Assembly: GCA_020637365.1 (NCBI GenBank)
Contig: JACJWE010000002.1
Span: forward strand, 280,499 to 344,498
Source: Acidimicrobiia bacterium
GTDB taxonomy: Bacteria > Actinomycetota > Acidimicrobiia > IMCC26256 > JAGNEX01
Reading direction: 5' to 3'
Length of the DNA: 64,000 bases
Below the pieces are notes generated by a model. The model did not search any database and was not told the origin of the DNA. It worked only from the letters and a program-made list of their open reading frames with translations. Positions 1 to 64,000 of the stretch are shown here, piece after piece. Positions within the stretch are counted from its first letter, which is position 1; each line of letters starts with the position of its first letter. Both the position numbers and the translations under genes were made by a program.

Positions 1-819
<819 letters not shown>

Positions 820-828
820 TCATGGCGC

Positions 829-856
829 CGATCGGGGCCCCATCGGGGCCCCATCG
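829..856. repeat. 11-bp direct repeat, about 2.5 copies (gatcggggccc / catcggggccc / catcgg). Each full unit contains the palindrome GGGGCCCC.
   Basis: Read directly. It lies between the 3' end of the carrier-protein gene and the groEL promoter region. Confidence 0.7.
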
Positions 857-905
857 GACACATCGACGGGTCGCACGGAGCCGACCCCGCACACCACGTC
901 GTGCG

Positions 906-1181
906 CTACCCCCCCGCGACTGCGGGCACGATGCTCAACACTTGACCCTCGGCGACCGCCGTGTCGGCGCCATCGAGAAACCGAATGTCCTCTTCGGCAA
1001 CGTAGATGTTGACAAAGCGGCGTAGATTGCCGTCGGCGTCGTGAAGCCGGTCGTGAAAGCCCGGATGGGCGTCGTTCAAGGCGACGAGTATCTCTGCGAC
1101 GGTGACCCCGTCGACCTGCACCTCGGCGGCGCCTTCGGACAAGTTGCGGAGCGCGGTTGGAATTCGAACGGTAACTGCCAT
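906..1181 (-). CDS. MoaD/ThiS-family sulfur-carrier protein (91 aa) ending in Gly-Gly
   Basis: Internal start of ORF 906..1274. MAVTVRIPTALRNLSEGAAEVQVDGVTVAEILVALNDAHPGF...GQVLSIVPAVAGG has the beta-grasp carrier pattern and a C-terminal GG. A GAGGAG SD lies 7 nt upstream of ATG 1181, and the gene starts 5 nt after the upstream stop. Confidence 0.8.
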   Translation of the reverse strand: MAVTVRIPTALRNLSEGAAEVQVDGVTVAEILVALNDAHPGFHDRLHDADGNLRRFVNIYVAEEDIRFLDGADTAVAEGQVLSIVPAVAGG

Positions 1182-1185
1182 CTTC

Positions 1186-2433
1186 TTACTCCTCGATCTG
1201 AAACGCTTCGTTGAAAGCGTCGAGAGTCGGCGCGATGGTAGCGGTCGGCCCCACCACCGGTTGCACAGCCTCAAGGGTCTTCAGGCCATGACCGGTGACA
1301 TAGGCAACAACCTTCTCATCGGGCCGGATCACACCCTGTTCGGTCAGTGTCTTCAGGGTCGCGATCGTGACGCCAGCGGCGGTTTCACCGAAGATGCCCT
1401 CGGTCTCGGCCAACAGGCGGATACCCTCCACGACCTCATCATCGCTGATCGCAGCCATCCCGCCGCCGCTTTGACGAACGACGTCGAGAGCGAAATAACC
1501 GTCGGCCGGGTTGCCGATCGCTAGGGATTTGGCGATCGTGTTCGGCTTCACGGGTTTGATCGTGTCGGTGCCTTCGAGGAACGCCGTCGCGACTGGTGAA
1601 CAACCTTCTGAATCGGCCCCCGACATACGCACGTCGGCGGGACCATCGATAAGGCCGACCTTGACGAGCTCTTCAAACCCCTTCTTGATCTTGGTGAGCA
1701 GCGAGCCGGACGCCACCGGAACGACGCAGTGATCGGGCAGCTGCCAGCCAAGCTGTTCGACGGTCTCATAGGCGAGAGTCTTTGAGCCCTCGGCATAGAA
1801 CGGACGCACGTTGACGTTGACGAACGCCCAGGGATACGTGCCAGCGAGCTCGGCGCAGAGACGATTGACGTCGTCGTAGGAGCCGTCGATCGCCACCAGG
1901 TTGCCACCGTAGACAGCCGACGTGGTGACCTTGCCCGCCTCCAGATCGGAGGGGATAAACACATAGGAGTCAAGGCCAGCGTGAGCGGAATGCGCAGCGA
2001 CGGAGTTGGCGAGGTTGCCCGTGCTGGCGCATGCCGCTGTCTTAAACCCGAAGTTGACAGCCTTCGACAAAGCGACCGTCACGACTCGATCCTTGAACGA
2101 GTTGGTCGGATTGAGTGTGTCGTTCTTGATCCACAGGTCGCTGAGCCCCAGCACTTCGCCGAGACGGTGAGCGCGAACCAGCGGGGTGAACCCGGCCCCC
2201 ATATCGATCAGCGGCTCCCGCGGCGTGGGCAGCAACGGCTCGTAGCGCCAGATCGATGACGGGCCCGCTGCAATCGATTCGCGGGTGATCACCGATGCGA
2301 TCGCGTCATAGTCGTAGGCGACCTCTAAAGGCCCGAAGCACCACTCACAAACGTGAATCGGGGCGATTTCATATTCGTGTCCGCACTCTCGACATCGAAG
2401 CGCGCGCACAAAGTCGGCATGCGTTGCAGCCAT
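1186..2433 (-). CDS. Threonine-synthase-like PLP enzyme with an N-terminal Cys4 zinc ribbon. Possibly a MetM-type homocysteine-forming enzyme.
   Basis: 415 aa. It has CRECGHEYEIAPIHVCEWCFGPLEV followed by the ThrC-family fold (NPTNSFKDR PLP-lysine motif). It is preceded by a SAM-I riboswitch and followed by the GG-carrier gene. Confidence 0.85.
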   Translation of the reverse strand: MAATHADFVRALRCRECGHEYEIAPIHVCEWCFGPLEVAYDYDAIASVITRESIAAGPSSIWRYEPLLPTPREPLIDMGAGFTPLVRAHRLGEVLGLSDLWIKNDTLNPTNSFKDRVVTVALSKAVNFGFKTAACASTGNLANSVAAHSAHAGLDSYVFIPSDLEAGKVTTSAVYGGNLVAIDGSYDDVNRLCAELAGTYPWAFVNVNVRPFYAEGSKTLAYETVEQLGWQLPDHCVVPVASGSLLTKIKKGFEELVKVGLIDGPADVRMSGADSEGCSPVATAFLEGTDTIKPVKPNTIAKSLAIGNPADGYFALDVVRQSGGGMAAISDDEVVEGIRLLAETEGIFGETAAGVTIATLKTLTEQGVIRPDEKVVAYVTGHGLKTLEAVQPVVGPTATIAPTLDAFNEAFQIEE

Positions 2434-2516
2434 AGCGGTATCTCTCCTCGTGGTTACGGCATTACGTAGTTCCGCTGCGCTCTGATCGAGCCGTCCACGA
2501 GCTGGCTGCTCGCTGA

Positions 2517-2662
2517 GCTCATCGTTCAGGCATTGGCACCATGCTGCAGCCGGCCCCGTCCCTCACCGCTCGGAGATTGCTCCTACACTGGCTCGGGCCG
2601 ATTCCGTATGCGCTGGTTGCCGCGGCGTCGTCGGGCCTGTCCCTCGACCGCTCTCGATGAGC
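2517..2662 (-). promoter_or_regulatory. SAM-I (S-box) riboswitch aptamer in the leader of the ThrC-like/carrier operon
   Basis: Minus-strand RNA: GCUCAUC-GAGAGCGGUCGAGGGACAGGCCCGACGACGCCGCGGCAACC...(long P3)...GGUGCCAAUGCCUGAAC-GAUGAGC. P1 (GCUCAUC/GAUGAGC), the GAGGGA...GGCCC kink-turn/P2 core, GCAACC and GGUGCCAAU all match the SAM-I consensus. Downstream, CUCGUGG can pair with CCACGAG abutting the GAGGAG SD. Confidence 0.8.
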
Positions 2663-2720
2663 GCATTGGTTCGGTAGATGGTGCCATGCCGCCAAGGACA
2701 GAACAAACCGCTTCCCAAAG

Positions 2721-3676
2721 TTGTTCATGCCAGTACACCGACGCGCCGACGATCCTGATGTTCGCCCCACCGCCACAGATGGTGGCCTCGGCGCGTCGCG
2801 CCGTTCTCTACCACCGCAGGCCCGACCTACCGTCTCGGTCATCATCCCATGTCAGAACGAGGCTCCGACCGTCGCCGCCATCGCCTCGTGCATTCGTCGT
2901 GAACTCGTCGAACGTGAACAACTCGTCGACGAGGTCATCGTCATGGACGATGGATCCACCGACGACACTGCAGCTGTCGCCGCTGCGGCGGGCGCCAAAG
3001 TCATCGCGGTCGACTCGGTACTGCCAGAGCTGATCGCCGGATCCGGCAAAGGGAACGTGCTGTGGAAGTCCCTATTCGCCAGCTACGGCGACGTCATCTG
3101 TTGGGTGGACGGCGACATCCGCAACTTTGAAGCGCACTTCGTCCGCAATCTGATCCTGCCCTCATCGACGATCCAACCCTCTGCTTCGTCAAGGCCTACT
3201 ACCAGCGTCCCTACGAAAACCTGCCCCAAGGGGGCGGACGTGTCACCGAGTTGGTGGCCCGGCCGATGATCTCGCGGTACTTCCCCGAACTCTCCGGGAT
3301 CCGCCAGCCACTCTCCGGCGAATACGCGGGACGACGCAGCGCGCTCGAAGCGGTGCCTTTCGTCGAAGGTTGGGGCGTCGAGATGGGGCTACTCATCGAT
3401 ATTGCTCGCGAGTTCGGCGTCGAATCGATTGCTCAGGCCGACCTGGGGGTGCGACGGCACCGAAACCGAGCCCTCCACGAACTCACACCGCAGGCAGCGG
3501 CGATTATCAACGTAATGTTGCGCCGAGCAGGGTGCGAGGCCACCGGTCAGAGCGAACAGGTCGTCCGGCTGCTACCCGACGGGAGTCTGGAGTGGGTTCC
3601 GGTAGAAAGTCGTGAACGCCCGCCAGCAGCCTCGGTCCAACAACCGAGCGCCTGCGCCGAACGCCCCACCTCCTAA
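2721..3676 (+). pseudogene. gpgS: Glucosyl-3-phosphoglycerate synthase, split by an apparent 1-nt frameshift at C-run 3159-3161. This may be an assembly error.
   Basis: ORF 2721..3269 carries VSVIIPCQNEA...VMDDGSTDDT...GKGNVLWKS...WVDGDI (GT-A/GT81). ORF 3251..3676 carries GGGRVTELVARP...LSGEYAGRR...GWGVEMGLLID...HRNR. One extra C restores NLILPLIDDPTLCFVKAYYQRP. Confidence 0.8.
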
Positions 3677-3678
3677 GA

Positions 3679-3770
3679 GGGTCAGCGGTAGGGACTGACC
3701 CGACTGATGCTCGGTTGTGCATGTCCCGCTCATGCAGCTTGCGCTGCGGGGCGCTCGGGCCACGGCTCGG
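3679..3770. repeat. Conserved intergenic element, copy A (hairpin GGGTCAG-N9-CTGACCC plus core CGCTCATGCAGCTTG-N8-GGCGCTCGG)
   Basis: It shares an identical 15-nt core with 14136-14150 and 20957-20971, and aligns over about 90 nt with copy B. It lies between convergent genes, just after the stop of the minus-strand transporter gene. Confidence 0.8.
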
Positions 3771-3776
3771 CGCCAT

Positions 3777-5177
3777 TTACGTCGCCGTAGTGATCGGCTC
3801 CCCGGTGATGTCGACGCCTTCTTCGGCATCTTTCTTTTCGATCTCGGCTTTTTCTTCGTCCCAAACCGGGTCTTGGCCCAGGACGACACGTCGCCAGAGA
3901 TGACCGCCGATGATCTTGGCGGTGGCGGTCGCAGGTACAGCGATGAGGAGTCCAAAAAACCCGGCGAGCGTGCCTCCGAGCAAGAGTGCGACCATCACCG
4001 CGACAGGGTGCAGATGAACGGTGCGATGCATCACGTACGGACTGATGATGTGGTTGTCGAGCTGTTGGACGACGACCATGACCACGACGACGAGCGCTGC
4101 CTGAACCGGTGTGCCCGTGGTGAGAGCGATCGCCAAGCCGGGGATTCCACCGATCCATGGGCCGATCAACGGGATCATGTTGAACAGGCCAGCGATCATT
4201 CCCACGACCAGCCACAGGTCGAGGCCGATGAGCCATAGACCGATCGAGGACATGATCCCCACCACCAGAGCGACAAAGAGCTGACCTCGGAAAAACCCAC
4301 CGACCGCCGAGCCGATGTGACGTGCCATATACACGATGTCTCGATCCATGGGTGAGGGCAACAAATCGAGCGAGATCTGACGCAAACGGGGCAGATCGAT
4401 CAGGAAGTAGAACGCAAAGATCGGGGCGAGGACCAAAATGAGCAGTACATCAACCACCCGGGAACCAATTTCGCGAGCCGTCGCGATCTGATCGCCGACC
4501 GAGACGTCGGTGCTTTGCGCCTCGTCGATGATGTCTTGAACGGTCAGATCCAGCGGAGACTTGGCGAGCCATTCATCAGCCTTCGACTCCAGTTCTGAGC
4601 GAAGGCAGATATCGGAATCGTCATCCGAGGTTGAGCCATCCGAGCTCGATGCATCGGTGGTGGTCGCCTCATCCGAAGCCCTGGTGGGCGACGTTGTCAC
4701 AGTGGAACGTCGGGCGGCCGTAGTGGTTGGAGTAGCGCCGTCAGCTTCGGAATCGGTCTCATCGGGTGTGTCGTGACACTCCCACGATTTGGAGAGTTCA
4801 TCGACCTGGTGGGTGATCATCGGGCTGACGAGCAAAATGATCAGCACCAAACCGAGGAGAACCCCCAGATACGCGACCCCTGTCCCGACGAGACGGGGCA
4901 AGCCCCGGCGGTGCAGGAACGACACGATCGGGTTCAACAAAAAGACCAACGCGCCAGCGATGATCAACGGCGGAAGGATCGGCGCAAAATGCCAAAAGAT
5001 CCAGACGATCGCGCCGGTCGCGGCCAAGATGCCCACGATCGCCCAAGCGACTCTGCCGATTCGCATGATCCGATCCGACGCGGTTTCTTGGTCCTCTTGA
5101 CTCCCGTTCATCTCTGCCTGGTCAGCGGGTACTGATCCACCGTCTGGGTCGGCTGAAACATGTCGGTCCGAGCTCAC
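3777..5177 (-). CDS. AI-2E family (PerM/YhhT-like) transporter with a low-complexity acidic/Ser/Thr insertion
   Basis: 466 aa with multiple TM segments. The pattern ...FAPILPPLIIAGALVFLLNPIVSFLHRRGLPR... and a C-terminal LLIAVPATATAKII are typical of the family. Confidence 0.75.
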   Translation of the reverse strand: MSSDRHVSADPDGGSVPADQAEMNGSQEDQETASDRIMRIGRVAWAIVGILAATGAIVWIFWHFAPILPPLIIAGALVFLLNPIVSFLHRRGLPRLVGTGVAYLGVLLGLVLIILLVSPMITHQVDELSKSWECHDTPDETDSEADGATPTTTAARRSTVTTSPTRASDEATTTDASSSDGSTSDDDSDICLRSELESKADEWLAKSPLDLTVQDIIDEAQSTDVSVGDQIATAREIGSRVVDVLLILVLAPIFAFYFLIDLPRLRQISLDLLPSPMDRDIVYMARHIGSAVGGFFRGQLFVALVVGIMSSIGLWLIGLDLWLVVGMIAGLFNMIPLIGPWIGGIPGLAIALTTGTPVQAALVVVVMVVVQQLDNHIISPYVMHRTVHLHPVAVMVALLLGGTLAGFFGLLIAVPATATAKIIGGHLWRRVVLGQDPVWDEEKAEIEKKDAEEGVDITGEPITTAT

Positions 5178-5262
5178 GGACCAAACGATAGCCGCCGCAC
5201 GGTATGACTCCGCAGCCTGGCCCCTTCGAGGTTGACCACGGAGAATGAGGCGGCGGAAAGCA

Positions 5263-6306
5263 CTAGCCAGCCAAGAAGCGCCTTCCCAGGTCGAGTGCTG
5301 CCTCTTCGGTCAGGAGTTCCGCGCGGGTGAAGGCATCTTCTTCATCGAATGCTCGGCCCATCAGATCGGACACTGCGATGTCGGGTGCGAGCTCGACGTC
5401 GGGTGCGAGCTCGACGTTGGGGTCGACTCGACCGACGATCACCCCACAGTGCGCAACGGCGTACTCACGTGCCAACTCGATGACGTTGCCGACGACCTTG
5501 CCTTCCAGGGAGGCTGCATCTAGCCGACCCTCGCCGGTGAGGACGATCTCGGCGTCCTCGAGCATCTGGTCGAGGCGAGTCGCTTCTGCAACCACTTCGA
5601 AACCTGGGACGAGTTCGGCGCCGATGGCCGCCAGTCCGCCAGCCAGACCGCCAGCGGCACCGGCACCCGGAAGGTGAGCGATGTCGGTCCCGCAACGTTG
5701 TTGATAGAGCAGGGCCAAACGTTCCAAACGGCGTTCAAGCAACGCCACCTGCGCCTCGGTTGCCCCTTTCTGCGGGGCGAACGTTGTCGCCGCCTCGACG
5801 AACGTCGCGGTCACATCGCAGGCGACCGTGACCTTCAAACCGGCGAGACTCCAGCCGAGCGCATCCAAAGCGGGCAGACCACCGTCGGTGCATGCCGTAC
5901 CTCCAACCCCGACGATGATCTCGCGAGCGCCGCCGCGTTGTGCTGCTGCGATGAGTTCGCCAACCCCCCGCGACGTCGCTTGGAGCGCATCGTTGGCGCC
6001 GTCGACCAAGGAGATCCCCGCAGCCTGAGCAGATTCGACCACCGCGACCGAGCCTGGGAGTATGCCGAGCGAGGCGGTTACTTGACGCCCGGTGGGTCCT
6101 GTCACTTTCACCGGTCGAGCCGAACCACCTCGCGCCGAGAGCAGGGCGTCAAGGGTGCCTTCACCACCATCGGCGAGCGGCAGGACTGCGACTCCTGTCG
6201 CTCCCGCCCGCTTGATACCCGATCGCATGGCGGCGGCGGCCTGCGGAGCGGTCATCGACCCCCGAAACTTGTCGGGACAACACAGAACGCGGGGCCGTTT
6301 TGGCAA
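5263..6306 (-). CDS. Glycerate kinase family protein
   Basis: 347 aa. CPDKFRGSMTAPQAAAAM...LPLADGGEGTLDAL...VGVGGTACTDGG...GAAGGLAGGL match the glycerate kinase (GlxK/GarK) family. Confidence 0.8.
   Translation of the reverse strand: MPKRPRVLCCPDKFRGSMTAPQAAAAMRSGIKRAGATGVAVLPLADGGEGTLDALLSARGGSARPVKVTGPTGRQVTASLGILPGSVAVVESAQAAGISLVDGANDALQATSRGVGELIAAAQRGGAREIIVGVGGTACTDGGLPALDALGWSLAGLKVTVACDVTATFVEAATTFAPQKGATEAQVALLERRLERLALLYQQRCGTDIAHLPGAGAAGGLAGGLAAIGAELVPGFEVVAEATRLDQMLEDAEIVLTGEGRLDAASLEGKVVGNVIELAREYAVAHCGVIVGRVDPNVELAPDVELAPDIAVSDLMGRAFDEEDAFTRAELLTEEAALDLGRRFLAG
5380..5415. repeat. 18-bp tandem duplication inside the glycerate kinase gene (encodes VELAPD x2)
   Basis: gtcgggtgcgagctcgac occurs twice in perfect tandem. 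Confidence 0.9.
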
Positions 6307-6324
6307 CGATCGACTCGGAACGAC

Positions 6325-6993
6325 CTAGCCGATGACCACAATGATGTCGGCATCGCCCTCTTCGTTGCTGTCAGAAGACAGCGTTTGACCGTTGAGAGCC
6401 TCGAACTTGACTTCGCTTTCAGCCATCGCCTCGCCGATCGCCTTCGCGGCGACACGAGCGTCTGCGTCAGAGATCGTGGACGGGTTGTAGTACACCCAGG
6501 TTTGATCGACCTGCGTCGCTGCGTTCGCGGCGGTTAACACGTCGTACCCACTCTTTTCAAGCGTCGTTGCCAGCGTCCCGGCGGCCCCGGCCTCACCAGT
6601 CCCGTTCAGGACCAGGATGGCAGTCTCGCCGGGCGCCTTCCCGCTGGGCGGCCCTTGGGTTGCGGACTCGGTCGTCTGAGTCGCGGTGTCATCTTCGGCC
6701 AGCGTGGTCGTTGACGCCGAGATCGTCACGGTGCTCAACGACGGGTTGGTCTGAATCGTGATCGTGTCGTTGTCGTCGGTCGTCGTTGTCGCCGTGGTCT
6801 GGGGAGACTGCGCGACCGGTTCCGAGTCGGCTCCCCGACTCGGGTCGGTGAACTGCAACAGCAGCCAGGCCAGAACGATGGCGAAGCCGATGAGAAGCGC
6901 TCCACGTACAAGCGACACGGCCGTGTTCTGGGTATTGGACATGTATGTGCTCCGGTTTGACGCTTTCGGACGGTCGGCGCTGCCAGATGGCAC
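6325..6993 (-). CDS. LytR_C-domain membrane-anchored protein
   Basis: It has an N-terminal TM (ALLIGFAIVLAWLLL), a Thr-rich linker and a C-terminal ILVLNGTGEAGAAGTLATTLEKSGYDVL...QTWVYY. The start may be the internal ATG at 6942. Confidence 0.65.
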   Translation of the reverse strand: MPSGSADRPKASNRSTYMSNTQNTAVSLVRGALLIGFAIVLAWLLLQFTDPSRGADSEPVAQSPQTTATTTTDDNDTITIQTNPSLSTVTISASTTTLAEDDTATQTTESATQGPPSGKAPGETAILVLNGTGEAGAAGTLATTLEKSGYDVLTAANAATQVDQTWVYYNPSTISDADARVAAKAIGEAMAESEVKFEALNGQTLSSDSNEEGDADIIVVIG

Positions 6994-7166
6994 ACGCGCC
7001 TACCGAACTTTGTTGTCGTGTCGACCGTCCTGCCGTCGACGTCGTTGTGCCGTCGATTCGTGTGTCTCGACAGTGTTGGGCCGATAGCGAGGTATTGCCT
7101 GCACCCTGTCGAGTCCGCCAGGTCATCGGGCCGCAGGAACCGACCCAGATGTACCTGTGCGTGTAG

Positions 7167-7240
7167 AGCCGGAGGTCGGATTCGAACCGACGACCTGACG
7201 ATTACAAGTCGTCTGCGCTACCAGACTGCGCCACTCCGGC
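7167..7240 (-). tRNA. tRNA-Thr (anticodon UGU)
   Basis: Minus strand: GCCGGAGTGGCGCAGTCTGGTAGCGCAGACGACTTGTAATCGTCAGGTCGTCGGTTCGAATCCGACCTCCGGCT. It folds as a cloverleaf with a 7-bp acceptor stem, anticodon loop CTTGTAA and a GGTTCGAATCC T-arm. CCA is not encoded. Confidence 0.9.
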
Positions 7241-7484
7241 AATCGCCGTACATGCTAACCGGCGCGCACCAGCGAACGGTTCACCCTCATCGCGTTCGCC
7301 GCGCAGGCCAATCGCAACCTCAACGTCGGTTGGTCGTTCCCGCTCCCGTTGGCGGACTACGTCAACCCCAACACATCGATCGGCCACGCGGGCAGACACG
7401 GGGCAGAGACGCGAGCCGACGGGCAGGCAGAGCGGGCGTCACAAGGCCCACGCCGAGCGCCTTCGCTCCTGGCACGTCAACCGA

Positions 7485-8717
7485 TCAAAGGTCTCCGGTG
7501 ATCGATCCGCTGGCGGGGGCCGCGTTTCGTTGGCGAGCGACCTCGACGCAGACGATCGCGGTCGCCACCGACACATTGAAACTTTCCATCCCGTTGTACA
7601 TCGGAATCGATACGAGCGCGTCGCATCGACGTTTCGTGAGGGTGCTCAATCCGTCGCCTTCGCTCCCCGCCACGATGACGACGGGGGCGGTGTCAAAACG
7701 GACCTGGTCATATGTTGACCCGCCGTCGCCCGCGAGGCCGTAGCTCCAGATGCCGCGCCGTTTCATATCGTCGAGGAAGGACGGTATTCCCGAGACGAGC
7801 GCGATGGGCAGCTTCTCGGCCGCGCCCGCCGCGGCTTTCATCGCCGACGCGCTGAGCCGAGCGGTTCGTTTCTTGGGCAGGACCAGACCGGTTGCACCCG
7901 CCGCGCATGCACTGCGCATAACAGCACCGAGATTCCCTGGGTCGGTGACGCCATCCAGAGCTACCAGAAACGCAGATGGGTCCTCACACAAGGCGTCAAG
8001 TGCCGTTGCTTCGATCGGCGTCGCCCTCGCTTGGACGCCTTGTGGCGTCTGGGATTGCGCCACATTGGAGAACGTCGTCCGAGTGACGGTCCGCACGCTG
8101 ACTCCGCGCTCATACGCTTTGACCATGAGCGCCTCGACATCGGGGTCGTCGGCGCGCAACCCATCGACGGTCAGCTCGATAACTCGTCGATCACCCGACA
8201 ACAGCGCGTCGACCGCCTGTATGCCTTCGACGAGATCACCTCCGATGCCGCCAACGCCGTCGGAGGACCGGCGACTACCGCTGCGAGCCCCGCGACCGAG
8301 ACGTTCACCTTCGCGCGTTCGCACGGATTGTTTGCCAGAACCCTTCGGGGCTCGTTGCGTCGATCGCGTCGATCGTTGCGCTGACCCCGACGTCGCCGTT
8401 ATACCAGCGCCTGGTCGGCTCCCACGCGACACCTGCGCGCCGCCGTGCTGACCTTGACCCGGTTTGGACTTGGTCGACTTGGCCTGACTCGACCTGGACT
8501 GGCCGAACTGCCCCGCGCCCGATTGCCCTGCACCCGATTTCCCTGCGCCCGATTTTCCCGCGCCGGATTTCCCTGCGCCGGATTTCCGCTGGTCGGAGCT
8601 ACCCGGCTTGGCTCTGCCCTGACCAGAGCGGCTCTGGGCGCTCTTTTGTTTGGTTGGACGACCTGGTTTGCCTCGGCTCGTGCCGCCGCCCGGTCCTCCT
8701 GAACGTCGTCCGCCCAT
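7485..8717 (-). CDS. rlmB: TrmH/SpoU-family 23S rRNA 2'-O-methyltransferase (RlmB-like) with a long Gly/Ser/Lys-rich repetitive N-terminus
   Basis: The C-terminal half (FLVALDGVTDPGNLGAVMRSA...IPMYNGMESFNVSVA) is the SpoU methylase domain. The start is taken at ATG 8717, because the longer ORF start overlaps cysS. It sits downstream of cysS, as in other actinobacteria. Confidence 0.8.
   Translation of the reverse strand: MGGRRSGGPGGGTSRGKPGRPTKQKSAQSRSGQGRAKPGSSDQRKSGAGKSGAGKSGAGKSGAGQSGAGQFGQSRSSQAKSTKSKPGQGQHGGAQVSRGSRPGAGITATSGSAQRSTRSTQRAPKGSGKQSVRTREGERLGRGARSGSRRSSDGVGGIGGDLVEGIQAVDALLSGDRRVIELTVDGLRADDPDVEALMVKAYERGVSVRTVTRTTFSNVAQSQTPQGVQARATPIEATALDALCEDPSAFLVALDGVTDPGNLGAVMRSACAAGATGLVLPKKRTARLSASAMKAAAGAAEKLPIALVSGIPSFLDDMKRRGIWSYGLAGDGGSTYDQVRFDTAPVVIVAGSEGDGLSTLTKRRCDALVSIPMYNGMESFNVSVATAIVCVEVARQRNAAPASGSITGDL
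8511..8585. repeat. 15-bp tandem repeat x5 (encodes (K/Q)SGAG pentapeptides) in the rlmB N-terminal region
   Basis: Units are ccccgcgcccgattg / ccctgcacccgattt / ccctgcgcccgattt / tcccgcgccggattt / ccctgcgccggattt. Confidence 0.9.
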
Positions 8718-8724
8718 GGTGCGG

Positions 8725-10125
8725 CTATCGATACCAGGTTGAGCCGTCGGCGGTGTCCTCGACGATGACGCCCATCTCCGCGAGTTCCTCGCGCAGGATG
8801 TCGGCCTCGTCGAAGTCTCGCCGAGCCCGAGCACGGTTGCGTTCAGCAACCATTGCGTCGATCAACGCGTCATCGACGCGGTGCTTGTTCCCCAGGGTTA
8901 CCTCGACGCCGAGCACCTTCAGCAGCGCGATGATCGTCCCAGCCAGCTCGGCCGCAGAGGAATAGTCGCCTGCATCGACCAACTGGTTGACGACCGTCGC
9001 CGCCTCGAAAATTGCTGCCAGTGCGGCTGGCGTGTCGAAATCGTCGTCGACGGCTGCGGTCACGGTCGACACGAGCTCCCCCGAGGCCCCCGAATGTTTG
9101 CTTCCTACGCCAACGTCGAGGCGAGGAATCTCGACATGAGCCGACACTCGCCGGACCATGTTGACGAAACGTTCGAAGGATCGGTCGGCCGCGTGGAGCT
9201 CGTCGGGGCCCATCTCCATCTGTGAGCGATAGTGGCTTTGCAACACCAGCAACCGAACCGCACGCGGATCATGTGCACCGAGCAGGTCGTCGAGCGATGA
9301 GAAATTGCCAGTCGACTTCGACATCTTTTCGCCAGCGACCTCGACCATTCCCGAATGCATCCAGTAGCGAGCAAAGGGGTCGCCAGCCGCCTCGGCCTGG
9401 GCTCGTTCGTTTTCATGGTGGGGAAACAGCAAATCGCTGCCGCCGCCGTGGATGTCGAAGCCGGGTCCGAGCAGATCGATACTCATAGCGGTGCATTCGA
9501 TGTGCCAACCCGGCCTGCCCTCACCCCACGGCGATTTCCACGTGGGCTCTCCGGGTTTTGCGTCCTTCCAAAGGGCGAAGTCGAGTGGATCAGCCTTTGC
9601 ATCGTCAGCGTCGATACGCGCCTCGGCGTTGTCCCGCAGCGCCTCGGCCGTACGACCGACCAGGTCGCCGTATCCGGGGTACCGAGCCACGGAGAAATAC
9701 ACCCCCCGACCGGGCACGACATATGCGGCGCCATCGTCGATGAGTCGTTGGATGTAGGCGATCATCTGGGGGATGTACTTGGTCGCGTAGGGCGTGTTGG
9801 TTGGCCGCTGCACGCCAAGACTGTCCATCGTCTTCCAATAGGCATCGCTGAAGTGCTTGGCTAGCTTCGCCTCTTTACGTCGGCTTTCCGAGGCGCGGGC
9901 GATGATCTTGTCATCGATGTCGGTCACGTTGGAGACGTAGTTGACGGTGTAACCGCGCCACGTCAAGCACCGACGGATCGTGTCGAAGACCAGCGCTGTC
10001 CGGCCATGTCCAAGGTGAGCCACGTCATAGACCGTCGGGCCGCAGACGTACATGGTCACCGTTGGAGCGTTCGCGGGTTCGAATGGGACGACCGCTCGTT
10101 GCATCGAGTCATAGAGATGGACCAT
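8725..10125 (-). CDS. cysS: Cysteine--tRNA ligase
   Basis: 466 aa with HLGHGR (HIGH-type) and KMSKS motifs and the class I CysRS pattern. Confidence 0.95.
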
Positions 10126-10235
10126 GGCGGCAGGCTACTTGGTTTCCTGGGCGCTGCTGGCCCTGTCGACATGAGCGCCAGACGACGATTTGAGCGCGAT
10201 CATCTCGTGTCCGCGCTGCCGCCGCGGTGCGCGGC

Positions 10236-11510
10236 CTATGCCGGCTCCGGTCTCGTCATGAGTGCGACGTTGGCCCAGCACGCTATGCCTTCGCCCCGTC
10301 CCACGGCACCGAGACCCTCTCCCCGCTTGGGTTTCAGGTTGACGTGCTCCGGGGATGCACCGAGGGGTTCGAGGGCGGTCGCCAGGTTTGATCTCATGGC
10401 GTCGAGATGTGGCGAAAGCTTCGGGCGTTCGGCGTTGATCACAACATCGAGATTGGATATCGCCCAGCCAGCGTTGCTGACGCGTTCGACGACTATCGCC
10501 AAGAGCATCATCGAATCAGCGCCCGCCCAACGGTCTTCAGAAGCGGGAAACATGCTGCCGATATCGCCGAGACCGGCCGCTCCGAGTAGGGCGTCAGCGA
10601 CCGCGTGGGCCACAGCGTCGGCATCGGAATGGCCGGCAAGGCCCTGCCCGTCGATTCGGACACCCCCCAAGACGAGTGGGGCTGAGCTCCCGAACGGGTG
10701 AATGTCGTAGCCGAGCCCAACTCGTACAGCCGGTGGAGCGACGCCGCGTCGCGCATCGTCGACTTCGCTGGCATGGTCTGACATTGGAGCCCTCGATTCA
10801 GCATCGTTGATCACCGCCAGCGTGGACCTGCCCGGCCGATCGGCGCGCGCACCGATGATCCTGCGAGCGGTTTCCAAGTCGTCGGGATCGGTGATCTTGA
10901 GGTTGGTGGGCTCTCCGGGAACGACGACGACCTCAGCGCCTAGATGTTCGAGCAACGAGGCATCGTCGGTCGCTTCAAGCCCCGCTGCATGGGCTTGTCG
11001 CAGTGCCTCCACCGAGAAGGCCTGAGGCGTCTGTACTCGTACGACCATGTCACGGTCGACGGTGTGCGACACGGTCCTTCGGTCCGGCGGCCCCTGAACT
11101 TCTTTGAGCGTATCTGTCGATGCCAGTCCTGGAATGGCCCCGGCGGCGCCGTCGAGAACGGCATCGATAACGGCATTCCACAGGGCCGGGGTAGCCAGAG
11201 GGCGTGCAGCGTCGTGGACCGCCACAATCGCCGCGTCCGGAGAGACCGCAGCAAGCCCAGAGCGAACCGACTGAGCCCGCGTATCGCCACCAGCGACACA
11301 GATCGCACCGGGGATCTCAATATCTGCGACATCCGCGGACGGTACGACGACCACCAGTTGATCGGCCACACTCGCCGCCGTACTGCAGCTGCGTTCTAAC
11401 ACCGTGCCGTCCGGCAGCTCTGCGAACTGCTTCTTGGCTCCGAAACGGCTGCCGCTCCCGCCTGCTACGACGATCGCAGCGACGAAAGGACGTTCACCAT
11501 CACCGTGCAC
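10236..11510 (-). CDS. ispDF: Bifunctional IspD/IspF (MEP cytidylyltransferase / MEcPP synthase), fused in one ORF
   Basis: The N-terminus (AAIVVAGGSGSRFG...) is IspD. The C-terminus (VGLGYDIHPF...GHSDADAVAHAVADALLGAAGLGDIG) is IspF. A linker of about 35 aa joins them with no stop codon. Confidence 0.9.
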   Translation of the reverse strand: MHGDGERPFVAAIVVAGGSGSRFGAKKQFAELPDGTVLERSCSTAASVADQLVVVVPSADVADIEIPGAICVAGGDTRAQSVRSGLAAVSPDAAIVAVHDAARPLATPALWNAVIDAVLDGAAGAIPGLASTDTLKEVQGPPDRRTVSHTVDRDMVVRVQTPQAFSVEALRQAHAAGLEATDDASLLEHLGAEVVVVPGEPTNLKITDPDDLETARRIIGARADRPGRSTLAVINDAESRAPMSDHASEVDDARRGVAPPAVRVGLGYDIHPFGSSAPLVLGGVRIDGQGLAGHSDADAVAHAVADALLGAAGLGDIGSMFPASEDRWAGADSMMLLAIVVERVSNAGWAISNLDVVINAERPKLSPHLDAMRSNLATALEPLGASPEHVNLKPKRGEGLGAVGRGEGIACWANVALMTRPEPA

Positions 11511-11532
11511 AGGACCCTAGGCGCCTAGACAC

Positions 11533-12012
11533 CTAGGCCAGCGCCTCGTCGAGCTTGGCGGTGGCCGCGTCTTCGTCGCAATCGAGCGCGAATGTCAGCT
11601 CGGAAATCAGGATCTGACGAGCACGGGCGAGCATTCGTTTTTCACCAGCGGAGAGGCCCTTGTCGTTCTCGCGCAACGACAGGTTTCGCACCACTTCGGC
11701 AACCTGGTAGATGTCCCCGCTTTTCAGTTTCTCAACGTGATTCTTGAAGCGGCGGGACCAGTTCGTCGGCATACGCGCTTCCTTCTTGCGAAGCACCGCA
11801 AAAACTTCTTCGACCTCTTCGTCGTTGATGACCTCACGAAGACCGATCTCTTCGGTGTTGTCCGCTGGGACCTTGAGCGTCAAATCACCGTATGCGAGGC
11901 GAAGCACCAGATAGTCACGGGTTTCCCCGAACGCTTCAAGCTCGATCCGGTCTTCGACGGTGGCCGCGCCGTGGTGCGGATAAACAACTTTGTCACCGAC
12001 ATCAAAGGACAT
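11533..12012 (-). CDS. carD: CarD-family RNA-polymerase-binding transcription regulator
   Basis: MSFDVGDKVVYPHHGAATVEDR...LVLRLAYGDLTLKVP... is a canonical CarD. It sits upstream of ispD as in mycobacteria. Confidence 0.95.
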   Translation of the reverse strand: MSFDVGDKVVYPHHGAATVEDRIELEAFGETRDYLVLRLAYGDLTLKVPADNTEEIGLREVINDEEVEEVFAVLRKKEARMPTNWSRRFKNHVEKLKSGDIYQVAEVVRNLSLRENDKGLSAGEKRMLARARQILISELTFALDCDEDAATAKLDEALA

Positions 12013-12097
12013 ACACGCTCCAGAAAAACTAAGTCAGAAGCTCTCGGGCCAGACGAACTGCGCAGAGGCTGCGGATGCAACCCTGTCTTTTAGACGG

Positions 12098-12916
12098 TTA
12101 TTCCGCCGGATCTCTAAGCCAGCGGAGACTTTCTTCCCAACAGTACGCCGCGTCTTGGGCTCGATGGGCAGGACGGTCGGGGTCGTGGACGAACCCGTGA
12201 TCCGCGCCCTCGATCGTTACCGAACGGTGTGGCCTGCGCCACGTGGCAGCGAATCTGCGGACATCTTCGGCGGGAACCCAGGGATCGAGGGACCCGAACC
12301 ACGCCAGGGTCGGGGTCTGTGCTGGCTCGCTGTCAAGCGGGCCATAGTGCCCCGGACCATCCCACGCGGGTGGCGTCCGCAACATGCCGTAAAAGGAGAC
12401 CACCGCACTAGCGACACCGGCTTGGGCCGCCTTGAACGCGTAATAGCCGCCCGCACAAAACCCGATGAGGCCCGGCGTGTGGCCGTCACACTCCGGCATC
12501 GCTTCCAGGTAGGCGGCACAGGCCTTGATGTCGGACAGCTGTTGAGAGTCGACCAGATCGGGCATCGCTGCGAATCGAGCGTCGATGTCCATGTGTTCTC
12601 GCTTTTTGCGGGGAATGCGCGAAAACGGCTCGGGAGCAATGACGCACCAACCGTTTGTCGCGATGCGGTGAGCGATGTCATCGAACAACGGCCGCACGCC
12701 AAAAATGTCGGGAAGGAGAATGATCGCTGGAAACCGTTCGTCGTCATGGGTCGGTTCGGGCCAGGCCAGGATTGCGTCCAGGGGATGTTCGCCTTCGCGT
12801 TCGACCCCGATACGAGCGACGGTGGCTTCCCAACGTCCCGCTTCAAGTAGTGCCATGTGGTGTCCTGTCAAGCGTTCGACTGCGAAATGGGCGGTATCCG
12901 CCGCCACGTTGTACAT
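12098..12916 (-). CDS. Dienelactone hydrolase family protein
   Basis: It has the GFCAGG nucleophile motif, a DHGF histidine motif and alpha/beta-hydrolase spacing. The start may be the internal ATG at 12856. Confidence 0.75.
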   Translation of the reverse strand: MYNVAADTAHFAVERLTGHHMALLEAGRWEATVARIGVEREGEHPLDAILAWPEPTHDDERFPAIILLPDIFGVRPLFDDIAHRIATNGWCVIAPEPFSRIPRKKREHMDIDARFAAMPDLVDSQQLSDIKACAAYLEAMPECDGHTPGLIGFCAGGYYAFKAAQAGVASAVVSFYGMLRTPPAWDGPGHYGPLDSEPAQTPTLAWFGSLDPWVPAEDVRRFAATWRRPHRSVTIEGADHGFVHDPDRPAHRAQDAAYCWEESLRWLRDPAE

Positions 12917-13006
12917 CCTCGCCGCCGCACGCGGGCTGACGCCTCTGCACTCCTGGTTCGTTTCATCTGGGCCGCTGGAGCCACAGCCCAGATCCCCGCG
13001 TGCCGC

Positions 13007-14062
13007 TTACGCGAACCGGTCCATCATCGATACTTCGGCCAGACGAGACAAACCGTCTTTGATGTTCTGCGCATCGACCTGGCTGACCGACGGAACCGCC
13101 ATGAGCTCTTCCATCGATGCTCTGATGATCTCGTGCAGAGTTCCAAAGTGTTCGACAACCTCGTTGATCAGATCGTCGGACAGGCGTGGAAGGCGACCCA
13201 ACATTCGGTAGCCGCGGGCGGAGACGCCATCATCAAGGTCGACGCTATCGTCGAAAAAGAGCGTTTCCGCTACTGCCCTCACGTTGAGAACATCGTCGTT
13301 GCTGAGCTGCTCGATACCGGTGTTCGCTTCGGCCATCCGATCGAGTGGCACGTAGTCGCGGAGCACACCAAAACGATCGGCGACAACCCCTGCCATCATC
13401 TCTTCGAGCTGCAACAAAATCAGCCTGCCGTCGGCGCCGAGTTCGATGACATAGCCGTCGATCTCAACAGCGATCCGCCTCACCATTTCGGAGCGCATCA
13501 CCGCGAGCGCGACGTCGCGAACCGACGTCAGATCCTCTATCTCGTGAGCGGAGAGCTGCGACATGACGGTATCGAAACGAGACTTATAACGCTGCAAGGT
13601 CTGCAGCGCCGGGTTCGCACGGTCGAGAATCCGCGAGATCGGCATCAACGTATGCCGAACTTCACCGCGATAGATGGTGACGACTGCCATGTCTTCAGAA
13701 ACCGAGATCACCGGCGCGTCGATCTGGCGCGCTACCCGTTCGGCCGTACGGTGCCGGGTACCGGTTTCGGTAGTGCGAATCGTCGGATCAGGCATGAGCT
13801 GTACGTTCGCCCTCGCCACCCGCGTACAGTCGGAATTGAGGATGATCGCGCCGTCCATTTTGGCCAGCTCTGAGAGCCGCTGTGGGGTGAACTCTGCGTC
13901 GAGGAGAAACCCACCGGAGCAGATGGACAACACTCCGGGGTCGTCACCCACCACGATGAGCGCACCGCGTCGACCTTGAAGTATCCGGTCAATGCCGTCT
14001 CGGACCTCGGTGCCGGGAGCCAGCATTCTCAACGTTTCCAAGAGCGGTGCTGAGTGGACCAT
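13007..14062 (-). CDS. disA: DNA integrity scanning protein DisA (diadenylate cyclase)
   Basis: 351 aa. LRMLAPGTEVRDGIDRIL..RRGALIVVGD...DGAIIL...TRHRTAERV is the DAC domain, followed by a C-terminal HhH. It is adjacent to radA. Confidence 0.95.
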   Translation of the reverse strand: MVHSAPLLETLRMLAPGTEVRDGIDRILQGRRGALIVVGDDPGVLSICSGGFLLDAEFTPQRLSELAKMDGAIILNSDCTRVARANVQLMPDPTIRTTETGTRHRTAERVARQIDAPVISVSEDMAVVTIYRGEVRHTLMPISRILDRANPALQTLQRYKSRFDTVMSQLSAHEIEDLTSVRDVALAVMRSEMVRRIAVEIDGYVIELGADGRLILLQLEEMMAGVVADRFGVLRDYVPLDRMAEANTGIEQLSNDDVLNVRAVAETLFFDDSVDLDDGVSARGYRMLGRLPRLSDDLINEVVEHFGTLHEIIRASMEELMAVPSVSQVDAQNIKDGLSRLAEVSMMDRFA

Positions 14063-14086
14063 CAGATGCCTTCGCGTTTGCCTAAC

Positions 14087-14180
14087 AGGTCAGCGAATAG
14101 GACCGACCTCATCGAATGCTTGGTTGCGTCATACCCGCTCATGCAGCTTGTGGTGCAGGCCGCTCGAGCTATGCCCCGGC
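14087..14180. repeat. Conserved intergenic element, copy B (hairpin AGGTCAG-N9-CCGACCT plus core CGCTCATGCAGCTTG-N8-GCCGCTCGA)
   Basis: It shares a 17-nt identity (cccgctcatgcagcttg) with copy A and is colinear with it over about 90 nt. It occupies the radA-disA spacer. Confidence 0.8.
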
Positions 14181-14196
14181 CTATCCGCGGGGACAC

Positions 14197-15561
14197 TTAG
14201 CTGACCGAGGCCGCCAGCGGCCCGACAAGCCCCGCCGAACGCAGGGCATCCCTCAGTGTAGCGATTTGGATCACTGGTGAGTCCTCGACCCCAACACCCG
14301 ACTTTGACCCCAGCAGCTTGGTATAGCCGAGCCGTTGAGCTTCGGCGAGTGCCCGTTCGGATCCTGAGGTTGGGCGGACATCGCCGACGAGATCCAGTTC
14401 ACCGCAAGCCGCCAACCCTGCCCAAACGCTCCGGCCGCGACGCGCGCTGGCCAGGGCTAGGGCGAGAGCCAGGTCCGCGTCGGGCGCGCTGACCCGGATT
14501 CCGCCCACGACAGACGCGTACACGTCACAAGCAGCGAAATCGACTCCACCGTGTTGTTCGAGGATAGCGATGATCATGTTGAGTCGCCCGGCGTCGATCC
14601 CTTGACTCATGCGGCGCGCGGCGGGCGACGGAGTCACCAGCGCTTGCACTTCGATCAGAACCGGTCGCGCCCCCATGGTCACCGCCCCGATCACCGATCC
14701 GGGACGAGGCTGTTCTCCTCGTTCGGTCGATCCTGAGGGCTGACATAGCGGGAGCAGTCCGGCCGTACCCATCGAGAAGATCCCCACCTCGTGTGTAGAA
14801 CCAAACCGATGTTTGTGTGCCCGAAGGAGTCGGACGCTTTGGGTGCGGTCACCTTCGAAGGCGAGCACGGTGTCGACGACGTGCTCGAGAACACGGGGGC
14901 CGGCGAGGCTCCCCTCTTTGGTGACGTGACCGACCATGACAACAGCGGGTCCAGAGTTCTTGGCGAGTGCTGTCAAGCGTTGGGCACACCCTGCGACCTG
15001 GGCAACCGAACCCGGAACACCCGCACAGTCTGGATGCGCCATCGTTTGAATGGAATCGACCACGACCACGTCTGGTGAAAACGCCGAGATCTGATCGAGT
15101 GCATGTGCGAGTGATGTCGCTCCGAGCACAGAGATCCCCGCCGTGTTGACCCCTAAGCGATCGGCGCGCAGTTTGACCTGTTTGGGGGATTCTTCACCGC
15201 AGACCAACAAGCAACGATGCCCCAGCGCTGCGAGCGAGCCGAGCATCTGCAACGTCATCGTGCTCTTGCCGATTCCAGGCTCACCGCCCAGCACCGTCAC
15301 CGAACCGGGGACGAGGCCCCCGCTGAGCACCCGGTCTAACTCGCTCATGCCCGTCGGTGTCGGGACGGCGTCGAGCAGGGAAACCTCGGCGAGCGGCACG
15401 ACGCCTTCACCGGTGATGCCGACGTGCTGTTCAGACTCGACCGGACCCACTTGAGTCTGTTCCAGTGAGCCCCATGTACCACAGTCGCTGCAGCGCCCGT
15501 GCCACTGCGGTGTTTGCGCTCCGCAGTGGGTGCATTCGAAAACGATCGCTGTCTTGGCCAT
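14197..15561 (-). CDS. radA: DNA repair protein RadA/Sms
   Basis: It has an N-terminal zinc finger (CTHCGAQTPQWHGRCSDCGTW), a Walker A (GGEPGIGKST), the KNRFG-like HKHRFG motif and a Lon-like C-terminus. Confidence 0.95.
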   Translation of the reverse strand: MAKTAIVFECTHCGAQTPQWHGRCSDCGTWGSLEQTQVGPVESEQHVGITGEGVVPLAEVSLLDAVPTPTGMSELDRVLSGGLVPGSVTVLGGEPGIGKSTMTLQMLGSLAALGHRCLLVCGEESPKQVKLRADRLGVNTAGISVLGATSLAHALDQISAFSPDVVVVDSIQTMAHPDCAGVPGSVAQVAGCAQRLTALAKNSGPAVVMVGHVTKEGSLAGPRVLEHVVDTVLAFEGDRTQSVRLLRAHKHRFGSTHEVGIFSMGTAGLLPLCQPSGSTERGEQPRPGSVIGAVTMGARPVLIEVQALVTPSPAARRMSQGIDAGRLNMIIAILEQHGGVDFAACDVYASVVGGIRVSAPDADLALALALASARRGRSVWAGLAACGELDLVGDVRPTSGSERALAEAQRLGYTKLLGSKSGVGVEDSPVIQIATLRDALRSAGLVGPLAASVS

Positions 15562-15703
15562 GGGTCAAACCATACCGATCGCATGTGACAACGAAACCGA
15601 TGTGAGCGCGATGGCTCCCCTCAGCCCGGCTCGAACACGGGACACAACCAGCCCGACCACAGTGCGTAGGCCTCGGGGTTGACGCCAGTCATGTCACCGC
15701 GCG

Positions 15704-16628
15704 CTATCGAAACAACCTGCGGCGACGACGACGGAAGTTTGGGGCACGACGGCCAGAGGAACGCGAACCTCGTCGTGAATACGTTGAGCTACCTGCGAAC
15801 ATGGTCCGCCCCCGACGCTGCTGTCGAGAGATCGACCGTCCCCAGATCAGCGCGGCGATCAGCACCAGGAACGCACCGATCGCGACCCACAGCGCCGCCG
15901 CCCGATCCGGATCGGTCACCTCTGAAGTCGCCTTGAAATCGGCAGCCTCACCGGGCGAGATCACCACCCCCCGAAAGTTGTCAGGTTGAGGGGTTTGTAC
16001 CGCTGACCTCGTCACATTCTCATTGCCGGGGAGCTCTGCGGAGATGCCCAGCAGAAACTCGTCGTCCAGGCTCGCCAAACCGGCAGCCAGCACATCTGCG
16101 TCGCCGGTGGCTGCGTCGATTCGGTTGCGCAACGGCGTATCCAGGGCGCTGGCGAAGCCATTGCTCAGATCGAGTTTCGCGTCTACTCGATATGTCGTCT
16201 TCAGGCTTCCCGGATCGACAGAAACGGTCAATCCTTGTAGGGGTCCGTCGGTCGCCACATACGGGGCGACAACTCGAGCGAAGTCCTCTGGAGAGTCAAA
16301 ATCATGGCTGCCGACGACATGAACGCCGTCGTCGCGTTCCTCGACCGTGATCTCCCAGCCATCTTGTTCGAGGTCGCTCAGTGCAAGATCGTCCGCCGTA
16401 ATGACCGATGTGTCCTCTTGGGATGCAGCGACATCTGCGGTGACGGTCACGACGCCCGCGCCATCCTCGAGCATATGCACATTGAGCAGCGTCGACGCGC
16501 GGCAGCCCGACAGCGCCGACACGGCGAGCACCATAAAGACCGCGGACACAGTCCGCGGCCAGCGCGTCGAGGGCAGCTTGATGGCTCCGACTCCTCTCTC
16601 AACGAGCCGGAGCCATCCTGCTTGGGAC

Positions 16629-16654
<26 letters not shown>
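15704..16654 (-). CDS. Hypothetical lipoprotein with a C-terminal TM anchor and a poly-Arg tail
   Basis: It has a lipobox (AVSALSGC), a C-terminal TM (ALWVAIGAFLVLIAALIW) and the tail ...RRAPNFRRRRRRLFR. The true start is probably downstream of 16654, since that ORF start overlaps the clpC1 3' end. Confidence 0.55.
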
Positions 16655-19112
<2,458 letters not shown>

Positions 19113-19637
19113 TTCTGTCCTCCGCTGCTTGTCGCCTGGTGACCGGAGGCCACGGGGCGATCATCGCTCGGCGTTGTTGTCTTTCCTCGTAGCCAACACC
19201 CAGACCGGTCTCGTACATTCCCGCGTGAATCGGTGGCGACCGCAAGTTGCCCAGAGAAGCCACGCATCGAAACCGAAAACCCATGCGCCAGAACCGCCGT
19301 AGTGCGACTTGCCCGCCCCGTGGATGGCAAGGTCACACCGCCACCCATCCGACCGGTCCGTCATCAGCTACTAGCAGTGTACCGGGTGCCTCTGACACAC
19401 ACCTGCCGCGATTGTGCGTTGTTACGGAACTGCGGCATCGAGATGACGCTCGCGTGGCCGCTACGCCGTCACCCGGCTAACATGGTGGGCGAACAACGGA
19501 CCTCGACTCGTCATGTGCGGGGATCCACGTTGCGCCTCTGATTCAGACCATCTTGTTTGCTGCTCTGGGTCCGCGCGCACTCAGCGTGTGATCGCTGCCC
19601 GTCTCGGCCGAGGCAATACCTCAAAAGGGGTTGAGCG

Positions 19638-20033
19638 ATGCAGCGAACGATGATGCGCTCCAAGATCCACCGGGCAACCGTCACGGGAGCGGACCTCAAT
19701 TATGTGGGTTCGATAACCCTGGACGAGGCCCTGTTGAGAGCTGCGGACATCCTCCCCCACGAACAGGTGCACGTCCTAAACATCACGACCGGTGCCCGCT
19801 TTGAGACCTATGCGATTCCCGGCGGACCGGGCGACGTGTGCCTCAATGGTGCCGCAGCACGTCTGGTCCAGCCCGGCGACATGGTGATCGTTATTACCTA
19901 TGCGGCGATGGACGAGGCCGAACTCGAGGGTTTTGCTCCGATCGTCGTCCACGTCGACGACCACAATCAGATCGTCGAACTACCCGAAGGTGACGCATCC
20001 TTCGAAGACGCGGTAGCCCAGCTGATCGGGTAG
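19638..20033 (+). CDS. panD: Aspartate 1-decarboxylase
   Basis: [29 protein letters not shown], with the Gly-Ser self-cleavage site. Confidence 0.95.
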
Positions 20034-20105
20034 ACGACGTCGGCTCCTACCCAAGATCGAGACACGAGACCGAGACACGAGCAACGACCAGCGACTCAGG
20101 CTCAT

Positions 20106-20126
20106 AGAGGCCCGTTCGAAGCCTCT
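20106..20126 (+). terminator. Possible hairpin terminator after panD (AGAGGC-N9-GCCTCT)
   Basis: A 6-bp stem lies about 70 nt after the panD stop. There is no clear U-tract. Confidence 0.3.
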
Positions 20127-20142
20127 CGCAGGGCCATCCTCG

Positions 20143-20162
20143 TCAACACGGTACCGTGTTGA
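20143..20162. promoter_or_regulatory. Perfect 20-bp palindrome TCAACACGGTACCGTGTTGA, a candidate operator upstream of the hydroxylase gene
   Basis: Read directly. It is centred about 50 nt upstream of the 20201 start. Confidence 0.45.
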
Positions 20163-20200
20163 GCCAGGCCAACTTCTCAGGGCCTGAGTCGGTCCGCTAG

Positions 20201-20887
20201 GTGGGTGAGGTCATGAGTTGGGTTTGGGGAGTACCCGCATTTCTTTTGGGTGCGATGTGGTGGACCGTCTGGGAGTACGGCCTTCACCGCTTCATGTTTC
20301 ACGAACGGCGCGGACGCAACCTCGGATCGCGCCTGCACCTCGACCACCATGCCCGGGCCACCTGGATCTTTGATCCGCACATACTCCTGGCGTGGTTCGG
20401 AGTTTTGCTGACGGGCGTCGGCTGGGCGTGGGCCGCAACGCAGGTGTCGTCATTGCTGCTCGATGTCGTCGGCACAGATAAGCGGGACGGGTTAGCCAGT
20501 TCGATCGGCATTGGCTTTGGTGCCGGCTGGACGGTCCACTACTTCTTCTATGAGTGGCATCACCGAGCGGCGCATCTGCGCGCACCCAAGAATCGATGGG
20601 AGCGGTTCGTGCGCAAACACCACCTCCATCACCACTTTGGTCACCCGATGCGAAATCAGGGGGTGACGGTCAACTGGTGGGATCGCGTCGCTGGCACGCT
20701 GGACCAGCCCGATGTCGTTCGGGTTCCCCGGCGGTTGGCACCACGCTGGATGCTCGACACAAACGGTGAGATCCTTGCAGCGTTCCGAGACGATTACATA
20801 CTGATCGGACAGGCCGTCGTGACAGCTCCCGACAAAGCCGCCGAAGACCACGACCGCGCCTACGCGAATCTCGTCCCTCTCCCGTAA
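20201..20887 (+). CDS. Fatty acid hydroxylase / sterol desaturase superfamily membrane protein
   Basis: It has histidine boxes HRFMFH, HLDHH, EWHHRAAH and HHLHHH, plus hydrophobic segments. Confidence 0.75.
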   Translation: MGEVMSWVWGVPAFLLGAMWWTVWEYGLHRFMFHERRGRNLGSRLHLDHHARATWIFDPHILLAWFGVLLTGVGWAWAATQVSSLLLDVVGTDKRDGLASSIGIGFGAGWTVHYFFYEWHHRAAHLRAPKNRWERFVRKHHLHHHFGHPMRNQGVTVNWWDRVAGTLDQPDVVRVPRRLAPRWMLDTNGEILAAFRDDYILIGQAVVTAPDKAAEDHDRAYANLVPLP

Positions 20888-20924
20888 CCCTCTCCAACGC
20901 CACCTGATCGCCCCAGTTGATTGG

Positions 20925-21000
20925 ATGACGTCTCGGCGGCGTTGCCGCACAAATCGCGCTCATGCAGCTTGAGCGCCGCGCCGCTCGACACAGCCCGCTT
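20925..21000. repeat. Conserved intergenic element, copy C (core CGCTCATGCAGCTTG-N8-GCCGCTCGA, with a partial second core gctatgcagct at 21002-21012)
   Basis: It has the identical 15-nt core and the second block. It lies just after the stop of the minus-strand protease gene. Confidence 0.75.
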
Positions 21001-21010
21001 CGCTATGCAG

Positions 21011-21460
21011 CTAGAACTCGAGGGTGAAGCGTCGGTCTTCGCCTTCGAGACAGAGCCGAGCGCGACCCAAGACGTCCATACCGATCCGGGCACCGACGTC
21101 ATCGTCGCCGGCGAAGCCAGCCAAAACAGGAAGCTCAAAAAAGAACTCTTGTGCAGGGGCCCCGAGGCCGAGCTCGATCATGACCTGGGCAGCAAATCCC
21201 TGACCTTGTGCGGTGTGTACCGCCACCAAACCATGGGGATGCAGGCCCAGCCTTTCGGCGTATTCGGGTCGGATCTGGGTGCGGGCCGATGCGGTATCGA
21301 TCACGGCGCGACAGTGGACAGGGCGACCGACCTCGTTACCGACCTCTTCGCACGCCCCCTGTTCGGATGCGCTCATGGCGATGCGCACGGTGAGCAGCGG
21401 CCCGCGCTCTGTTACCGGACCCACAAGCGTGATAAAGCCTGGTTCGAACTCGGGGGCCAT
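21011..21460 (-). CDS. Retropepsin-like (clan AA) aspartic protease family protein
   Basis: 149 aa. AVIDTASARTQIRPEYAERLGL (a D-T/S-G-A-type motif, here DTAS) and ARIGMDVLGRARL resemble the small archaeal/bacterial retropepsin-like proteins. Confidence 0.6.
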   Translation of the reverse strand: MAPEFEPGFITLVGPVTERGPLLTVRIAMSASEQGACEEVGNEVGRPVHCRAVIDTASARTQIRPEYAERLGLHPHGLVAVHTAQGQGFAAQVMIELGLGAPAQEFFFELPVLAGFAGDDDVGARIGMDVLGRARLCLEGEDRRFTLEF

Positions 21461-21473
21461 GGACGCGAGCCCG

Positions 21474-21731
21474 CTATGCGCCGACGTTCATCGACGGCTG
21501 GATGATGGGTTCGTGGTCAAGCACTTGCTGAACCAGGAACCCGCCCAGCTCACACGTGGCGTGGCCCGCATGTACCGCCTCGATTTCGGTCTCGAAGCAG
21601 CTCACGACTCGCCCATCGCTGATGAGGGCCCAGCGGCCGGTCTGACCCGACGCGACGAGCGTCGGACGAACCCGCAAGAACTTTTCGCGCAACTCTTGAA
21701 GTCGAGTGAGATCCACGCCAGATGCTGCCAC
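21474..21731 (-). CDS. Small hypothetical protein (85 aa), upstream partner of the retropepsin-like protease
   Basis: It lies 13 nt upstream of the protease gene on the same strand. The GRWALISDGRVVSCFETEIEAVHAG pattern resembles small antitoxin-like partner proteins, but this family call comes from memory and is uncertain. Confidence 0.5.
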   Translation of the reverse strand: MAASGVDLTRLQELREKFLRVRPTLVASGQTGRWALISDGRVVSCFETEIEAVHAGHATCELGGFLVQQVLDHEPIIQPSMNVGA

Positions 21732-21826
21732 ATGGGCCCATCAAATCACAAGCGTGTACTTCCCCGCGATGAGTTCCAATCCCGGTACTCGTGCCGGGTG
21801 ATGCGCGGCGAGGACTGCACTGCCGG

Positions 21827-23377
21827 TCAGTCGCGCGGTCGCATCGTCGGGAACGGAAGCACCTCGCGAATCGAGGGCATACCGGTCAGCAACATGACCA
21901 GACGGTCGACACCGACCCCCAGCCCACCGGTTGGAGGAAGGCCGTATTCGATGGCTCGTAGGTACTCCTCATCGACCGGGGCAGCCTCGGCATCGCCCAA
22001 CGCCTTCAACGCCGCTTGCGCTTCGAAGCGTTCTCGTTGATCGATCGGGTCGTTGAGCTCGGTGAAAGCGTTCGCGATCTCGCGGCCCATCACGATGACT
22101 TCAAAACGCTCGGCTAAACGAGGGTCGTCGTGGCGTCGCCGCGCCAATGGCGACACCTCCACCGGAAAGTCGGTGACGATCGTCGGGTTCCACAACCGGT
22201 GTTCGACCGTGGCCTCGTAGAGCTCGGCGAACAGCCTGCCGGGACCCCAATAGGCCTCGACCTGCACACCGTTTTCCTCGCACATCCTGATGAGCTGGTC
22301 GCGTTCGGTGTTCAACGAGACGTCCGTTCCCGTGACTTCGCGAACGAGCTCGGTCATCGACGCGCGTCGCCACGGCGTCGACAGGTCGATCGGCGACTGA
22401 CCCGGATCTGGCGCATCGACGAGGCCGTCGATGCCCAGAGCGGCGGCGGCCGCGGTCACCAGATGTTCGACCAGATCGACCATGCCCAGGTAATCCGCAC
22501 CCGCTTGGTACACCTCGAGCATGGTGAACTCAGGGTTGTGTCGGACCGACAACCCTTCGTTGCGGAAGTTGCGGCCGATCTCAAAAACGCGGTCCAACCC
22601 ACCGACGATCAGTCGCTTCAGGTACAGCTCGGGGGCGATCCGCAAGTACAAGTCCATGTTGAGCGCGTTGTGATGCGTGATGAATGGTCGAGCGAAACCA
22701 CCACCGGGAATGACCTGCAAGATCGGTGTTTCGACCTCCAGAAAGCCATCGTGTTCAAGGGCGCGACGGAGAGCGCTCACGATGATCGACCGGGACCGCA
22801 GAACCCTTCGGGCCTCCTCGTTTGCGATGAGGTCAACCTCGCGTTCACGGAACCGCCGGTCAACGTCAGCAAGTCCATGCCACTTGTCTGGAGGCGGTCG
22901 AAGCGATTTGGCGAGCAGCACGACGTCGTCGGCCTTAACGCTCAGTTCTCCTCGCCGCGTCGTCATGATGACTCCGCTCGCGCCGACCCAGTCACCGAGG
23001 TCGAGGTTGGCGATACGGTCGAACGCGGTGTCGCCGGTCACCTGCTTGGAGATGAACAGCTGTATGTTCGCCTCGCCATCGCGCATCGTGATGAAGATCA
23101 ACTTGCCTTGGCGTCGCATCAGCACGATGCGCCCCATGACCGAAACCTGATTCGCCGTCTCGGTTCCCGCTTCGAGGTCAGCGTACCGGGCGACCAAATC
23201 TGCGACCTGATGGCTCCGTTCGTAGCCGGACGGGTAAGGCTCGATCCCTTCGGACCGGAGCGCATTCACGGCGGCGAGGCGTCGCTCACGCTCGGATGCC
23301 AGCCCGTCGACAGATGCCTTTGGGTCGTCGTTGTCGCCCGAGGGTACGGCGTCTCCGGTTGCGGTATCGTCGATCAA
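21827..23377 (-). CDS. lysS: Lysine--tRNA ligase (class II)
   Basis: 516 aa with an OB-fold N-domain and class II motifs (...FLEVETPIL..., ...RNEG...HNPEFT..., ...GLGVGVDRLVMLL). Confidence 0.95.
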   Translation of the reverse strand: MIDDTATGDAVPSGDNDDPKASVDGLASERERRLAAVNALRSEGIEPYPSGYERSHQVADLVARYADLEAGTETANQVSVMGRIVLMRRQGKLIFITMRDGEANIQLFISKQVTGDTAFDRIANLDLGDWVGASGVIMTTRRGELSVKADDVVLLAKSLRPPPDKWHGLADVDRRFREREVDLIANEEARRVLRSRSIIVSALRRALEHDGFLEVETPILQVIPGGGFARPFITHHNALNMDLYLRIAPELYLKRLIVGGLDRVFEIGRNFRNEGLSVRHNPEFTMLEVYQAGADYLGMVDLVEHLVTAAAAALGIDGLVDAPDPGQSPIDLSTPWRRASMTELVREVTGTDVSLNTERDQLIRMCEENGVQVEAYWGPGRLFAELYEATVEHRLWNPTIVTDFPVEVSPLARRRHDDPRLAERFEVIVMGREIANAFTELNDPIDQRERFEAQAALKALGDAEAAPVDEEYLRAIEYGLPPTGGLGVGVDRLVMLLTGMPSIREVLPFPTMRPRD

Positions 23378-23559
23378 CGGACTCTCCTAGCATCTCCCGA
23401 TTGAACGGGTGGCGAGGCTATCAGGCACACCTTCGCGTCAATCAGTGGCATCCCTTCTGGCGTGATTGCGAGGTGCGTGAACCTCGGAGCCGTCCGCTAC
23501 CCCGTGCATAGGCCCTGGCTGCACTCGCTCCGCTTGGTGTTGGGAGACGTCTGAACCCC

Positions 23560-24372
23560 TTAGCCCTGGTTGCGTTCGTAAATGAGTCGAAGGCCATAAA
23601 GGGTAAGCCAGGGTTCGGTGTGTTCGATCGTGTCTGAGACCGGAGCGATGAGGTTGGCAAGACCGCCCGTAGCGACGACGGTTGCCCCGCCGATCTCTTC
23701 TTCAAAACGGTCGACGATCGCGTCGACCATGCCTGCAAATCCGTAGAGCGCGCCCGATTGGATCGATTCGACAGTCGAACGCCCGATGACGTTCTTCGGT
23801 GGGACCAACTCGACGGTACGTAGCCCCGCAGCTCTACCGAAAAGCGCGTCGAACGAAACCTCGATCCCGGGAACGATGGCTCCGCCGAGGTATTCACCGG
23901 CCTCGGTCACAACATCGAGCGTCGTGGCGGTACCGAAATCGACGACGATGACCGGCCCGTTGTATCGGTCGTAGGCGGCGACGGCATTGGCGATCCGATC
24001 GGCGCCGACCTCCTTTGGGTCGTCGTAGAGAATCGGCATACCGGAGCGTGTGCCTGGACCGACGACGACCGGCGGGAACGGAAGGTAACGCTCAGCGAGG
24101 CGCCGGAGCTCCGCGGTGACGCGCGGTACGACCGAGCTGATGGCCGCACCATCGAGTTGCCCGAAGTTGAGCCCCGAAAGTTCAAGCAACTGCGCCATTT
24201 GCAGTGCAATCTCATCGGAGGTGCGTTCCGCTTGAGTGTGAAGTCGCCAATGCTCGATCAGTTCGTCGTCATCGTCGAACAAGCCGATGACGATGTGGGT
24301 GTTGCCAACATCGATTGCCAAAAGCATGTCTGTGAGCACCTCTGCGTAACGGGACGATCGGGCCGCCGACAA
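23560..24372 (-). CDS. coaX: Type III pantothenate kinase
   Basis: LLAIDVGNTHIVIGLF...VVDFGTATT...GGLA. Confidence 0.93.
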   Translation of the reverse strand: MSAARSSRYAEVLTDMLLAIDVGNTHIVIGLFDDDDELIEHWRLHTQAERTSDEIALQMAQLLELSGLNFGQLDGAAISSVVPRVTAELRRLAERYLPFPPVVVGPGTRSGMPILYDDPKEVGADRIANAVAAYDRYNGPVIVVDFGTATTLDVVTEAGEYLGGAIVPGIEVSFDALFGRAAGLRTVELVPPKNVIGRSTVESIQSGALYGFAGMVDAIVDRFEEEIGGATVVATGGLANLIAPVSDTIEHTEPWLTLYGLRLIYERNQG

Positions 24373-24408
24373 TGGAGCCGACAGCGGGTAAACGAGGCCT
24401 GAAGCAGA

Positions 24409-25221
24409 CTATGTCCGGTTGCTCAGAAACGCCTGGCGCACATCAAGGTCCAGACCGATATCGAGAACAGGGGCGGAATGGGTCAACGCGCCGACCGCGA
24501 CGAAATCCACACCGGTGTCTGCATACAGGTGCGCAGTATCGAGGTCGATCCCCCCCGAGGCTTCGATCGGTACCCGCCCGGCGACCCAAACAACGACATC
24601 GCGGACCTCATCTGGAGTCATGTTGTCGACCAGGATCATGTCGGCTCCCGCCTCCACCCCAGCTTTGACCTGATCGAAATGATCACACTCGAGTTCGACC
24701 GTGCGGCCTGGCCACATGCGATGGGCGTTCGCGACCGCATCACCAACCGAACTCACCGCGAGGTGATTGTCCTTAATCAACACTGCATCGCTCAGGCTGT
24801 CACGATGATTGGCGCCTCCCCCCGCACGCACTGCGGCCTTCTGCAACGCACGCAACCCCGGAGCGGTCTTTCGCGTGTCCCGTACGCGGGCGGGGGCGAC
24901 AAGCCGAGCGTAAGCGGCCGTCAGGGTCGCGATGCCCGAACACATACCCAGCACGTTGAGCGCGGGGCGTTCAGCAACCAGGATTTGACGCGCTGACCCA
25001 TCCAGGTCGGCGAGCACATCACCGGGCGCTAACTCGTCGCCGTCTACCTTGTGCCACGTCACGTCGACATCGGGTGCAGCCAATTGGAACACCAGATCGG
25101 CGGTCAAGCCGCCTGCCATCACACCTGGGCGACGAACCCCGATCCGGCCACTGGCAAGTGCCTCGAGCGGAATCGTCGCCGATGACGTGATGTCTCCAGC
25201 GATACCCGCGTCCTCAGCCAA
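24409..25221 (-). CDS. nadC: Nicotinate-nucleotide diphosphorylase (carboxylating). The 5' end is uncertain.
   Basis: ...AEDAGIAGDITS...RKTAPGLRALQKAAVRAGGGANHR...IKDNH...SGGI...GALTHS. The conserved N-terminal helix continues upstream of the TTG start, and ATG 25267 is one frame off (see findings). Confidence 0.9.
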   Translation of the reverse strand: MAEDAGIAGDITSSATIPLEALASGRIGVRRPGVMAGGLTADLVFQLAAPDVDVTWHKVDGDELAPGDVLADLDGSARQILVAERPALNVLGMCSGIATLTAAYARLVAPARVRDTRKTAPGLRALQKAAVRAGGGANHRDSLSDAVLIKDNHLAVSSVGDAVANAHRMWPGRTVELECDHFDQVKAGVEAGADMILVDNMTPDEVRDVVVWVAGRVPIEASGGIDLDTAHLYADTGVDFVAVGALTHSAPVLDIGLDLDVRQAFLSNRT

Positions 25222-25284
25222 CGCGATGTCGACGACGGCGCGCCGCCGAATCGGGCGGGTCGTACATGCTGGCGAATCGCCGAC

Positions 25285-27141
25285 TCATCGAAGGGCCTCC
25301 CCACCGCCAGGGCTTGCGACATCAGGGCTTGCAACATCAGGGCTTGCAACATCAGGGCTGGCAGCGTCGACATGACCGCTCGGAGCCGGAGCGGCCGCCG
25401 GAGCGGCCGCCTGAGCACTCGCTGCGTCCCCGCCATCCGGTTCGCTGTTGGATAGCGGTGCGAACCGCGGTGCCGGAGCCTCAGATGCCCCACCAAGACC
25501 TGCTCGTCGAGCGCGCCGCAACAAGAACCGCCCCAACAACTCAGGATCCGTCTCGGGGTAGTCGCGTCGAGTTTGCGAACCGCGTGATTCCAAACGAGCG
25601 GTCGCCGCGGCGACGACCAGAGCGCCATAGGCTGCCAGATTGGCAAGTTCGAGGAGCGCGACCGACGGGACACCACCCAACGCCAATCTCGCCTCGACGC
25701 GCCGACCGGTCTCATCGAGTACGGCTCGTGCGTTGGCCAGCGAACCGGCATCCCGCAGCACGCCCGCCCCCGCGGTCATACCGTGTTGGAGCGTGCGTCG
25801 AGCAACGGCGACCGCAGCATCATCGGCGAGATCCTCAGACAGTGAGGGTGGGCCTCCCAGCGGCGCGGGATCGCTCGAATCGCCTGGAGCGACTCCGACT
25901 GCATCGGCTTCGAACACCAGTCGCATGGGACCGCTCGGCTCGGGACCGTCGATTCCTGAGACGATGGCCTCGGCGACCCGGTTGCCGAATACCAAACCCT
26001 CCAGCAACGAATTGGATGCGAGTCGGTTGGCGCCGTGCACACCCGAACACGCGACCTCGCCACACGCCCAGAATCCGGGGATCGACGTCGCTCCGTTGAG
26101 GTCGGTCACAACCCCGCCACAGGTGTAGTGAGCGGCGGGAGCCACCGGCAACCAGTCGTTGTTCGGGTTCAGGCCGACCGCGTGGCACGCATTCCAAATC
26201 GTGGGAAAACGGCGATCAAAGTCTCGAATACCCGTACCGTCGAGCCACAAATGATCGAGATCGGACCCTTCGAGCCGTTCAGAAATCGCGCGGGCGACCA
26301 CGTCGCGGGGAGCGAGGTCCGCCATTGGATGCACCGACGCCATGAACGCGTCGCCGTTCTGATCCCGCAATACCGCCCCTTCGCCGCGCAGCGCCTCTGA
26401 GAGCAGCGGTCGAGGCATCGACTCGTGGTGCAGTGCTGTTGGATGGAACTGCACAAACTCGGTGTCGGCGAGGACGGCCCCCGCCCGCCAAGCCATCGCC
26501 AAGCCATCACCGGTTGATGCCAGCGGATTAGTCGTCACCGCGTACAGCTGACCGGCGCCACCCGAGGCGAGTACGACGTGCGCCGCACGAATCTCGGTGA
26601 GTTCACCCTCGTTGGTGCGCATCCGAAGGCCGACGCATCGGCCGCCTTCGATCAACACATCGAGCCCGAACCACCCGTCGAGCACCGGAACCCCCGCAGC
26701 AGAGAGGGCCATGACGAGCGTGTGTTCCATCTCACGGCCAGTGGCGTCACCGCCAGCATGAAGGATCCGAGCGACCGAATGCCCGCCCTCCCGAGTCAAC
26801 GCCGGTTCTTCACTTCGGCCAACACGGTCAAAACGTGCGCCGAGATCGAGTAGTTCCAGGACACGCTCTGGTCCCTCGGTCACCAGGGTTCGCACAGCGT
26901 CGGGGTCGGCGAGACCACCGGCGACGGTCATGGTGTCTCGCCAGTGCAGATCGGGATCATCTTCGGGACCGATCGCGGCGGCGACACCGCCCTGAGCAAA
27001 CCACGTAGCGCTCCCCCCGAAGGGAACCTTCGTGACGAGGACGACGCCGAGACCAGCACCGAGGGCCCGCCTAGCAACGCTCAAACCAGCTATCCCGGTA
27101 CCGAGTACGAGCACATCGGTGGTCTGTGGAGCGCCGATCAT
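25285..27141 (-). CDS. nadB: L-aspartate oxidase with a C-terminal low-complexity extension of about 75 aa
   Basis: DVLVLGTGIAGLSVA (FAD site), ...RFDRV..., HYTCGGV, GANRLASNSLLEG. The start is taken at ATG 27141, which forms an ATGA overlap with the panC stop. The tail contains DVASP x3. Confidence 0.93.
   Translation of the reverse strand: MIGAPQTTDVLVLGTGIAGLSVARRALGAGLGVVLVTKVPFGGSATWFAQGGVAAAIGPEDDPDLHWRDTMTVAGGLADPDAVRTLVTEGPERVLELLDLGARFDRVGRSEEPALTREGGHSVARILHAGGDATGREMEHTLVMALSAAGVPVLDGWFGLDVLIEGGRCVGLRMRTNEGELTEIRAAHVVLASGGAGQLYAVTTNPLASTGDGLAMAWRAGAVLADTEFVQFHPTALHHESMPRPLLSEALRGEGAVLRDQNGDAFMASVHPMADLAPRDVVARAISERLEGSDLDHLWLDGTGIRDFDRRFPTIWNACHAVGLNPNNDWLPVAPAAHYTCGGVVTDLNGATSIPGFWACGEVACSGVHGANRLASNSLLEGLVFGNRVAEAIVSGIDGPEPSGPMRLVFEADAVGVAPGDSSDPAPLGGPPSLSEDLADDAAVAVARRTLQHGMTAGAGVLRDAGSLANARAVLDETGRRVEARLALGGVPSVALLELANLAAYGALVVAAATARLESRGSQTRRDYPETDPELLGRFLLRRARRAGLGGASEAPAPRFAPLSNSEPDGGDAASAQAAAPAAAPAPSGHVDAASPDVASPDVASPDVASPGGGEALR
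25311..25370. repeat. 15-bp tandem repeat x3-4 (encodes D(V/A)ASP pentapeptides) in the nadB 3' extension
   Basis: Units are ggcttgcgacatcag / ggcttgcaacatcag / ggcttgcaacatcag / ggctggcagcgtcga. Confidence 0.9.
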
Positions 27142-28118
27142 CGTTGTTCTCCTGGTGTAGTTGACCACTCTGGGTCAACGGTCTGGGACCGCCTTGGGTT
27201 TCCGGTCTGCCCGGACGCTGCGTCGTCGACACGAATGCCACGGTCGACGATCGGCCCATCCTCTGACCACATCACGGTCATGTTGTCGATCAGGCGCGCC
27301 GGGCCGACCCGTGCGGCCACTGCCAGCAGCCATTCGGTACCCGGCGAGGGTGGTTCGGCCGGGGGCAGCAATGTCGAACGATCCATCACCTCGGCGTAGT
27401 CAACAATCACGCCTGCCTCCTCCGCTAGACCGGCGGCGAGGCAGCGCCGCAGCACCGACCAGTCTCGCTCACCCGACTCGAGGAGGCTCGAGGCGGCGTG
27501 GAGCGAACGGCTCAACGAACGCGCTGCCCTTAGATCTTGGGCGGACAGATAGACGTTACGGCTCGACATTGCGACGCCATCGCCGTGTCGGACGATGGGG
27601 CAGCCAACGACGGTCACAGGGAAGTTGAGATCGAGCGCCAGCCGCTCGACGATCGCGAGTTGTTGCGCATCTTTCTTTCCGAAGTACGCACGGCACGGCC
27701 CGATGATGCCGAACAATTTGGCGACCACTGTCGCGACCCCGCCGAAATGCCATGGTCGGCTCGTTGCGCACAGGCTCTCGGCCAGAGCGGGGACTGCGAC
27801 TTGGGTGAGCGGCGGTGACGGATACATCTCCTCCACCGACGGGGCAAAAAGCACATCGACCCCGACGCCTTCGGCGAGCGTCGCGTCGCGGTCGAGGTCG
27901 CGCGGATATGCAGCGAGGTCCTCACCAGGACCGAACTGAGTCGGATTGACGAACAGCGAGGTCACCGTGACGTCACATTCGGCGACCGACGTGCTCATCA
28001 GTTGCAGGTGACCTTCGTGAAACCACCCCATCGTCGGGACGAATCCCACGGTCGATCCCGAACATCGGACCTCGTCGAGGTGACGCCGAAGTTCTGCAAT
28101 CTGACCGATCTGCTGCAT
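27138..28118 (-). CDS. panC: Pantoate--beta-alanine ligase
   Basis: VGFVPTMGWFHEGHLQLM...FVNPTQFG...RLIDN. Confidence 0.95.
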   Translation of the reverse strand: MQQIGQIAELRRHLDEVRCSGSTVGFVPTMGWFHEGHLQLMSTSVAECDVTVTSLFVNPTQFGPGEDLAAYPRDLDRDATLAEGVGVDVLFAPSVEEMYPSPPLTQVAVPALAESLCATSRPWHFGGVATVVAKLFGIIGPCRAYFGKKDAQQLAIVERLALDLNFPVTVVGCPIVRHGDGVAMSSRNVYLSAQDLRAARSLSRSLHAASSLLESGERDWSVLRRCLAAGLAEEAGVIVDYAEVMDRSTLLPPAEPPSPGTEWLLAVAARVGPARLIDNMTVMWSEDGPIVDRGIRVDDAASGQTGNPRRSQTVDPEWSTTPGEQR

Positions 28119-28211
28119 AGGACCGCTACCTCTGTAATGCCCACTCGTACGGCGAGCTGTGACCTCAGCGATTCACCGCGAACCCGGGGCGAGCGAACGG
28201 GACCGCTCAGC

Positions 28212-29213
28212 CTACTCAGGGGTTGAGACTCCCCAGCGCTCGCCGACGCCGCCATCCCCGTCGAGGAGCGCCACCAGTTCGGGTGAGGGCCGTTCAACGA
28301 GTTTGAGAGCCTCTCGGGCAAGCGCCCTGTATGAGCTGCGTTCATCGGCGGGGAGGGCATCGAGGTGGCGTGCGACCGTTTCGACATCGCCGCGAGCCAC
28401 CGGTCCCGTCAGTGCCGCCTCCGGCCCCAGATCGAACGCATTCGTGAGCGCCTCGAAGGCGAGTGGACGAAATACCTCGATCGGCGCGCCCACCTCAGCC
28501 GCCAACCTGGCCAGTTGACCCATCAGAGCGACCACGTGGTTGGACGCTAGGACGGCGCCTGCGTGGTACAGGGCTCGGTCGCCGACTTCGAACGCGATTC
28601 CGCCTAGTCGGTCGACAAGGGCGGTCAGCTCGACGATCGGCCCCTCCACGGCGAAGCCAGCACCGACCAACCGTTCCGCGTCATCGCGGCGACCTGGCAG
28701 GGTCTGGAGCGGATGTATCGAACCAACCCGCACATCGGGCCGACGTTCAAGCAGCCGGTCAAAGACGTCCAGCCCTGTAGCCCCGCTGCAATGAATAGCC
28801 AGGGCACCCGTGGTCAGCGAGGTAGCCAGACGGAGGGCGACATCTCCAATGATGGCGTCGGGGACCGCCAACACGACGAGGCCGACGTCCGCTCCGGCCT
28901 GTTCGACGCTGACCGGTCGCGCCCCAAGCTCGGCGGCAGCAGCAATCACAGCCGCGTCGCCTGGTGCTCGTCCGGCGACGTTGACGATCCGCAGACCGGA
29001 TTGGGTCAAACCGTTCGCCAGGGCCATCCCAGCACGCCCCGGTCCGATCAAGGCGATGCTCTGCAGCTTCTGATCGAACCCTGAGCCAGGCTCGCCAGAG
29101 GGCGGAGATCCAGAGGGCGGAGATCCAGAGTCCCATGCCCCTGAGCCCACCGCTCCCGATCGGAGCCGACGGGCGGCATCGCCACCGGGGATTTCTTGTG
29201 CGTCGTCGCTCAT
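28212..29213 (-). CDS. Rossmann-fold / DUF2520-like putative oxidoreductase located between folK and panC
   Basis: IALIGPGRAGMALANGL is a dinucleotide-binding motif. Its position matches the conserved hypothetical gene of the actinobacterial fol-pan cluster. The N-terminus has a GSPPS repeat. Confidence 0.6.
   Translation of the reverse strand: MSDDAQEIPGGDAARRLRSGAVGSGAWDSGSPPSGSPPSGEPGSGFDQKLQSIALIGPGRAGMALANGLTQSGLRIVNVAGRAPGDAAVIAAAAELGARPVSVEQAGADVGLVVLAVPDAIIGDVALRLATSLTTGALAIHCSGATGLDVFDRLLERRPDVRVGSIHPLQTLPGRRDDAERLVGAGFAVEGPIVELTALVDRLGGIAFEVGDRALYHAGAVLASNHVVALMGQLARLAAEVGAPIEVFRPLAFEALTNAFDLGPEAALTGPVARGDVETVARHLDALPADERSSYRALAREALKLVERPSPELVALLDGDGGVGERWGVSTPE
29101..29130. repeat. 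15-bp tandem repeat x2 (ggcggagatccagag), encoding SGSPP x2
   Basis: Perfect tandem, preceded by a related partial unit. Confidence 0.85.
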
Positions 29214-29270
29214 AGACAGGCTTCAGTCCTCACCTAGGACTCGCCCAAAGAGGCGAGACCCGAACCGCAG

Positions 29271-29765
29271 CTACCGGGTCGGACCGACCTTGGCGCCCAC
29301 GACCAGGGAGATATCGGTCGGACGCACGCCGGGCCAGTTTCCTCGGTTTTGGACGAGGTGGGGTGCGACGTCTCGGAGGGGTGCCAGGACGAACCCGCGC
29401 TCTTCGATCCGGGGATGCGGTATCACCAACTCGGGGGTATCGATCCGCTCGTCCCCCAAATACAAGACGTCCACATCGAGGGTGCGTGGCCCCCAACGTT
29501 CGGCGCGTACCCGCCCAGCGAGATCTTCCTGTTCTTGACAGGCTCGAAGGAGCGACAATGCGTCGAGTGAGGTTTGTACCTCGAGGACCGCATTCAAAAA
29601 GTCGGGTTGATCGGGGCCTATCGGATCGGTTTCGTACACCTTGGACGACGCCACAACGTCAACATCGCTATGGCGACCAAGGCCGTTGATCGCCCTTTGG
29701 AGGTGGGCCGTTCGATCACCCAAGTTCGATCCGAGCGCGAGATAAGCGACCCGCCTACCGGTCAT
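29271..29765 (-). CDS. folK: 2-amino-4-hydroxy-6-hydroxymethyldihydropteridine diphosphokinase
   Basis: AYLALGSNLGDR...DPIGPDQPDFLN...RWGPRTLDVD. It has an ATGA overlap with folB. Confidence 0.93.
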   Translation of the reverse strand: MTGRRVAYLALGSNLGDRTAHLQRAINGLGRHSDVDVVASSKVYETDPIGPDQPDFLNAVLEVQTSLDALSLLRACQEQEDLAGRVRAERWGPRTLDVDVLYLGDERIDTPELVIPHPRIEERGFVLAPLRDVAPHLVQNRGNWPGVRPTDISLVVGAKVGPTR

Positions 29766-30142
29766 AGGTGACCGTCCGTTTGAGAGATTCGATGGACTTC
29801 AACCGAAACCGCATGGACATCGGCTGGCAGTGGTGGCCGCACCTTGGTGACGCGAACGGTCACTTCGGCGACGCGGCTGTGGCTCAGACATACGCTGGCG
29901 ATTTCGGCAGCAAGGGTCTCGATGAGGTCCCGATGCTTGCCGGAGATGATCCCGACGACCTGTTCGGTGACCTCGCCGTAGTCGACGGTGTCGTCGAGAT
30001 TGTCGGATCGTCCTGCGGGGCCAAGATCGACGCCGAGGGTCACGTCGACCTGAAATGGTTGAGCCCGCCCACGTTCCTCTGGGAGGATCCCGTGGGTTCC
30101 AAGTGCTCTGATGCCGTCGATGCGGATCTCATCCACGCCCAC
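29762..30142 (-). CDS. folB: Dihydroneopterin aldolase
   Basis: 126 aa. ...GTHGILPEERGRAQPFQVDV...DDTVDYG... Confidence 0.9.
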   Translation of the reverse strand: MGVDEIRIDGIRALGTHGILPEERGRAQPFQVDVTLGVDLGPAGRSDNLDDTVDYGEVTEQVVGIISGKHRDLIETLAAEIASVCLSHSRVAEVTVRVTKVRPPLPADVHAVSVEVHRISQTDGHL

Positions 30143-30526
30143 AAGTTAGAGGGTCGAGGTTCGGAAATGACAAGTCAATGCCAGGGAATTGCCGCGCTGC
30201 GACCAGTGACTCGGATCATGACGTCCCCTGCCGAGGACCGCGACGAGGACACCTGTGGTGACTTAGCTAGCCTCTGAGCGCTTGAGTCCGACCTGTGGCG
30301 GAGGCTCGCTCTGCATCTCTCATCCCTTTTGGCTCGCTGGCGCCTACTGGCTCGGCGGCATCTTCTGAAAAGGTGGCGGCCCGGCACCGCTCAACAGACC
30401 ATGCACCGGCGTCTCATCGCTGCAGTGGTCGCCGGAGCGTTGTTGGGTGTGTGACCGCGTGTCAGACCGGGTCGGAACCGTCGCCGCGCGGTCCAGTCGC
30501 TGGTACAAGCGGTACCCAGCGCGATC

Positions 30527-31360
30527 TTGACCGTCGGTTCGTACGCCACCGAGTTTCGCTATCAGGTCGAGGCGAATGATGCCGAGAACACCGTCATCGG
30601 TTTTGAAGGTTCGGGAATCTACGACGTGGCCATGGGCCGGGGATCGATGCAGTACCGCTTCGACCACCACTCCTCCGAGAGCGATGGCGTGATCTCGATG
30701 GAGGCGGTGCACGACGGGGAGACGATCCTCATTTCGCCCGACATCTCGCTGAGCCTCATGGATCAACCCCTCGACCTGCGGTTGTGGATCCCCATCCCCA
30801 TCGACGATGGATTCTCCCTCGACCTGGGGCTCAACCTGCTCAAACCGGCAGTCGATCTCGAACAGCCGTTTACCCAGGTACGCCAACACGACCCGACGAG
30901 GACGCTGACCGTCCTCTACGGCGTGACCGACGATGCTGAAGTTGTCGACCGGGCCCGCATCAAGGGCGTCAAAACGACCCACTATCGGGCGACGACGTCC
31001 CTTGACGAAGCGCTCGACAACTGGGAAGGGACATCGGAGGACCGCTCGGTCTTTGAGCTCACCACCAAAGGGATCGAAGATGAGTTCGGTGTGACGAGCT
31101 ATCCAGTCGATATCTGGCTATCCGATGATGGTCTGCCGATGCGCATCTCATACCGGATCGCCAGCCCCGAACCCGGTGGACCGATCGTCACCTTTACCCA
31201 GGACATGTTCGACTTCGGCAAGCCGGTCAATGTCGAGGTACCAGAACCTTCGGGAAGCTTTGGCGAAGCAGTCGCCGATGCGTTCCAAGAGATCATGGGC
31301 ATCAACAGCGCGGCAGCCGGTGTCGACATCACCACATCGACAGGGCCGCTACAGCGGTAG
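30527..31360 (+). CDS. Hypothetical secreted/lipoprotein-like protein. Its signal peptide appears stranded upstream by frameshifts.
   Basis: The 277-aa ORF has no recognised motif. A lipoprotein signal (MHRRLIAAVVAGALLG then CVTAC) starts at ATG 30401, but it is split over two frames. Confidence 0.55.
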   Translation: MTVGSYATEFRYQVEANDAENTVIGFEGSGIYDVAMGRGSMQYRFDHHSSESDGVISMEAVHDGETILISPDISLSLMDQPLDLRLWIPIPIDDGFSLDLGLNLLKPAVDLEQPFTQVRQHDPTRTLTVLYGVTDDAEVVDRARIKGVKTTHYRATTSLDEALDNWEGTSEDRSVFELTTKGIEDEFGVTSYPVDIWLSDDGLPMRISYRIASPEPGGPIVTFTQDMFDFGKPVNVEVPEPSGSFGEAVADAFQEIMGINSAAAGVDITTSTGPLQR

Positions 31361-31500
31361 GTGTCCGGTGTTTGACGTTCGGTGTGCGGGTTGGCTCCGC
31401 GCGAACGCACCATGAACGGTGCGTTGAGGTTTGATTGAGTGTGTGAGTTCCTTGCGCTCCGCTATCGGGCCCTGGTGCTCATTTCCATACAATCGAGCAA

Positions 31501-32940
31501 ATGCGCCGCAACACAAAGGTCGTAGCAACGATCGGTCCCGCCACTGACGAACCCAGCACGATCGCCGAGCTGGCCGAGGCGGGCGTCAACGTGTTTCGAG
31601 TCAACTTTGCCCATGGCTCCCACGAAGAGCAGGCGCAGCGCATTAAACGCATCCGAGAGGCATGTCGCTCGGCCCGAACCCCGGTAGGCATCCTCGCCGA
31701 TCTTCCCGGCCCCAAGATGAGGACCGGGCTGCTGGCGTCCAAAGAGGTGCGACTCGTTGCGGGTGACGAACTCGTCCTCACCTCCGAGGACATTCTCGGT
31801 ACCGCTGAGCGGATCTCGACATCACTCGAAGATCTGAGCCAGATGGTCCAGCCCGGCGACCCTGTCATGTTGGCCGACGGCCGGATCGTTGCCGAGGTAA
31901 TCGGTATCGACGGTGACGATGTCGTCACCCGTATCACCCGGTCGGGATGGCTGCAGTCCCGAAAAGGTATGCACCTCCCGCACTCAGAAGCCCAGGTGGA
32001 AGCGTTTACGCCATCGGATCGCGCAGCGCTTGAAGTCGCCGTCGAATCCGAAGTCGACCTGGTCGGACTCTCGTTCGTACGCGATGCCGACGATATTCGC
32101 CGCGCGCAGCGGGCCCTTCCTAAGCGGGGTTCACGTCCGCTCCTCGTGGCGAAGATCGAAACGCGAGCTGCGGTCGACAACCTCGACGAGATCGTCCAGG
32201 TCGCATCGGTCGTCATGGTCGCTCGTGGTGATCTGGGTATTCAGATGGGCCTTTCCGAAGTGCCCATGCTTCAAAAGCGAATTATCCGGCGCTGCAACCA
32301 GATGGGTACACCGGTGATCACCGCGACCCAAATGCTTGAATCCATGACCCGGTCGCCCATGCCGACCCGAGCCGAAGTCGCCGATGTAGCCAACGCCGTC
32401 CTCGACGGTACCGACGCGTTGATGCTGAGTGAAGAGACCGCCATCGGTGCCTATCCAGTGGCGGCGGTCAAGTTGATGAGTGAGGTGGCCGAGGCAGCCG
32501 AACAAGAGCTGCAATACTCAGCTGACTGGTCGCTTGAAGATCATCACATCGATCGCGTGTCTTGGGCGGTGGCGCATGCAGCGGTACGAGCAGCATCCGA
32601 TCTTCGGGTAGCTGCGATCTTGTGCCCGACACGGTCCGGTGCCACGGCACGAAAAGTGGCTGCATTCCGTCCGCCGGTCACCGTCATTGGACTCGCCGCT
32701 CGATCAGACACCCTGGGATCGATGGCGATTACGTGGGGGGTTCGTCCGCTCTTTTCCGCCGCGGCAAACACCGATGAGGTCGACGTCAACAAGATCATGC
32801 AGTCGGTCATCGACGCCGGGGAGATTGAGATCGGCGATTTGGTCGCTATCGTCGCTGGGGGTGAAGGACCCCGAGCCGGGGCAACCGACTACATGCGAAT
32901 CTTGCGTGTCGATGGGACACGGGTAGGTTTCCGCCGCTAG
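31501..32940 (+). CDS. pyk: Pyruvate kinase
   Basis: RNTKVVATIGPAT...GVNVFRVNFAHG...MVARGDLG...ATQMLESM. Confidence 0.96.
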   Translation: MRRNTKVVATIGPATDEPSTIAELAEAGVNVFRVNFAHGSHEEQAQRIKRIREACRSARTPVGILADLPGPKMRTGLLASKEVRLVAGDELVLTSEDILGTAERISTSLEDLSQMVQPGDPVMLADGRIVAEVIGIDGDDVVTRITRSGWLQSRKGMHLPHSEAQVEAFTPSDRAALEVAVESEVDLVGLSFVRDADDIRRAQRALPKRGSRPLLVAKIETRAAVDNLDEIVQVASVVMVARGDLGIQMGLSEVPMLQKRIIRRCNQMGTPVITATQMLESMTRSPMPTRAEVADVANAVLDGTDALMLSEETAIGAYPVAAVKLMSEVAEAAEQELQYSADWSLEDHHIDRVSWAVAHAAVRAASDLRVAAILCPTRSGATARKVAAFRPPVTVIGLAARSDTLGSMAITWGVRPLFSAAANTDEVDVNKIMQSVIDAGEIEIGDLVAIVAGGEGPRAGATDYMRILRVDGTRVGFRR

Positions 32941-32975
32941 CGCTGCGCATGAGCGACGCGTGACCGGAGCGACGG

Positions 32976-33575
32976 TCAGGCGTCGGGCAGCAACAGTTCG
33001 ACGTCGTCGTCGAGCACCGCGGACAAGTCATCGTCAACGATCACGTCGCTGACATCAAATGACTCGGGCGCTTCGGTGGGGATCTCTGCGGAAAGCGCGA
33101 CGACGTTGCGACCCAGACTTCCGAGCTGGCGACCCATCAGCTGTTCGACCGCGATGATTGCGTGAGACGGCTTTTCCAGATAGCCAGCCCATAACAGATA
33201 GCCAGCGATCGCACCGCAGAGTTCATCATCGACGGTCTCGTGGTGGATCAGGATCCGTTCGTCAGTTTCGGAGAGCCACTGGCGAAGAGTCAAAAAAATC
33301 GCTTGGAGATGCCGCGGACGGTCGGCCGGTGGGCCGATTTCGATGCGCTTGTAGCGCAAGGCACGATCGCGGTACGCCTTGAGGTTGTGCGGTGATGGCA
33401 GCAGGGAGAGCACCAACGTGAACTGCTGCTGTACAAGCCATTGGATCTCTTCATCTCGGCGCACGCGTCGGTGATTCCGACCGTACCCGCCAGGGCGTTC
33501 GGACGCTGCGAGACGATCAGTGATCACCCAGCGGAACCCTCGCGGCTCAAGTCCGTGAGCCCATTTACCCTTCAT
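32976..33575 (-). CDS. Hypothetical protein, possibly a dual-specificity-phosphatase-like fold without a CX5R motif
   Basis: 199 aa, overlapping the folP stop by 11 nt. ILIHHETVDDELCGAIAGYLLWAGYL aligns by eye where HCxxGxxR would sit. This is a weak call. Confidence 0.35.
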   Translation of the reverse strand: MKGKWAHGLEPRGFRWVITDRLAASERPGGYGRNHRRVRRDEEIQWLVQQQFTLVLSLLPSPHNLKAYRDRALRYKRIEIGPPADRPRHLQAIFLTLRQWLSETDERILIHHETVDDELCGAIAGYLLWAGYLEKPSHAIIAVEQLMGRQLGSLGRNVVALSAEIPTEAPESFDVSDVIVDDDLSAVLDDDVELLLPDA

Positions 33576-34497
33576 TCCGACCTCCTGAAGAAGGCTCGCG
33601 CCGTTCAGCCACCGAGTTCTTCACCTTTGCACTATCCACAGCGTCCATGAGCGCCAGGGCACGACACGCCATTTCTACATCATGCACGCGCACGACGGAT
33701 GCACCAATTTGGGCGCCCCAGACCACGGTGGCAAGCGTCGCTTCATCGCGATTGTCTACATCGAGCCCTAGCGCAGCGCCAATAAAAGACTTTCTTGAGG
33801 CTCCAAGCAAAACCGGCGTCTGTACGTTGGCTCGAAGTTGATCCAAACAGGCGATGAGGCTCAGGTTGTGTTGAAGGGTTTTACCAAACCCAATTCCGGG
33901 ATCGACCAGAAGTCTTGTTGGCGAAATCCCAGCCTCGACCGCGGCAGCAACACGTGTCTGAAGGTAGTCCGATACTTCTGCAATGACATCGTCATAGCGG
34001 GGACCGTTCTGCATTGTCTGAGGGGTCCCCTGCATATGCATGAGCACAATGTCGACCGATCGCTGGTGGGCCAGCGCCAGAATTTCGGGTTCGTGGGTCC
34101 CAGCGGAGATGTCGTTGATCATCGTCGCACCAGCGTCCAGAGCCGCTTCAGCGACCGCAGCACTCGTCGTGTCGATACTGATGGCGACGTGTTCCTGACC
34201 CGAGGACCCCAACGCATCAGCGAGATCGGCAATGACGGGCGCGGTCCGTTCGATCTGCAGGTCAGGACCCACTTCCACAGCGCCTGGACGTGTGGATGCG
34301 CCACCGACATCGATGATCCGAGCGCCCAGCTGAACCATGTCGAGCCCTCGCTTGACCGCCTGACGACGTTCGACGTACAACCCGCCATCCGAAAAGGAGT
34401 CCGGGGTGACGTTCAGCACGCCCATCACCGCGACATGGCCGTCGTTCAGACTCCAATGAGGCCGTGTCACGGGTTGACTGTCAGCCTGGCCAGCCAC
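33565..34497 (-). CDS. folP: Dihydropteroate synthase
   Basis: VMGVLNVTPDSFSDGG...IDVGGASTRPG...DPGIGFGK. Confidence 0.95.
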   Translation of the reverse strand: MAGQADSQPVTRPHWSLNDGHVAVMGVLNVTPDSFSDGGLYVERRQAVKRGLDMVQLGARIIDVGGASTRPGAVEVGPDLQIERTAPVIADLADALGSSGQEHVAISIDTTSAAVAEAALDAGATMINDISAGTHEPEILALAHQRSVDIVLMHMQGTPQTMQNGPRYDDVIAEVSDYLQTRVAAAVEAGISPTRLLVDPGIGFGKTLQHNLSLIACLDQLRANVQTPVLLGASRKSFIGAALGLDVDNRDEATLATVVWGAQIGASVVRVHDVEMACRALALMDAVDSAKVKNSVAERREPSSGGRNEG

Positions 34498-34503
34498 CTA
34501 CTG

Positions 34504-35160
34504 CTACCGACCAATCGCGGCGTGGGTCATCAAACTCATCGCCTCGGCCCGGGTTGCTGCGTTCGTTTCAAAGACGCCCCGAACCGACGATGTCACCGTG
34601 CGCGAACCGGGTTTGCGAACCCCCCGCATCGACATGCAGAGGTGTTCTGCTTCGATGACGACGAGCGATCCCGCAGGCGCCAGCCGGTCCTCGATCGCCT
34701 CGACGATCTGGGTGGTTAAACGTTCCTGGACCTGGGGCCGTTTCGCAAAGGTATCGACCATCCGAGCCAGTTTGGAGAGACCGGTAATTCGGCCGGATTC
34801 GCCGGGGATATAGGCGACGTGGGCGGCACCGAAAAAGGGCGCAAAATGGTGTTCGCACATCGAGTACATCGGAATATCGCGCACCATCACGATTTCGCGA
34901 TGAGACTCCTCGAACTGAACGTTTAGGTGCGCGGCTGCATCGGTGTGAAGACCAGAAAAGATCTCCTCGTACATTTCCGCGATGCGGCGCGGCGTCTGCG
35001 CTAAACCGTCGCGCTCAGGGTCCTCACCGATAGCGAGAAGAATCTCCCTGACAGCGGCCTGGATGCGCGGCTTGTCGATCATTGCTGCCACCATCTCCTC
35101 AAAAGCATCAGCGGACAGAAACTGGCGTGCTCGGCGTTCGGCTGCGGTATCCCCGCTCAT
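34504..35160 (-). CDS. folE: GTP cyclohydrolase I
   Basis: ...[12 protein letters not shown]...[20 protein letters not shown]...GLSK. The start is taken at the internal ATG 35160. Confidence 0.93.
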
Positions 35161-35259
35161 GACGCGTTTGCGGCGGTCGCTCAACCCCGGTCGCGGGCAC
35201 ACGCCGAGTTTGGCCCGCATCCCGGAACTGGATCATGGACGACAGGGCGATGGAGCCGC

Positions 35260-37178
35260 CTATGACAGGTCGTCGGACTCGTCAGGGAACATTGCCGTCG
35301 GCGCCGTTGCCGAGGTGATCACACCATCGACCGCACCGTTGTTCAACGCTGCGGGTGCCACATGACCCGACGTCCACGGCGTCACCGTCGCAAAGAGGCG
35401 TTCGACCTCTTCTCGTTCGATCGTTTCGTCAGCGATGAGATGTTCAGCGAGCTGGTCGAGCACTTCGTGATAGTGGGTGAGGATGTTCCGTGCCGTCGAA
35501 TGCGCCTGCTCCATCAACAAGCGCACTTCGCTGTCGATGCGGGCTGCCACCTCGTCGGAATAGTCCGGCTGGGAGGAGAAGTCACGGCCGAGGAACACCT
35601 CGCCATCGCCGGACTGGCCAAAGCGGATCGGGCCGAGCGCGTCGCTCATACCGAACTCGGTCACCATCTGGCGAGCGATGCTCGTCGCCTTTTGAATGTC
35701 GTCCTGCGCACCGGTCGTCGGCTCTTCGAAAATCAGCTCTTCGGCGGTACGTCCGCCGAGCATCATCGCCAAACGATCGCGAAGTTCAGAGCGAGTGACC
35801 AGGTAGCGATCTTGTTCGGGCAGCGTCAGCGTCCAACCGAGGGCACGACCGCGGGGAATGATCGAAATTTTGTGAACCGGGTCGGCGTGCGGAAGGGCGT
35901 GTCCAACGAGGGCGTGGCCGCCTTCGTGAAAGGCGATCACGCGCTTTTCTTCTTCGGACATGACACGGCTCTTGCGCTCAGGGCCAGCCATCACCCGGTC
36001 GATCGCCTCTTCCATGTCGGCGGTCGTCACCAACGAACGACCCTCGCGCGCGGTGAGCAATGCCGCCTCGTTCATCAGGTTCGCGAGGTCTGCACCGGTG
36101 AAACCGGGCGTCCGTCGGGCAATGATGTCGAGGTCGACGCTCGGGTGCAGCGGTTTGCCCTTTGAATGCACCTCAAGGATCGCGCGACGACCCTTGAGGT
36201 CGGGCCGGTCGACGACGATCTGACGGTCAAATCGACCCGGACGCAACAAGGCAGGGTCGAGGATATCGGGACGGTTGGTCGCAGCGATCAGGATGACGCC
36301 TGAATTGGTGTCGAATCCGTCCATCTCAACGAGCAACTGGTTGAGCGTTTGTTCACGTTCGTCGTGACCACCGCCGAGTCCGGCTCCTCGATGACGGCCG
36401 ACAGCATCGATCTCGTCAACGAAAACGATCGCGGGGGCGTTCGCCTTTGCCTGCTCAAACAGGTCGCGGACTCGGCTCGCTCCGACACCGACGAACATCT
36501 CGACGAAGTCTGAACCCGAGATCGAAAAGAAGGGGACACCAGCTTCACCAGCGACGGCCCGAGCGAGGAGCGTCTTACCGGTCCCCGGAGGCCCGAAGAG
36601 CAACACGCCCTTGGGAATCTTGGCGCCCATCTGTTGGAATTTGCCGGGATCGGCCAGGAAATCGCGAATCTCTTTGAGCTCTTCGACCGCTTCGTCGGCA
36701 CCGGCGACGTCCGCGAAGGTCACCTCGGGAGCGTCCTTATTGGCCATCTTGGCGCGTGCCTTGCCGAAACTCATCACACGGGACGAGCCGCCCTGCATCT
36801 GGTTCATCACGAAAAAGAAGATGCCGACGATGAAGAGGAAGGGCAACAGGTTGAACAGCAGGCTCACCCAAATGTTGTCGCTGTCCTTGGTCGTCGTGAT
36901 GTCTTTGACATCGTTGTTGACGAGCAATTCGCGGTAGTACTCAGTCGAGTCACCCGGAATGTCGACCCGGTAGTCCTGATCGTCGGTCGTCGTCCCCTTA
37001 ATCGTCGGACGTACCGTACGATCGACGATCTCCGCTTTGTCGATCTGGCCTTCGGAGATCTTCTGCTCAAACTCGACCAGGGTGAATTCTTCGGGCTCGT
37101 CGCTCTGATTGACGGTTTGGGAGCGATGAAGCCAAGCACCAGAGCCACAGCGACCCAAATGCCCGGGCGCGTTTCCAC
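35260..37178 (-). CDS. ftsH: ATP-dependent zinc metalloprotease FtsH. The N-terminal TM1 lies in another frame, with an apparent 1-nt indel at 37116-37118.
   Basis: [11 protein letters not shown], the SRH region, HEGGHA zinc site and TM2 ([18 protein letters not shown]) are present. TM1 ([16 protein letters not shown]) starts from GTG 37178 and is encoded in the -1 frame relative to the rest. Confidence 0.93.
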
Positions 37179-37263
37179 TTACCGATTCCGTCACCAATGT
37201 TCTTTTCGGGTTCCACAGGTTTTGTTTGTCCCTATCACTCGGGGACTGCCCGACCGGGTGGTC

Positions 37264-37797
37264 CTAGTCGGTTTCGGGCAGGTACTGCACGATGTTCGGC
37301 AGATTTCGAAATCGCTCGTCGGCGTCCAAACCGTAACCAACGACAAAAAGTCCGGGATCTTGAATCCGACGTACGCGATGTTGCCGTCTCGGTCAGGGAT
37401 GTCTTTGCGTAAAAGCGTACACACAGCCAGGCTCGCTGGATGGCGCGCTTTCAACATTCGTTGCAAATAGGCAAGCGTCAGACCGCTATCAACAATGTCC
37501 TCAACGATCAACACATGTCGATCGGTGATATCGATATCAACATCCTTGATGATACGCACGACGCCGCTGGAGGTGACCTGAGATCCATAGGACGAAACCG
37601 CCATGAATTCGGTCTCCACCGGGATATCGACCGCGCGGAGCAGGTCGGCCATGAACACAAAGCCGCCCTTGAGAACGCAGATGCAAACAGGGTCGCGCCC
37701 CCGCGTAGTCGGTGCTGATCTGCGCGCCCATCTCGGCGACCCGGGCTTGAATCTCGTCCGCCGAGATGACCTCGGCCCCCAGATGCGTTTGCTCCAT
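37264..37797 (-). pseudogene. hpt: Hypoxanthine phosphoribosyltransferase, interrupted by two homopolymer frameshifts (possibly assembly errors)
   Basis: The core is [14 protein letters not shown]...[14 protein letters not shown]. The N-terminus ([20 protein letters not shown]...DYAG) and C-terminus ([27 protein letters not shown]) are in other frames. The frame switches occur at C5 37698-37702 and A5 37345-37349 (plus-strand runs). Confidence 0.85.
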
Positions 37798-38047
37798 TGG
37801 ACCGAAGGCTCCCTCAAGGTGACCCACGACGTGAGTCTGACATGTATGTCGGCCTGCTTGTGCAGGAACGGTCTCGGCCGAATCGTCTGAACGCTTGTGG
37901 GTGCGGTTTGCAGGCGCAATATCTGACCCGACTACCTGTTCCACAGCGGCGGAGGATACCGCGGTTGCCCCGCACGGCGCTTGCCGGAGCCTGCATGTTG
38001 AACCGCAAACCCCTGGGCATCGACGCCGATGCACGCTGCTCGCTGCG

Positions 38048-39103
38048 TCATCGGGTCTTTGGATCACTCACAAGCGAAACCACGCCTCCCGAGCGAGCGA
38101 ATCGGCCGTATCCGGAAACTTCGGTGGCGACCCGTTCACCGGCGACGACCGTCATCATGCGCATGACCGCCCGCTGGTCAGGACGCGGGTACCCCAACCA
38201 GATCCGCAACGCACGTTGAGCCAAAGCATCTGGCGCTGCCCGCAGCGGCGCAACCCGCAGCCCGCGCTCACATGTGGCCTCGTCGACGAGTTGGCGTGCC
38301 AGTCCATCGAGAAGTTCGTTCTCTTGACGAGCGATCTGGGCAAAACGAGCGAGCGGGACCGCGACGTCACGTCCCAGCCACCTCGACATCGAGGGCAGGG
38401 CTTCGGTGCGGAGCCAACTGCGGACATTGATCCCTTCGAGATTGGTGGGGTCGTTCCACACCGATACACCTGCCTCATCACAGATCGATGCCAAGGTGGC
38501 GCGCCTGACGCCGAGCAGCGGTCTGATCCAGATGCCGTCGACGGGTGCCATCGCAGCGACGCCCGACACGCCCGAGCCGCGCAGCAGACGGTCCATGACC
38601 GTTTCGGCTTGGTCATCAAGATGATGCGCGAGTGCGACGCGGTGACAGCGCGACCCGGCGGCGAGTCGACACAACGCTGCCCGGCGTACCGTTCGCGCCT
38701 GCGATTCCCACGATGCGCCCGGTGGCACGTACACCACCGTTTCGATCATGGGAACTCCGAGTCGGCGGGCCAACCGCCGAACCGCCACCCTGCCCGAGTC
38801 TGTACCGTCGACGCCACACGTCCCGTCCCGGTTGTGTTCGCTCTGCGGGTCGTCCGATGAGGGCTGCATCGAACCGCGCGGGGCAGGGACGCCGTCGTGA
38901 ATGACATGTGCGATGACCATGTCGATACCCGCAGCACGGGCGAGCAGCGCCAAAGCGGTCGAATCGGGCCCTCCCGAACAACCGATGAGCCAACGTTGCT
39001 GCCGCCCCTCAGGCGTACGCGCTCTGGCTGAGAGGTGATCGAGAAGGCTCCGATAACCCACGTCGATCACATCCACCCCAAACACAGCCGATGTTGGCGG
39101 CAA
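38048..39103 (-). CDS. tilS: tRNA(Ile)-lysidine synthase
   Basis: The GCSGGPDSTALALL PP-loop is present. Its position next to hpt/ftsH is the conserved one. Confidence 0.9.
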   Translation of the reverse strand: MPPTSAVFGVDVIDVGYRSLLDHLSARARTPEGRQQRWLIGCSGGPDSTALALLARAAGIDMVIAHVIHDGVPAPRGSMQPSSDDPQSEHNRDGTCGVDGTDSGRVAVRRLARRLGVPMIETVVYVPPGASWESQARTVRRAALCRLAAGSRCHRVALAHHLDDQAETVMDRLLRGSGVSGVAAMAPVDGIWIRPLLGVRRATLASICDEAGVSVWNDPTNLEGINVRSWLRTEALPSMSRWLGRDVAVPLARFAQIARQENELLDGLARQLVDEATCERGLRVAPLRAAPDALAQRALRIWLGYPRPDQRAVMRMMTVVAGERVATEVSGYGRFARSGGVVSLVSDPKTR

Positions 39104-39188
39104 TCGTCACCAACGCTGTCAATGCGGTCGCGGCGTTGGGGCTCAGGTGGGGAACGGTCGGGTCGGAGACCGTCGCGGCGCATCGAAT

Positions 39189-40259
39189 TCAGACGCTGAC
39201 GCCGACGCGCTCGAGCCAGGCTGGCGGGTCGCTGAAATCATCAAGGGTAGGAAGATTCTCGGGCGCAACCCACGCTTGGTCGATCGCGCGGGTACCCGCG
39301 AGAGCTGCGATATCGGCGCAGAACCGTTCGCCAACGGCGTATTGGGCCATCTTTTGTTCGAGGCCGAGCACCCAGCGAACCACTTTGGCGAGGCCTCCAT
39401 CGGAACGGCGGGTGCGTAGCGCGTCCGACATCTGTTCCTGCCCCGGGATGAACTCAGCACCGAGGTGGTCCATCACAAAATTGGCGTGCCCTTCGAGGAG
39501 CGTCATCAAGGACTGGACGCGGTCGAGCGCCTCGATCTGGGCACCATCTGCAAACAGGCCGACGATACCCCGCGGTCCAATCGGATCTTGTCGTTGGCGA
39601 AGCCCGGCGACGACTTTCTGCGCAGCGCGCTGTAGCCGTGCCGGATCGGGGTCGGCGAACGCCATGAGTTCGTCCACCAGGCCAAAGAAATACTCCCGCA
39701 ACCATGGAACGCCGGTGAACTGCACCTTGTGGGTCACCTCGTGAAGTGCCACCCACAAGCGAAACTGTTGGGGTTCAAACCCGTACTGCCGTTCGACAGC
39801 GACCATGTTCGGGATGACATACATCATCACATCGCCAGCGGGTGAGAACACCTCGTACTGGCCGAGGACCCGCCGGGAGACAAACCCGAGCATGAAACCA
39901 ACTTCGGCAGCGGTTGCTTTACGCGTGAAACCGTTGACACCCGCTTCGATCAGCTTGGGGTAGCGCAGATAGAGCGACCGCAGCAGATCCATGTAGCTAT
40001 CTGCGTTCGCGCCGACCCATTCGGATCGGTCGACACAGCGCACCGTGGCCGGTGCGGCGATGGCGCCAAGCCCGGTGAACTCTGCGACCGCCGCTTCGGC
40101 AAACGCAGTGTGCTCGGCCATGTCATGGCGAAAACGCGCCGCGAGAACCGCCCCGGAAGCCGATTCGGTCCCCGAGAAACGCTTCGCGACGGTGCGGACA
40201 AAGCCCCAGTCAACCGGATCGGCGGCCGGATCGAAGTCGGCAACCGACGGGTCGATCAC
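39189..40259 (-). CDS. Zinc-dependent metalloprotease (zincin-like, DUF2342-type)
   Basis: 356 aa with the HExxH motif ALHEVTHKVQF. It is the conserved actinobacterial neighbour of tilS. Confidence 0.7.
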   Translation of the reverse strand: MIDPSVADFDPAADPVDWGFVRTVAKRFSGTESASGAVLAARFRHDMAEHTAFAEAAVAEFTGLGAIAAPATVRCVDRSEWVGANADSYMDLLRSLYLRYPKLIEAGVNGFTRKATAAEVGFMLGFVSRRVLGQYEVFSPAGDVMMYVIPNMVAVERQYGFEPQQFRLWVALHEVTHKVQFTGVPWLREYFFGLVDELMAFADPDPARLQRAAQKVVAGLRQRQDPIGPRGIVGLFADGAQIEALDRVQSLMTLLEGHANFVMDHLGAEFIPGQEQMSDALRTRRSDGGLAKVVRWVLGLEQKMAQYAVGERFCADIAALAGTRAIDQAWVAPENLPTLDDFSDPPAWLERVGVSV

Positions 40260-40513
40260 CGGCGAGCCGACCAGCCTAGGTACACCTTGGCCAGGTACCA
40301 GAGCGCCAACAACACGAGCACGGCAAGGGCGCTAAAGGCCATCACGGGAGCGATCCATGAATGCCATTTGTGCTGGGTTGAGATGTCGGTCACGACATCG
40401 GGCGCTTCAAAGGAGCCAGCCTCGGTTGCCCAGGCTGGCATAACGGCCACAAGTTGCATCGCCAAGAAAATCCCGAGTGATGCCAATGCTGGACGTACGC
40501 GACCGAGCCTCAT
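40256..40513 (-). CDS. Small membrane protein (85 aa)
   Basis: This is the C-terminal part of ORF 40256..40756, whose 5' part overlaps the tRNA and is spurious. MRLGRVRPALASLGIFLAMQLVAVMPAWA is signal-like, and there is a C-terminal TM. Its stop overlaps the metalloprotease start. Confidence 0.5.
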   Translation of the reverse strand: MRLGRVRPALASLGIFLAMQLVAVMPAWATEAGSFEAPDVVTDISTQHKWHSWIAPVMAFSALAVLVLLALWYLAKVYLGWSARR

Positions 40514-40548
40514 GGACTCCTCCGAAAAGCTGACTGTGAAAAGAGAAC

Positions 40549-40624
40549 TGGAGCCGGGGATCGGACTTGAACCGACGACCTGCTCATTACGAGTGAGCTG
40601 CTCTACCGTCTGAGCTACCCCGGC
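40549..40624 (-). tRNA. tRNA-Thr (anticodon CGU), with encoded CCA
   Basis: Minus strand: GCCGGGGTAGCTCAGACGGTAGAGCAGCTCACTCGTAATGAGCAGGTCGTCGGTTCAAGTCCGATCCCCGGCTCCA. The anticodon loop is CTCGTAA. Confidence 0.9.
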
Positions 40625-40647
40625 CGACCCGGACATGCTAGTGGCGC

Positions 40648-41784
40648 TCAGCCCAAGGGAGGACATCGAAGGAGCCACGCGTCCAACATCAGACTCGTTC
40701 GCACCGATGGCGTTTCGGTGAAGACACGTTGAGTCTGCTCCGTCGACGAAAACCAACCGTCCGCGATTTCGGGCGAGATCTCGCCGTTCGCCAGCCGGTT
40801 GGACACCGACGCCAGCACTCCCGCAAACACCTCTCCGAGCGCTTCGATGCGGGCTTGGGTCACCAGACGTTTCTGGCGATTTTCGAGACTTCTTTCCATC
40901 GTTGCGGCGACGCGCGGCGGATACCCCGCAGCCTCGATATCGGTTCTGAGTTTCGCTATCTGACCGGCGTGTTGTTCACCCAGCCCGTCGACTGCAGCGT
41001 CGACCGCATCGGTGATCTCAGCGGATAGGCGCCCGGCGCTCGCGCCGTACGGCCGCAATCGGGCAGGAAGATCCAGCGCCAACCGTCGTAGGTCGCGGTA
41101 GGGACCGGCGAGTCGTCGGGCGCGATCGAGACTTCCCCCGGAGGCCGCCACGGCGTCAGCGACAGCATCCGCGTCGACGCCGTCGTCGAGTAGCGCCGTT
41201 GAGATCTCTTGAGAGGTCAGCGGCGCAAGGTTGGATCCAACGCAGCGCGACCTGATCGTGATCAGCACGTCTTGAGGTGAAGACGTGTGACCGACGATGA
41301 CCGTGCCGGGCGGCGGCTCTTCCATCGTCTTGAGCAGCTTGTTGGCGGCGGTCTCGTTGAGACGATCGATGTCGTGGATGAGCACCACCGCGCGACCCGC
41401 TTCGATCGGAGCGACGTTGACTCGCCGCACGATTTCACGGGCCTGTTCAACCAGGATCGATGCACCCTCGGGCTCGACTTCGAACACATCGGGATGCGCC
41501 ATCGACATGACCCTGGTACACGTTCGGCAGTGCCCGCAGCCACGATCTGGGCACAGGACCGCGGCGATGAAGCGTCGAGCGACGTCGTCGAGGCCACTTC
41601 CGGGCGGACCGACCAGCAGGTTGGCGTGTGGAGGCGCTAGAGCGAGACGTGACAGGTAGCTGAGTTGGCTCCCATGCCCAACGCTCGCTGCGAGCACCGG
41701 AGCAACGGAGCCCACCGGTTCCAAGCCCGACTCCTCGACGGCAGACATGCCGGGCTCACCCACTTCGAGGTTCGACGGCGTCAC
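40648..41784 (-). CDS. holB: DNA polymerase III subunit delta-prime
   Basis: ...HANLLVGPPGSGL...CGHCRTC... (zinc module), followed by AAA+-like clamp-loader domains downstream of tmk. The start may be the internal ATG 41748. Confidence 0.85.
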   Translation of the reverse strand: MTPSNLEVGEPGMSAVEESGLEPVGSVAPVLAASVGHGSQLSYLSRLALAPPHANLLVGPPGSGLDDVARRFIAAVLCPDRGCGHCRTCTRVMSMAHPDVFEVEPEGASILVEQAREIVRRVNVAPIEAGRAVVLIHDIDRLNETAANKLLKTMEEPPPGTVIVGHTSSPQDVLITIRSRCVGSNLAPLTSQEISTALLDDGVDADAVADAVAASGGSLDRARRLAGPYRDLRRLALDLPARLRPYGASAGRLSAEITDAVDAAVDGLGEQHAGQIAKLRTDIEAAGYPPRVAATMERSLENRQKRLVTQARIEALGEVFAGVLASVSNRLANGEISPEIADGWFSSTEQTQRVFTETPSVRTSLMLDAWLLRCPPLG

Positions 41785-42496
41785 CGCCGAAGTCAGCTAG
41801 GACGCCCCACAATTGATCTGCTACCTCGTCGATCGAACCGGATGCGTCGATCATCTGCCAACCAAACCTGGTCGCCAGATGACGATAGCCATCACGAACC
41901 CGCTGTCCGAATTCCGCTCCTGCGGACTCAAAACGGTCAGCATCTGGCCGGTCACGCAGCGACCGGTCCCCAGGGTCGAGAACAAAGACCACATCGGGTT
42001 CCAGTGAGATGCCGCTCAGATCGTGGAGCGCCAGAACCCGATCGACGCCGAGACCACGGGCGAGTCCTTGATAGACGAGCGAACTTGGGAGATATCGGTC
42101 GGTCACCACATGGCTGCCGGCCGCCAAGAGGGGTTCGAGCGCAGCGACATGCTGAACGCGTTGCGCGGTCATCAGCAGTGCCTCAGCCATCGGCTCAGAA
42201 TCGGCATGTAACACAAGACTTCGGATCTCACGACCCAGATCGGTACCGCCGGGTTCGAAGGTTTGATGAACCGTCGCCCCACCGGAGCGCCACCGCCTGA
42301 CGAGCAGATCGACCTGTGTCGATTTGCCCCCTCCATCGGGACCCTCCAACACCACGAACAGCCCTCGTTGAGCAGCATGATCGGGTTTCTTCCCCGGGTC
42401 CGGTGCGTTCTGGTGGGACCGCTGGTTGGAGGGCGGGTTTTGGTCGCCTCGACATTGAGCGCCTGGAGGTCGAGTCAGAGGATTCATCGGTTCCAC
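41756..42496 (-). CDS. tmk: dTMP (thymidylate) kinase with an N-terminal extension
   Basis: FVVLEGPDGGGKSTQ P-loop and ...DRY..S..AYQG-like YQG region. Confidence 0.9.
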   Translation of the reverse strand: MEPMNPLTRPPGAQCRGDQNPPSNQRSHQNAPDPGKKPDHAAQRGLFVVLEGPDGGGKSTQVDLLVRRWRSGGATVHQTFEPGGTDLGREIRSLVLHADSEPMAEALLMTAQRVQHVAALEPLLAAGSHVVTDRYLPSSLVYQGLARGLGVDRVLALHDLSGISLEPDVVFVLDPGDRSLRDRPDADRFESAGAEFGQRVRDGYRHLATRFGWQMIDASGSIDEVADQLWGVLADFGGDAVEPRSG

Positions 42497-43899
42497 GTTT
42501 GTGGTTCCACGGTGTCGATGCGCCGACGCTCTTCAGGCGATTCGGTGCGCGCGGCCCGAGCCGCGAGCAGCCCGCCCAGCGCTGCGATGATGCCGCCCGT
42601 CAACAGCGCCAAGCGGCTACCCGGAAAGAACATCGACATCGAACCGATATTGAACGTCCGATCCGCGCCCAGCACCCTTCGGGACAATACGTCGAGACCG
42701 CCAGCGAGGGCGGGGAACAGCACGAGCGATCCGAAGACCGAAAGCCGCACGACCGTATTGAGCGCGGCGAAGGTGCGGCCACGGATGTCGTCGGTCGCTC
42801 GCGCGTGCAGGATCGTCAACCCGGTGACGTATGCCGGTGCAGCGAAGAAGCCCAAGGCCCCGATCCACACCACCGCGACCGCTAGCGAACTGGTCAACGA
42901 GGCGAGGATGATCGCTATACCCGAGATGGCGACCCCCCCAGCAAACAACATGTTCTGAGGCACAAAGCGCGACACGACCCGCACGCTCGCTACGCCGAAC
43001 GCCGCTCCGAGCCCAACCCCAAAGTTCAGCAATCCGTACCCGCTCGGACCGGCACCGAGAACATCACTCGTAATCCGCTCCCCCAATGAGACGATCGATG
43101 CGCCGCCGAGCAGCCCGATCGACATACCCAACATCACCCCGCGAATGGCGGGTTGTTGAGCAACAAATCGGATGCCTTCTTTGATGTCTCGCCACGCGTC
43201 GCCCCAAGGAATCCCCTTGGCATCCGATTCACGGTGACGCTCCCTGCCGCGAGGAATCGCCAAACGGGAAATCACCATCGCCGAAGCAACGTAGGTCAAG
43301 GAGTCAAAGACGATTGCCAGGCTCTCGCCGGTGACATCGGCGAACAGGCTGAACTGGGCAAGCCAATCCGAAATCGATGCGAGGATCGCGAAAATCAGCG
43401 CAGCAACGGGGATCACCCCAAACATCGCCGCGAGCGAGAGCGAATTGGCCATTTCAAGGCGTTCGCGAGGTACCAGGTGCGGAACGCTCGCCTCTTTCGC
43501 TGGCGCCCACAGCATCGCCAGGATTTCCATCAACAACGGGATCAGGATCAGCCCGAAGAGATTGTCGAAATATAACAACGGCAAAAACACCAACGCACGC
43601 GAAAAGTCGATCACGACCATGGTGCGTTTTCGATCCCAACGATCGGCGAGCACTCCGCCGACAGGCGCCAACAACAGCCCGGGAAGCACCCGGGCCATGA
43701 TCGTGAGCGCGGTTCCGACCTCACCGGCAACACGACCAGCGATCGAGATCGTCGCCATGATGCCGATCCAGTCACCAAGACTCGACCCAACTTGGGAAAT
43801 CCAAAGGTTGAAAAACGCGCGCGAACCAAAGGTCCGCTCGATCCAGCCTTGGCTCGAACCGTCGTGTCGTTCAACTCTGTCGGCTGCGTCCACCGTCAC
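42484..43899 (-). CDS. MFS transporter
   Basis: 471 aa with about 12 predicted TM segments. The motif GGVLADRWDRKR lies between TM2 and TM3. Confidence 0.8.
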   Translation of the reverse strand: MTVDAADRVERHDGSSQGWIERTFGSRAFFNLWISQVGSSLGDWIGIMATISIAGRVAGEVGTALTIMARVLPGLLLAPVGGVLADRWDRKRTMVVIDFSRALVFLPLLYFDNLFGLILIPLLMEILAMLWAPAKEASVPHLVPRERLEMANSLSLAAMFGVIPVAALIFAILASISDWLAQFSLFADVTGESLAIVFDSLTYVASAMVISRLAIPRGRERHRESDAKGIPWGDAWRDIKEGIRFVAQQPAIRGVMLGMSIGLLGGASIVSLGERITSDVLGAGPSGYGLLNFGVGLGAAFGVASVRVVSRFVPQNMLFAGGVAISGIAIILASLTSSLAVAVVWIGALGFFAAPAYVTGLTILHARATDDIRGRTFAALNTVVRLSVFGSLVLFPALAGGLDVLSRRVLGADRTFNIGSMSMFFPGSRLALLTGGIIAALGGLLAARAARTESPEERRRIDTVEPQTWNR

Positions 43900-43975
43900 C
43901 GAGCTTACGTCCCGATCGTCAGAGGTCGGTAGGTGTCAATGCTCTGATCAGGGCTGTGACCAGCACCGTAACCGG

Positions 43976-46558
43976 TCAACGCTTCGCGTCGGCCCGGGCG
44001 CGCAGCCACTCGACCGCCTCCTCGACCTTGACCGTCTCAGGTTCACGGCCCCGCGGAATCGACGCATTTGTCGTGCCGTCGGTGACATAGGGCCCATAGC
44101 GACCGTCCAGGATCTTGAGCGCCTTACCGTTCTCGCTGTTCTCGCCCAACTCGCGCAACACGCGCTGTTGGCGACGTCCGCGGCGTTTCGGCTGAGCAAA
44201 GAGTTCGACCGCCTGATCCAAGGTGATCGTCAGTAGTTCGGCTTCGTCCTGCAGCGAACGCGAATCGTCGCCACGTTTGAGGTATGGGCCAAAACGCCCG
44301 TTGTGCGCAACGACCTCTTCACCGTCGATCTCACCGAGGGATCGGGGGATGCTCAACAAGTCGAGCGCCTCCTCGAGGGTGACGGTCCGGGGATCCATCG
44401 TCTTGAACAGCGACGAGGTCTTCGGTTTCTTGCCCCGCTTCTTCCCGGATGGGGGCGGCTCGGGCTGGCCAAGTTGGACATAGGGGCCGTAACGGCCATC
44501 TTTCACGACGATTTCTTTGCCGGTTTCAGGGTCGGTACCGAGCACTTTGTCAGGAGCGTTTTGGCGTTCGATCAGCTCCATCGCCAGTTCGGTCGTGAGC
44601 TCGTCAGGCGCGAGGTCGGTCGGGACTGACGCACGCTTTTCACCCATATCGACGTAGGGACCATAACGACCGACCCGAACGACGACGCCGTCATCACCCT
44701 CGGTTTGGCCAACGGTGATCGAATTGATCGCACGGGCGTTGATGTCGGGAAACTGGGTTTCGATCTGCTTGTGCAGCCCGTAAGCGTGATCGCCCGATCC
44801 TCCGAAATAGAAGTCGGTCAGCCACGGCACCGCCTCGTTGCCGCCGTGAGCGATCGCGTCGAGGTCAGACTCCATATTGGCGGTGAAGTCGTAGTCGATC
44901 AGATCACCAAAGTGGGTTTCAAGGAGTTGAACGACCGCAAAAGCCGTCCACGAGGGCACCAGGGCCGTCCCCTTCTTCCAGACATAGCCGCGGTCCTGGA
45001 TGGTCTGGATCACCGATGCATACGTCGACGGGCGACCGATACCGCGCGCCTCGAGCTCTTGGACCAGACGGGCCTCGGTGTAGCGGGCGGGCGGTTTGGT
45101 CTCATGGTCCTTGGCCTGAGCCGAGGTGCACTCGACAACCTGGCCGACCTCGAGCGGCGGCAGGACAACCTCTCGATCATCGAGTTCGGCTTCTGGGTCA
45201 TCGGCACCCTCAACGTAAGCGCGCAAGTATCCGGGGAACACGATGATTCGCCCGTTGGCTTGGAGGATCAGCGCCTCACCGTCGGGGCCAGCTTCGGAAA
45301 GCTGAACGGTCATCCGCTTGCCGCGAGCGTTCTCCATCTGAGATGCGACGGTTCGCTTCCAGATGAGGTCATAGAGCTTGCGCTCATCGTCATCGAGTTC
45401 GGAAGCAACCTCGTCAGGCGATCTGAAGGTTTCACCCGCGGGTCGGATTGCCTCGTGAGCTTCCTGAGCTCCCTTGACCTTCTTGGTGTACAGCCGCGGC
45501 GATGCTGGCAAATACTCGGGCCCGTAACGCCGCTCGATCTCAGAACGCGCCGCCGCCAGGGCCTGTTCCGACAGCGTGGTCGAGTCGGTACGCATATAGG
45601 TGATGAACCCGCGCTCATAAAGCCGCTGGGCAACCGACATGGCACGAGACGCAGAAAAACGCAGCTTGCGGCCAGCCTCTTGTTGCAACGTCGAGGTGAT
45701 AAACGGCGCGTACGGCTTGTTTTGGTAGTCCTTTGCCTCGACCGACACAACCGTGGGTGAGCTGTTCTCGAGGCGACCCCGGATCGCTTCGGCGCGTTCA
45801 CCGTCGAGGAGCAGGACGTTCTTGCCCTGCGAAATGCGACCTGTGTCGGGATCAAAATCTTTGCCGCTCGCGACCCGCACCCCATCGACGGAATGCAGTG
45901 CTGCCCCGAAATCGGAGCTCTTGGCATTCATCGTGGCTTCGATGCTCCAGTAAGCGCCCGCCCGAAAAGCGATGCGGTCGCGTTCGCGTTCGACGACCAA
46001 CCGGGTCGCGACGCTCTGTACGCGCCCAGCGGACAACTTGGGCATGATCTTCTTCCAGAGCACCTCGGAGAGTTCCCAGCCGTAGAGGCGGTCCAAGATG
46101 CGACGGGCCTCTTGAGCATCGACCAGCTTGCGGTCGAGGTCCCGCGTGTTTTCCATCGCCTGCTCAATGGCGGGCTTGGTGATCTCGTGGAACACCATGC
46201 GCTTGACCGGCACCTTGGGGTTCAGCACCTCCAACAGGTGCCACGCGATCGATTCCCCCTCGCGATCCTCATCCGTTGCGAGAAACACTTCGTCGGCGTT
46301 CTTCAGCAAGGACCGCAGCTTCTTGACCTGGTCGCGCTTACGAGCCGGGATGATGTACAACGGCTTGAAGTCATTGTCGACGTCCACGGCAAGGTTCGCC
46401 CACGGTTCACCCTTGTACGCCTTTGGGATCTCTCTGGCAGAACCGGGCAGGTCACGGACGTGCCCAACACTTGATTCAACCGTAAAGCCCGGGCCAAGGA
46501 TCCCAGCAATGGTGCGCGCCTTGGCTGGCGACTCGACAATCACAAGAGAATTTGCCAC
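43976..46558 (-). CDS. topA: DNA topoisomerase I
   Basis: LVIVESPAKARTI (Toprim), the catalytic-Tyr region YMRTDS, and C-terminal repeated GRYGPY/GRFGPY motifs. The ORF-track start is 46591. GTG 46558 with a GAGG SD is more likely. Confidence 0.95.
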   Translation of the reverse strand: MANSLVIVESPAKARTIAGILGPGFTVESSVGHVRDLPGSAREIPKAYKGEPWANLAVDVDNDFKPLYIIPARKRDQVKKLRSLLKNADEVFLATDEDREGESIAWHLLEVLNPKVPVKRMVFHEITKPAIEQAMENTRDLDRKLVDAQEARRILDRLYGWELSEVLWKKIMPKLSAGRVQSVATRLVVERERDRIAFRAGAYWSIEATMNAKSSDFGAALHSVDGVRVASGKDFDPDTGRISQGKNVLLLDGERAEAIRGRLENSSPTVVSVEAKDYQNKPYAPFITSTLQQEAGRKLRFSASRAMSVAQRLYERGFITYMRTDSTTLSEQALAAARSEIERRYGPEYLPASPRLYTKKVKGAQEAHEAIRPAGETFRSPDEVASELDDDERKLYDLIWKRTVASQMENARGKRMTVQLSEAGPDGEALILQANGRIIVFPGYLRAYVEGADDPEAELDDREVVLPPLEVGQVVECTSAQAKDHETKPPARYTEARLVQELEARGIGRPSTYASVIQTIQDRGYVWKKGTALVPSWTAFAVVQLLETHFGDLIDYDFTANMESDLDAIAHGGNEAVPWLTDFYFGGSGDHAYGLHKQIETQFPDINARAINSITVGQTEGDDGVVVRVGRYGPYVDMGEKRASVPTDLAPDELTTELAMELIERQNAPDKVLGTDPETGKEIVVKDGRYGPYVQLGQPEPPPSGKKRGKKPKTSSLFKTMDPRTVTLEEALDLLSIPRSLGEIDGEEVVAHNGRFGPYLKRGDDSRSLQDEAELLTITLDQAVELFAQPKRRGRRQQRVLRELGENSENGKALKILDGRYGPYVTDGTTNASIPRGREPETVKVEEAVEWLRARADAKR

Positions 46559-46777
46559 GAAAAAGACCTCAATTCGGCGTGTTGCATTCACCTCGTTGGC
46601 AACGGTCTAGCCTACGGGTTCGTATGCGCCGCCACTGGGTTGCATGACGCTGGTACGCGTGATCAGCCACATCGTCCCGGCTCGCAGTCCGAAACGGGCG
46701 GCATACAAAAGTCGGATAGTAGGGGTTGGGACGGCTCCGATGTCGTGAGCCCACCCCCACAAGGGATGTTCCACGTT

Positions 46778-47710
46778 ATGACGATGCCACGCAATCCATC
46801 GCCTCGCGGGGACGGACGCCCCCTACCCAGACGGGCTCAAGATTCGGTCGCGCAGGAACGGGCCAACCGTAGGGCGAACCGTCGCCAGCAGCGGCGGCGG
46901 CGCCGTCAGATCCGTTCTGCGGTGATCGGCGTTGTCCTCATATTGCTCCTGATCGTGTTGTTGTCGCGATGCGGAGGCGGGGACGATACATCGACCGCGA
47001 CGCCGAACTCGGCCGCCAATTCCGCTGTCGACGCAAACGATCAACCCTCAGCGTCAGCAACCCCGACCGTCGAAATAACCGCAGCGAACATCGATGGAGG
47101 TGGCCAGATCGCCGCAGCGGACCAAACCGCCGTACAACAAGCCATCCAGCAGTACGTGGCGATCGGTATCGACCAATCCGCCCAGACCGGGACCGCACCC
47201 GCCGGCCTGAACGCCCTCATGACCGACGAGGCAGCAGCGCAGGTCACTCAGCAGGCCCAAGACGTGCTCACCGACGCGTCGGTCGGCCCGGGCGCAACGC
47301 CAAAACAGGTGACGACGGCGACGGCGACGCTGACCGGCGGACTCCCCGATGAAGCGGGAAACATCACCGTGATCGCCGCTCGCGTGCGGATCAATGCGGT
47401 ATTCGCCAAGGAAGGGTCCGCTCAAACGATCAGCCAGCGCGCCGGCGACCTGTCCTTCATCCGCAGCGGAACCGCATGGCTGCTCGATGGTTGGGACCTC
47501 GAAGTCCGCCGGGCAGGTGGTGGTGTAGACACTCAAACCCAGGCGACGAGCTCGGTCGAAACGGACGGCGCAGACGGGGTGCAGGCCCCCGCCGCCGCGG
47601 CTACAACGACAACCGCTGGGGATAGCTTGTCCATTCAAGATTTTTCGAGTGACGCCGGCACGGGGGCTGCGGTCGGCGTCATAGCTGCGAACATTTCCGT
47701 CTCAGGATGA
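46778..47710 (+). CDS. Hypothetical single-pass membrane protein, translationally coupled to the LCP gene
   Basis: It has an Arg-rich cytoplasmic N-terminus, a TM (AVIGVVLILLLIVLL) and an Ala/Thr/Gln-rich ectodomain. It has an ATGA overlap with the next gene. The start is ambiguous (46640, 46766, 46778 or 46784). Confidence 0.5.
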   Translation: MTMPRNPSPRGDGRPLPRRAQDSVAQERANRRANRRQQRRRRRQIRSAVIGVVLILLLIVLLSRCGGGDDTSTATPNSAANSAVDANDQPSASATPTVEITAANIDGGGQIAAADQTAVQQAIQQYVAIGIDQSAQTGTAPAGLNALMTDEAAAQVTQQAQDVLTDASVGPGATPKQVTTATATLTGGLPDEAGNITVIAARVRINAVFAKEGSAQTISQRAGDLSFIRSGTAWLLDGWDLEVRRAGGGVDTQTQATSSVETDGADGVQAPAAAATTTTAGDSLSIQDFSSDAGTGAAVGVIAANISVSG

Positions 47711-48741
47711 CCACATTGCTCTTTCGACATGGTTTAGGTCCCAGCGCCGTCGCCAAAACAGCGAAAGCGGCTGGTCTGGTCACCGTTGCGGTGATCAGCG
47801 GTGTCGTGGGGATGATCATCATGTTGTTGTCCCCTCAGCTCTCGGGGACTGCACCGCTGTTCAAGATTGCTGCGGTCGGCCACTCGACCGCTCAGGGAGC
47901 GCCATCGGATGTGGTGTGGGCCCTGATCGTGGGCTCTGACCACCGCGTCGGCCGACCCGACGTCTACGGCGACGCCGTCGATGGGGCACGCGGCGATGCT
48001 CTGCACCTCGTCGGGATCAACGTCAAAGAGCAACACGCGACCATGCTCAATATTCCCCGAGACACCGTCGCTCAGATCCCAGGGCATGGCGAAGGGCGCA
48101 TCAACACCGGACTGACCTACGGCGGTCTCGAAGGTCAAGCTGAAGCGGTCACCAATCTGACCGGAATCCCGGTCGACTACGTCGTATCGGTCGATTTTGA
48201 CCAATTCCTGAGCGTCGTCGACTCCCTCGGCACGATCACCGTCGACGTTCCCTATGGAATGGACGACCCGGCGTCTGGGGCGGCGTTCCTGCCCGGTGAA
48301 AACGAGTTCAACGGTGGTCAGGCGCTGGCATTTTCACGCAATCGAAAAAGCCTGCCGTGCGATGGAATCCCCGAGCGGTGTGGTGACTGGGGCCGGACGA
48401 TGAACCAGGCACAGTTGATCATCGAGACGCTCCGCGAGATTCAAGGCCGCGGCGCGAGCATCACCGAAACGATCACCCTGGTCCAGATGTTCCTGGCCCA
48501 CGGTACGTATACAGGCATGTCGTCGACCGAGCTCTACCGCCTCGGTCGACTCGCGCTCGAACTCGACCCCGACAGCATCGACTCGTTCTTGTTGCCATCT
48601 GAATCAGGTCGCCTCGGCTCGGCGTCCGTGGTGCGCACCACGGGGGCAGCGGCAGGCCTTCTCGCAGATATGGCTGATGATGGCATCGTGCAAAGCGACG
48701 AGTACGTCCGCTTCGTCGGCGGACGCTTCCAGGGACTGTAG
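47707..48741 (+). CDS. LytR-CpsA-Psr (LCP) family cell-wall glycopolymer transferase
   Basis: It has an N-terminal TM, then ...GDALHLVGINVKEQHATMLNIPRDT...NTGLTYGG...FSRNRKS. Confidence 0.85.
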   Translation: MTTLLFRHGLGPSAVAKTAKAAGLVTVAVISGVVGMIIMLLSPQLSGTAPLFKIAAVGHSTAQGAPSDVVWALIVGSDHRVGRPDVYGDAVDGARGDALHLVGINVKEQHATMLNIPRDTVAQIPGHGEGRINTGLTYGGLEGQAEAVTNLTGIPVDYVVSVDFDQFLSVVDSLGTITVDVPYGMDDPASGAAFLPGENEFNGGQALAFSRNRKSLPCDGIPERCGDWGRTMNQAQLIIETLREIQGRGASITETITLVQMFLAHGTYTGMSSTELYRLGRLALELDPDSIDSFLLPSESGRLGSASVVRTTGAAAGLLADMADDGIVQSDEYVRFVGGRFQGL

Positions 48742-48755
48742 GTTCACGGTCTCAC

Positions 48756-51023
48756 ATGTCTGATGTGCGATCTGTCCTCGAACGGCTAGCTGCGGAAGCA
48801 ACGGGCCGGGGGGTCGATGTCACCGTCTTGCCCGTACCCGGACGTATCGCACGATACGGATCGATCGACGGCGGCCTCGCCGCTCCGGTCGAAGCATTTC
48901 TCGAACGCCGCGGCATCGCCAACCTCTATGGGCATCAGGTCACCGCTGTCGAAGCGCTGCGCTCCGGCCAACACGTCGTGCTCGCGACCGGCACCGCATC
49001 GGGCAAATCACTCGCGTACCAAATTCCGATCGCCGAAGCAGCCCTCGACACGACGCCAGCGACGGCACTGTGCCTGTTTCCCACCAAGGCGCTTGCGGCC
49101 GACCAACTGCAATCGTTTCGCTCGATGCTCATCCCCGAGGTCGGCGCCTACAGCTACGACGGTGACACGCACCCAGACGAACGCGCATGGGTCCGCCAAC
49201 ACGCCAATGTGCTGTTGACCAACCCCGACATGTGCCACCGTGCGATCCTGCCCGCACACCGACGTTGGGCCACCTTTCTGATGCGGCTGCAGTTCATCGT
49301 GATCGACGAGCTGCATTCGCTTCGCGGTGTCTTCGGCAGCCATGTCAGCCATGTTGTGCGCCGGCTTTTGCGGCTGTGCGACCAGTACGGGTCCAAGCCA
49401 ACCATCTGCTTTACGTCGGCAACTATCGGCAATCCGGGCGAGCTCGCCGAGACCATCGCAGCGGTGTCCGTCGACGTGATTGCCGATGACGGTTCACCCC
49501 GCCCCGACTCAGATCTCGCACTGTGGAGGCGACCACGACCCATCGACGGCAGCGCCATCCCAAGTGCTGATATCGAGGTAGCGCGCCTGCTGGGAAGTTT
49601 CGCCGCCGAAGGTCATCGAGCATTGGCGTTCGCTGGTTCACGACGCAATGCCGAATCGATCGCAGCCCAAGCGCAACAGATGTTTCGCGACGACAAAGAG
49701 CGGATTGCCGCATATCGAGGTGGCTTTCTTCCCCAAGAACGACGTGAATTGGAAGACCACTTCCGCGATGGTTCGCTGCGCGCACTCGCTGCCACAAACG
49801 CTCTCGAACTCGGTATCGATATCCCCGGTCTCGACGCCGTCATCCTCAACGGATTTCCCGGAACGATTGCGTCGCTCCGTCAACAGATCGGGCGTGCCGG
49901 GCGACGCGATACGCCATCGGCTGCGATCGTGGTCAACGGAGACGATCAGCTCGACGCGTGGTACTTCGACCATCCGGAGCAGTTCATCACCCGGAGCCCG
50001 GAACCCGCTGTTGTGAACCCTTCCAACCCGCGGATGTTGCGAGCGCATGTCGCTTGCGCCGCTGCCGAACTGCCGCTGACACCGGCCGACCGAGATCGAT
50101 TCGGTGACGATCTCGACGATGTCGTCACCGATCTTGTGCGTGACGATCTCTTGCTGGTTCGCGGGCGCGAGCTCATCTGGGCACCCTCATGGTCACCCGC
50201 TGCCGAAGTCGATCTGCGGTCCGGCGGCGGAGGGGAGGTCCGACTTCGATGTATCGACGGACCCGAACCGGTGCTGGTCGGAACGATCGATGCAGGGCGC
50301 GCCCCGCTCGGCGTTCACCCGGGTGCGGTCTATGTCCATCAGGGCCGTCACTACCGGGTCGCCACCCTCGACCTCGAGAGCCGATATGCCGAACTGGTCA
50401 CAGTGGACGGCTCGGAGTACACCCAAGCCCGTCAGTCCAGTGAGATCGCGATCGTCGAGATCGACGAAGTTCGCCGCTACGGCACATTCAGCCACGCGGT
50501 TGGAACCGTCGAGGTCGAGTCATGTGTCACCGGATATCAGGTTCGAGACCGGGCCACCCGCGTCGTCTTGGACACGGTGACACTCGACCTGCCTCCCCAG
50601 CGGCTCACCACACGCTCATCATGGATCGTGATCGACCCATCCGTCGTTGAACTCCTCGACTTCGGCACCGAAGAGACCCTGTCGGCAATGCATGCCATCG
50701 AACACGCGATGATTGGCATGTTGCCGCTCTTCGCGATCTGCGATCGATGGGACGTTGGAGGGCTATCAATGTCGGACCACCCCGAAACCCTCGCGCCCAC
50801 CCTGTTTATCTACGACGGATATCCCGGTGGTGCGGGTATCGCCGATGTGGCCTTCAGTCGCGGTATCAGCCACGTGCGAGCCACCCACGATCTAGTCACG
50901 TCGTGCGGGTGCGAGGCGGGCTGTCCAAGCTGTATCCAATCACCCAAATGCGGTAACTGGAACGAGTTCCTCGACAAGAGCGCGGCCGTCGCACTACTCG
51001 GGGAGATCCTGCGAACCTTGTAG
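48756..51023 (+). CDS. DExH-box helicase with a C-terminal DUF1998 Cys4 module (MrfA / Rv3649-like)
   Basis: GTASGKSLAY (motif I), VIDELHSL (DExH), QQIGRAGRR (motif VI) and the C-terminal CGCEAGCPSCIQSPKCGNWN. Confidence 0.9.
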   Translation: MSDVRSVLERLAAEATGRGVDVTVLPVPGRIARYGSIDGGLAAPVEAFLERRGIANLYGHQVTAVEALRSGQHVVLATGTASGKSLAYQIPIAEAALDTTPATALCLFPTKALAADQLQSFRSMLIPEVGAYSYDGDTHPDERAWVRQHANVLLTNPDMCHRAILPAHRRWATFLMRLQFIVIDELHSLRGVFGSHVSHVVRRLLRLCDQYGSKPTICFTSATIGNPGELAETIAAVSVDVIADDGSPRPDSDLALWRRPRPIDGSAIPSADIEVARLLGSFAAEGHRALAFAGSRRNAESIAAQAQQMFRDDKERIAAYRGGFLPQERRELEDHFRDGSLRALAATNALELGIDIPGLDAVILNGFPGTIASLRQQIGRAGRRDTPSAAIVVNGDDQLDAWYFDHPEQFITRSPEPAVVNPSNPRMLRAHVACAAAELPLTPADRDRFGDDLDDVVTDLVRDDLLLVRGRELIWAPSWSPAAEVDLRSGGGGEVRLRCIDGPEPVLVGTIDAGRAPLGVHPGAVYVHQGRHYRVATLDLESRYAELVTVDGSEYTQARQSSEIAIVEIDEVRRYGTFSHAVGTVEVESCVTGYQVRDRATRVVLDTVTLDLPPQRLTTRSSWIVIDPSVVELLDFGTEETLSAMHAIEHAMIGMLPLFAICDRWDVGGLSMSDHPETLAPTLFIYDGYPGGAGIADVAFSRGISHVRATHDLVTSCGCEAGCPSCIQSPKCGNWNEFLDKSAAVALLGEILRTL

Positions 51024-51029
51024 CGCCGG

Positions 51030-51494
51030 TCAAGATGGGGCCATCGGTATCGACTCCGTGCCTGCGGGACCGTTGCCTGCGGGACCGTTGCCTGCGAGTC
51101 CGTTGCCTGCGAGTCCGTTGCTGGCGAGACCGTTGCCAGCTCCGTCACGAGACAGTTCGGCTTGTGCCCGAGCTCGAAGGGTGCGGGCGATTCCGCCGAT
51201 TCGAAGCTGCGTCGAAATGATGACCCTGGTACCGAACTGTCCACACTCGAACTGTTCGAGCGTTGCGTCGTACTCGGTGAGCACCGTACGGGCGGCCGCC
51301 TGTGCGCTCGCACAGTTCGACTCATCGGCGACCACTCCTGCCGCAGCGAGGGCTGCGATATCTGCCGCTGTTTGAGTACGCGCCTTGGTTGCTGAAACCC
51401 GGGTGAGCGTCGCGATCCACATCATCGACACCACGACAACAGCGACGATGCCCGCACCAAGAACCGTGATGGACCCTTGCTCCGCCCGCGCCAT
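51030..51494 (-). CDS. TadE-like protein of the helicase/secretion neighbourhood (Rv3654c-like) with a NG(L/P)AG repeat tail
   Basis: This is the C-terminal 154 aa of ORF 51030..51992. MARAEQGSITVLGAGIVAVVVVSMMWIA is a TadE-type N-terminus. The upstream part of the ORF overlaps the next gene out of frame. Confidence 0.7.
   Translation of the reverse strand: MARAEQGSITVLGAGIVAVVVVSMMWIATLTRVSATKARTQTAADIAALAAAGVVADESNCASAQAAARTVLTEYDATLEQFECGQFGTRVIISTQLRIGGIARTLRARAQAELSRDGAGNGLASNGLAGNGLAGNGPAGNGPAGTESIPMAPS
51061..51135. repeat. 15-bp tandem repeat x5 (encodes NG(P/L)AG pentapeptides)
   Basis: Units are cctgcgggaccgttg x2 / cctgcgagtccgttg x2 / ctggcgagaccgttg. Confidence 0.9.
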
Positions 51495-51616
51495 ACGCCG
51501 CCCTGGTACCGTCGGCGAGTCGCCGCGACAACTCGCAACACTCGGCCGCGAACGTCCTCGATCTAATAGCTCAGGATCGCGGGCGCGTGGCTTGTTTCCG
51601 GGCACGTCGCGGCCGG

Positions 51617-52126
51617 TCATTCGGTGCGAGCAGTCGCCGAAGCCGACACGGTGACGTCGGGTACCAACACGCCAACGATCGGTACGTCCGTTGCAATTCT
51701 GAGCTCTACCCGTATCCGCGATGTTTGACCGGGTTGAGCCCGCTGTGCCGCGGTGAGATTGGCACGCTGATCGATATCGCGAATGGCAGCGGCGACCTGG
51801 GCGTCGGTGGCACCGATCGAAAGCTCGCGGACCCCTGCTCGGGCGGCGTTTTCGACCGCCACCCGAGCTTGGGCCACGACCAGGACCTGACCGATCAACA
51901 AGACCACCACGACGATGAGCATCAACACTCCCGCGAACTCGACCGTCGCCTGGCCCCGTTCGCCGAAGCTGGCGGAGCGTTGCTCCGACCAACGGCGAGG
52001 GTCTGCCCCGTCGAGTATGGGTCCACGGGGTGTATCAGCTCGGCCAAGCCACCTCACTGAGCCAGGCGAGAATGCCTCGCCGTCATCACCCGCGTCGTCA
52101 CGGTGTGTATCGGTACTGGTTTTCAT
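51617..52126 (-). CDS. TadE-family pilus assembly protein
   Basis: ERGQATVEFAGVLMLIVVVVLLIGQ is a TadE N-terminal motif. The start is uncertain. Confidence 0.7.
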   Translation of the reverse strand: MKTSTDTHRDDAGDDGEAFSPGSVRWLGRADTPRGPILDGADPRRWSEQRSASFGERGQATVEFAGVLMLIVVVVLLIGQVLVVAQARVAVENAARAGVRELSIGATDAQVAAAIRDIDQRANLTAAQRAQPGQTSRIRVELRIATDVPIVGVLVPDVTVSASATARTE

Positions 52127-52139
52127 CGTGAATCCGGCG

Positions 52140-52475
52140 TCAGGTGACGCTGTTGATGATGCTGTCGATAACTGCGTCGAAGAGTCGCCCGATCGAACCG
52201 CTGCCGGTCGCCCAGGTGATCAACAGCGTCGCCACCGCCGCCGCTCCCAGCATGACCAGCGCATATTCAGCGGTGGACTGTCCTGATTCGTCACCGAAGC
52301 GCAACGCTGAGCGAGGGTCGACGGCGTCATCGCTCAGACCCTGAGATGGGGACTGGTCGACGCCTCCGACACCACCGCCGTCGTCGGCAACGGGCATCGC
52401 AACATCTGTGGCGCTCTGACTGAGCACTCTCATGGTGAGACTCGCTTTCGTGTGTGAATGGAAGGTCCTCGTCAC
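52140..52475 (-). CDS. Flp/DUF4244-type small pilin-like protein
   Basis: The C-terminal GQSTAEYALVMLGAAAVATLLITWATG matches the G/xxxxEY prepilin-like motif plus a hydrophobic helix. The true start is probably internal, for example ATG 52397. Confidence 0.65.
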   Translation of the reverse strand: MTRTFHSHTKASLTMRVLSQSATDVAMPVADDGGGVGGVDQSPSQGLSDDAVDPRSALRFGDESGQSTAEYALVMLGAAAVATLLITWATGSGSIGRLFDAVIDSIINSVT

Positions 52476-52532
52476 GAGGCTCGATGGCAGCGGAGCGCCT
52501 GAACGGACGTAGAGCTGCTGGGCGGGGCGGAG

Positions 52533-53264
52533 TCAACCGCCCGACAGATTCATCGACGCTCCGTCGGCGAGCCCCGCGAGGCTCGGGACGATCGCCAAAC
52601 AGATGAAGGCAGGCAAAATGCAGATCAGGAGGGGGAACAAGAGCTTGACCGACAACGCTTGGATGCGCGCCCGTTGACGAGCGGTCATCGAACGTCGTGC
52701 TTCATCTGCGACTGCGCCCAGCGCGAGATCGCTGGCCGAACCGAGCCGATGGCTATCTCGGAGCACCATCACGGTGGGACGCCACGCCGGTTGCGCCTCG
52801 GCGAGCCGCAACCACCCTTCGACCATGGAAACCCCTTCGCTGGACGCCACGAGTTCAGCTGACGCCATATCGGGTTCGAGATATCGAGCGGTGTGGGTCG
52901 ACACGGCGCTCCAAGCAGCGGTCGCTGAATAGCCCGCGCGCAGACACATTCTCAGCGCTTCGATGACGTAGGGAAGTTCACCGGCGACTCGATCCTCATA
53001 GGCGCGAGCCTCTCGTCGCTGACGCCGCGCCGTGAGCACTCTCAAGAAGGGGACTTCCGACCATCGACCCAATACGTCAGACCGGCCGGCCGCATCGCCA
53101 CGATGAGCGGTCGCCAGGCCCGCTGATGCGGCTGGACGCACAGCGCGGACGGGATGACCGGAGTGGTAGCGAGCCGATCGTCTCAGTGATGCCGCCCGCG
53201 ACCACCTCGCTCCGACAACGGCAAGAAACACCACCAGCGGTATATGCCACCACATTTCGCCCAT
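52533..53264 (-). CDS. Type II secretion system F-family protein (TadC-like)
   Basis: It has a C-terminal LSVKLLFPLLICILPAFICLAIVPS and an N-terminal TM from ATG 53264. The longer ORF start overlaps tadB. Confidence 0.7.
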   Translation of the reverse strand: MGEMWWHIPLVVFLAVVGARWSRAASLRRSARYHSGHPVRAVRPAASAGLATAHRGDAAGRSDVLGRWSEVPFLRVLTARRQRREARAYEDRVAGELPYVIEALRMCLRAGYSATAAWSAVSTHTARYLEPDMASAELVASSEGVSMVEGWLRLAEAQPAWRPTVMVLRDSHRLGSASDLALGAVADEARRSMTARQRARIQALSVKLLFPLLICILPAFICLAIVPSLAGLADGASMNLSGG

Positions 53265-53311
53265 CGGGCTCTTGCTCTCGGCGATACACCAGGTCAGCTG
53301 AGGAATCGGGT

Positions 53312-54118
53312 TCACCGTTCCTCCAGGTGTTTTCTGGATGTGAGCACCGCTCCGGCGACATCCACGTCGCCAACGAGCGTTGCTCCAATGAGCCGTCGCA
53401 TCCAGAAGAGCCCAACGGCCTCGGCGCTCAGGCCGATCCCGATGACTATGCGGCCCCACGGCTGACTCAGCATCGATCCGAACGACTCAGCGTCGGTGAC
53501 CACGACAAGGAGTACCGCGACGAGCGGAAGGCTACAGACCACACCTGCGGAGAGACGCGCCTGTGTCGAGAGCACCCAGGCTTCTCGCCGGTTCTCGATG
53601 GTCAGCCGGAGCGCGTCGAGGTAGCGGTCGATGGCATCGCTTGAGGTACCACCGAGGCGATCCGCCAAAGCAACGCCGTCGAACGCTCGAATGACCGGGC
53701 CGCAGCGGGTGTCGCCTCGCAACGCCAGCTGAGCGGATGCTTCACCCAGGACCTCCTGGACCGAGCGACCCGCGTCGAGTGATTCGGCGAGCCGCTGCGC
53801 ACCTGCTTCTCCCAGGAGGCCTACCCACGAAGCCTGCCGAAGAGCGCCCGCAGGCGTACGACCCGCCCGGACCGATCGCGACACCTCACCCAGGAGGGCC
53901 TCGCCCATACTCAACACCGACTTCGAGAACCGAGCTCGATCCAGCGCGACGGACGGCGACCATGCCGTCACACCCACCGTCGCTCGGACCGCTACGGAAG
54001 GGTCATCCGCAGAGCGGATCGATGTGTACGAAGTATCGGCATCGCCGCCGTCGCCGGTGGTCTGCGATGCGCGCCACATCAACGCCGCTGCGATCGTCAC
54101 AAAGCCCGCCAGGATCAT
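53312..54118 (-). CDS. Type II secretion system F-family protein (TadB-like)
   Basis: It has TM segments at both ends and the T2SSF pattern. It has an ATGA overlap with the tadA stop. Confidence 0.7.
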   Translation of the reverse strand: MILAGFVTIAAALMWRASQTTGDGGDADTSYTSIRSADDPSVAVRATVGVTAWSPSVALDRARFSKSVLSMGEALLGEVSRSVRAGRTPAGALRQASWVGLLGEAGAQRLAESLDAGRSVQEVLGEASAQLALRGDTRCGPVIRAFDGVALADRLGGTSSDAIDRYLDALRLTIENRREAWVLSTQARLSAGVVCSLPLVAVLLVVVTDAESFGSMLSQPWGRIVIGIGLSAEAVGLFWMRRLIGATLVGDVDVAGAVLTSRKHLEER

Positions 54119-55302
54119 GGTGTTTCCCCGACCGATAGGCGAATGTGATCAGCATCGTCGTCCGGGCCCTCGCAACGAACAGGGCGCTGCTCGACTCGGG
54201 CACCACAACCGGTCGCGAGTTGAGGGCCACGATGGGTGTATACGGGACGCCAGGCGTCTCCGAAACGTCGATCGATACGGCTGACGATCCGCTGCGTGTC
54301 GAGTTTTCGAACGACGACGACGACATCGATCGAGGAATGCGCCATCCTCTGGAGCGCCGGCTCACCGACGCCACGATCGGCCAGGAGCGCGAGCGCAACC
54401 AGGCGGTCGATAGCTTCCGCGCTGCTGTGTGCGTGCAGCGTGGCCATCGACCCGCGGTGCCCACAGTGCAGCGCCAAAAGGAGGTCGAGCGCTTCGGGTC
54501 CGCGGGCTTCACCCACGACGAGACGGTCCGGACGCATGCGAAGTGACGCACGGACCAGATCTCTCAGTGTGACAGCGCCAAATCCATCGGCGTTGGGAGC
54601 TCTGGCCTCGAGGCGAACGACGTTGCTGTGGCGGCATACGACCTCGATGGTGTCTTCGACGCAGACGATCCGTTGGGCGGGTGCGGCGGAGGAGAGCATC
54701 GCTCCGAGCAGCGCGGTCTTGCCTGAACCGGTCGGACCCACCACCAACACGTTGGCGTCGTCGTCGACGACACTTCGTAGCGTTGCGCTGCAAGGACCCC
54801 AATCGTCGAGGACAAAGCCCGCGCTCCGATGTCGGCGAACGGTGAGCGTAATCCCGTCAGGCGACACCGGCGGCCCCACAACGTGAAGCCTGTCTCCAGA
54901 CCCGAGTCGGGCATCAGCGATCGGCGATGCGTGGTCAAAACGAATCCCGAGCGGACGGATGGCTCGTTCGACGAAGATCGCCTTTTGGGCATTTCCGACA
55001 ACGTGCGGTGTTGCATGCATCTTGCCCCATCGCTCCACCCACACCGAACCATCTGGGTTTGCCATGACCTCGGTGACGCCATCAAGTTCGATCAACGCGT
55101 CGATCAACCCGAGACCAAACCGTTCCTCTCGGACTCTCGCCGAAAGCGTCTGGATGCGGTGGTCATCGGCCAAGACAAACGCGGCGCGAACCTCCTCGAC
55201 GATCCCCTGCGCGGCGGACTGCCCAGAGGCCTTCCCAAGGGACGACTCATCCGATACCCGAGCTGACATAGTGGCGGATGCGGAGCGCGGCACGGCCTTC
55301 AT
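54115..55302 (-). CDS. TadA/CpaF-family secretion ATPase
   Basis: It has Walker A (VVGPTGSGKTALL), Walker B/Asp box (RIVCVEDT) and His box (GHRGSMATLHA). The start is taken at ATG 55302, forming an ATGA overlap with the upstream stop. Confidence 0.88.
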   Translation of the reverse strand: MKAVPRSASATMSARVSDESSLGKASGQSAAQGIVEEVRAAFVLADDHRIQTLSARVREERFGLGLIDALIELDGVTEVMANPDGSVWVERWGKMHATPHVVGNAQKAIFVERAIRPLGIRFDHASPIADARLGSGDRLHVVGPPVSPDGITLTVRRHRSAGFVLDDWGPCSATLRSVVDDDANVLVVGPTGSGKTALLGAMLSSAAPAQRIVCVEDTIEVVCRHSNVVRLEARAPNADGFGAVTLRDLVRASLRMRPDRLVVGEARGPEALDLLLALHCGHRGSMATLHAHSSAEAIDRLVALALLADRGVGEPALQRMAHSSIDVVVVVRKLDTQRIVSRIDRRFGDAWRPVYTHRGPQLATGCGARVEQRPVRCEGPDDDADHIRLSVGETP

Positions 55303-56171
55303 GCGGCATCGTGAGCTCGAACCGAAGGAGCAGGCGTGGCGATCGTGATGCCTGACCGCTCGACGAGCGTCCGCCACGCTGGCGCCAATGCCTTAGCGAT
55401 CACATCGTTGGGTCGCGTCAGCGACAACCCAGCGTCCGTTGTTCGTGCGATCACAGGGCGCCACGGCACGTCGGCGACGATCGGCGCTCTCAACACTTTG
55501 TCCGCATCGCGGGCGCGGATCGCTCGCCCAGGTTCGGAAATCCATACGACCGCGTCGGGCACACCGTGTCGGGCACGACTTTGAGCGGCGCGGCGCAGTC
55601 CCAAATAGCACCCGCGAAGGACCATCCACGACGCTGCACCTCGTCGTTGGAACCACGAAAACAGCGGATGTTCGCCCCGACCCCCGTCGATGATCACGAG
55701 GCCTTCGAAGTCATCGAGTTGTTGCCGGAATGCTCGTTCGACAGTTGGCGAGCGAAACGGCGTCGCGACGTCCGGGCCGCCATCGGTCGCTGCATCGGCG
55801 ACGCTCGCGCCTATTGAGTGCGCGTCGCGGTCGACCCCCGTCGCGCGTAACGTGGGCGCGGACACAGCGGCCTCAGGCAGTTCGAGATCGCCGCCGTGCC
55901 GTTCCCACGCGCCAACATCACCCTGGGAGAGCAGCCAAACCTCTGGGAGGACCTCTGCGCACGACCTCAGTAACGCACCCGAGCCTGGCGGGTGCGTCGA
56001 TTCCAGCCAGTCCCGCCACCCAAGTCTGGAGGGTTCGGATCCGACGACGGGGGCGAGATCACCAGCGAGGTCGATGAGCAGTACGGGGATTCGGGCAACA
56101 CAGTGCGCCGCAAGACCAGCGACCACCGTCGTCGTACCCGCGCCACCTTTGGGAGACCACATTGCCAACAC
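55299..56171 (-). CDS. CpaE/Ssd-like ParA-family ATPase of the helicase/secretion neighbourhood (septum-site-determining-like)
   Basis: It has the deviant Walker A MWSPKGGAGTTTV. The start is taken at GTG 56171 (AAGGAA SD), because the longer ORF (to 56273) runs through a 10-bp-stem terminator. Confidence 0.75.
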   Translation of the reverse strand: MLAMWSPKGGAGTTTVVAGLAAHCVARIPVLLIDLAGDLAPVVGSEPSRLGWRDWLESTHPPGSGALLRSCAEVLPEVWLLSQGDVGAWERHGGDLELPEAAVSAPTLRATGVDRDAHSIGASVADAATDGGPDVATPFRSPTVERAFRQQLDDFEGLVIIDGGRGEHPLFSWFQRRGAASWMVLRGCYLGLRRAAQSRARHGVPDAVVWISEPGRAIRARDADKVLRAPIVADVPWRPVIARTTDAGLSLTRPNDVIAKALAPAWRTLVERSGITIATPAPSVRAHDAA

Positions 56172-56237
56172 GGCACGTTCCTTCGACCGAAGTAGAGGGC
56201 CAGAAGGCCGACGTTGGCGTCGGGGTCTCGACACGAA

Positions 56238-56262
56238 AGGGCGTGGCACACGGCCACGCCCT
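56238..56262 (-). terminator. Intrinsic-terminator-like hairpin (10-bp perfect stem AGGGCGTGGC / GCCACGCCCT, 5-nt loop), followed by TTTCG on the minus strand
   Basis: Read directly. It lies 35 nt downstream of the stop of the 24-codon peptide gene. Confidence 0.65.
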
Positions 56263-56296
56263 AACCTTCTCAAATTACATAAAAGTCATTCAAATG

Positions 56297-56371
56297 CTAT
56301 GCGTCAGTTGCTTTCTTGGCGAGGATCACACCCGCCGCTACGACGAGCAACACGATCAAGATCTTCTTCAT
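56297..56371 (-). CDS. Tiny hydrophobic peptide (24 aa, MKKILIVLLVVAAGVILAKKATDA)
   Basis: It is below the ORF-track size cut-off. It has an ATG with an AAGGAA SD 5 nt upstream and a Lys-flanked single TM. It is followed by a strong hairpin and embedded in the only AT-rich patch of the region. Confidence 0.5.
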   Translation of the reverse strand: MKKILIVLLVVAAGVILAKKATDA

Positions 56372-56813
56372 GGCGTTCCTTTTGTTCAGAGACCCGTGCA
56401 GGTGGAAATGTTGCAGTTCTCAGCCACGCCGACGGACCAAGGTGCTGATGGGACGATGTTAGTGACCGACAACCAGCTCGGTCACGACATCGGAAGAAAC
56501 ACAAATGTCTTCGGCAAAGCCCCCTCGCCTGCTGGCAACGACGGCGAGCGACCTAACATTGATAGTCAGTGGTGCACGCGGCCCACTCCACTCATCACGA
56601 TCGGTACGTCGACTCGCGACCAATCTTGACCGGTCTGCGGCGGCCAAAGCACTAGGAACACCGCTCTCACTGGCCAAGCCAATTCATCATCCCAAAGCGG
56701 TTCAGATGCCCGTCCAACACGGGGGTCGCCGAAGTGCAAACAAACGCCCTACAGATGGGCACCAGCGTTCTGACGCATCGACCCGCTACCCGAGGGAAGG
56801 GACACAACCACCA

Positions 56814-58016
56814 ATGACCCCTGGCGCAAACCTGCAGCCAACCTTTGCCGATCTCGGCGTCGATCCGCGACTCGTTTCGGTCCTTGAGGCCGACGGCATC
56901 CTCGCCCCCTTCGCCATCCAGATCGAGTCGATTCCCGAAAGCCTTGCGGGACGCGACGTGCTCGGAAAAGCTCGGACCGGGTCCGGAAAGACGCTGGCGT
57001 TTTCCCTGCCGATCGTGTCCAGGCTGGCCGAAGGCTCACCCGAGACCCGAGCTCGACACCCTCAGGCCTTGGTCCTCGCCCCCACCCGCGAACTTGCCTC
57101 ACAGGTCACCGACGTCGTTTCGCCCCTCGCGGACACGATCGGGTTTCGCACCATTTCGATCTACGGCGGCACCAACATGAAGCGGGATCATCAACGCCTC
57201 GCTGAACCTGTCGATATCCTCGTCGCAACGCCGGGTCGGCTTATCGACCTCATCGAACAAGATGAGGTCTCCCTTGAGTCTCTCCGCTTTGTCGCCATCG
57301 ACGAGGCTGACCGGATGTGCGATTTGGGCTTCTTCCCCCAAGTCGACTGGCTCCTTCGCCAGGTCGGCGCCGATGCGCAGATCATGCTGTTTTCCGCCAC
57401 CCTGGACGGATCGGTCGGCCAACTCGTCGAGCGTCATTTGAACAACCCGACCTTGGTCGAGGTGCAGTCAGACGACGGCGAGACCGTGCCCGATATGGAG
57501 CACCGCTTTCTCGAAGTGCACCACATGGACAAGGCGAAAGTGATCGCCGCTCTGATCGAAGCCTCGGGCAGAGCGATCGTGTTTTGTCGAACAAAACGAA
57601 ACTGCGACCGGCTCTCGCGCGACCTCGGAGAGCTCGGCGTCAACGCCCCTGCCATCCACTCCGACCTGCGTCAGAAGATGCGCGAACGAACGTTGAGCCG
57701 ATTCGCCAACCACGAAGTTCCGGCCTTGATCGCGACCGACGTTGCGGCCCGAGGAATCCACGTCGACGATGTGACATTGGTCATCCATGCAGACCCGGCA
57801 GAGAACGCCAAGGACTACCTGCACCGTTCGGGTCGCACCGCGCGCGCCGGAGCGAGCGGGCTCGTGGTCACACTGATCGAGTGGGATCAGAAAGCGTTGA
57901 TGAGGGTGGTGCTACGAGAACTCAGCATGCAGGACAGCCCGATCGTTCGAATGTTTTCAAACGACCCTCGACTCGCCGATCTCACCACAGCAGACCTTTC
58001 CCAAGACGACGCGTAG
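56814..58016 (+). CDS. DEAD-box ATP-dependent RNA helicase
   Basis: It has a Q-motif (FAIQ), ARTGSGKTLAF, VAIDEADRM, SAT and HRSGRTARAG. The start is taken at ATG 56814, and the upstream part of ORF 56505.. is low-complexity. Confidence 0.9.
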   Translation: MTPGANLQPTFADLGVDPRLVSVLEADGILAPFAIQIESIPESLAGRDVLGKARTGSGKTLAFSLPIVSRLAEGSPETRARHPQALVLAPTRELASQVTDVVSPLADTIGFRTISIYGGTNMKRDHQRLAEPVDILVATPGRLIDLIEQDEVSLESLRFVAIDEADRMCDLGFFPQVDWLLRQVGADAQIMLFSATLDGSVGQLVERHLNNPTLVEVQSDDGETVPDMEHRFLEVHHMDKAKVIAALIEASGRAIVFCRTKRNCDRLSRDLGELGVNAPAIHSDLRQKMRERTLSRFANHEVPALIATDVAARGIHVDDVTLVIHADPAENAKDYLHRSGRTARAGASGLVVTLIEWDQKALMRVVLRELSMQDSPIVRMFSNDPRLADLTTADLSQDDA

Positions 58017-58262
58017 AGGCTCCCCTGCTACCTCTGGTTCTGCCTGCGTGCCCCGCCGTTCAAGCTGCGCGAATCGGGCCTGCCAGATGGCGAATCGACA
58101 GGAAAGAAATCGTCATATCCGGAAAAACACACGAGGCTGCTCAGACACCATCGACCTACACTCGGTCGAGCAACCCCAGCATTCAAAGCAGCCACGCAGC
58201 TGAATGCGGCCAACCGACCCGGCGGGCCCGCACGCCCAGATCGGACTCCAGAGGTACCCAAG

Positions 58263-58658
58263 ATGCCAACAAAAGGCTCGATCGAGACCGAACCCATCGT
58301 CGATCCGACGAGTTTGGGGGTTATCGCAGCTGACCTTGGGTCAGATGTCGCGATCGAGGTCGCGACGATCTTCGTCGACAGCCTCGATTCGAGGGTGGCC
58401 AACATTGCGAGCGCCACCGACGCGGAGTCGCTCCGACGGGCAGTCCATGCGCTGCGCACACCTGCCGCGACGGTGGGAGCGATCCCTCTCGCATCGCTGT
58501 GCCGCGGTATCGAACAGGCAGCCGCCACCGGAAGGTTCGGCGACGATCTCGACGCGCAACGCAACGCGCTCTGCAGCCTCGCTGCGAGCAGCGGCGCGGA
58601 GATTTCCAGGATGCTCACCGATGGCGAGTTGGGATCGGCGACCCCACCCGTTGCATAA
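58263..58658 (+). CDS. Histidine phosphotransfer (HPt) domain protein
   Basis: 131 aa and helical. LRRAVHALRTPAATVGA matches the HPt H-x-L-(K/R)-x-x-A/S-x-x-x-G-A signature. Confidence 0.6.
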   Translation: MPTKGSIETEPIVDPTSLGVIAADLGSDVAIEVATIFVDSLDSRVANIASATDAESLRRAVHALRTPAATVGAIPLASLCRGIEQAAATGRFGDDLDAQRNALCSLAASSGAEISRMLTDGELGSATPPVA

Positions 58659-58693
58659 CGGCGCCTACCGGTTGAGCTGTAGGTCCCACCCAC

Positions 58694-59434
58694 CTAGCCC
58701 CAGCGGTAGCCAACTCCGCGCACCGTTTTGATCCGAGAACTACCGGTCGGTGGGTCGATCTTGCGGCGCAGGTTCGCGATATGAACGTCGATGACGTGAT
58801 CATCGCCGTACCAGTTCGGCCCCCAAACCCGCTCGAGCAGCAGGTCGCGGGTAAACACGACTTTCGGGGCAGAGGTAAAAGCTTCGAGCAGGTCGAACTC
58901 GATCTTGGTCAGCTTGATCAACTCACCGTCGATTCGGGCCTCACGCCCTGGAACATCGACGACAACCTCGCCCAGGACCCGGTGATCGTTATCGTTGTCA
59001 CCAGGTTGAGGTGCTGACCGAGGCCGTCGCATGACCGCGTCGATACGGGCGACGAGTTCAGGAGAGGAAAACGGCTTGGTCACATAGTCATCGGCACCGA
59101 GCCTGAGTCCGATGACCCGATCGACCTCGTCGACACGACCCGTCAGCATGATGATGTACGCATTGGAAAAGGCGCGTATCTCCCGGCAGACGTCGAGACC
59201 GTCAACGTCTGGCAGCGACAGGTCCAAGATGATGACGTCGATGCTGTTTTGCCGAACCAGCTCGATACCTTCGCGCCCGGTCGTAGCAACGTGGAGGCGA
59301 TATCGATCTTCCTTCAAGGTGTGACGCACAACGGTGCGGAACTCGGCGCTATCTTCGATGAGCGCTACCGATATGGGCGACGAAACGCTTCCTGACTCCA
59401 TAACCCCACAGGCTCCGGTCACTACCAAGTCCAC
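58694..59434 (-). CDS. OmpR/PhoB-family response regulator
   Basis: The receiver is VALIEDS...VIILDLSLPDVDG...DDYVTKPF, and the winged-helix C-terminus is ...IDVHIANLRRKI...IKTVRGVGYRW. The start may be ATG 59401. Confidence 0.9.
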   Translation of the reverse strand: MDLVVTGACGVMESGSVSSPISVALIEDSAEFRTVVRHTLKEDRYRLHVATTGREGIELVRQNSIDVIILDLSLPDVDGLDVCREIRAFSNAYIIMLTGRVDEVDRVIGLRLGADDYVTKPFSSPELVARIDAVMRRPRSAPQPGDNDNDHRVLGEVVVDVPGREARIDGELIKLTKIEFDLLEAFTSAPKVVFTRDLLLERVWGPNWYGDDHVIDVHIANLRRKIDPPTGSSRIKTVRGVGYRWG

Positions 59435-59507
59435 ATCGCACTCAGCGATGCTCGTGCGGGGCCGACAAAATCTGCTGGGGTCGTCCCGCCCGCGGACGCC
59501 AGGCTAG

Positions 59508-59540
59508 GCGGTAGGACAGACCCGCATTGCGCTGCGGCTC
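59508..59540. repeat. Short, internally deleted relative of the conserved intergenic element (copy G)
   Basis: cggtaggacagacccgcattgcgctgcgg versus copy A cggtagggactgacccg[...36 nt...]ttgcgctgcgg. It lies 55-85 nt after the sigma-factor stop. Confidence 0.5.
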
Positions 59541-59594
59541 CAAGATAATCGCGTCGCCGCAGGTAGCAGCCTACGACGACGCCTAGGGTGAATC

Positions 59595-60533
59595 TTATAC
59601 AGCGAGGAGGTCCCGCGCTCCGGTATCCGAGGATGGATGCCGCAACTTGGACATTGCACGCGCTTCGATCTGACGAATGCGCTCACGCGTCAGGTTGAAG
59701 TACTCCCCGACCTCTTCCAGCGTGCGGGACTCACCGCGATCCAGTCCGAACCTCAACGCCAGAATCTGGCGTTCGCGCTCATCGAGCGGCGAGAGCAGTT
59801 TTTCGATCTCCGCGGGCAGCAACGCAGTCGCAGCAACCTCGAAGGGAGACTCGGCTGAACGGTCCTCGACGATGTCGCCGAGTTCTGCGTCGCCGTCTTC
59901 GCGCAGTGGCTCGGAGAGCGACAGAGGCTCGGCGGCGAAACGCAGCGCTTCGGTGACCTTGTCCTCGGGCATCTCGACTTCTTTTGCGAGCTCGATCAAG
60001 GTCGCCGGTCGACCGAGTTTGAGTTCGAGGCGCGAACGCGCCTTTTGCAAACGGGTGAGGGTGTCACCAGCGTGAACGGGCAGCCGAATCGTACGCCCCG
60101 TGTTGGCGATACCACGGGTGATCGCCTGCCGGATCCACCACGTTGCATAGGTGGAGAACTTGAAGCCCTTGCGCCAGTCGAACTTCTCGACCGCATGCAT
60201 CAGACCGAGGTTGCCCTCTTGGATGAGGTCGAGCAGCGGAAGTCCTGACGCCTGGTACTTCTTGGCAATGGAGACGACCAGACGGAGGTTGGACTGAACG
60301 AACGTACGCTGCGCGTCATCGCCGTGACGGGCTTTGCGTCGCAGTTCACGCTTCTTCGCGGGAGTCAGTCGTTGAGTCTTGTCCTCAAGCTGTGTTCGAG
60401 CTTCGTTACCAGCCTCGATCTGCTGGGCGAGGCGCACCTCATCTTCCTTGGTCAGCAAGGGGTATTGCCCGATATCGGTGAGGTACAACCTCACCAAATC
60501 TTCTTCGTCTCTCTCTACACGCTCTTTGGCCAT
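59595..60533 (-). CDS. RNA polymerase sigma-70 family factor, group 2 (SigB/HrdB-like, no long N-terminal region)
   Basis: DLVRLYLTDIG, NLRLVVSIAKKY, DLIQEGNLGLMHAVEKFD, FSTYATWWIRQAITR and LTRERIRQIE cover regions 1.2 to 4.2. Confidence 0.9.
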   Translation of the reverse strand: MAKERVERDEEDLVRLYLTDIGQYPLLTKEDEVRLAQQIEAGNEARTQLEDKTQRLTPAKKRELRRKARHGDDAQRTFVQSNLRLVVSIAKKYQASGLPLLDLIQEGNLGLMHAVEKFDWRKGFKFSTYATWWIRQAITRGIANTGRTIRLPVHAGDTLTRLQKARSRLELKLGRPATLIELAKEVEMPEDKVTEALRFAAEPLSLSEPLREDGDAELGDIVEDRSAESPFEVAATALLPAEIEKLLSPLDERERQILALRFGLDRGESRTLEEVGEYFNLTRERIRQIEARAMSKLRHPSSDTGARDLLAV

Positions 60534-60936
60534 CCCGGGTTCGATCTCCTTCGGGGACGCTGGGAACGCCCGCTGCCTCCGGACGCCCGTCTACACAATC
60601 GTTCGCCCAACACCCGTGCGGGGCAGCACCGTCAAGCCCGGTCAACCGTGTTGACGGACGCTCGTCGGTGCATGTTGAGCCACCCTTCGCCGATCACTCA
60701 AACGCGCCTCGACCCAACCTTCTGGGACACGGCACCTTGAGAAACTGGTGAGCCCTGCGGTACCGACCGAGGGAAGAGGTGTGGCTTCATTATCCACGCC
60801 TGTCAACCCCATAGTTGGCCAGACCGCTTAACGCAAGAATTTCGGTGATTCTCACCCTCGTCGTTAACGCGGGGACGGTGCGAATCGGTCGCTTCACACC
60901 GCTTACGCCGCGTCGCGTCGCGTCGGAAACATCGGG

Positions 60937-61473
60937 TCAATCCGCCGATACCCACGCCCTCTCCGAGCCGAAGGCCGCCCAGGCTTGGGTAAGAGACTCC
61001 ACGGCTGGCGTCGCGTTCGACGACATGGCGACGATATCGATATCGGCTCTGAGATCAGCGAACGCCGACAGCGACGCTGTGCCGTTGGTGATGCCCTCGG
61101 TAAACAAACGCGCTGCTGGAGCGTCGGACCACCACGAACACTCGTTGATCGCCAGGGCGTAGCGGCGTTGCAATTCGGGTAGCACATGGTCATGGAACCC
61201 GATGCGCAAGAACTGTTCGGGCACCGCACCCAACTTCTCCACAGCGCGAACCGCGGTCTCGGCTGGGCGGGCCGGTTGGAGCTCACGCAACACCGGTACG
61301 AGGTCACGCAGCCGGGCGCCCTGTCGTCCGTGAGAACGGCCCCGCCGATACATCGAAACCTTGGCGTGGGGATCGACAACGCTTCTGGCCCAGCCGATGA
61401 GGACCTCAGAACACGACACCTCAACCCAACTCAGGGTGGTCAACTCGTGGGCAAGGTCGCGAATGTCCAACAT
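60937..61473 (-). CDS. Hypothetical protein (178 aa)
   Basis: The ORF has ordinary amino-acid composition and no family that I recognise. Confidence 0.4.
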   Translation of the reverse strand: MLDIRDLAHELTTLSWVEVSCSEVLIGWARSVVDPHAKVSMYRRGRSHGRQGARLRDLVPVLRELQPARPAETAVRAVEKLGAVPEQFLRIGFHDHVLPELQRRYALAINECSWWSDAPAARLFTEGITNGTASLSAFADLRADIDIVAMSSNATPAVESLTQAWAAFGSERAWVSAD

Positions 61474-61526
61474 CTACATGTCCGTTTTTCTGTAACCCGA
61501 TTTGGTAGCGAGCAGATGGGAGCGCC

Positions 61527-63533
61527 CTAGTGGCGCCATCGATTGACTATCGGCATGCGATGGTCCCGACCAAACGCTCGGCGAGAGATTTTCACGCCGG
61601 GAGCGGCCTGACGGCGCTTGAACTCTGCCCTGTCGATCATTCCAACCACGCGTGTCACCAGTGCTCGATCGTGTCCAGTGCGGGTCGCGATGAGATCAGG
61701 ACTCGCGTCACGCTCCAGATACGCGCGGATGATCGAATCCAACACCTCATAGGGCGGCAACGAATCCTGATCGGTTTGGTCGGGTCGAAGCTCCGCGGAC
61801 GGCGGTTTGGTCAGAACGTGTTCGGGAATCACCTCGAAACCGGCGTATCGATTTCGCCATCTACAGAGCTGATACACCTCGGTCTTTAAGACGTCCTTGA
61901 TGACGGCGAATGCGCCCGCCATGTCCCCATACAGCGTGCAATAGCCGACTGCCATCTCTGACTTGTTCCCAGTCGTCAGCACCAGGCCGCCGTGAGAATT
62001 GGACAACGCCATGATGATGACCCCGCGAAGACGCGCCTGGACATTCTCGCCAGCGAGACCCGCGCCGCCCGATCCCCAGACGTCTTCAAGGGATGATTCC
62101 ATCGCTCGGTGGGGAAGGTCGATCGGCACAAGATCGTTGCGTATCCCCAGGTTGTCAGCCAAGAGTCGGGCATCGCCGACGCTGTGGTCGCTCGAGTACC
62201 GCGACGGCATCATGACGCCGCGGACATTCGCCGCACCCAACGCATCGACCGCGATGGCGGCGGTCAGCGCCGAGTCGATTCCCCCCGACAGCGCTATCCA
62301 CGCGGTTGCAAACCCAGACTTGAGCACGTAGTCGCGGGTCGCGACCACAAGGGCCCGGTAGAGCTCACCTTCGGGTTCGTTCTCGGGTGCACTGTCCGGT
62401 GCGGCGGGCCGGCGGGCCTCGGCACCAGTGATGACGGAGCCAGACCGCGCCCCGGCGCGGCGATGCGGTCCGAGTATGAGCGCAAACCCACCTAACTCAG
62501 CTCCAGGTCCGGCGATACCTGGATCGCGGTCGACGGCATCGACATCTGACCAGGTACCGGTCTCAGCGTTAAAGACCGTGTGGATCGTCAGGTCGACAAA
62601 CGGTTCCGCCACAAAGTCGACGGAGGCTTTGAGAGCGGCCCGATCGTGTGTCGCCGTGAGGCCCGTTTGGTCGGGGCGGGAGATGAGCAACGAGGAGCCA
62701 TCAAAAACGAGTTCGTCTTGACCCCCCACGAGATTGACGGCCGCCACCGCACGGTCAAAGCGCTCGGCGAGACGCTCCATGACTTCACGACGCCGTTTCA
62801 CTTTGCCAACCCGGTACGGCGACCCGTTCACCACGCAGACCAGATCGGGCACCGGCGAGTTCACCGACGCGTCGGCGATCGGCAACACCGACGCACCCTC
62901 TGCGAGCGAACTGTGTGGTTCTCCCGGGCTCGGATCGATCCACGCGTCTTCACAGATGAGCACGGAGATGGTCACACCGCGATGGGTAATGACCGGCGGC
63001 GGCGTCGTACCCGATACGAACCACCGTCGTTCGTCGAATACGCCGTAGTTCGGTAATGCCACCTTGTCGTACACCGCCAGGACCCGACCCGAGCGAGCGA
63101 TGACAACGCTGTTGGTGACCCCACCAGACGCTGACCGGCCATCGAGATACTCACCATGGTCGACGCGGCGCGGGACTCCAAAGATGCAGAGCTCACCGGT
63201 GGTACGGCCGACGATCCACATCGCCTTCTCCCACACTGCAGCGAGAAACGCGTCTTGGTAGAGGAGGTCTTCAGGTGGATATCCAGTGATGACCAGCTCG
63301 GGAAACACCACGAGGTCTGCACCTCGAGCGACGGCATCCACACGCCGCTCGTCGACCATCCGGGCGTTGTCTTCCAACGCGCCGACCGCCGGATTGCATT
63401 GCACGAGCGCTACGTCGATCGAAGCCATCGGCGAAGTGTATTCATCACGACCGCCCTCACGAACTTGTACGCGCCTGGAGCGATCGATTGCATCCCAGCT
63501 GACGACGGACCCCAACGTTGCCGCCGGAGCCAC
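61527..63533 (-). CDS. nadE: Glutamine-dependent NAD+ synthetase
   Basis: It has an N-terminal CN-hydrolase domain (LVVFPEL..., ICED) and a C-terminal synthetase domain (ALSGGIDSALTA PP-loop). Confidence 0.93.
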   Translation of the reverse strand: MAPAATLGSVVSWDAIDRSRRVQVREGGRDEYTSPMASIDVALVQCNPAVGALEDNARMVDERRVDAVARGADLVVFPELVITGYPPEDLLYQDAFLAAVWEKAMWIVGRTTGELCIFGVPRRVDHGEYLDGRSASGGVTNSVVIARSGRVLAVYDKVALPNYGVFDERRWFVSGTTPPPVITHRGVTISVLICEDAWIDPSPGEPHSSLAEGASVLPIADASVNSPVPDLVCVVNGSPYRVGKVKRRREVMERLAERFDRAVAAVNLVGGQDELVFDGSSLLISRPDQTGLTATHDRAALKASVDFVAEPFVDLTIHTVFNAETGTWSDVDAVDRDPGIAGPGAELGGFALILGPHRRAGARSGSVITGAEARRPAAPDSAPENEPEGELYRALVVATRDYVLKSGFATAWIALSGGIDSALTAAIAVDALGAANVRGVMMPSRYSSDHSVGDARLLADNLGIRNDLVPIDLPHRAMESSLEDVWGSGGAGLAGENVQARLRGVIIMALSNSHGGLVLTTGNKSEMAVGYCTLYGDMAGAFAVIKDVLKTEVYQLCRWRNRYAGFEVIPEHVLTKPPSAELRPDQTDQDSLPPYEVLDSIIRAYLERDASPDLIATRTGHDRALVTRVVGMIDRAEFKRRQAAPGVKISRRAFGRDHRMPIVNRWRH

Positions 63534-63612
63534 CTAATCTTCACCCACGACTTGGCGACGCCTGGGTGGCTCGGACCTCGCTCGCCCTGACCGACAAATC
63601 CGGAGGACTCAC

Positions 63613-64000
63613 ATGACCCTGTTTCAGCCCACAGCTTTGGATGGGAAGGTCGCGATCGTGACGGGTGCTTCGAGCGGGCTCGGCGCCCATATCGTCGAAG
63701 TTCTAGCAAACACCGGTGCGACCGTGATCGCAGCGGCCAGACGCCGGGAACGCCTCGACGCTCTCGCCGCACAGAACGATCGGATCGTCGGCCACACCTG
63801 CGATATGAGCGACGACGAGCAAGTGATCCACCTGGTGGATCAGACCGTGACCGACCACGGGCGAGTCGATATCGTGATCAACAATGCCGGTGTGACCGAC
63901 GGCCCCGCCTCCGCGCTGGACGAGCCGATGACGACGGTGAGGTGGGTCTCTGACGTCAACCTTCATGCGCCGTTTCTGCTGGCACGCGAAGCGGCCAAAA
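63613..64000 (+). CDS. Short-chain dehydrogenase/reductase (SDR), N-terminal part. The gene runs off the right edge of the window.
   Basis: It is absent from the ORF track. ATG 63613 follows a GGAGGA SD. MTLFQPTALDGKVAIVTGASSGLGAHIV...VINNAGV has the TGxxxGxG and NNAG motifs. Confidence 0.85.
   Translation, partial: MTLFQPTALDGKVAIVTGASSGLGAHIVEVLANTGATVIAAARRRERLDALAAQNDRIVGHTCDMSDDEQVIHLVDQTVTDHGRVDIVINNAGVTDGPASALDEPMTTVRWVSDVNLHAPFLLAREAAK

Follow-up and report, generated by a model that had tools for sequence, protein, structure and literature searches.

The minus-strand operon described here, from a 64-kb stretch of Acidimicrobiia-like DNA (the window), is very probably a two-gene, MetM/MetO-type methionine-biosynthesis unit under the control of a SAM-sensing riboswitch. 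Although listed in databases as a threonine synthase, the enzyme most likely forms homocysteine with sulfur delivered by a small carrier protein, and its gene is most likely shut off by SAM. A pathway of this kind, MetM/MetO of Streptomyces albulus, was already published in 2024; the locus adds one example to it, and the system itself is not new. The operon and its leader comprise the following features:

2516..2663, minus strand: SAM-I-type aptamer, from the RF00162 match
2544..2612, minus strand: insertion of 69 nt in distal P3, from the cmscan insert and the MFE fold
2434..2515, minus strand: expression platform, from RNAfold prediction
1186..2433, minus strand: metM-like gene, 415 aa, from PALP and thrC HMMs, clade, signature and carrier linkage
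906..1181, minus strand: metO-like gene, 91 aa, from Pfam ThiS, CysO-type structural relatives and conserved linkage

MetM and MetO of S. albulus (Hasebe et al. 2024, Appl Environ Microbiol 90:e01247-24), as described in PMC12172450 and the GapMind 2026 preprint, convert O-phosphohomoserine to homocysteine with a requirement for MoeZ and Mec; metM has a SAM riboswitch upstream, and the enzyme often carries the wrong label ThrC. A first-pass annotation of the window, made from the DNA letters, had invoked a Streptomyces MetM/MetO pathway and had expected the enzyme to be mistaken for ThrC; the S. albulus work bears out both points. The window locus has the same arrangement, with a ThrC-homologous PLP enzyme encoded beside a small GG-ending carrier, a SAM riboswitch upstream and a threonine synthase annotation. 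In S. albulus the E1 (MoeZ) and the JAMM protein (Mec) are encoded elsewhere, and they are likewise not at the window locus. As the first-pass annotation had noted of E1 and JAMM, no E1, JAMM or rhodanese gene was found within the 64-kb window or the 10 kb to either side, where we covered called genes, Pfam matches of ambiguous ORFs and translations read directly. The two systems differ in that the window lineage is an Acidimicrobiia-like MAG, its riboswitch has no P4 and carries the 69-nt P3 insert, and its carrier ends exactly at GG.

The riboswitch ahead of the ThrC-like gene had been described as a textbook SAM-I aptamer with an unusually long P3 insert. A cmscan search of the whole window returned one RF00162 (SAM-I) match, at 2516-2663 on the minus strand (61.0 bits against a gathering threshold of 44.4, E 1.1e-11), and SAM-I was retained as the best model over SAM-IV in the Rfam clan competition. 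All of the elements that had been named are found: the P1 pairing, formed by GCUCAUCG (2662-2655) and CGAUGAGC (2524-2517), and the conserved core of GAGGGAC..GGCCC, GCAACC and GGUGCCAAU, whose nucleotides fit the SAM-I consensus. The P3 insert is real as well; it spans 69 nt at about 2612-2544, and MFE folding predicts for it an extended, imperfectly paired stem with GGAG-CAAU-CUCC at its tip. The word "textbook", however, does not apply, as P4 is absent: all 17 P4 model positions are deleted in the cmscan alignment, and only 11 nt (AAUGCCUGAAC) separate P3 from the P1 3' strand. In this aptamer P1, P2a/P2b and P3 meet in a three-way junction, joined by the pseudoknot PK-1, in contrast to the four-way junction of SAM-I with its P4 hairpin. 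Features shared with SAM-I (RF00162) are the core sequence, an internal loop between P2a and P2b where SAM-I has its kink-turn, and PK-1, for which CAGG in the P2 loop can pair with CCUG in the strand 3' of P3.

P4 is likewise missing in 25 Acidimicrobiia-type related loci, where the aptamer occupies the same place ahead of the enzyme gene. A SAM riboswitch precedes that gene in each of the ~29 Actinomycetota-type loci, and the same holds for five Chloroflexota loci. Because MAFFT misaligned the window aptamer, with its P3 insert, we built a P4-less covariance model (R1) with the window sequence left out and then aligned the window to this model. R1 gives the window aptamer 83 bits. Across 23 aligned relatives, 96% of cells are paired, compared with 31-49% in slid controls, and covariation backs P1, P2a and PK-1, with seven pairs changed on both sides. 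PK-1 in the relatives pairs CGGG with CCCG or CCGG with CCGG, and pair 27-109 is GC in 19 sequences, AU in two and CG in two. Measured from GAGGGA to GGUGCCAA, the window aptamer has 113 nt and relatives have 53-86 nt, so that the P3 insert is species-specific; four loci (L001-L004) have the same aptamer as the window.

The window aptamer also resembles SAM-IV (RF00634), which has no P4 between P3 and P1 either, but neither a P5 hairpin nor a PK-2 pairing was found consistently in the window relatives. In the by-eye inspection that was used for SAM-IV features, the window has a hairpin (CGAGC-AGCCA-GCUCG) 3' of P1, and no P3-loop-to-tail pairing common to the relatives was seen. Short-leader relatives have no space for a P5, because the SD directly follows P1 and the start codon is close (checked, for example, in L009 and L012). 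A SAM-IV-style PK-2, in which the P3 loop would pair with the SD or the tail, was considered and dropped: it can be drawn in a few relatives (for example L022, CCUCCUC with GAGGAGG) and is absent in others (L021, L024). An Acidimicrobiia aptamer that keeps the core of SAM-I, the internal loop of P2 and PK-1, with neither P4 nor P5/PK-2, would stand between SAM-I and SAM-IV.

In the expression platform, RNAfold predicts that GCAGCCA (2509-2503) pairs with UGGCUGC (2432-2426), which lies over the start codon, and that GCUCGUGG (2502-2495) pairs with CCACGAG (2453-2447), which overlaps the 5' end of the SD GAGGAGAG (2449-2442). An upstream anti-SD paired with the SD is also predicted in the three closest long-leader relatives. 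No promoter turned up in a scan of positions 700-3000, and the leader has no terminator-like site; the one terminator-like site in this range lies inside the coding region. Control is predicted to be translational in mode.

Loss of P4 together with the P3 insert could mean that the aptamer-like element is a degenerate, non-regulatory relic and that the operon is constitutive. P4 is indeed absent and P3 is broken by the species-specific insert, while the predicted platform fold is identical whether or not the P1 3' strand is free, and the whole-leader MFE z-score is only -1.86. Nevertheless, we regard a relic as extremely improbable. Across the 25 loci the aptamer without P4 has been maintained with covariation, always in the same place before the same gene, and the core nucleotides in the window agree with the SAM-I consensus. 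Moreover, among the 23 aligned relatives there are 17 in which the 3' strand of P1 passes directly into the SD (as GAUGAGGAG in 16 of them and as GAUGCGGAG in L010), and SAM-IV riboswitches, which are also without P4, still bind SAM. The leader more probably acts as a SAM-sensing riboswitch.

Models and names, taken at face value, make the downstream gene a threonine synthase. Its ORF matches Pfam PALP (4e-69), and its best families are thrC models, with 286 bits for TIGR00260 thrC, above the cutoff of 167, and 292 bits for NF006050, under the cutoff of 303; the cysteine synthase A model, whose cutoff is 387, gives only 39.5 bits. The closest solved structures are those of ThrC, and every database name for the enzyme is threonine synthase. 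A Microcystis homologue is reported to have weak threonine synthase activity. All of this would suit a housekeeping threonine synthase, as annotated, whose MoaD/ThiS-like neighbour serves molybdopterin, thiamine or tRNA thiolation.

Gene neighbourhoods and phylogeny argue otherwise. The gene lies under a SAM riboswitch and not under a threonine signal, and neither hom nor thrB occurs within the 64-kb window. In ~72 of 80 related loci, the enzyme gene is immediately followed by a ThiS-like ORF ending in AVAGG or AIAGG, and the carrier-linked loci span at least four phyla (Acidimicrobiia, Cyanobacteria, Chloroflexota and Nitrospirota). In a Nitrospirota locus (L070), whose order is PALP - ThiF - metM - metO - NIL - ThiF - JAMM, the operon itself contains the E1 and JAMM genes. 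The complete genome of Nonomuraea gerenzanensis has SAM-I - metM (55% identical) - metO - groEL, the same block as at the window locus, and also has a separate 352-aa canonical thrC with thrB directly after it. In an NJ tree, a phylogeny against bona fide ThrC being a check that the first-pass annotation had proposed, the window protein falls inside a MetO-linked clade (55-75% identity), whereas PDB and Nonomuraea ThrCs, 36-39% identical to the window protein, fall outside it. B. subtilis ThrC is 36% identical to the window protein and is reported to be 33% identical to MetM.

The window enzyme has the same fold, PLP lysine motif (SFKDR) and S-T-G-N substrate loop as canonical ThrC (T. thermophilus 1UIM, M. 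tuberculosis 2D1F), and O-phosphohomoserine is likely the common substrate. It differs, however, in its active-site surroundings. T88, S155, R160 and N188 of T. thermophilus ThrC, which we take to be the residues of the substrate-phosphate site, are replaced in the window by L141, N208, Y213 and S242, respectively, and R210 is a new invariant residue of the MetM-like clade. This remodelled set (L141, N208, R210, Y213 and S242) is invariant in 80 of 80 relatives. The ThrC motif N-S-x-N-P-x-R-x-E-G-Q-K-T, kept in the Nonomuraea canonical ThrC and in PDB ThrCs, is replaced in the window by N-V-N-V-R-P-F-Y-A-E-G-S-K-T, and 5+2 residues are inserted around 286-298 relative to canonical ThrC. The window enzyme also adds an N-terminal Cys4 zinc ribbon (C14, C17, C29 and C32), which is found in non-signature ThrC-family relatives as well, and its gene is SAM-regulated and linked to a carrier gene instead of hom/thrB. 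In view of the riboswitch, the carrier pairing, the separate clade that coexists with thrC-thrB in Nonomuraea and the replaced phosphate-site residues, we consider a housekeeping ThrC very improbable. The preference of the first-pass annotation for a MetM/MetO-type system over threonine synthase is upheld, and we propose that the 415-aa protein is a putative O-phosphohomoserine- and carrier-thiocarboxylate-dependent homocysteine synthase. MetM-like proteins may be told from true ThrC by the rule N-x-N-x-R-x-[YFW]-Y-x-E-G-[SA]-K plus L141 and S242.

Orthology of the window enzyme to S. albulus MetM is suggested by an indirect chain. The Microcystis homologue (L083) belongs to the same clade as the window protein and is 59.7% identical to it, and is reported to be 51.6% identical to S. 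albulus MetM. This homologue was also reported to have weak threonine synthase and threonine deaminase activity and, in vivo, not to be clearly MetM-like.

The carrier was originally described as a 91-aa protein ending in VAGG, with its own GAGGAG SD, five nucleotides after the enzyme's stop. The ORF (906-1181, minus strand) indeed ends in ..PAVAGG followed by a stop codon, and GAGGAG lies 7-12 nt upstream of its ATG, within the final codons of the enzyme gene. The spacer from the metM stop (TAA) to the carrier ATG is 4 nt (GAAG). The protein matches Pfam ThiS (7e-13) and is a beta-grasp protein of the ThiS/MoaD/CysO type, with 4n6e_B (2e-18) and M. tuberculosis CysO 3dwg_C (1e-17) as its best solved relatives. 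Because its sequence ends exactly at GG, the carrier would not need C-terminal trimming.

That the nearest solved relatives of the carrier are of the CysO type raises a further possibility, namely that the window encodes a carrier-thiocarboxylate-dependent PLP enzyme for some other sulfur compound: cysteine made from O-phosphoserine, as in CysM/CysO, or a thio-amino acid destined for some cofactor or natural product. SAM-I riboswitches in some bacteria also control cysteine-related genes, which counts in its favour, as does the CysK/CysM-like PALP gene in the Nitrospirota operon. The CysM/CysO/Mec/MoeZ system of M. tuberculosis (3DWG) follows the same logic, with the carrier thiocarboxylate attacking a PLP-bound O-phospho-amino-acid intermediate, and the carriers are clearly homologous (E 1e-17). 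In contrast, the partner enzyme in the window has the ThrC fold, with O-phosphohomoserine as its expected substrate, and is not of the CysM/CysK type; the window system would be expected to convert O-phosphohomoserine to homocysteine, and it is controlled by a SAM riboswitch. The characterised family member is reported to form homocysteine, and the wide spread of the family in primary-metabolism contexts speaks against a specialised natural product. The Acidimicrobium and Aquifex lineages, for which an earlier report gives no known homocysteine route, also argue against another product. We therefore judge another sulfur product to be improbable and retain homocysteine formation as the preferred reading.

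If the window operon makes homocysteine, the cycle may run as follows. A MoeZ/ThiF-type E1, encoded elsewhere in the genome, would adenylate the C-terminal Gly-Gly of the carrier, which would then become a thiocarboxylate. The 415-aa PLP enzyme would bind O-phospho-L-homoserine and eliminate its phosphate, and the carrier thiocarboxylate would attack C-gamma to yield homocysteine; a carrier-homocysteine adduct may form, to be freed by a Mec-type JAMM hydrolase. Homocysteine would be methylated to methionine, and methionine would give rise to SAM. When abundant, SAM would bind the leader aptamer, and the mRNA would then fold so as to hide the SD and the start codon; of this last step the aptamer is found in the leader and the translational control is predicted.

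A stand-alone NIL-domain protein of ~80 aa is recurrently linked to metM/metO in three phyla. The position of its gene varies: in Chloroflexota it separates metM from metO, in Nitrospirota it immediately follows metO, and in Acidimicrobiia it is found 2-4 kb downstream; in the source genome it is 2.2 kb beyond the operon, outside the window.

The threonine synthase label on the window gene and thousands of its relatives probably hides a methionine pathway, and such misnaming can cause false predictions of auxotrophy in uncultured Acidimicrobiia, Chloroflexota, Nitrospirota and cyanobacteria. These findings extend the 2024 pathway far beyond Streptomyces, and this fits the report of Acidimicrobium and Aquifex without a known homocysteine route; Acidimicrobium ferrooxidans was reported to be without every route known in 2018. 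Should the MetM/MetO-type system be the sole homocysteine route in Acidimicrobiia and Aquificota, the gap noted in 2018 would be closed. The P4-less aptamers, for their part, offer a natural test of the minimal scaffold for the SAM-I core.

More tentatively, and at somewhat less than even odds, two proposals may go beyond the published system: that Acidimicrobiia have a distinct minimal SAM aptamer between SAM-I and SAM-IV, and that the stand-alone NIL protein is a third, undescribed component of MetM/MetO. The latter, if true, would parallel the way methanogens make homocysteine, which involves a NIL-ferredoxin protein. In the DUF39/NIL-ferredoxin pathway of methanogens and Desulfovibrio (MA1821/MA1822), the NIL domain is genetically tied to homocysteine formation. 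In contrast, the present system has no DUF39 or ferredoxin domain, and its chemistry would be that of PLP and a carrier thiocarboxylate.

Among the relatives, a homologue search seeded with the Nonomuraea MetM returned only Streptosporangiales, and a sulfite reductase gene adjoins a Dehalococcoidia locus (L028).

An Rfam scan of the whole 64-kb window returned three matches, two tRNA genes and one SAM riboswitch. The riboswitch lies 84 nt upstream of the start of a 415-aa ORF, whose TAA stop is separated by a 4-nt spacer from a 91-aa ORF:

2516-2663, minus strand: SAM riboswitch (RF00162), 61.0 bits against a gathering score of 44.4, E 1.1e-11
1186-2433, minus strand: 415-aa metM-like ORF, Pfam PALP 4e-69, TIGR00260 thrC 286 bits
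906-1181, minus strand: 91-aa metO-like ORF, ThiS family, 7e-13

The first-pass annotation had described a ThrC-like gene and a GG-ending carrier with its own Shine-Dalgarno (SD) sequence, and all of these were found: the carrier ends in ..PAVAGG with a stop codon immediately after, and GAGGAG lies 7-12 nt before its ATG. The carrier is homologous to that of the M. tuberculosis CysM/CysO system (E 1e-17). The 415-aa protein bears an N-terminal Cys4 zinc ribbon, and its nearest species-level relatives in a collection with one genome per species are from Acidimicrobiia (66-76% identity). An identical protein in the databases, from an Actinomycetota MAG, is labelled 'threonine synthase'.

Linkage between enzyme and carrier extends well beyond the source lineage. 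Scanning one genome per species yielded 80 loci with 58-76% identity to the window protein, spanning Acidimicrobiia, Cyanobacteria, Chloroflexota, Nitrospirota and Aquificaceae; in about 72 of these, a ThiS-like ORF ending in AVAGG or AIAGG lies directly downstream of the enzyme gene, a few of these carriers having short extensions past the GG. Neighbouring genes in the source genome are a divergent GT2 gene to one side of the pair and groEL, a NIL-domain gene, amt and glnD to the other. As noted previously, no ThiF-type E1 or JAMM gene lies nearby; neither these nor rhodanese genes occur within 10 kb on either side of the pair, nor elsewhere in the window, where ambiguous ORFs were searched with Pfam and the others were assessed by eye (ClpC, RadA, DisA, LysS, TopA, FtsH, pyruvate kinase, NadB/C, PanC/D, TilS, Tmk, NadE and others). 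In other phyla the pair shows conserved linkage to E1 and JAMM genes, as in a Nitrospirota operon whose layout recurs with matching ORF sizes in L071 and, as far as the locus end, in L064. Two loci are informative here:

L070, 3160-8253: Nitrospirota operon, PALP (CysK/M-like) - ThiF - metM - metO - NIL - ThiF - JAMM
L085, 5819-9905: Nonomuraea gerenzanensis block (NZ_LT559118.1), SAM-I - metM (55% identical) - metO (..AVAGG) - groEL

The L070 operon is a full activation and release machinery for a protein-thiocarboxylate pathway, and its sulfur-carrier cluster may support the synthesis of cysteine as well as of homocysteine. The Nonomuraea block has the synteny of the window, so the groEL linkage is common to Acidimicrobiia and Streptosporangiales; this genome separately encodes a 352-aa canonical thrC with thrB immediately after. 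PLSDB files this 11.85-Mb chromosome as a plasmid.

In a neighbour-joining tree, the window protein groups within the MetO-linked clade, apart from four solved ThrCs and the Nonomuraea ThrC (36-39% identity). Aligned with T. thermophilus ThrC, the window protein retains its PLP lysine (K114) and S-T-G-N loop, whereas T88, S155, R160 and N188, which we take to form the substrate-phosphate site, are replaced by L141, N208, Y213 and S242, and R210 is a new arginine. All 80 relatives have L141, N208, R210, Y213 and S242; L141, N208, R210 and S242 lie outside the search pattern, whereas Y213 to K218 lie within it and their invariance is biased accordingly. Above about 42% identity, most 50%-cluster representatives have the motif N-x-N-x-R-x-[YFW]-Y-x-E-G-[SA]-K and a few have close variants of it; below about 41% it is gone. 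Its canonical ThrC counterpart is N-S-x-N-P-x-R-x-E-G-Q-K-T. Together with Leu141 (S-T-G-N-L) and Ser242 (A-S-G), this motif (residues 206-218) distinguishes the MetO-linked clade from canonical ThrC and could become an annotation rule. Speculatively, the remodelled phosphate site fits a change from water addition at C-beta, as in ThrC, to gamma-replacement.

Identity as a threonine synthase thus has five lines of evidence against it: the carrier linkage, the Nitrospirota E1/JAMM machinery, the Nonomuraea paralogy, the tree and the active site. These support the earlier proposal of a MetM/MetO-type route misannotated as thrC, and, as judged from sequence, the operon encodes a putative SAM-riboswitch-controlled homocysteine synthase of this type.

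A system of this kind was already described in 2024, and the proposal rediscovers a published pathway. As relayed in two citing papers (PMC12172450 and a GapMind 2026 preprint), Hasebe et al. 2024 reported that in S. albulus, O-phosphohomoserine is converted to homocysteine by MetM, a ThrC homologue 'often misannotated', together with the sulfur carrier MetO, with MoeZ as E1, Mec as hydrolase and a SAM riboswitch upstream of metM. Reported identities to S. albulus MetM are 51.6% for a Microcystis homologue with a metO-like neighbour, and 33% for B. subtilis ThrC; the corresponding values against the window protein are 59.7% (Microcystis locus L083) and 36%. Acidimicrobium ferrooxidans and Aquifex aeolicus were without any homocysteine route known at the time (Price et al. 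2018), and the MetO-linked clade takes in both Acidimicrobiia and Aquificaceae. By extension from the characterised MetM/MetO family and the CysM/CysO precedent, an E1 encoded elsewhere would thiocarboxylate the GG terminus of the carrier; the PLP enzyme would remove phosphate from O-phosphohomoserine and take the thiocarboxylate at C-gamma; homocysteine would be released, perhaps following JAMM hydrolysis of the carrier adduct; and SAM would feed back on the metM leader. Three aspects could merit further study: the P4-less aptamers as a class, the association with NIL genes and the diagnostic motif.

The first-pass annotation had called the leader a textbook SAM-I aptamer with a long P3 insert. 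The RF00162 match and the quoted elements hold: P1 strand GCUCAUCG pairs with CGAUGAGC, and GAGGGAC...GGCCC, GCAACC and GGUGCCAAU are present. The P3 insert is 69 nt and, among the loci compared, unique to the source species. However, the aptamer is not textbook, as the entire P4 hairpin is deleted in its Rfam alignment, leaving only 11 nt from P3 to the P1 3' strand. An aptamer of the same design precedes metM in 25 loci, counting the lineage of the window once; besides L023, 23 of these come from Acidimicrobiia or unclassified Actinomycetota/Actinomycetes MAGs:

Window 2516-2663, minus strand; related loci L005-L025, L031, L044 and L056: P4-less aptamers upstream of metM

The shared design runs P1, P2a/P2b, PK-1, P3, then AAUGCC(C/U)GAnC and the P1 3' strand; in the Acidimicrobiia-type loci, every SAM aptamer ahead of metM is without P4 and retains PK-1. 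In a 23-sequence alignment, 96% of cells pair, compared with 31-49% in slid controls, and both partners vary in seven pairs (four of five P2a pairs, two in P1 and one in PK-1), with PK-1 pair 27-109 seen as GC, AU and CG. A covariance model trained on these sequences, with the window left out, gives the window aptamer 83 bits, versus 38-58 bits for P4-containing SAM-I aptamers before metM in Chloroflexota, Miltoncostaeaceae and Mycobacteriales. No SAM element was found at cyanobacterial and Nitrospirota metM loci, in agreement with the published account of the Microcystis homologue. SAM-IV likewise lacks P4 but has additional P5 and PK-2; no consistent SAM-IV-like PK-2 pairing was found among the P4-less relatives, most of which have no room for P5. 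The P4-less design appears to lie between SAM-I and SAM-IV.

The P1 3' strand is directly continuous with the SD in 16 of 23 relatives (GAUGAGGAG), or 17 with L010, a P4-less locus that has GAUGCGGAG. In several relatives, inspection showed complementarity between the 5' flank and the start-codon region. Leaders are longer (66-109 nt) in the window and the three relatives nearest to it, and in each predicted fold the SD pairs with an upstream anti-SD; in that of the window, GCAGCCA base-pairs around the start codon, and CCACGAG, at the 5' margin of the SD, is the partner of GCUCGUGG. A terminator scan of the window leader detected no intrinsic terminator, and its predicted platform fold came out the same with or without the P1 3' strand. 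Given the P1/SD continuity, the predicted SD and start-codon pairing and the lack of a leader terminator, we favour a model of translational repression by SAM.

metM/metO loci repeatedly include a gene for a stand-alone NIL-domain protein, about 80 aa long (Pfam NIL 4e-14 to 5e-12). In seven Chloroflexota loci this gene separates metM from metO; it sits right after metO in four Nitrospirota loci (L064, L070, L071, L073), and 2-4 kb downstream, past groEL, in Acidimicrobiia:

L001, 13741-13992: NIL gene of the source genome, 2.2 kb past metO, just outside the window
L028, 4447-4689: NIL gene
L070, 6497-6736: NIL gene
L039, L047, L066, L072, L082, L084, L064, L071, L073, L016, L017, L021-L024: further NIL-bearing loci

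A NIL domain already has a known link to homocysteine formation through the DUF39 pathway (Price et al. 2018). The stand-alone protein may be a third component of the MetM/MetO pathway. In Acidimicrobiaceae, the groEL-NIL interval (L021, 8309-9986; L016, 4932-6469; L017, 8378-9888) encodes two proteins, of about 240 aa and about 300 aa; the larger has an SGGxDS motif and a weak NAD_synthase/PP-loop match and could be a sulfur-transfer ATPase.

Elsewhere in the window, a Tad/Flp-type pilus cluster (about 52100-56300) comprises a Flp-like small ORF, two T2SSF-family membrane proteins, a CpaF-like ATPase and a possible CpaE-like protein; the T2SSF proteins are Pfam matches and the others were recognised by eye, the CpaE-like ORF having no Pfam match. 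Near 3161, the GT2 glycosyltransferase gene (2721-3676, plus strand) lacks 1 bp that is present in metagenome contig L002, which is otherwise 99.8% identical, and the deletion splits it into two overlapping ORFs; this is either an assembly error or a pseudogene. The sole two tRNA genes in the window, at 7166-7240 and 40549-40624 (both minus strand), are both tRNA-Thr, with anticodons UGU and CGU. Two in-frame tandem repeats were also seen: 15 bp x 5 at 8511-8587, which gives a SpoU/TrmH methyltransferase KSGAG repeats in its N-terminal extension, and 18 bp x 3.2 at 5376-5432 in a glycerate kinase gene, encoding VELAPD repeats that vary in copy number among metagenome contigs.

Follow-up and report, generated by a model that had tools for sequence, protein, structure and literature searches.

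The stretch of DNA analysed here (the window; 64,000 nt), from an uncultured wastewater member of the Acidimicrobiia, carries four copies of a structured intergenic repeat on its minus strand, and two further copies lie just beyond it. Copy A (3669-3783, minus strand; covariance model score 109.9 bits, nhmmer E 5e-26) lies behind the TAA stop (3777-3779) of an AI-2E-family transporter gene, and its 3' hairpin adjoins the stop (3674-3676) of a convergent glycosyltransferase gene. Copy B (14077-14203, minus strand; 88.5 bits) occupies the spacer between radA (stop 14197-14199) and disA (start 14062). The diverged copy C (20900-21013, minus strand; 78.8 bits) comes after the TAG stop (21011-21013) of a retropepsin-like gene of 149 aa, with a convergent fatty-acid hydroxylase gene ending at 20887. 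Copy D, also diverged (35095-35219, minus strand; 81 bits, nhmmer E 9e-21), lies in the spacer between ftsH (stop 35260-35262) and folE, and its core reads CGCGTCATGAGCGGGG. Just outside the window, copy E (L030 13387-13504, groEL sense) starts 14 nt past the groEL stop, with a single-base difference in the apical loop in one strain, and copy F (L033 20785-20877, glnA sense) starts 16 nt past the glnA stop.

Two minor features adjoin these copies. A terminator-like hairpin followed by a T tract, GATGTCGACGCCTTCTTCGGCATC TTTCTTTT, is present on the + strand at 3807-3830, inside the 3' end of the AI-2E transporter gene; should it act as the terminator of the convergent glycosyltransferase gene, the transcript of the latter would cross copy A antisense. 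The longest folE ORF (34504-35220, minus strand) passes in frame through copy D, and a gene caller could over-extend FolE by ~43 residues through this copy; the likely true start is preceded by GAGGAG.

The 15-mer CGCTCATGCAGCTTG is present exactly three times in the window, in copies A, B and C, and on the + strand only. The string GCTCATGCAGCTTG, which extends to this 15-mer, likewise has three exact occurrences, all on the + strand, compared with a mean of 0.44 matches in dinucleotide shuffles of the window even with two mismatches permitted. The preliminary description had quoted sequences at 3725-3759 (A), 14134-14168 (B) and 20955-20989 (C) and had judged the shared 15-mer to exceed chance; the sequences read exactly as quoted, and the shuffles bear out the judgement. 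A direct-repeat search of the window returned A, B and C as the top family over 65 nt, with identities to A of 75% and 60%. A profile built from these three copies located the fourth in-window copy, D, in the ftsH-folE spacer, which the earlier list of copies had missed, and flanking DNA of the same organism yielded E and F. Thus, six copies are present in the ~100 kb of this Acidimicrobiia genome that was searched, a portion that includes ~36 kb added beyond the window and belongs to one replichore. A covariance model built on the six copies scores them at 53-113 bits, versus a background of 17.6 bits at most in profile and covariance searches that covered 168 kb and another 90 kb of related sequence. 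The best other covariance-model match (48628-48736) falls within coding sequence and is devoid of the core, and it was rejected. The element was recovered in several independent assemblies (ENA, NCBI, Logan) and is therefore not an assembly artefact.

The homologous unit spans ~115 nt, longer than the ~90 nt first proposed. Pairwise identity across the unit is 91% for A-F, 71% for A-B and ~70% for A-E, and copies C and D are 50-60% identical to the rest. Copy F carries a 29-nt internal deletion, and its core is 95% identical to that of A. The spread of identities (50%-91%) corresponds to a range of ages, which is the trace expected of a proliferating repeat. There is no basis for regarding A as the founding copy, as had been suggested; it is one copy among six and is closest to the glnA copy F. 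Two weaker copies had also been proposed, one after the stop of a DEAD-box helicase gene (58040-58080, + strand; CCCCGCCGTTCAAGCTGCGCGAATCGGG) and one after the stop of a sigma-factor gene (59480-59545, minus strand; CCGCAGCGCAATGCGGGTCTGTCCTACCGC). Neither nhmmer nor the covariance model picked up either one (E<10 for the helicase site), and their similarity is patchy and by eye; they are doubtful relics and were left out of the count.

All six copies lie directly downstream of a stop codon, in the orientation of the upstream gene (AI-2E transporter, radA, the 149-aa gene, ftsH, groEL and glnA), in agreement with the rule first noted for fewer sites. The unit starts 0-16 nt past the stop, except for one copy at ~60 nt, rather than 15-75 nt past it as originally described. 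Copies E and F keep to within 14-16 nt of the stop despite an available spacer of 240-300 nt. The neighbouring genes are co-directional at B, D and E, and convergent at A, C and F. GC skew on the + strand is negative throughout the window, and all six copies lie on the leading strand; as they also share one replichore, gene orientation and replication strand are confounded. Two further readings of the stop-proximal position were considered and rejected. The adjacent stops are TAA or TAG in 6/6 cases, but TGA makes up only ~36% of stops (p ~0.07), which does not establish the stop codon as part of the element; and an in-frame read-through extension is at odds with the frame relative to the upstream stop, which differs among A, B and C.

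Since each copy has the same orientation as its upstream gene, it is transcribed within the 3' UTR or intercistronic spacer of that gene. A separate strong terminator hairpin (17 bp, z -5.9) lies downstream of copy E, and another (15 bp followed by UUUGUUU) lies downstream of copy F. The location of E and F upstream of separate terminators shows that the element is 3'-UTR RNA and not the terminator itself. A scan for intrinsic terminators inside A, B and E found none, and the 3' hairpin of the element has a loop of 7-10 nt and a tail such as CUCUU or CUUUC, in contrast to the 3-8-nt loop and U tract of a terminator. The original suggestion of a terminator-associated RNA motif is thus borne out in part. 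The element is a 3'-UTR or intercistronic RNA, transcribed with the upstream gene.

The terminators themselves show two minor peculiarities. The 17-bp hairpin after groEL and copy E (L030 13505-13560; -34.5 kcal/mol) has a tail of just UUAUGUGU, a hint that the terminators of this organism may do without a clean U tract. A short tandem GGCCCGGATC(G) at L033 20590-20625 adjoins the glnE stop beside the bidirectional glnA/glnE terminator.

On the gene-sense strand (minus in the window) the stop codon is followed by a leader of 5-16 nt, block 1 (GCCGRGSC....CCCGAGCG), a 4-nt bulge, an apical hairpin (GCAGC-GNNA-GCUGC), AUGAGCGGG, a variable spacer of ~10 nt, block 3 (CCGAGCAU), a hairpin (GGUCAGU/7-10-nt loop/RCUGACC) and a tail of YUYU-NAGG. 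Copies B and F have a leader in common (TAAG.G..CCG.CG.ATAG) and a 5-bp hairpin that begins 4-5 nt past the stop. The invariant core reads ...CGAGCG...GCAGC-GNNA-GCUGCAUGAGCGGG, and the best-conserved part of the element is its centre rather than its ends. In the central region the CCCG/CGGG stem pairs, and two invariant GAGC strands are opposed as G-C, A.G, G.A and C-G. The central stem-loop of copy A (3721-3763, minus strand), obtained from RNAalifold, RNAfold and pair counts, comprises an outer stem GUGGCCCG/CGGGACAU, the tandem A.G/G.A with C-G and G.U pairs, the 4-nt bulge and the apical hairpin GCAGC-GCAA-GCUGC, and includes the invariant 15-mer (+ strand 3727-3741). The loop proposed earlier, AAGCUGCAU, does not belong to the best fold; a fold with the apical hairpin seated on the CCCG/CGGG stem has better support. 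The 3' hairpin of copy A (3679-3701, minus strand) forms as GGGUCAG(U)-loop-(G)CUGACCC, followed by CUCUU, and the two hairpin sequences first pointed out on the + strand, GGGTCAG-N9-CTGACCC at this position in A and AGGTCAG-N9-CCGACCT at 14087-14109 in B, are both present.

A hand-specified structure of 22 pairs was evaluated over the six copies. Standard pairs occupy 86.7% of the cells, compared with 81.4% in column shuffles (a value reached in 2/500), and the covariation score is 0.188 versus 0.130 in the shuffles (6/500), with double changes at five pairs. Pairing falls to 24-41% when the 3' partner is shifted by 1-3 columns. This covariation support is modest because the structure was derived from the same six sequences. 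A comparison of the two strands is more informative. Counted on the sense strand and on its complement, standard pairs number 21 and 18 in A, 18 and 13 in B, 13 and 10 in C, 16 and 12 in D, 22 and 21 in E, and 12 and 10 in F; the departures take the form of G.U wobbles on the sense strand, whose complements are C.A mismatches. As every copy pairs better in the gene sense, the element is expected to fold as a single strand of that polarity, either the mRNA or the corresponding DNA strand. Single-sequence folding energies are unremarkable (z ~0) except for E (z -3.2), and a comparison of whole-unit folding energies between sense and antisense gave mixed results.

Comparison with relatives provides the evidence for insertion. 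The RadA of the window has an identical counterpart in an uncultured Actinobacteria/Acidimicrobiia MAG (GCA_020439645.1) and in several ENA/Logan assemblies, in which the element is identical as well. Among RadA homologues, the cluster of the species itself is followed by one sister species at 79-80% and then by sequences at 54% or lower; the lineage of this genome is sparsely sampled. In the sister species, all three testable orthologous sites (B, C and F) are empty. Its radA-disA spacer is 18 nt long, and TAG-GCA...CGAAAGCATCT realigns with the window sequence downstream of copy B; its spacer at site C measures 21 nt; and its glnA stop is directly followed by the terminator, with no element between them. 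Searches of ~50 kb of sister-species DNA with nhmmer and the covariance model found no copy. In one outgroup member of the Acidimicrobiia, radA and disA overlap by 4 nt. With three sites empty in the sister species and site B empty in the outgroup as well, the element is a derived insertion in the lineage of the window. The sister lineage could instead have lost its elements, an alternative against which the outgroup arrangement at site B argues. These alignments indicate that the family is probably a lineage-specific, dispersed repeat of the insertion type and not an anciently conserved regulatory motif. Wider searches are consistent with a narrow distribution: the pattern CGCTCATGCAGCTTG-N9-GNCGCTCG had no match in 596 Gb of reference genomes, a looser pattern gave 19 matches in JGI metagenomes that were all chance or coding (e.g. 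SIS-domain genes), and blastn against plasmid and phage collections returned no match to the element.

The element corresponds to no Rfam family, as the preliminary description had anticipated. At the gathering threshold, an Rfam search of the whole window returned a SAM riboswitch and two tRNAs and nothing else; in E-value mode there was no match to copy A at E<=10, and copy E gave solely chance matches to its downstream terminator hairpin. Among known interspersed repeats the element most resembles REP and ERIC, yet it misses a defining feature of each family considered. Like the REP/BIME elements (REPIN) of Enterobacteria and Pseudomonas, which are mobilised by RAYT/TnpA-REP, it is short, non-coding, hairpin-forming and intergenic, is located in 3' UTRs or within operons, is species-specific and transcribed with the upstream gene, and is without terminal inverted repeats or a demonstrable target duplication; in REP the conserved hairpin is the recognition site of the enzyme. 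However, a REP is a single imperfect palindrome of 20-40 nt with a conserved GTAG/CTAC end that usually occurs in inverted pairs or clusters, whereas the present element is ~115 nt long, is found as single units and has two to three hairpins that differ from one another. The family has no GTAG signature; copy E alone shows GTAG ahead of its 3' hairpin.

ERIC (IRU) and Correia/NEMIS elements share with the present family a size of ~100-150 nt, structure, intergenic location, co-transcription and a presence at orthologous sites that varies among close relatives, and they alter mRNA processing and stability. In ERIC and Correia, however, long terminal inverted repeats fold the unit into one long hairpin, whereas consistent ones are absent here. 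A scan of the six copies for terminal inverted repeats, a hallmark of MITEs, found internal hairpins and copy-specific, unshared pairs only, which upholds the earlier statement that the element has none. The multiple dispersed copies (six in ~100 kb) and the presence or absence relative to the sister species (3/3 sites empty) are nevertheless as in a MITE. Correia elements duplicate a TA target, whereas here no more than one or two sites hint at such a duplication. The filled and empty versions of site B permit TA or TARG (TAA-G...TGT-TAG-G), and A shows TAA...TAGG, but the 3' NAGG seems to belong to the element's own consensus; no target repeat is seen at C, D, E or F.

Two other families invite comparison. 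The mycobacterial MIRU are likewise actinobacterial, 46-101 nt long and intergenic, lie between operon genes in the same orientation and touch the upstream stop; but they form tandem arrays and contain small ORFs that overlap the flanking stop and start codons, whereas the present element occurs singly, with no tandem array at any copy, no conserved frame on either strand and a position relative to the upstream reading frame that varies (A, B, C). PATEs, which derive from IS200/IS605, have neither inverted repeats nor target duplications, and show subterminal hairpins, strict strand specificity and an orientation tied to the replication strand, features that recall the present family, in which no target duplication is demonstrable; the difference is that no conserved target tetranucleotide or cleavage motif can be defined here. 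An assignment to integron attC sites, in which R'' (RYYYAAC) and R' (GTTRRRY) core sites flank an imperfect palindrome behind a cassette ORF, was rejected: GTTAGGC occurs just at the 3' end of B, the equivalents being CTTAGGA in A and CTCACGG in F, and the element sits behind core housekeeping genes instead of cassettes.

Taken together, the element is probably, with a fair measure of doubt, a lineage-specific, non-autonomous interspersed repeat of ~115 nt that spread by inserting after stop codons and shares the transcript of the upstream gene. Such a repeat would insert into the short spacer immediately past a stop codon, in the orientation of the upstream gene. By analogy to the recognition of REP by the RAYT transposase, the invariant central hairpin may serve as the handle for a trans-acting copying enzyme. 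In the Pfam-annotated ~70 kb of the ~100 kb (all but window positions ~24000-50000), no transposase gene, RAYT included, was called and no Y1_Tnp domain was found. REPs stabilise upstream mRNA. By-products for the host may be similar to those of REP and ERIC, in that stable 3'-UTR hairpins would shield the upstream mRNA from 3' exonucleases; alternatively, read-through into disA or folE might be attenuated, or terminating ribosomes might be hindered where a hairpin lies within ~15 nt of the stop. In work from 2015 attributed to Liang, Rudd and Deutscher, REPs within ~15 nt of a stop codon reportedly can stall terminating ribosomes. Both the mobilising enzyme and the effect on the RNA are what we infer from these parallels.

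A MITE is not usually best conserved at its centre, and this pattern would be compatible with selection for a role in the host as well; because the centre is better conserved than the ends, a selected RNA or protein-binding function has a low but appreciable probability. We consider it rather unlikely, on balance, that the element is primarily a selected cis-acting 3'-UTR RNA motif with its own RNA-binding protein, RNase or sRNA as the recognising partner. In that case groEL, ftsH, radA-disA and glnA (proteostasis, repair, nitrogen) would be co-regulated through the conserved internal loop and apical hairpin, and dispersal would represent the assembly of a regulon, a scenario to which we give a similarly low probability. 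The best-conserved positions do lie in the middle of the unit, where the two GAGCG strands oppose each other in a symmetric A.G/G.A internal loop and the stems on either side vary in a partly compensatory way; the pairing is specific to the mRNA strand, half of the host genes (three of six) have to do with stress or proteostasis, and E and F reside inside the transcribed 3' UTR, upstream of real terminators. However, the sister species is without the element at the same genes, and the element is therefore dispensable; copies C, D and F disrupt large parts of the fold; and the hosts, which include the AI-2E transporter and the small retropepsin-like gene, have no evident common theme.

It would be a more far-reaching outcome, and we regard it as improbable, that the family represents a new kind of stop-codon-proximal 3'-UTR module. 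This could be either a stop-targeted mobile element without inverted repeats that moves by a single-strand mechanism, or a protein-recognised RNA motif (GAGCG/GAGCG loop plus GNNA hairpin) that links groEL, ftsH, radA-disA and glnA post-transcriptionally.

A small gene on the opposite strand (+ in the window) encoding a peptide of 23-27 aa (MLGxxxPAHAAxAAxRSG) is a reading that we hold to be very improbable. The ATG and the frame are kept over 18 codons in A (MLGCACPAHAACAAGRSG), B (MLGCVIPAHAACGAGRSS) and E (MLGRMMPAHAAVAAERSG), and several of the differences are synonymous. The frame is broken or startless in the other three copies: C has a stop within the core, D shows a 7-nt shift, and the start is deleted in F in spite of the near-identity of its core to that of A. 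A hand count of variable columns in the aligned copies gives 5 at codon position 1, 5 at position 2 and 9 at position 3, a difference without statistical significance. The peptide has no Pfam or NCBIfam match and no promoter consensus, the ORF in B extends 54 codons antisense into radA, and the pairing favours the opposite strand.

A DNA-level site, whether an antisense promoter on the + strand (TTGNNN or an ECF-like GGAC-N18-19-GTT) or a protein-binding array of three direct CGAGC repeats, is likewise very unlikely: on the + strand, A, B and D each contain a GGAC-N18-19-(C)GTT recognisable by eye, and CGAGCG, TGAGCG and CGAGCA recur inside a unit, but E has lost the -10-like GTT and F has a deletion of this region, the pattern is of low information (~20 chance matches per 64 kb by a rough estimate rather than a computation), the asymmetry of G.U versus A.C argues for a single-stranded function, and scans of A, B and E show no sigma-70 consensus, contrary to the antisense promoter first suggested. 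Readings of the core as a K-turn or attC, and of the ECF-like GGAC-N18-GTT as a promoter, were made by eye; they were inconsistent across the copies and were rejected.

Cultured Proteobacteria, Neisseria and mycobacteria are well-known carriers of interspersed intergenic repeats, among them REP, ERIC, Correia and MIRU. The Acidimicrobiia are a large, mostly uncultured actinobacterial class, common in wastewater and soils, and to our knowledge no interspersed intergenic repeat of such a kind has been described in them; our literature searches returned no relevant description of an equivalent element. The present element is a new repeat family of a known general kind, the bacterial interspersed repeat, in a class with none described. 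It provides a clean filled/empty example, at orthologous sites, of a structured repeat colonising the few nucleotides behind the stops of essential genes, where insertion splits formerly coupled gene pairs such as radA-disA. The family may be of use as a strain or species marker and as a natural test of how inserted 3'-UTR hairpins act on operon expression, and it offers a lead to an enzyme that copies repeats without inverted ends. Unless targeting to stop codons or a function in regulation were confirmed, it would add no new category of biology.

Several other features of the region deserve mention. The SAM riboswitch (2516-2663, minus strand; 61 bits) lies upstream of a PALP-domain gene (1186-2433, minus strand; 415 aa), after which comes a gene for a ThiS-like sulfur carrier; the two genes resemble the MetM/MetO homocysteine-synthesis pair of Streptomyces. 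Three tandem arrays of 15-nt units that differ from one another, with 3.7-5.3 copies each, are found at 8511-8587 (CCCTGCGCCCGATTT), 25308-25363 (CAGGGCTTGCAACAT) and 51059-51137 (TGCCTGCGAGACCGT). Judged by its coordinates, the first seems to fall within a SpoU/RlmB-like methylase gene, and the third is located in a long spacer past a gene that ends at 51023. A ClpC-like gene (16629-19112, minus strand) contains a direct repeat of 65 nt (18751-18815 and 18976-19040; 89% identical, 225 nt apart), a similarity that is unusually high for an internal domain repeat.
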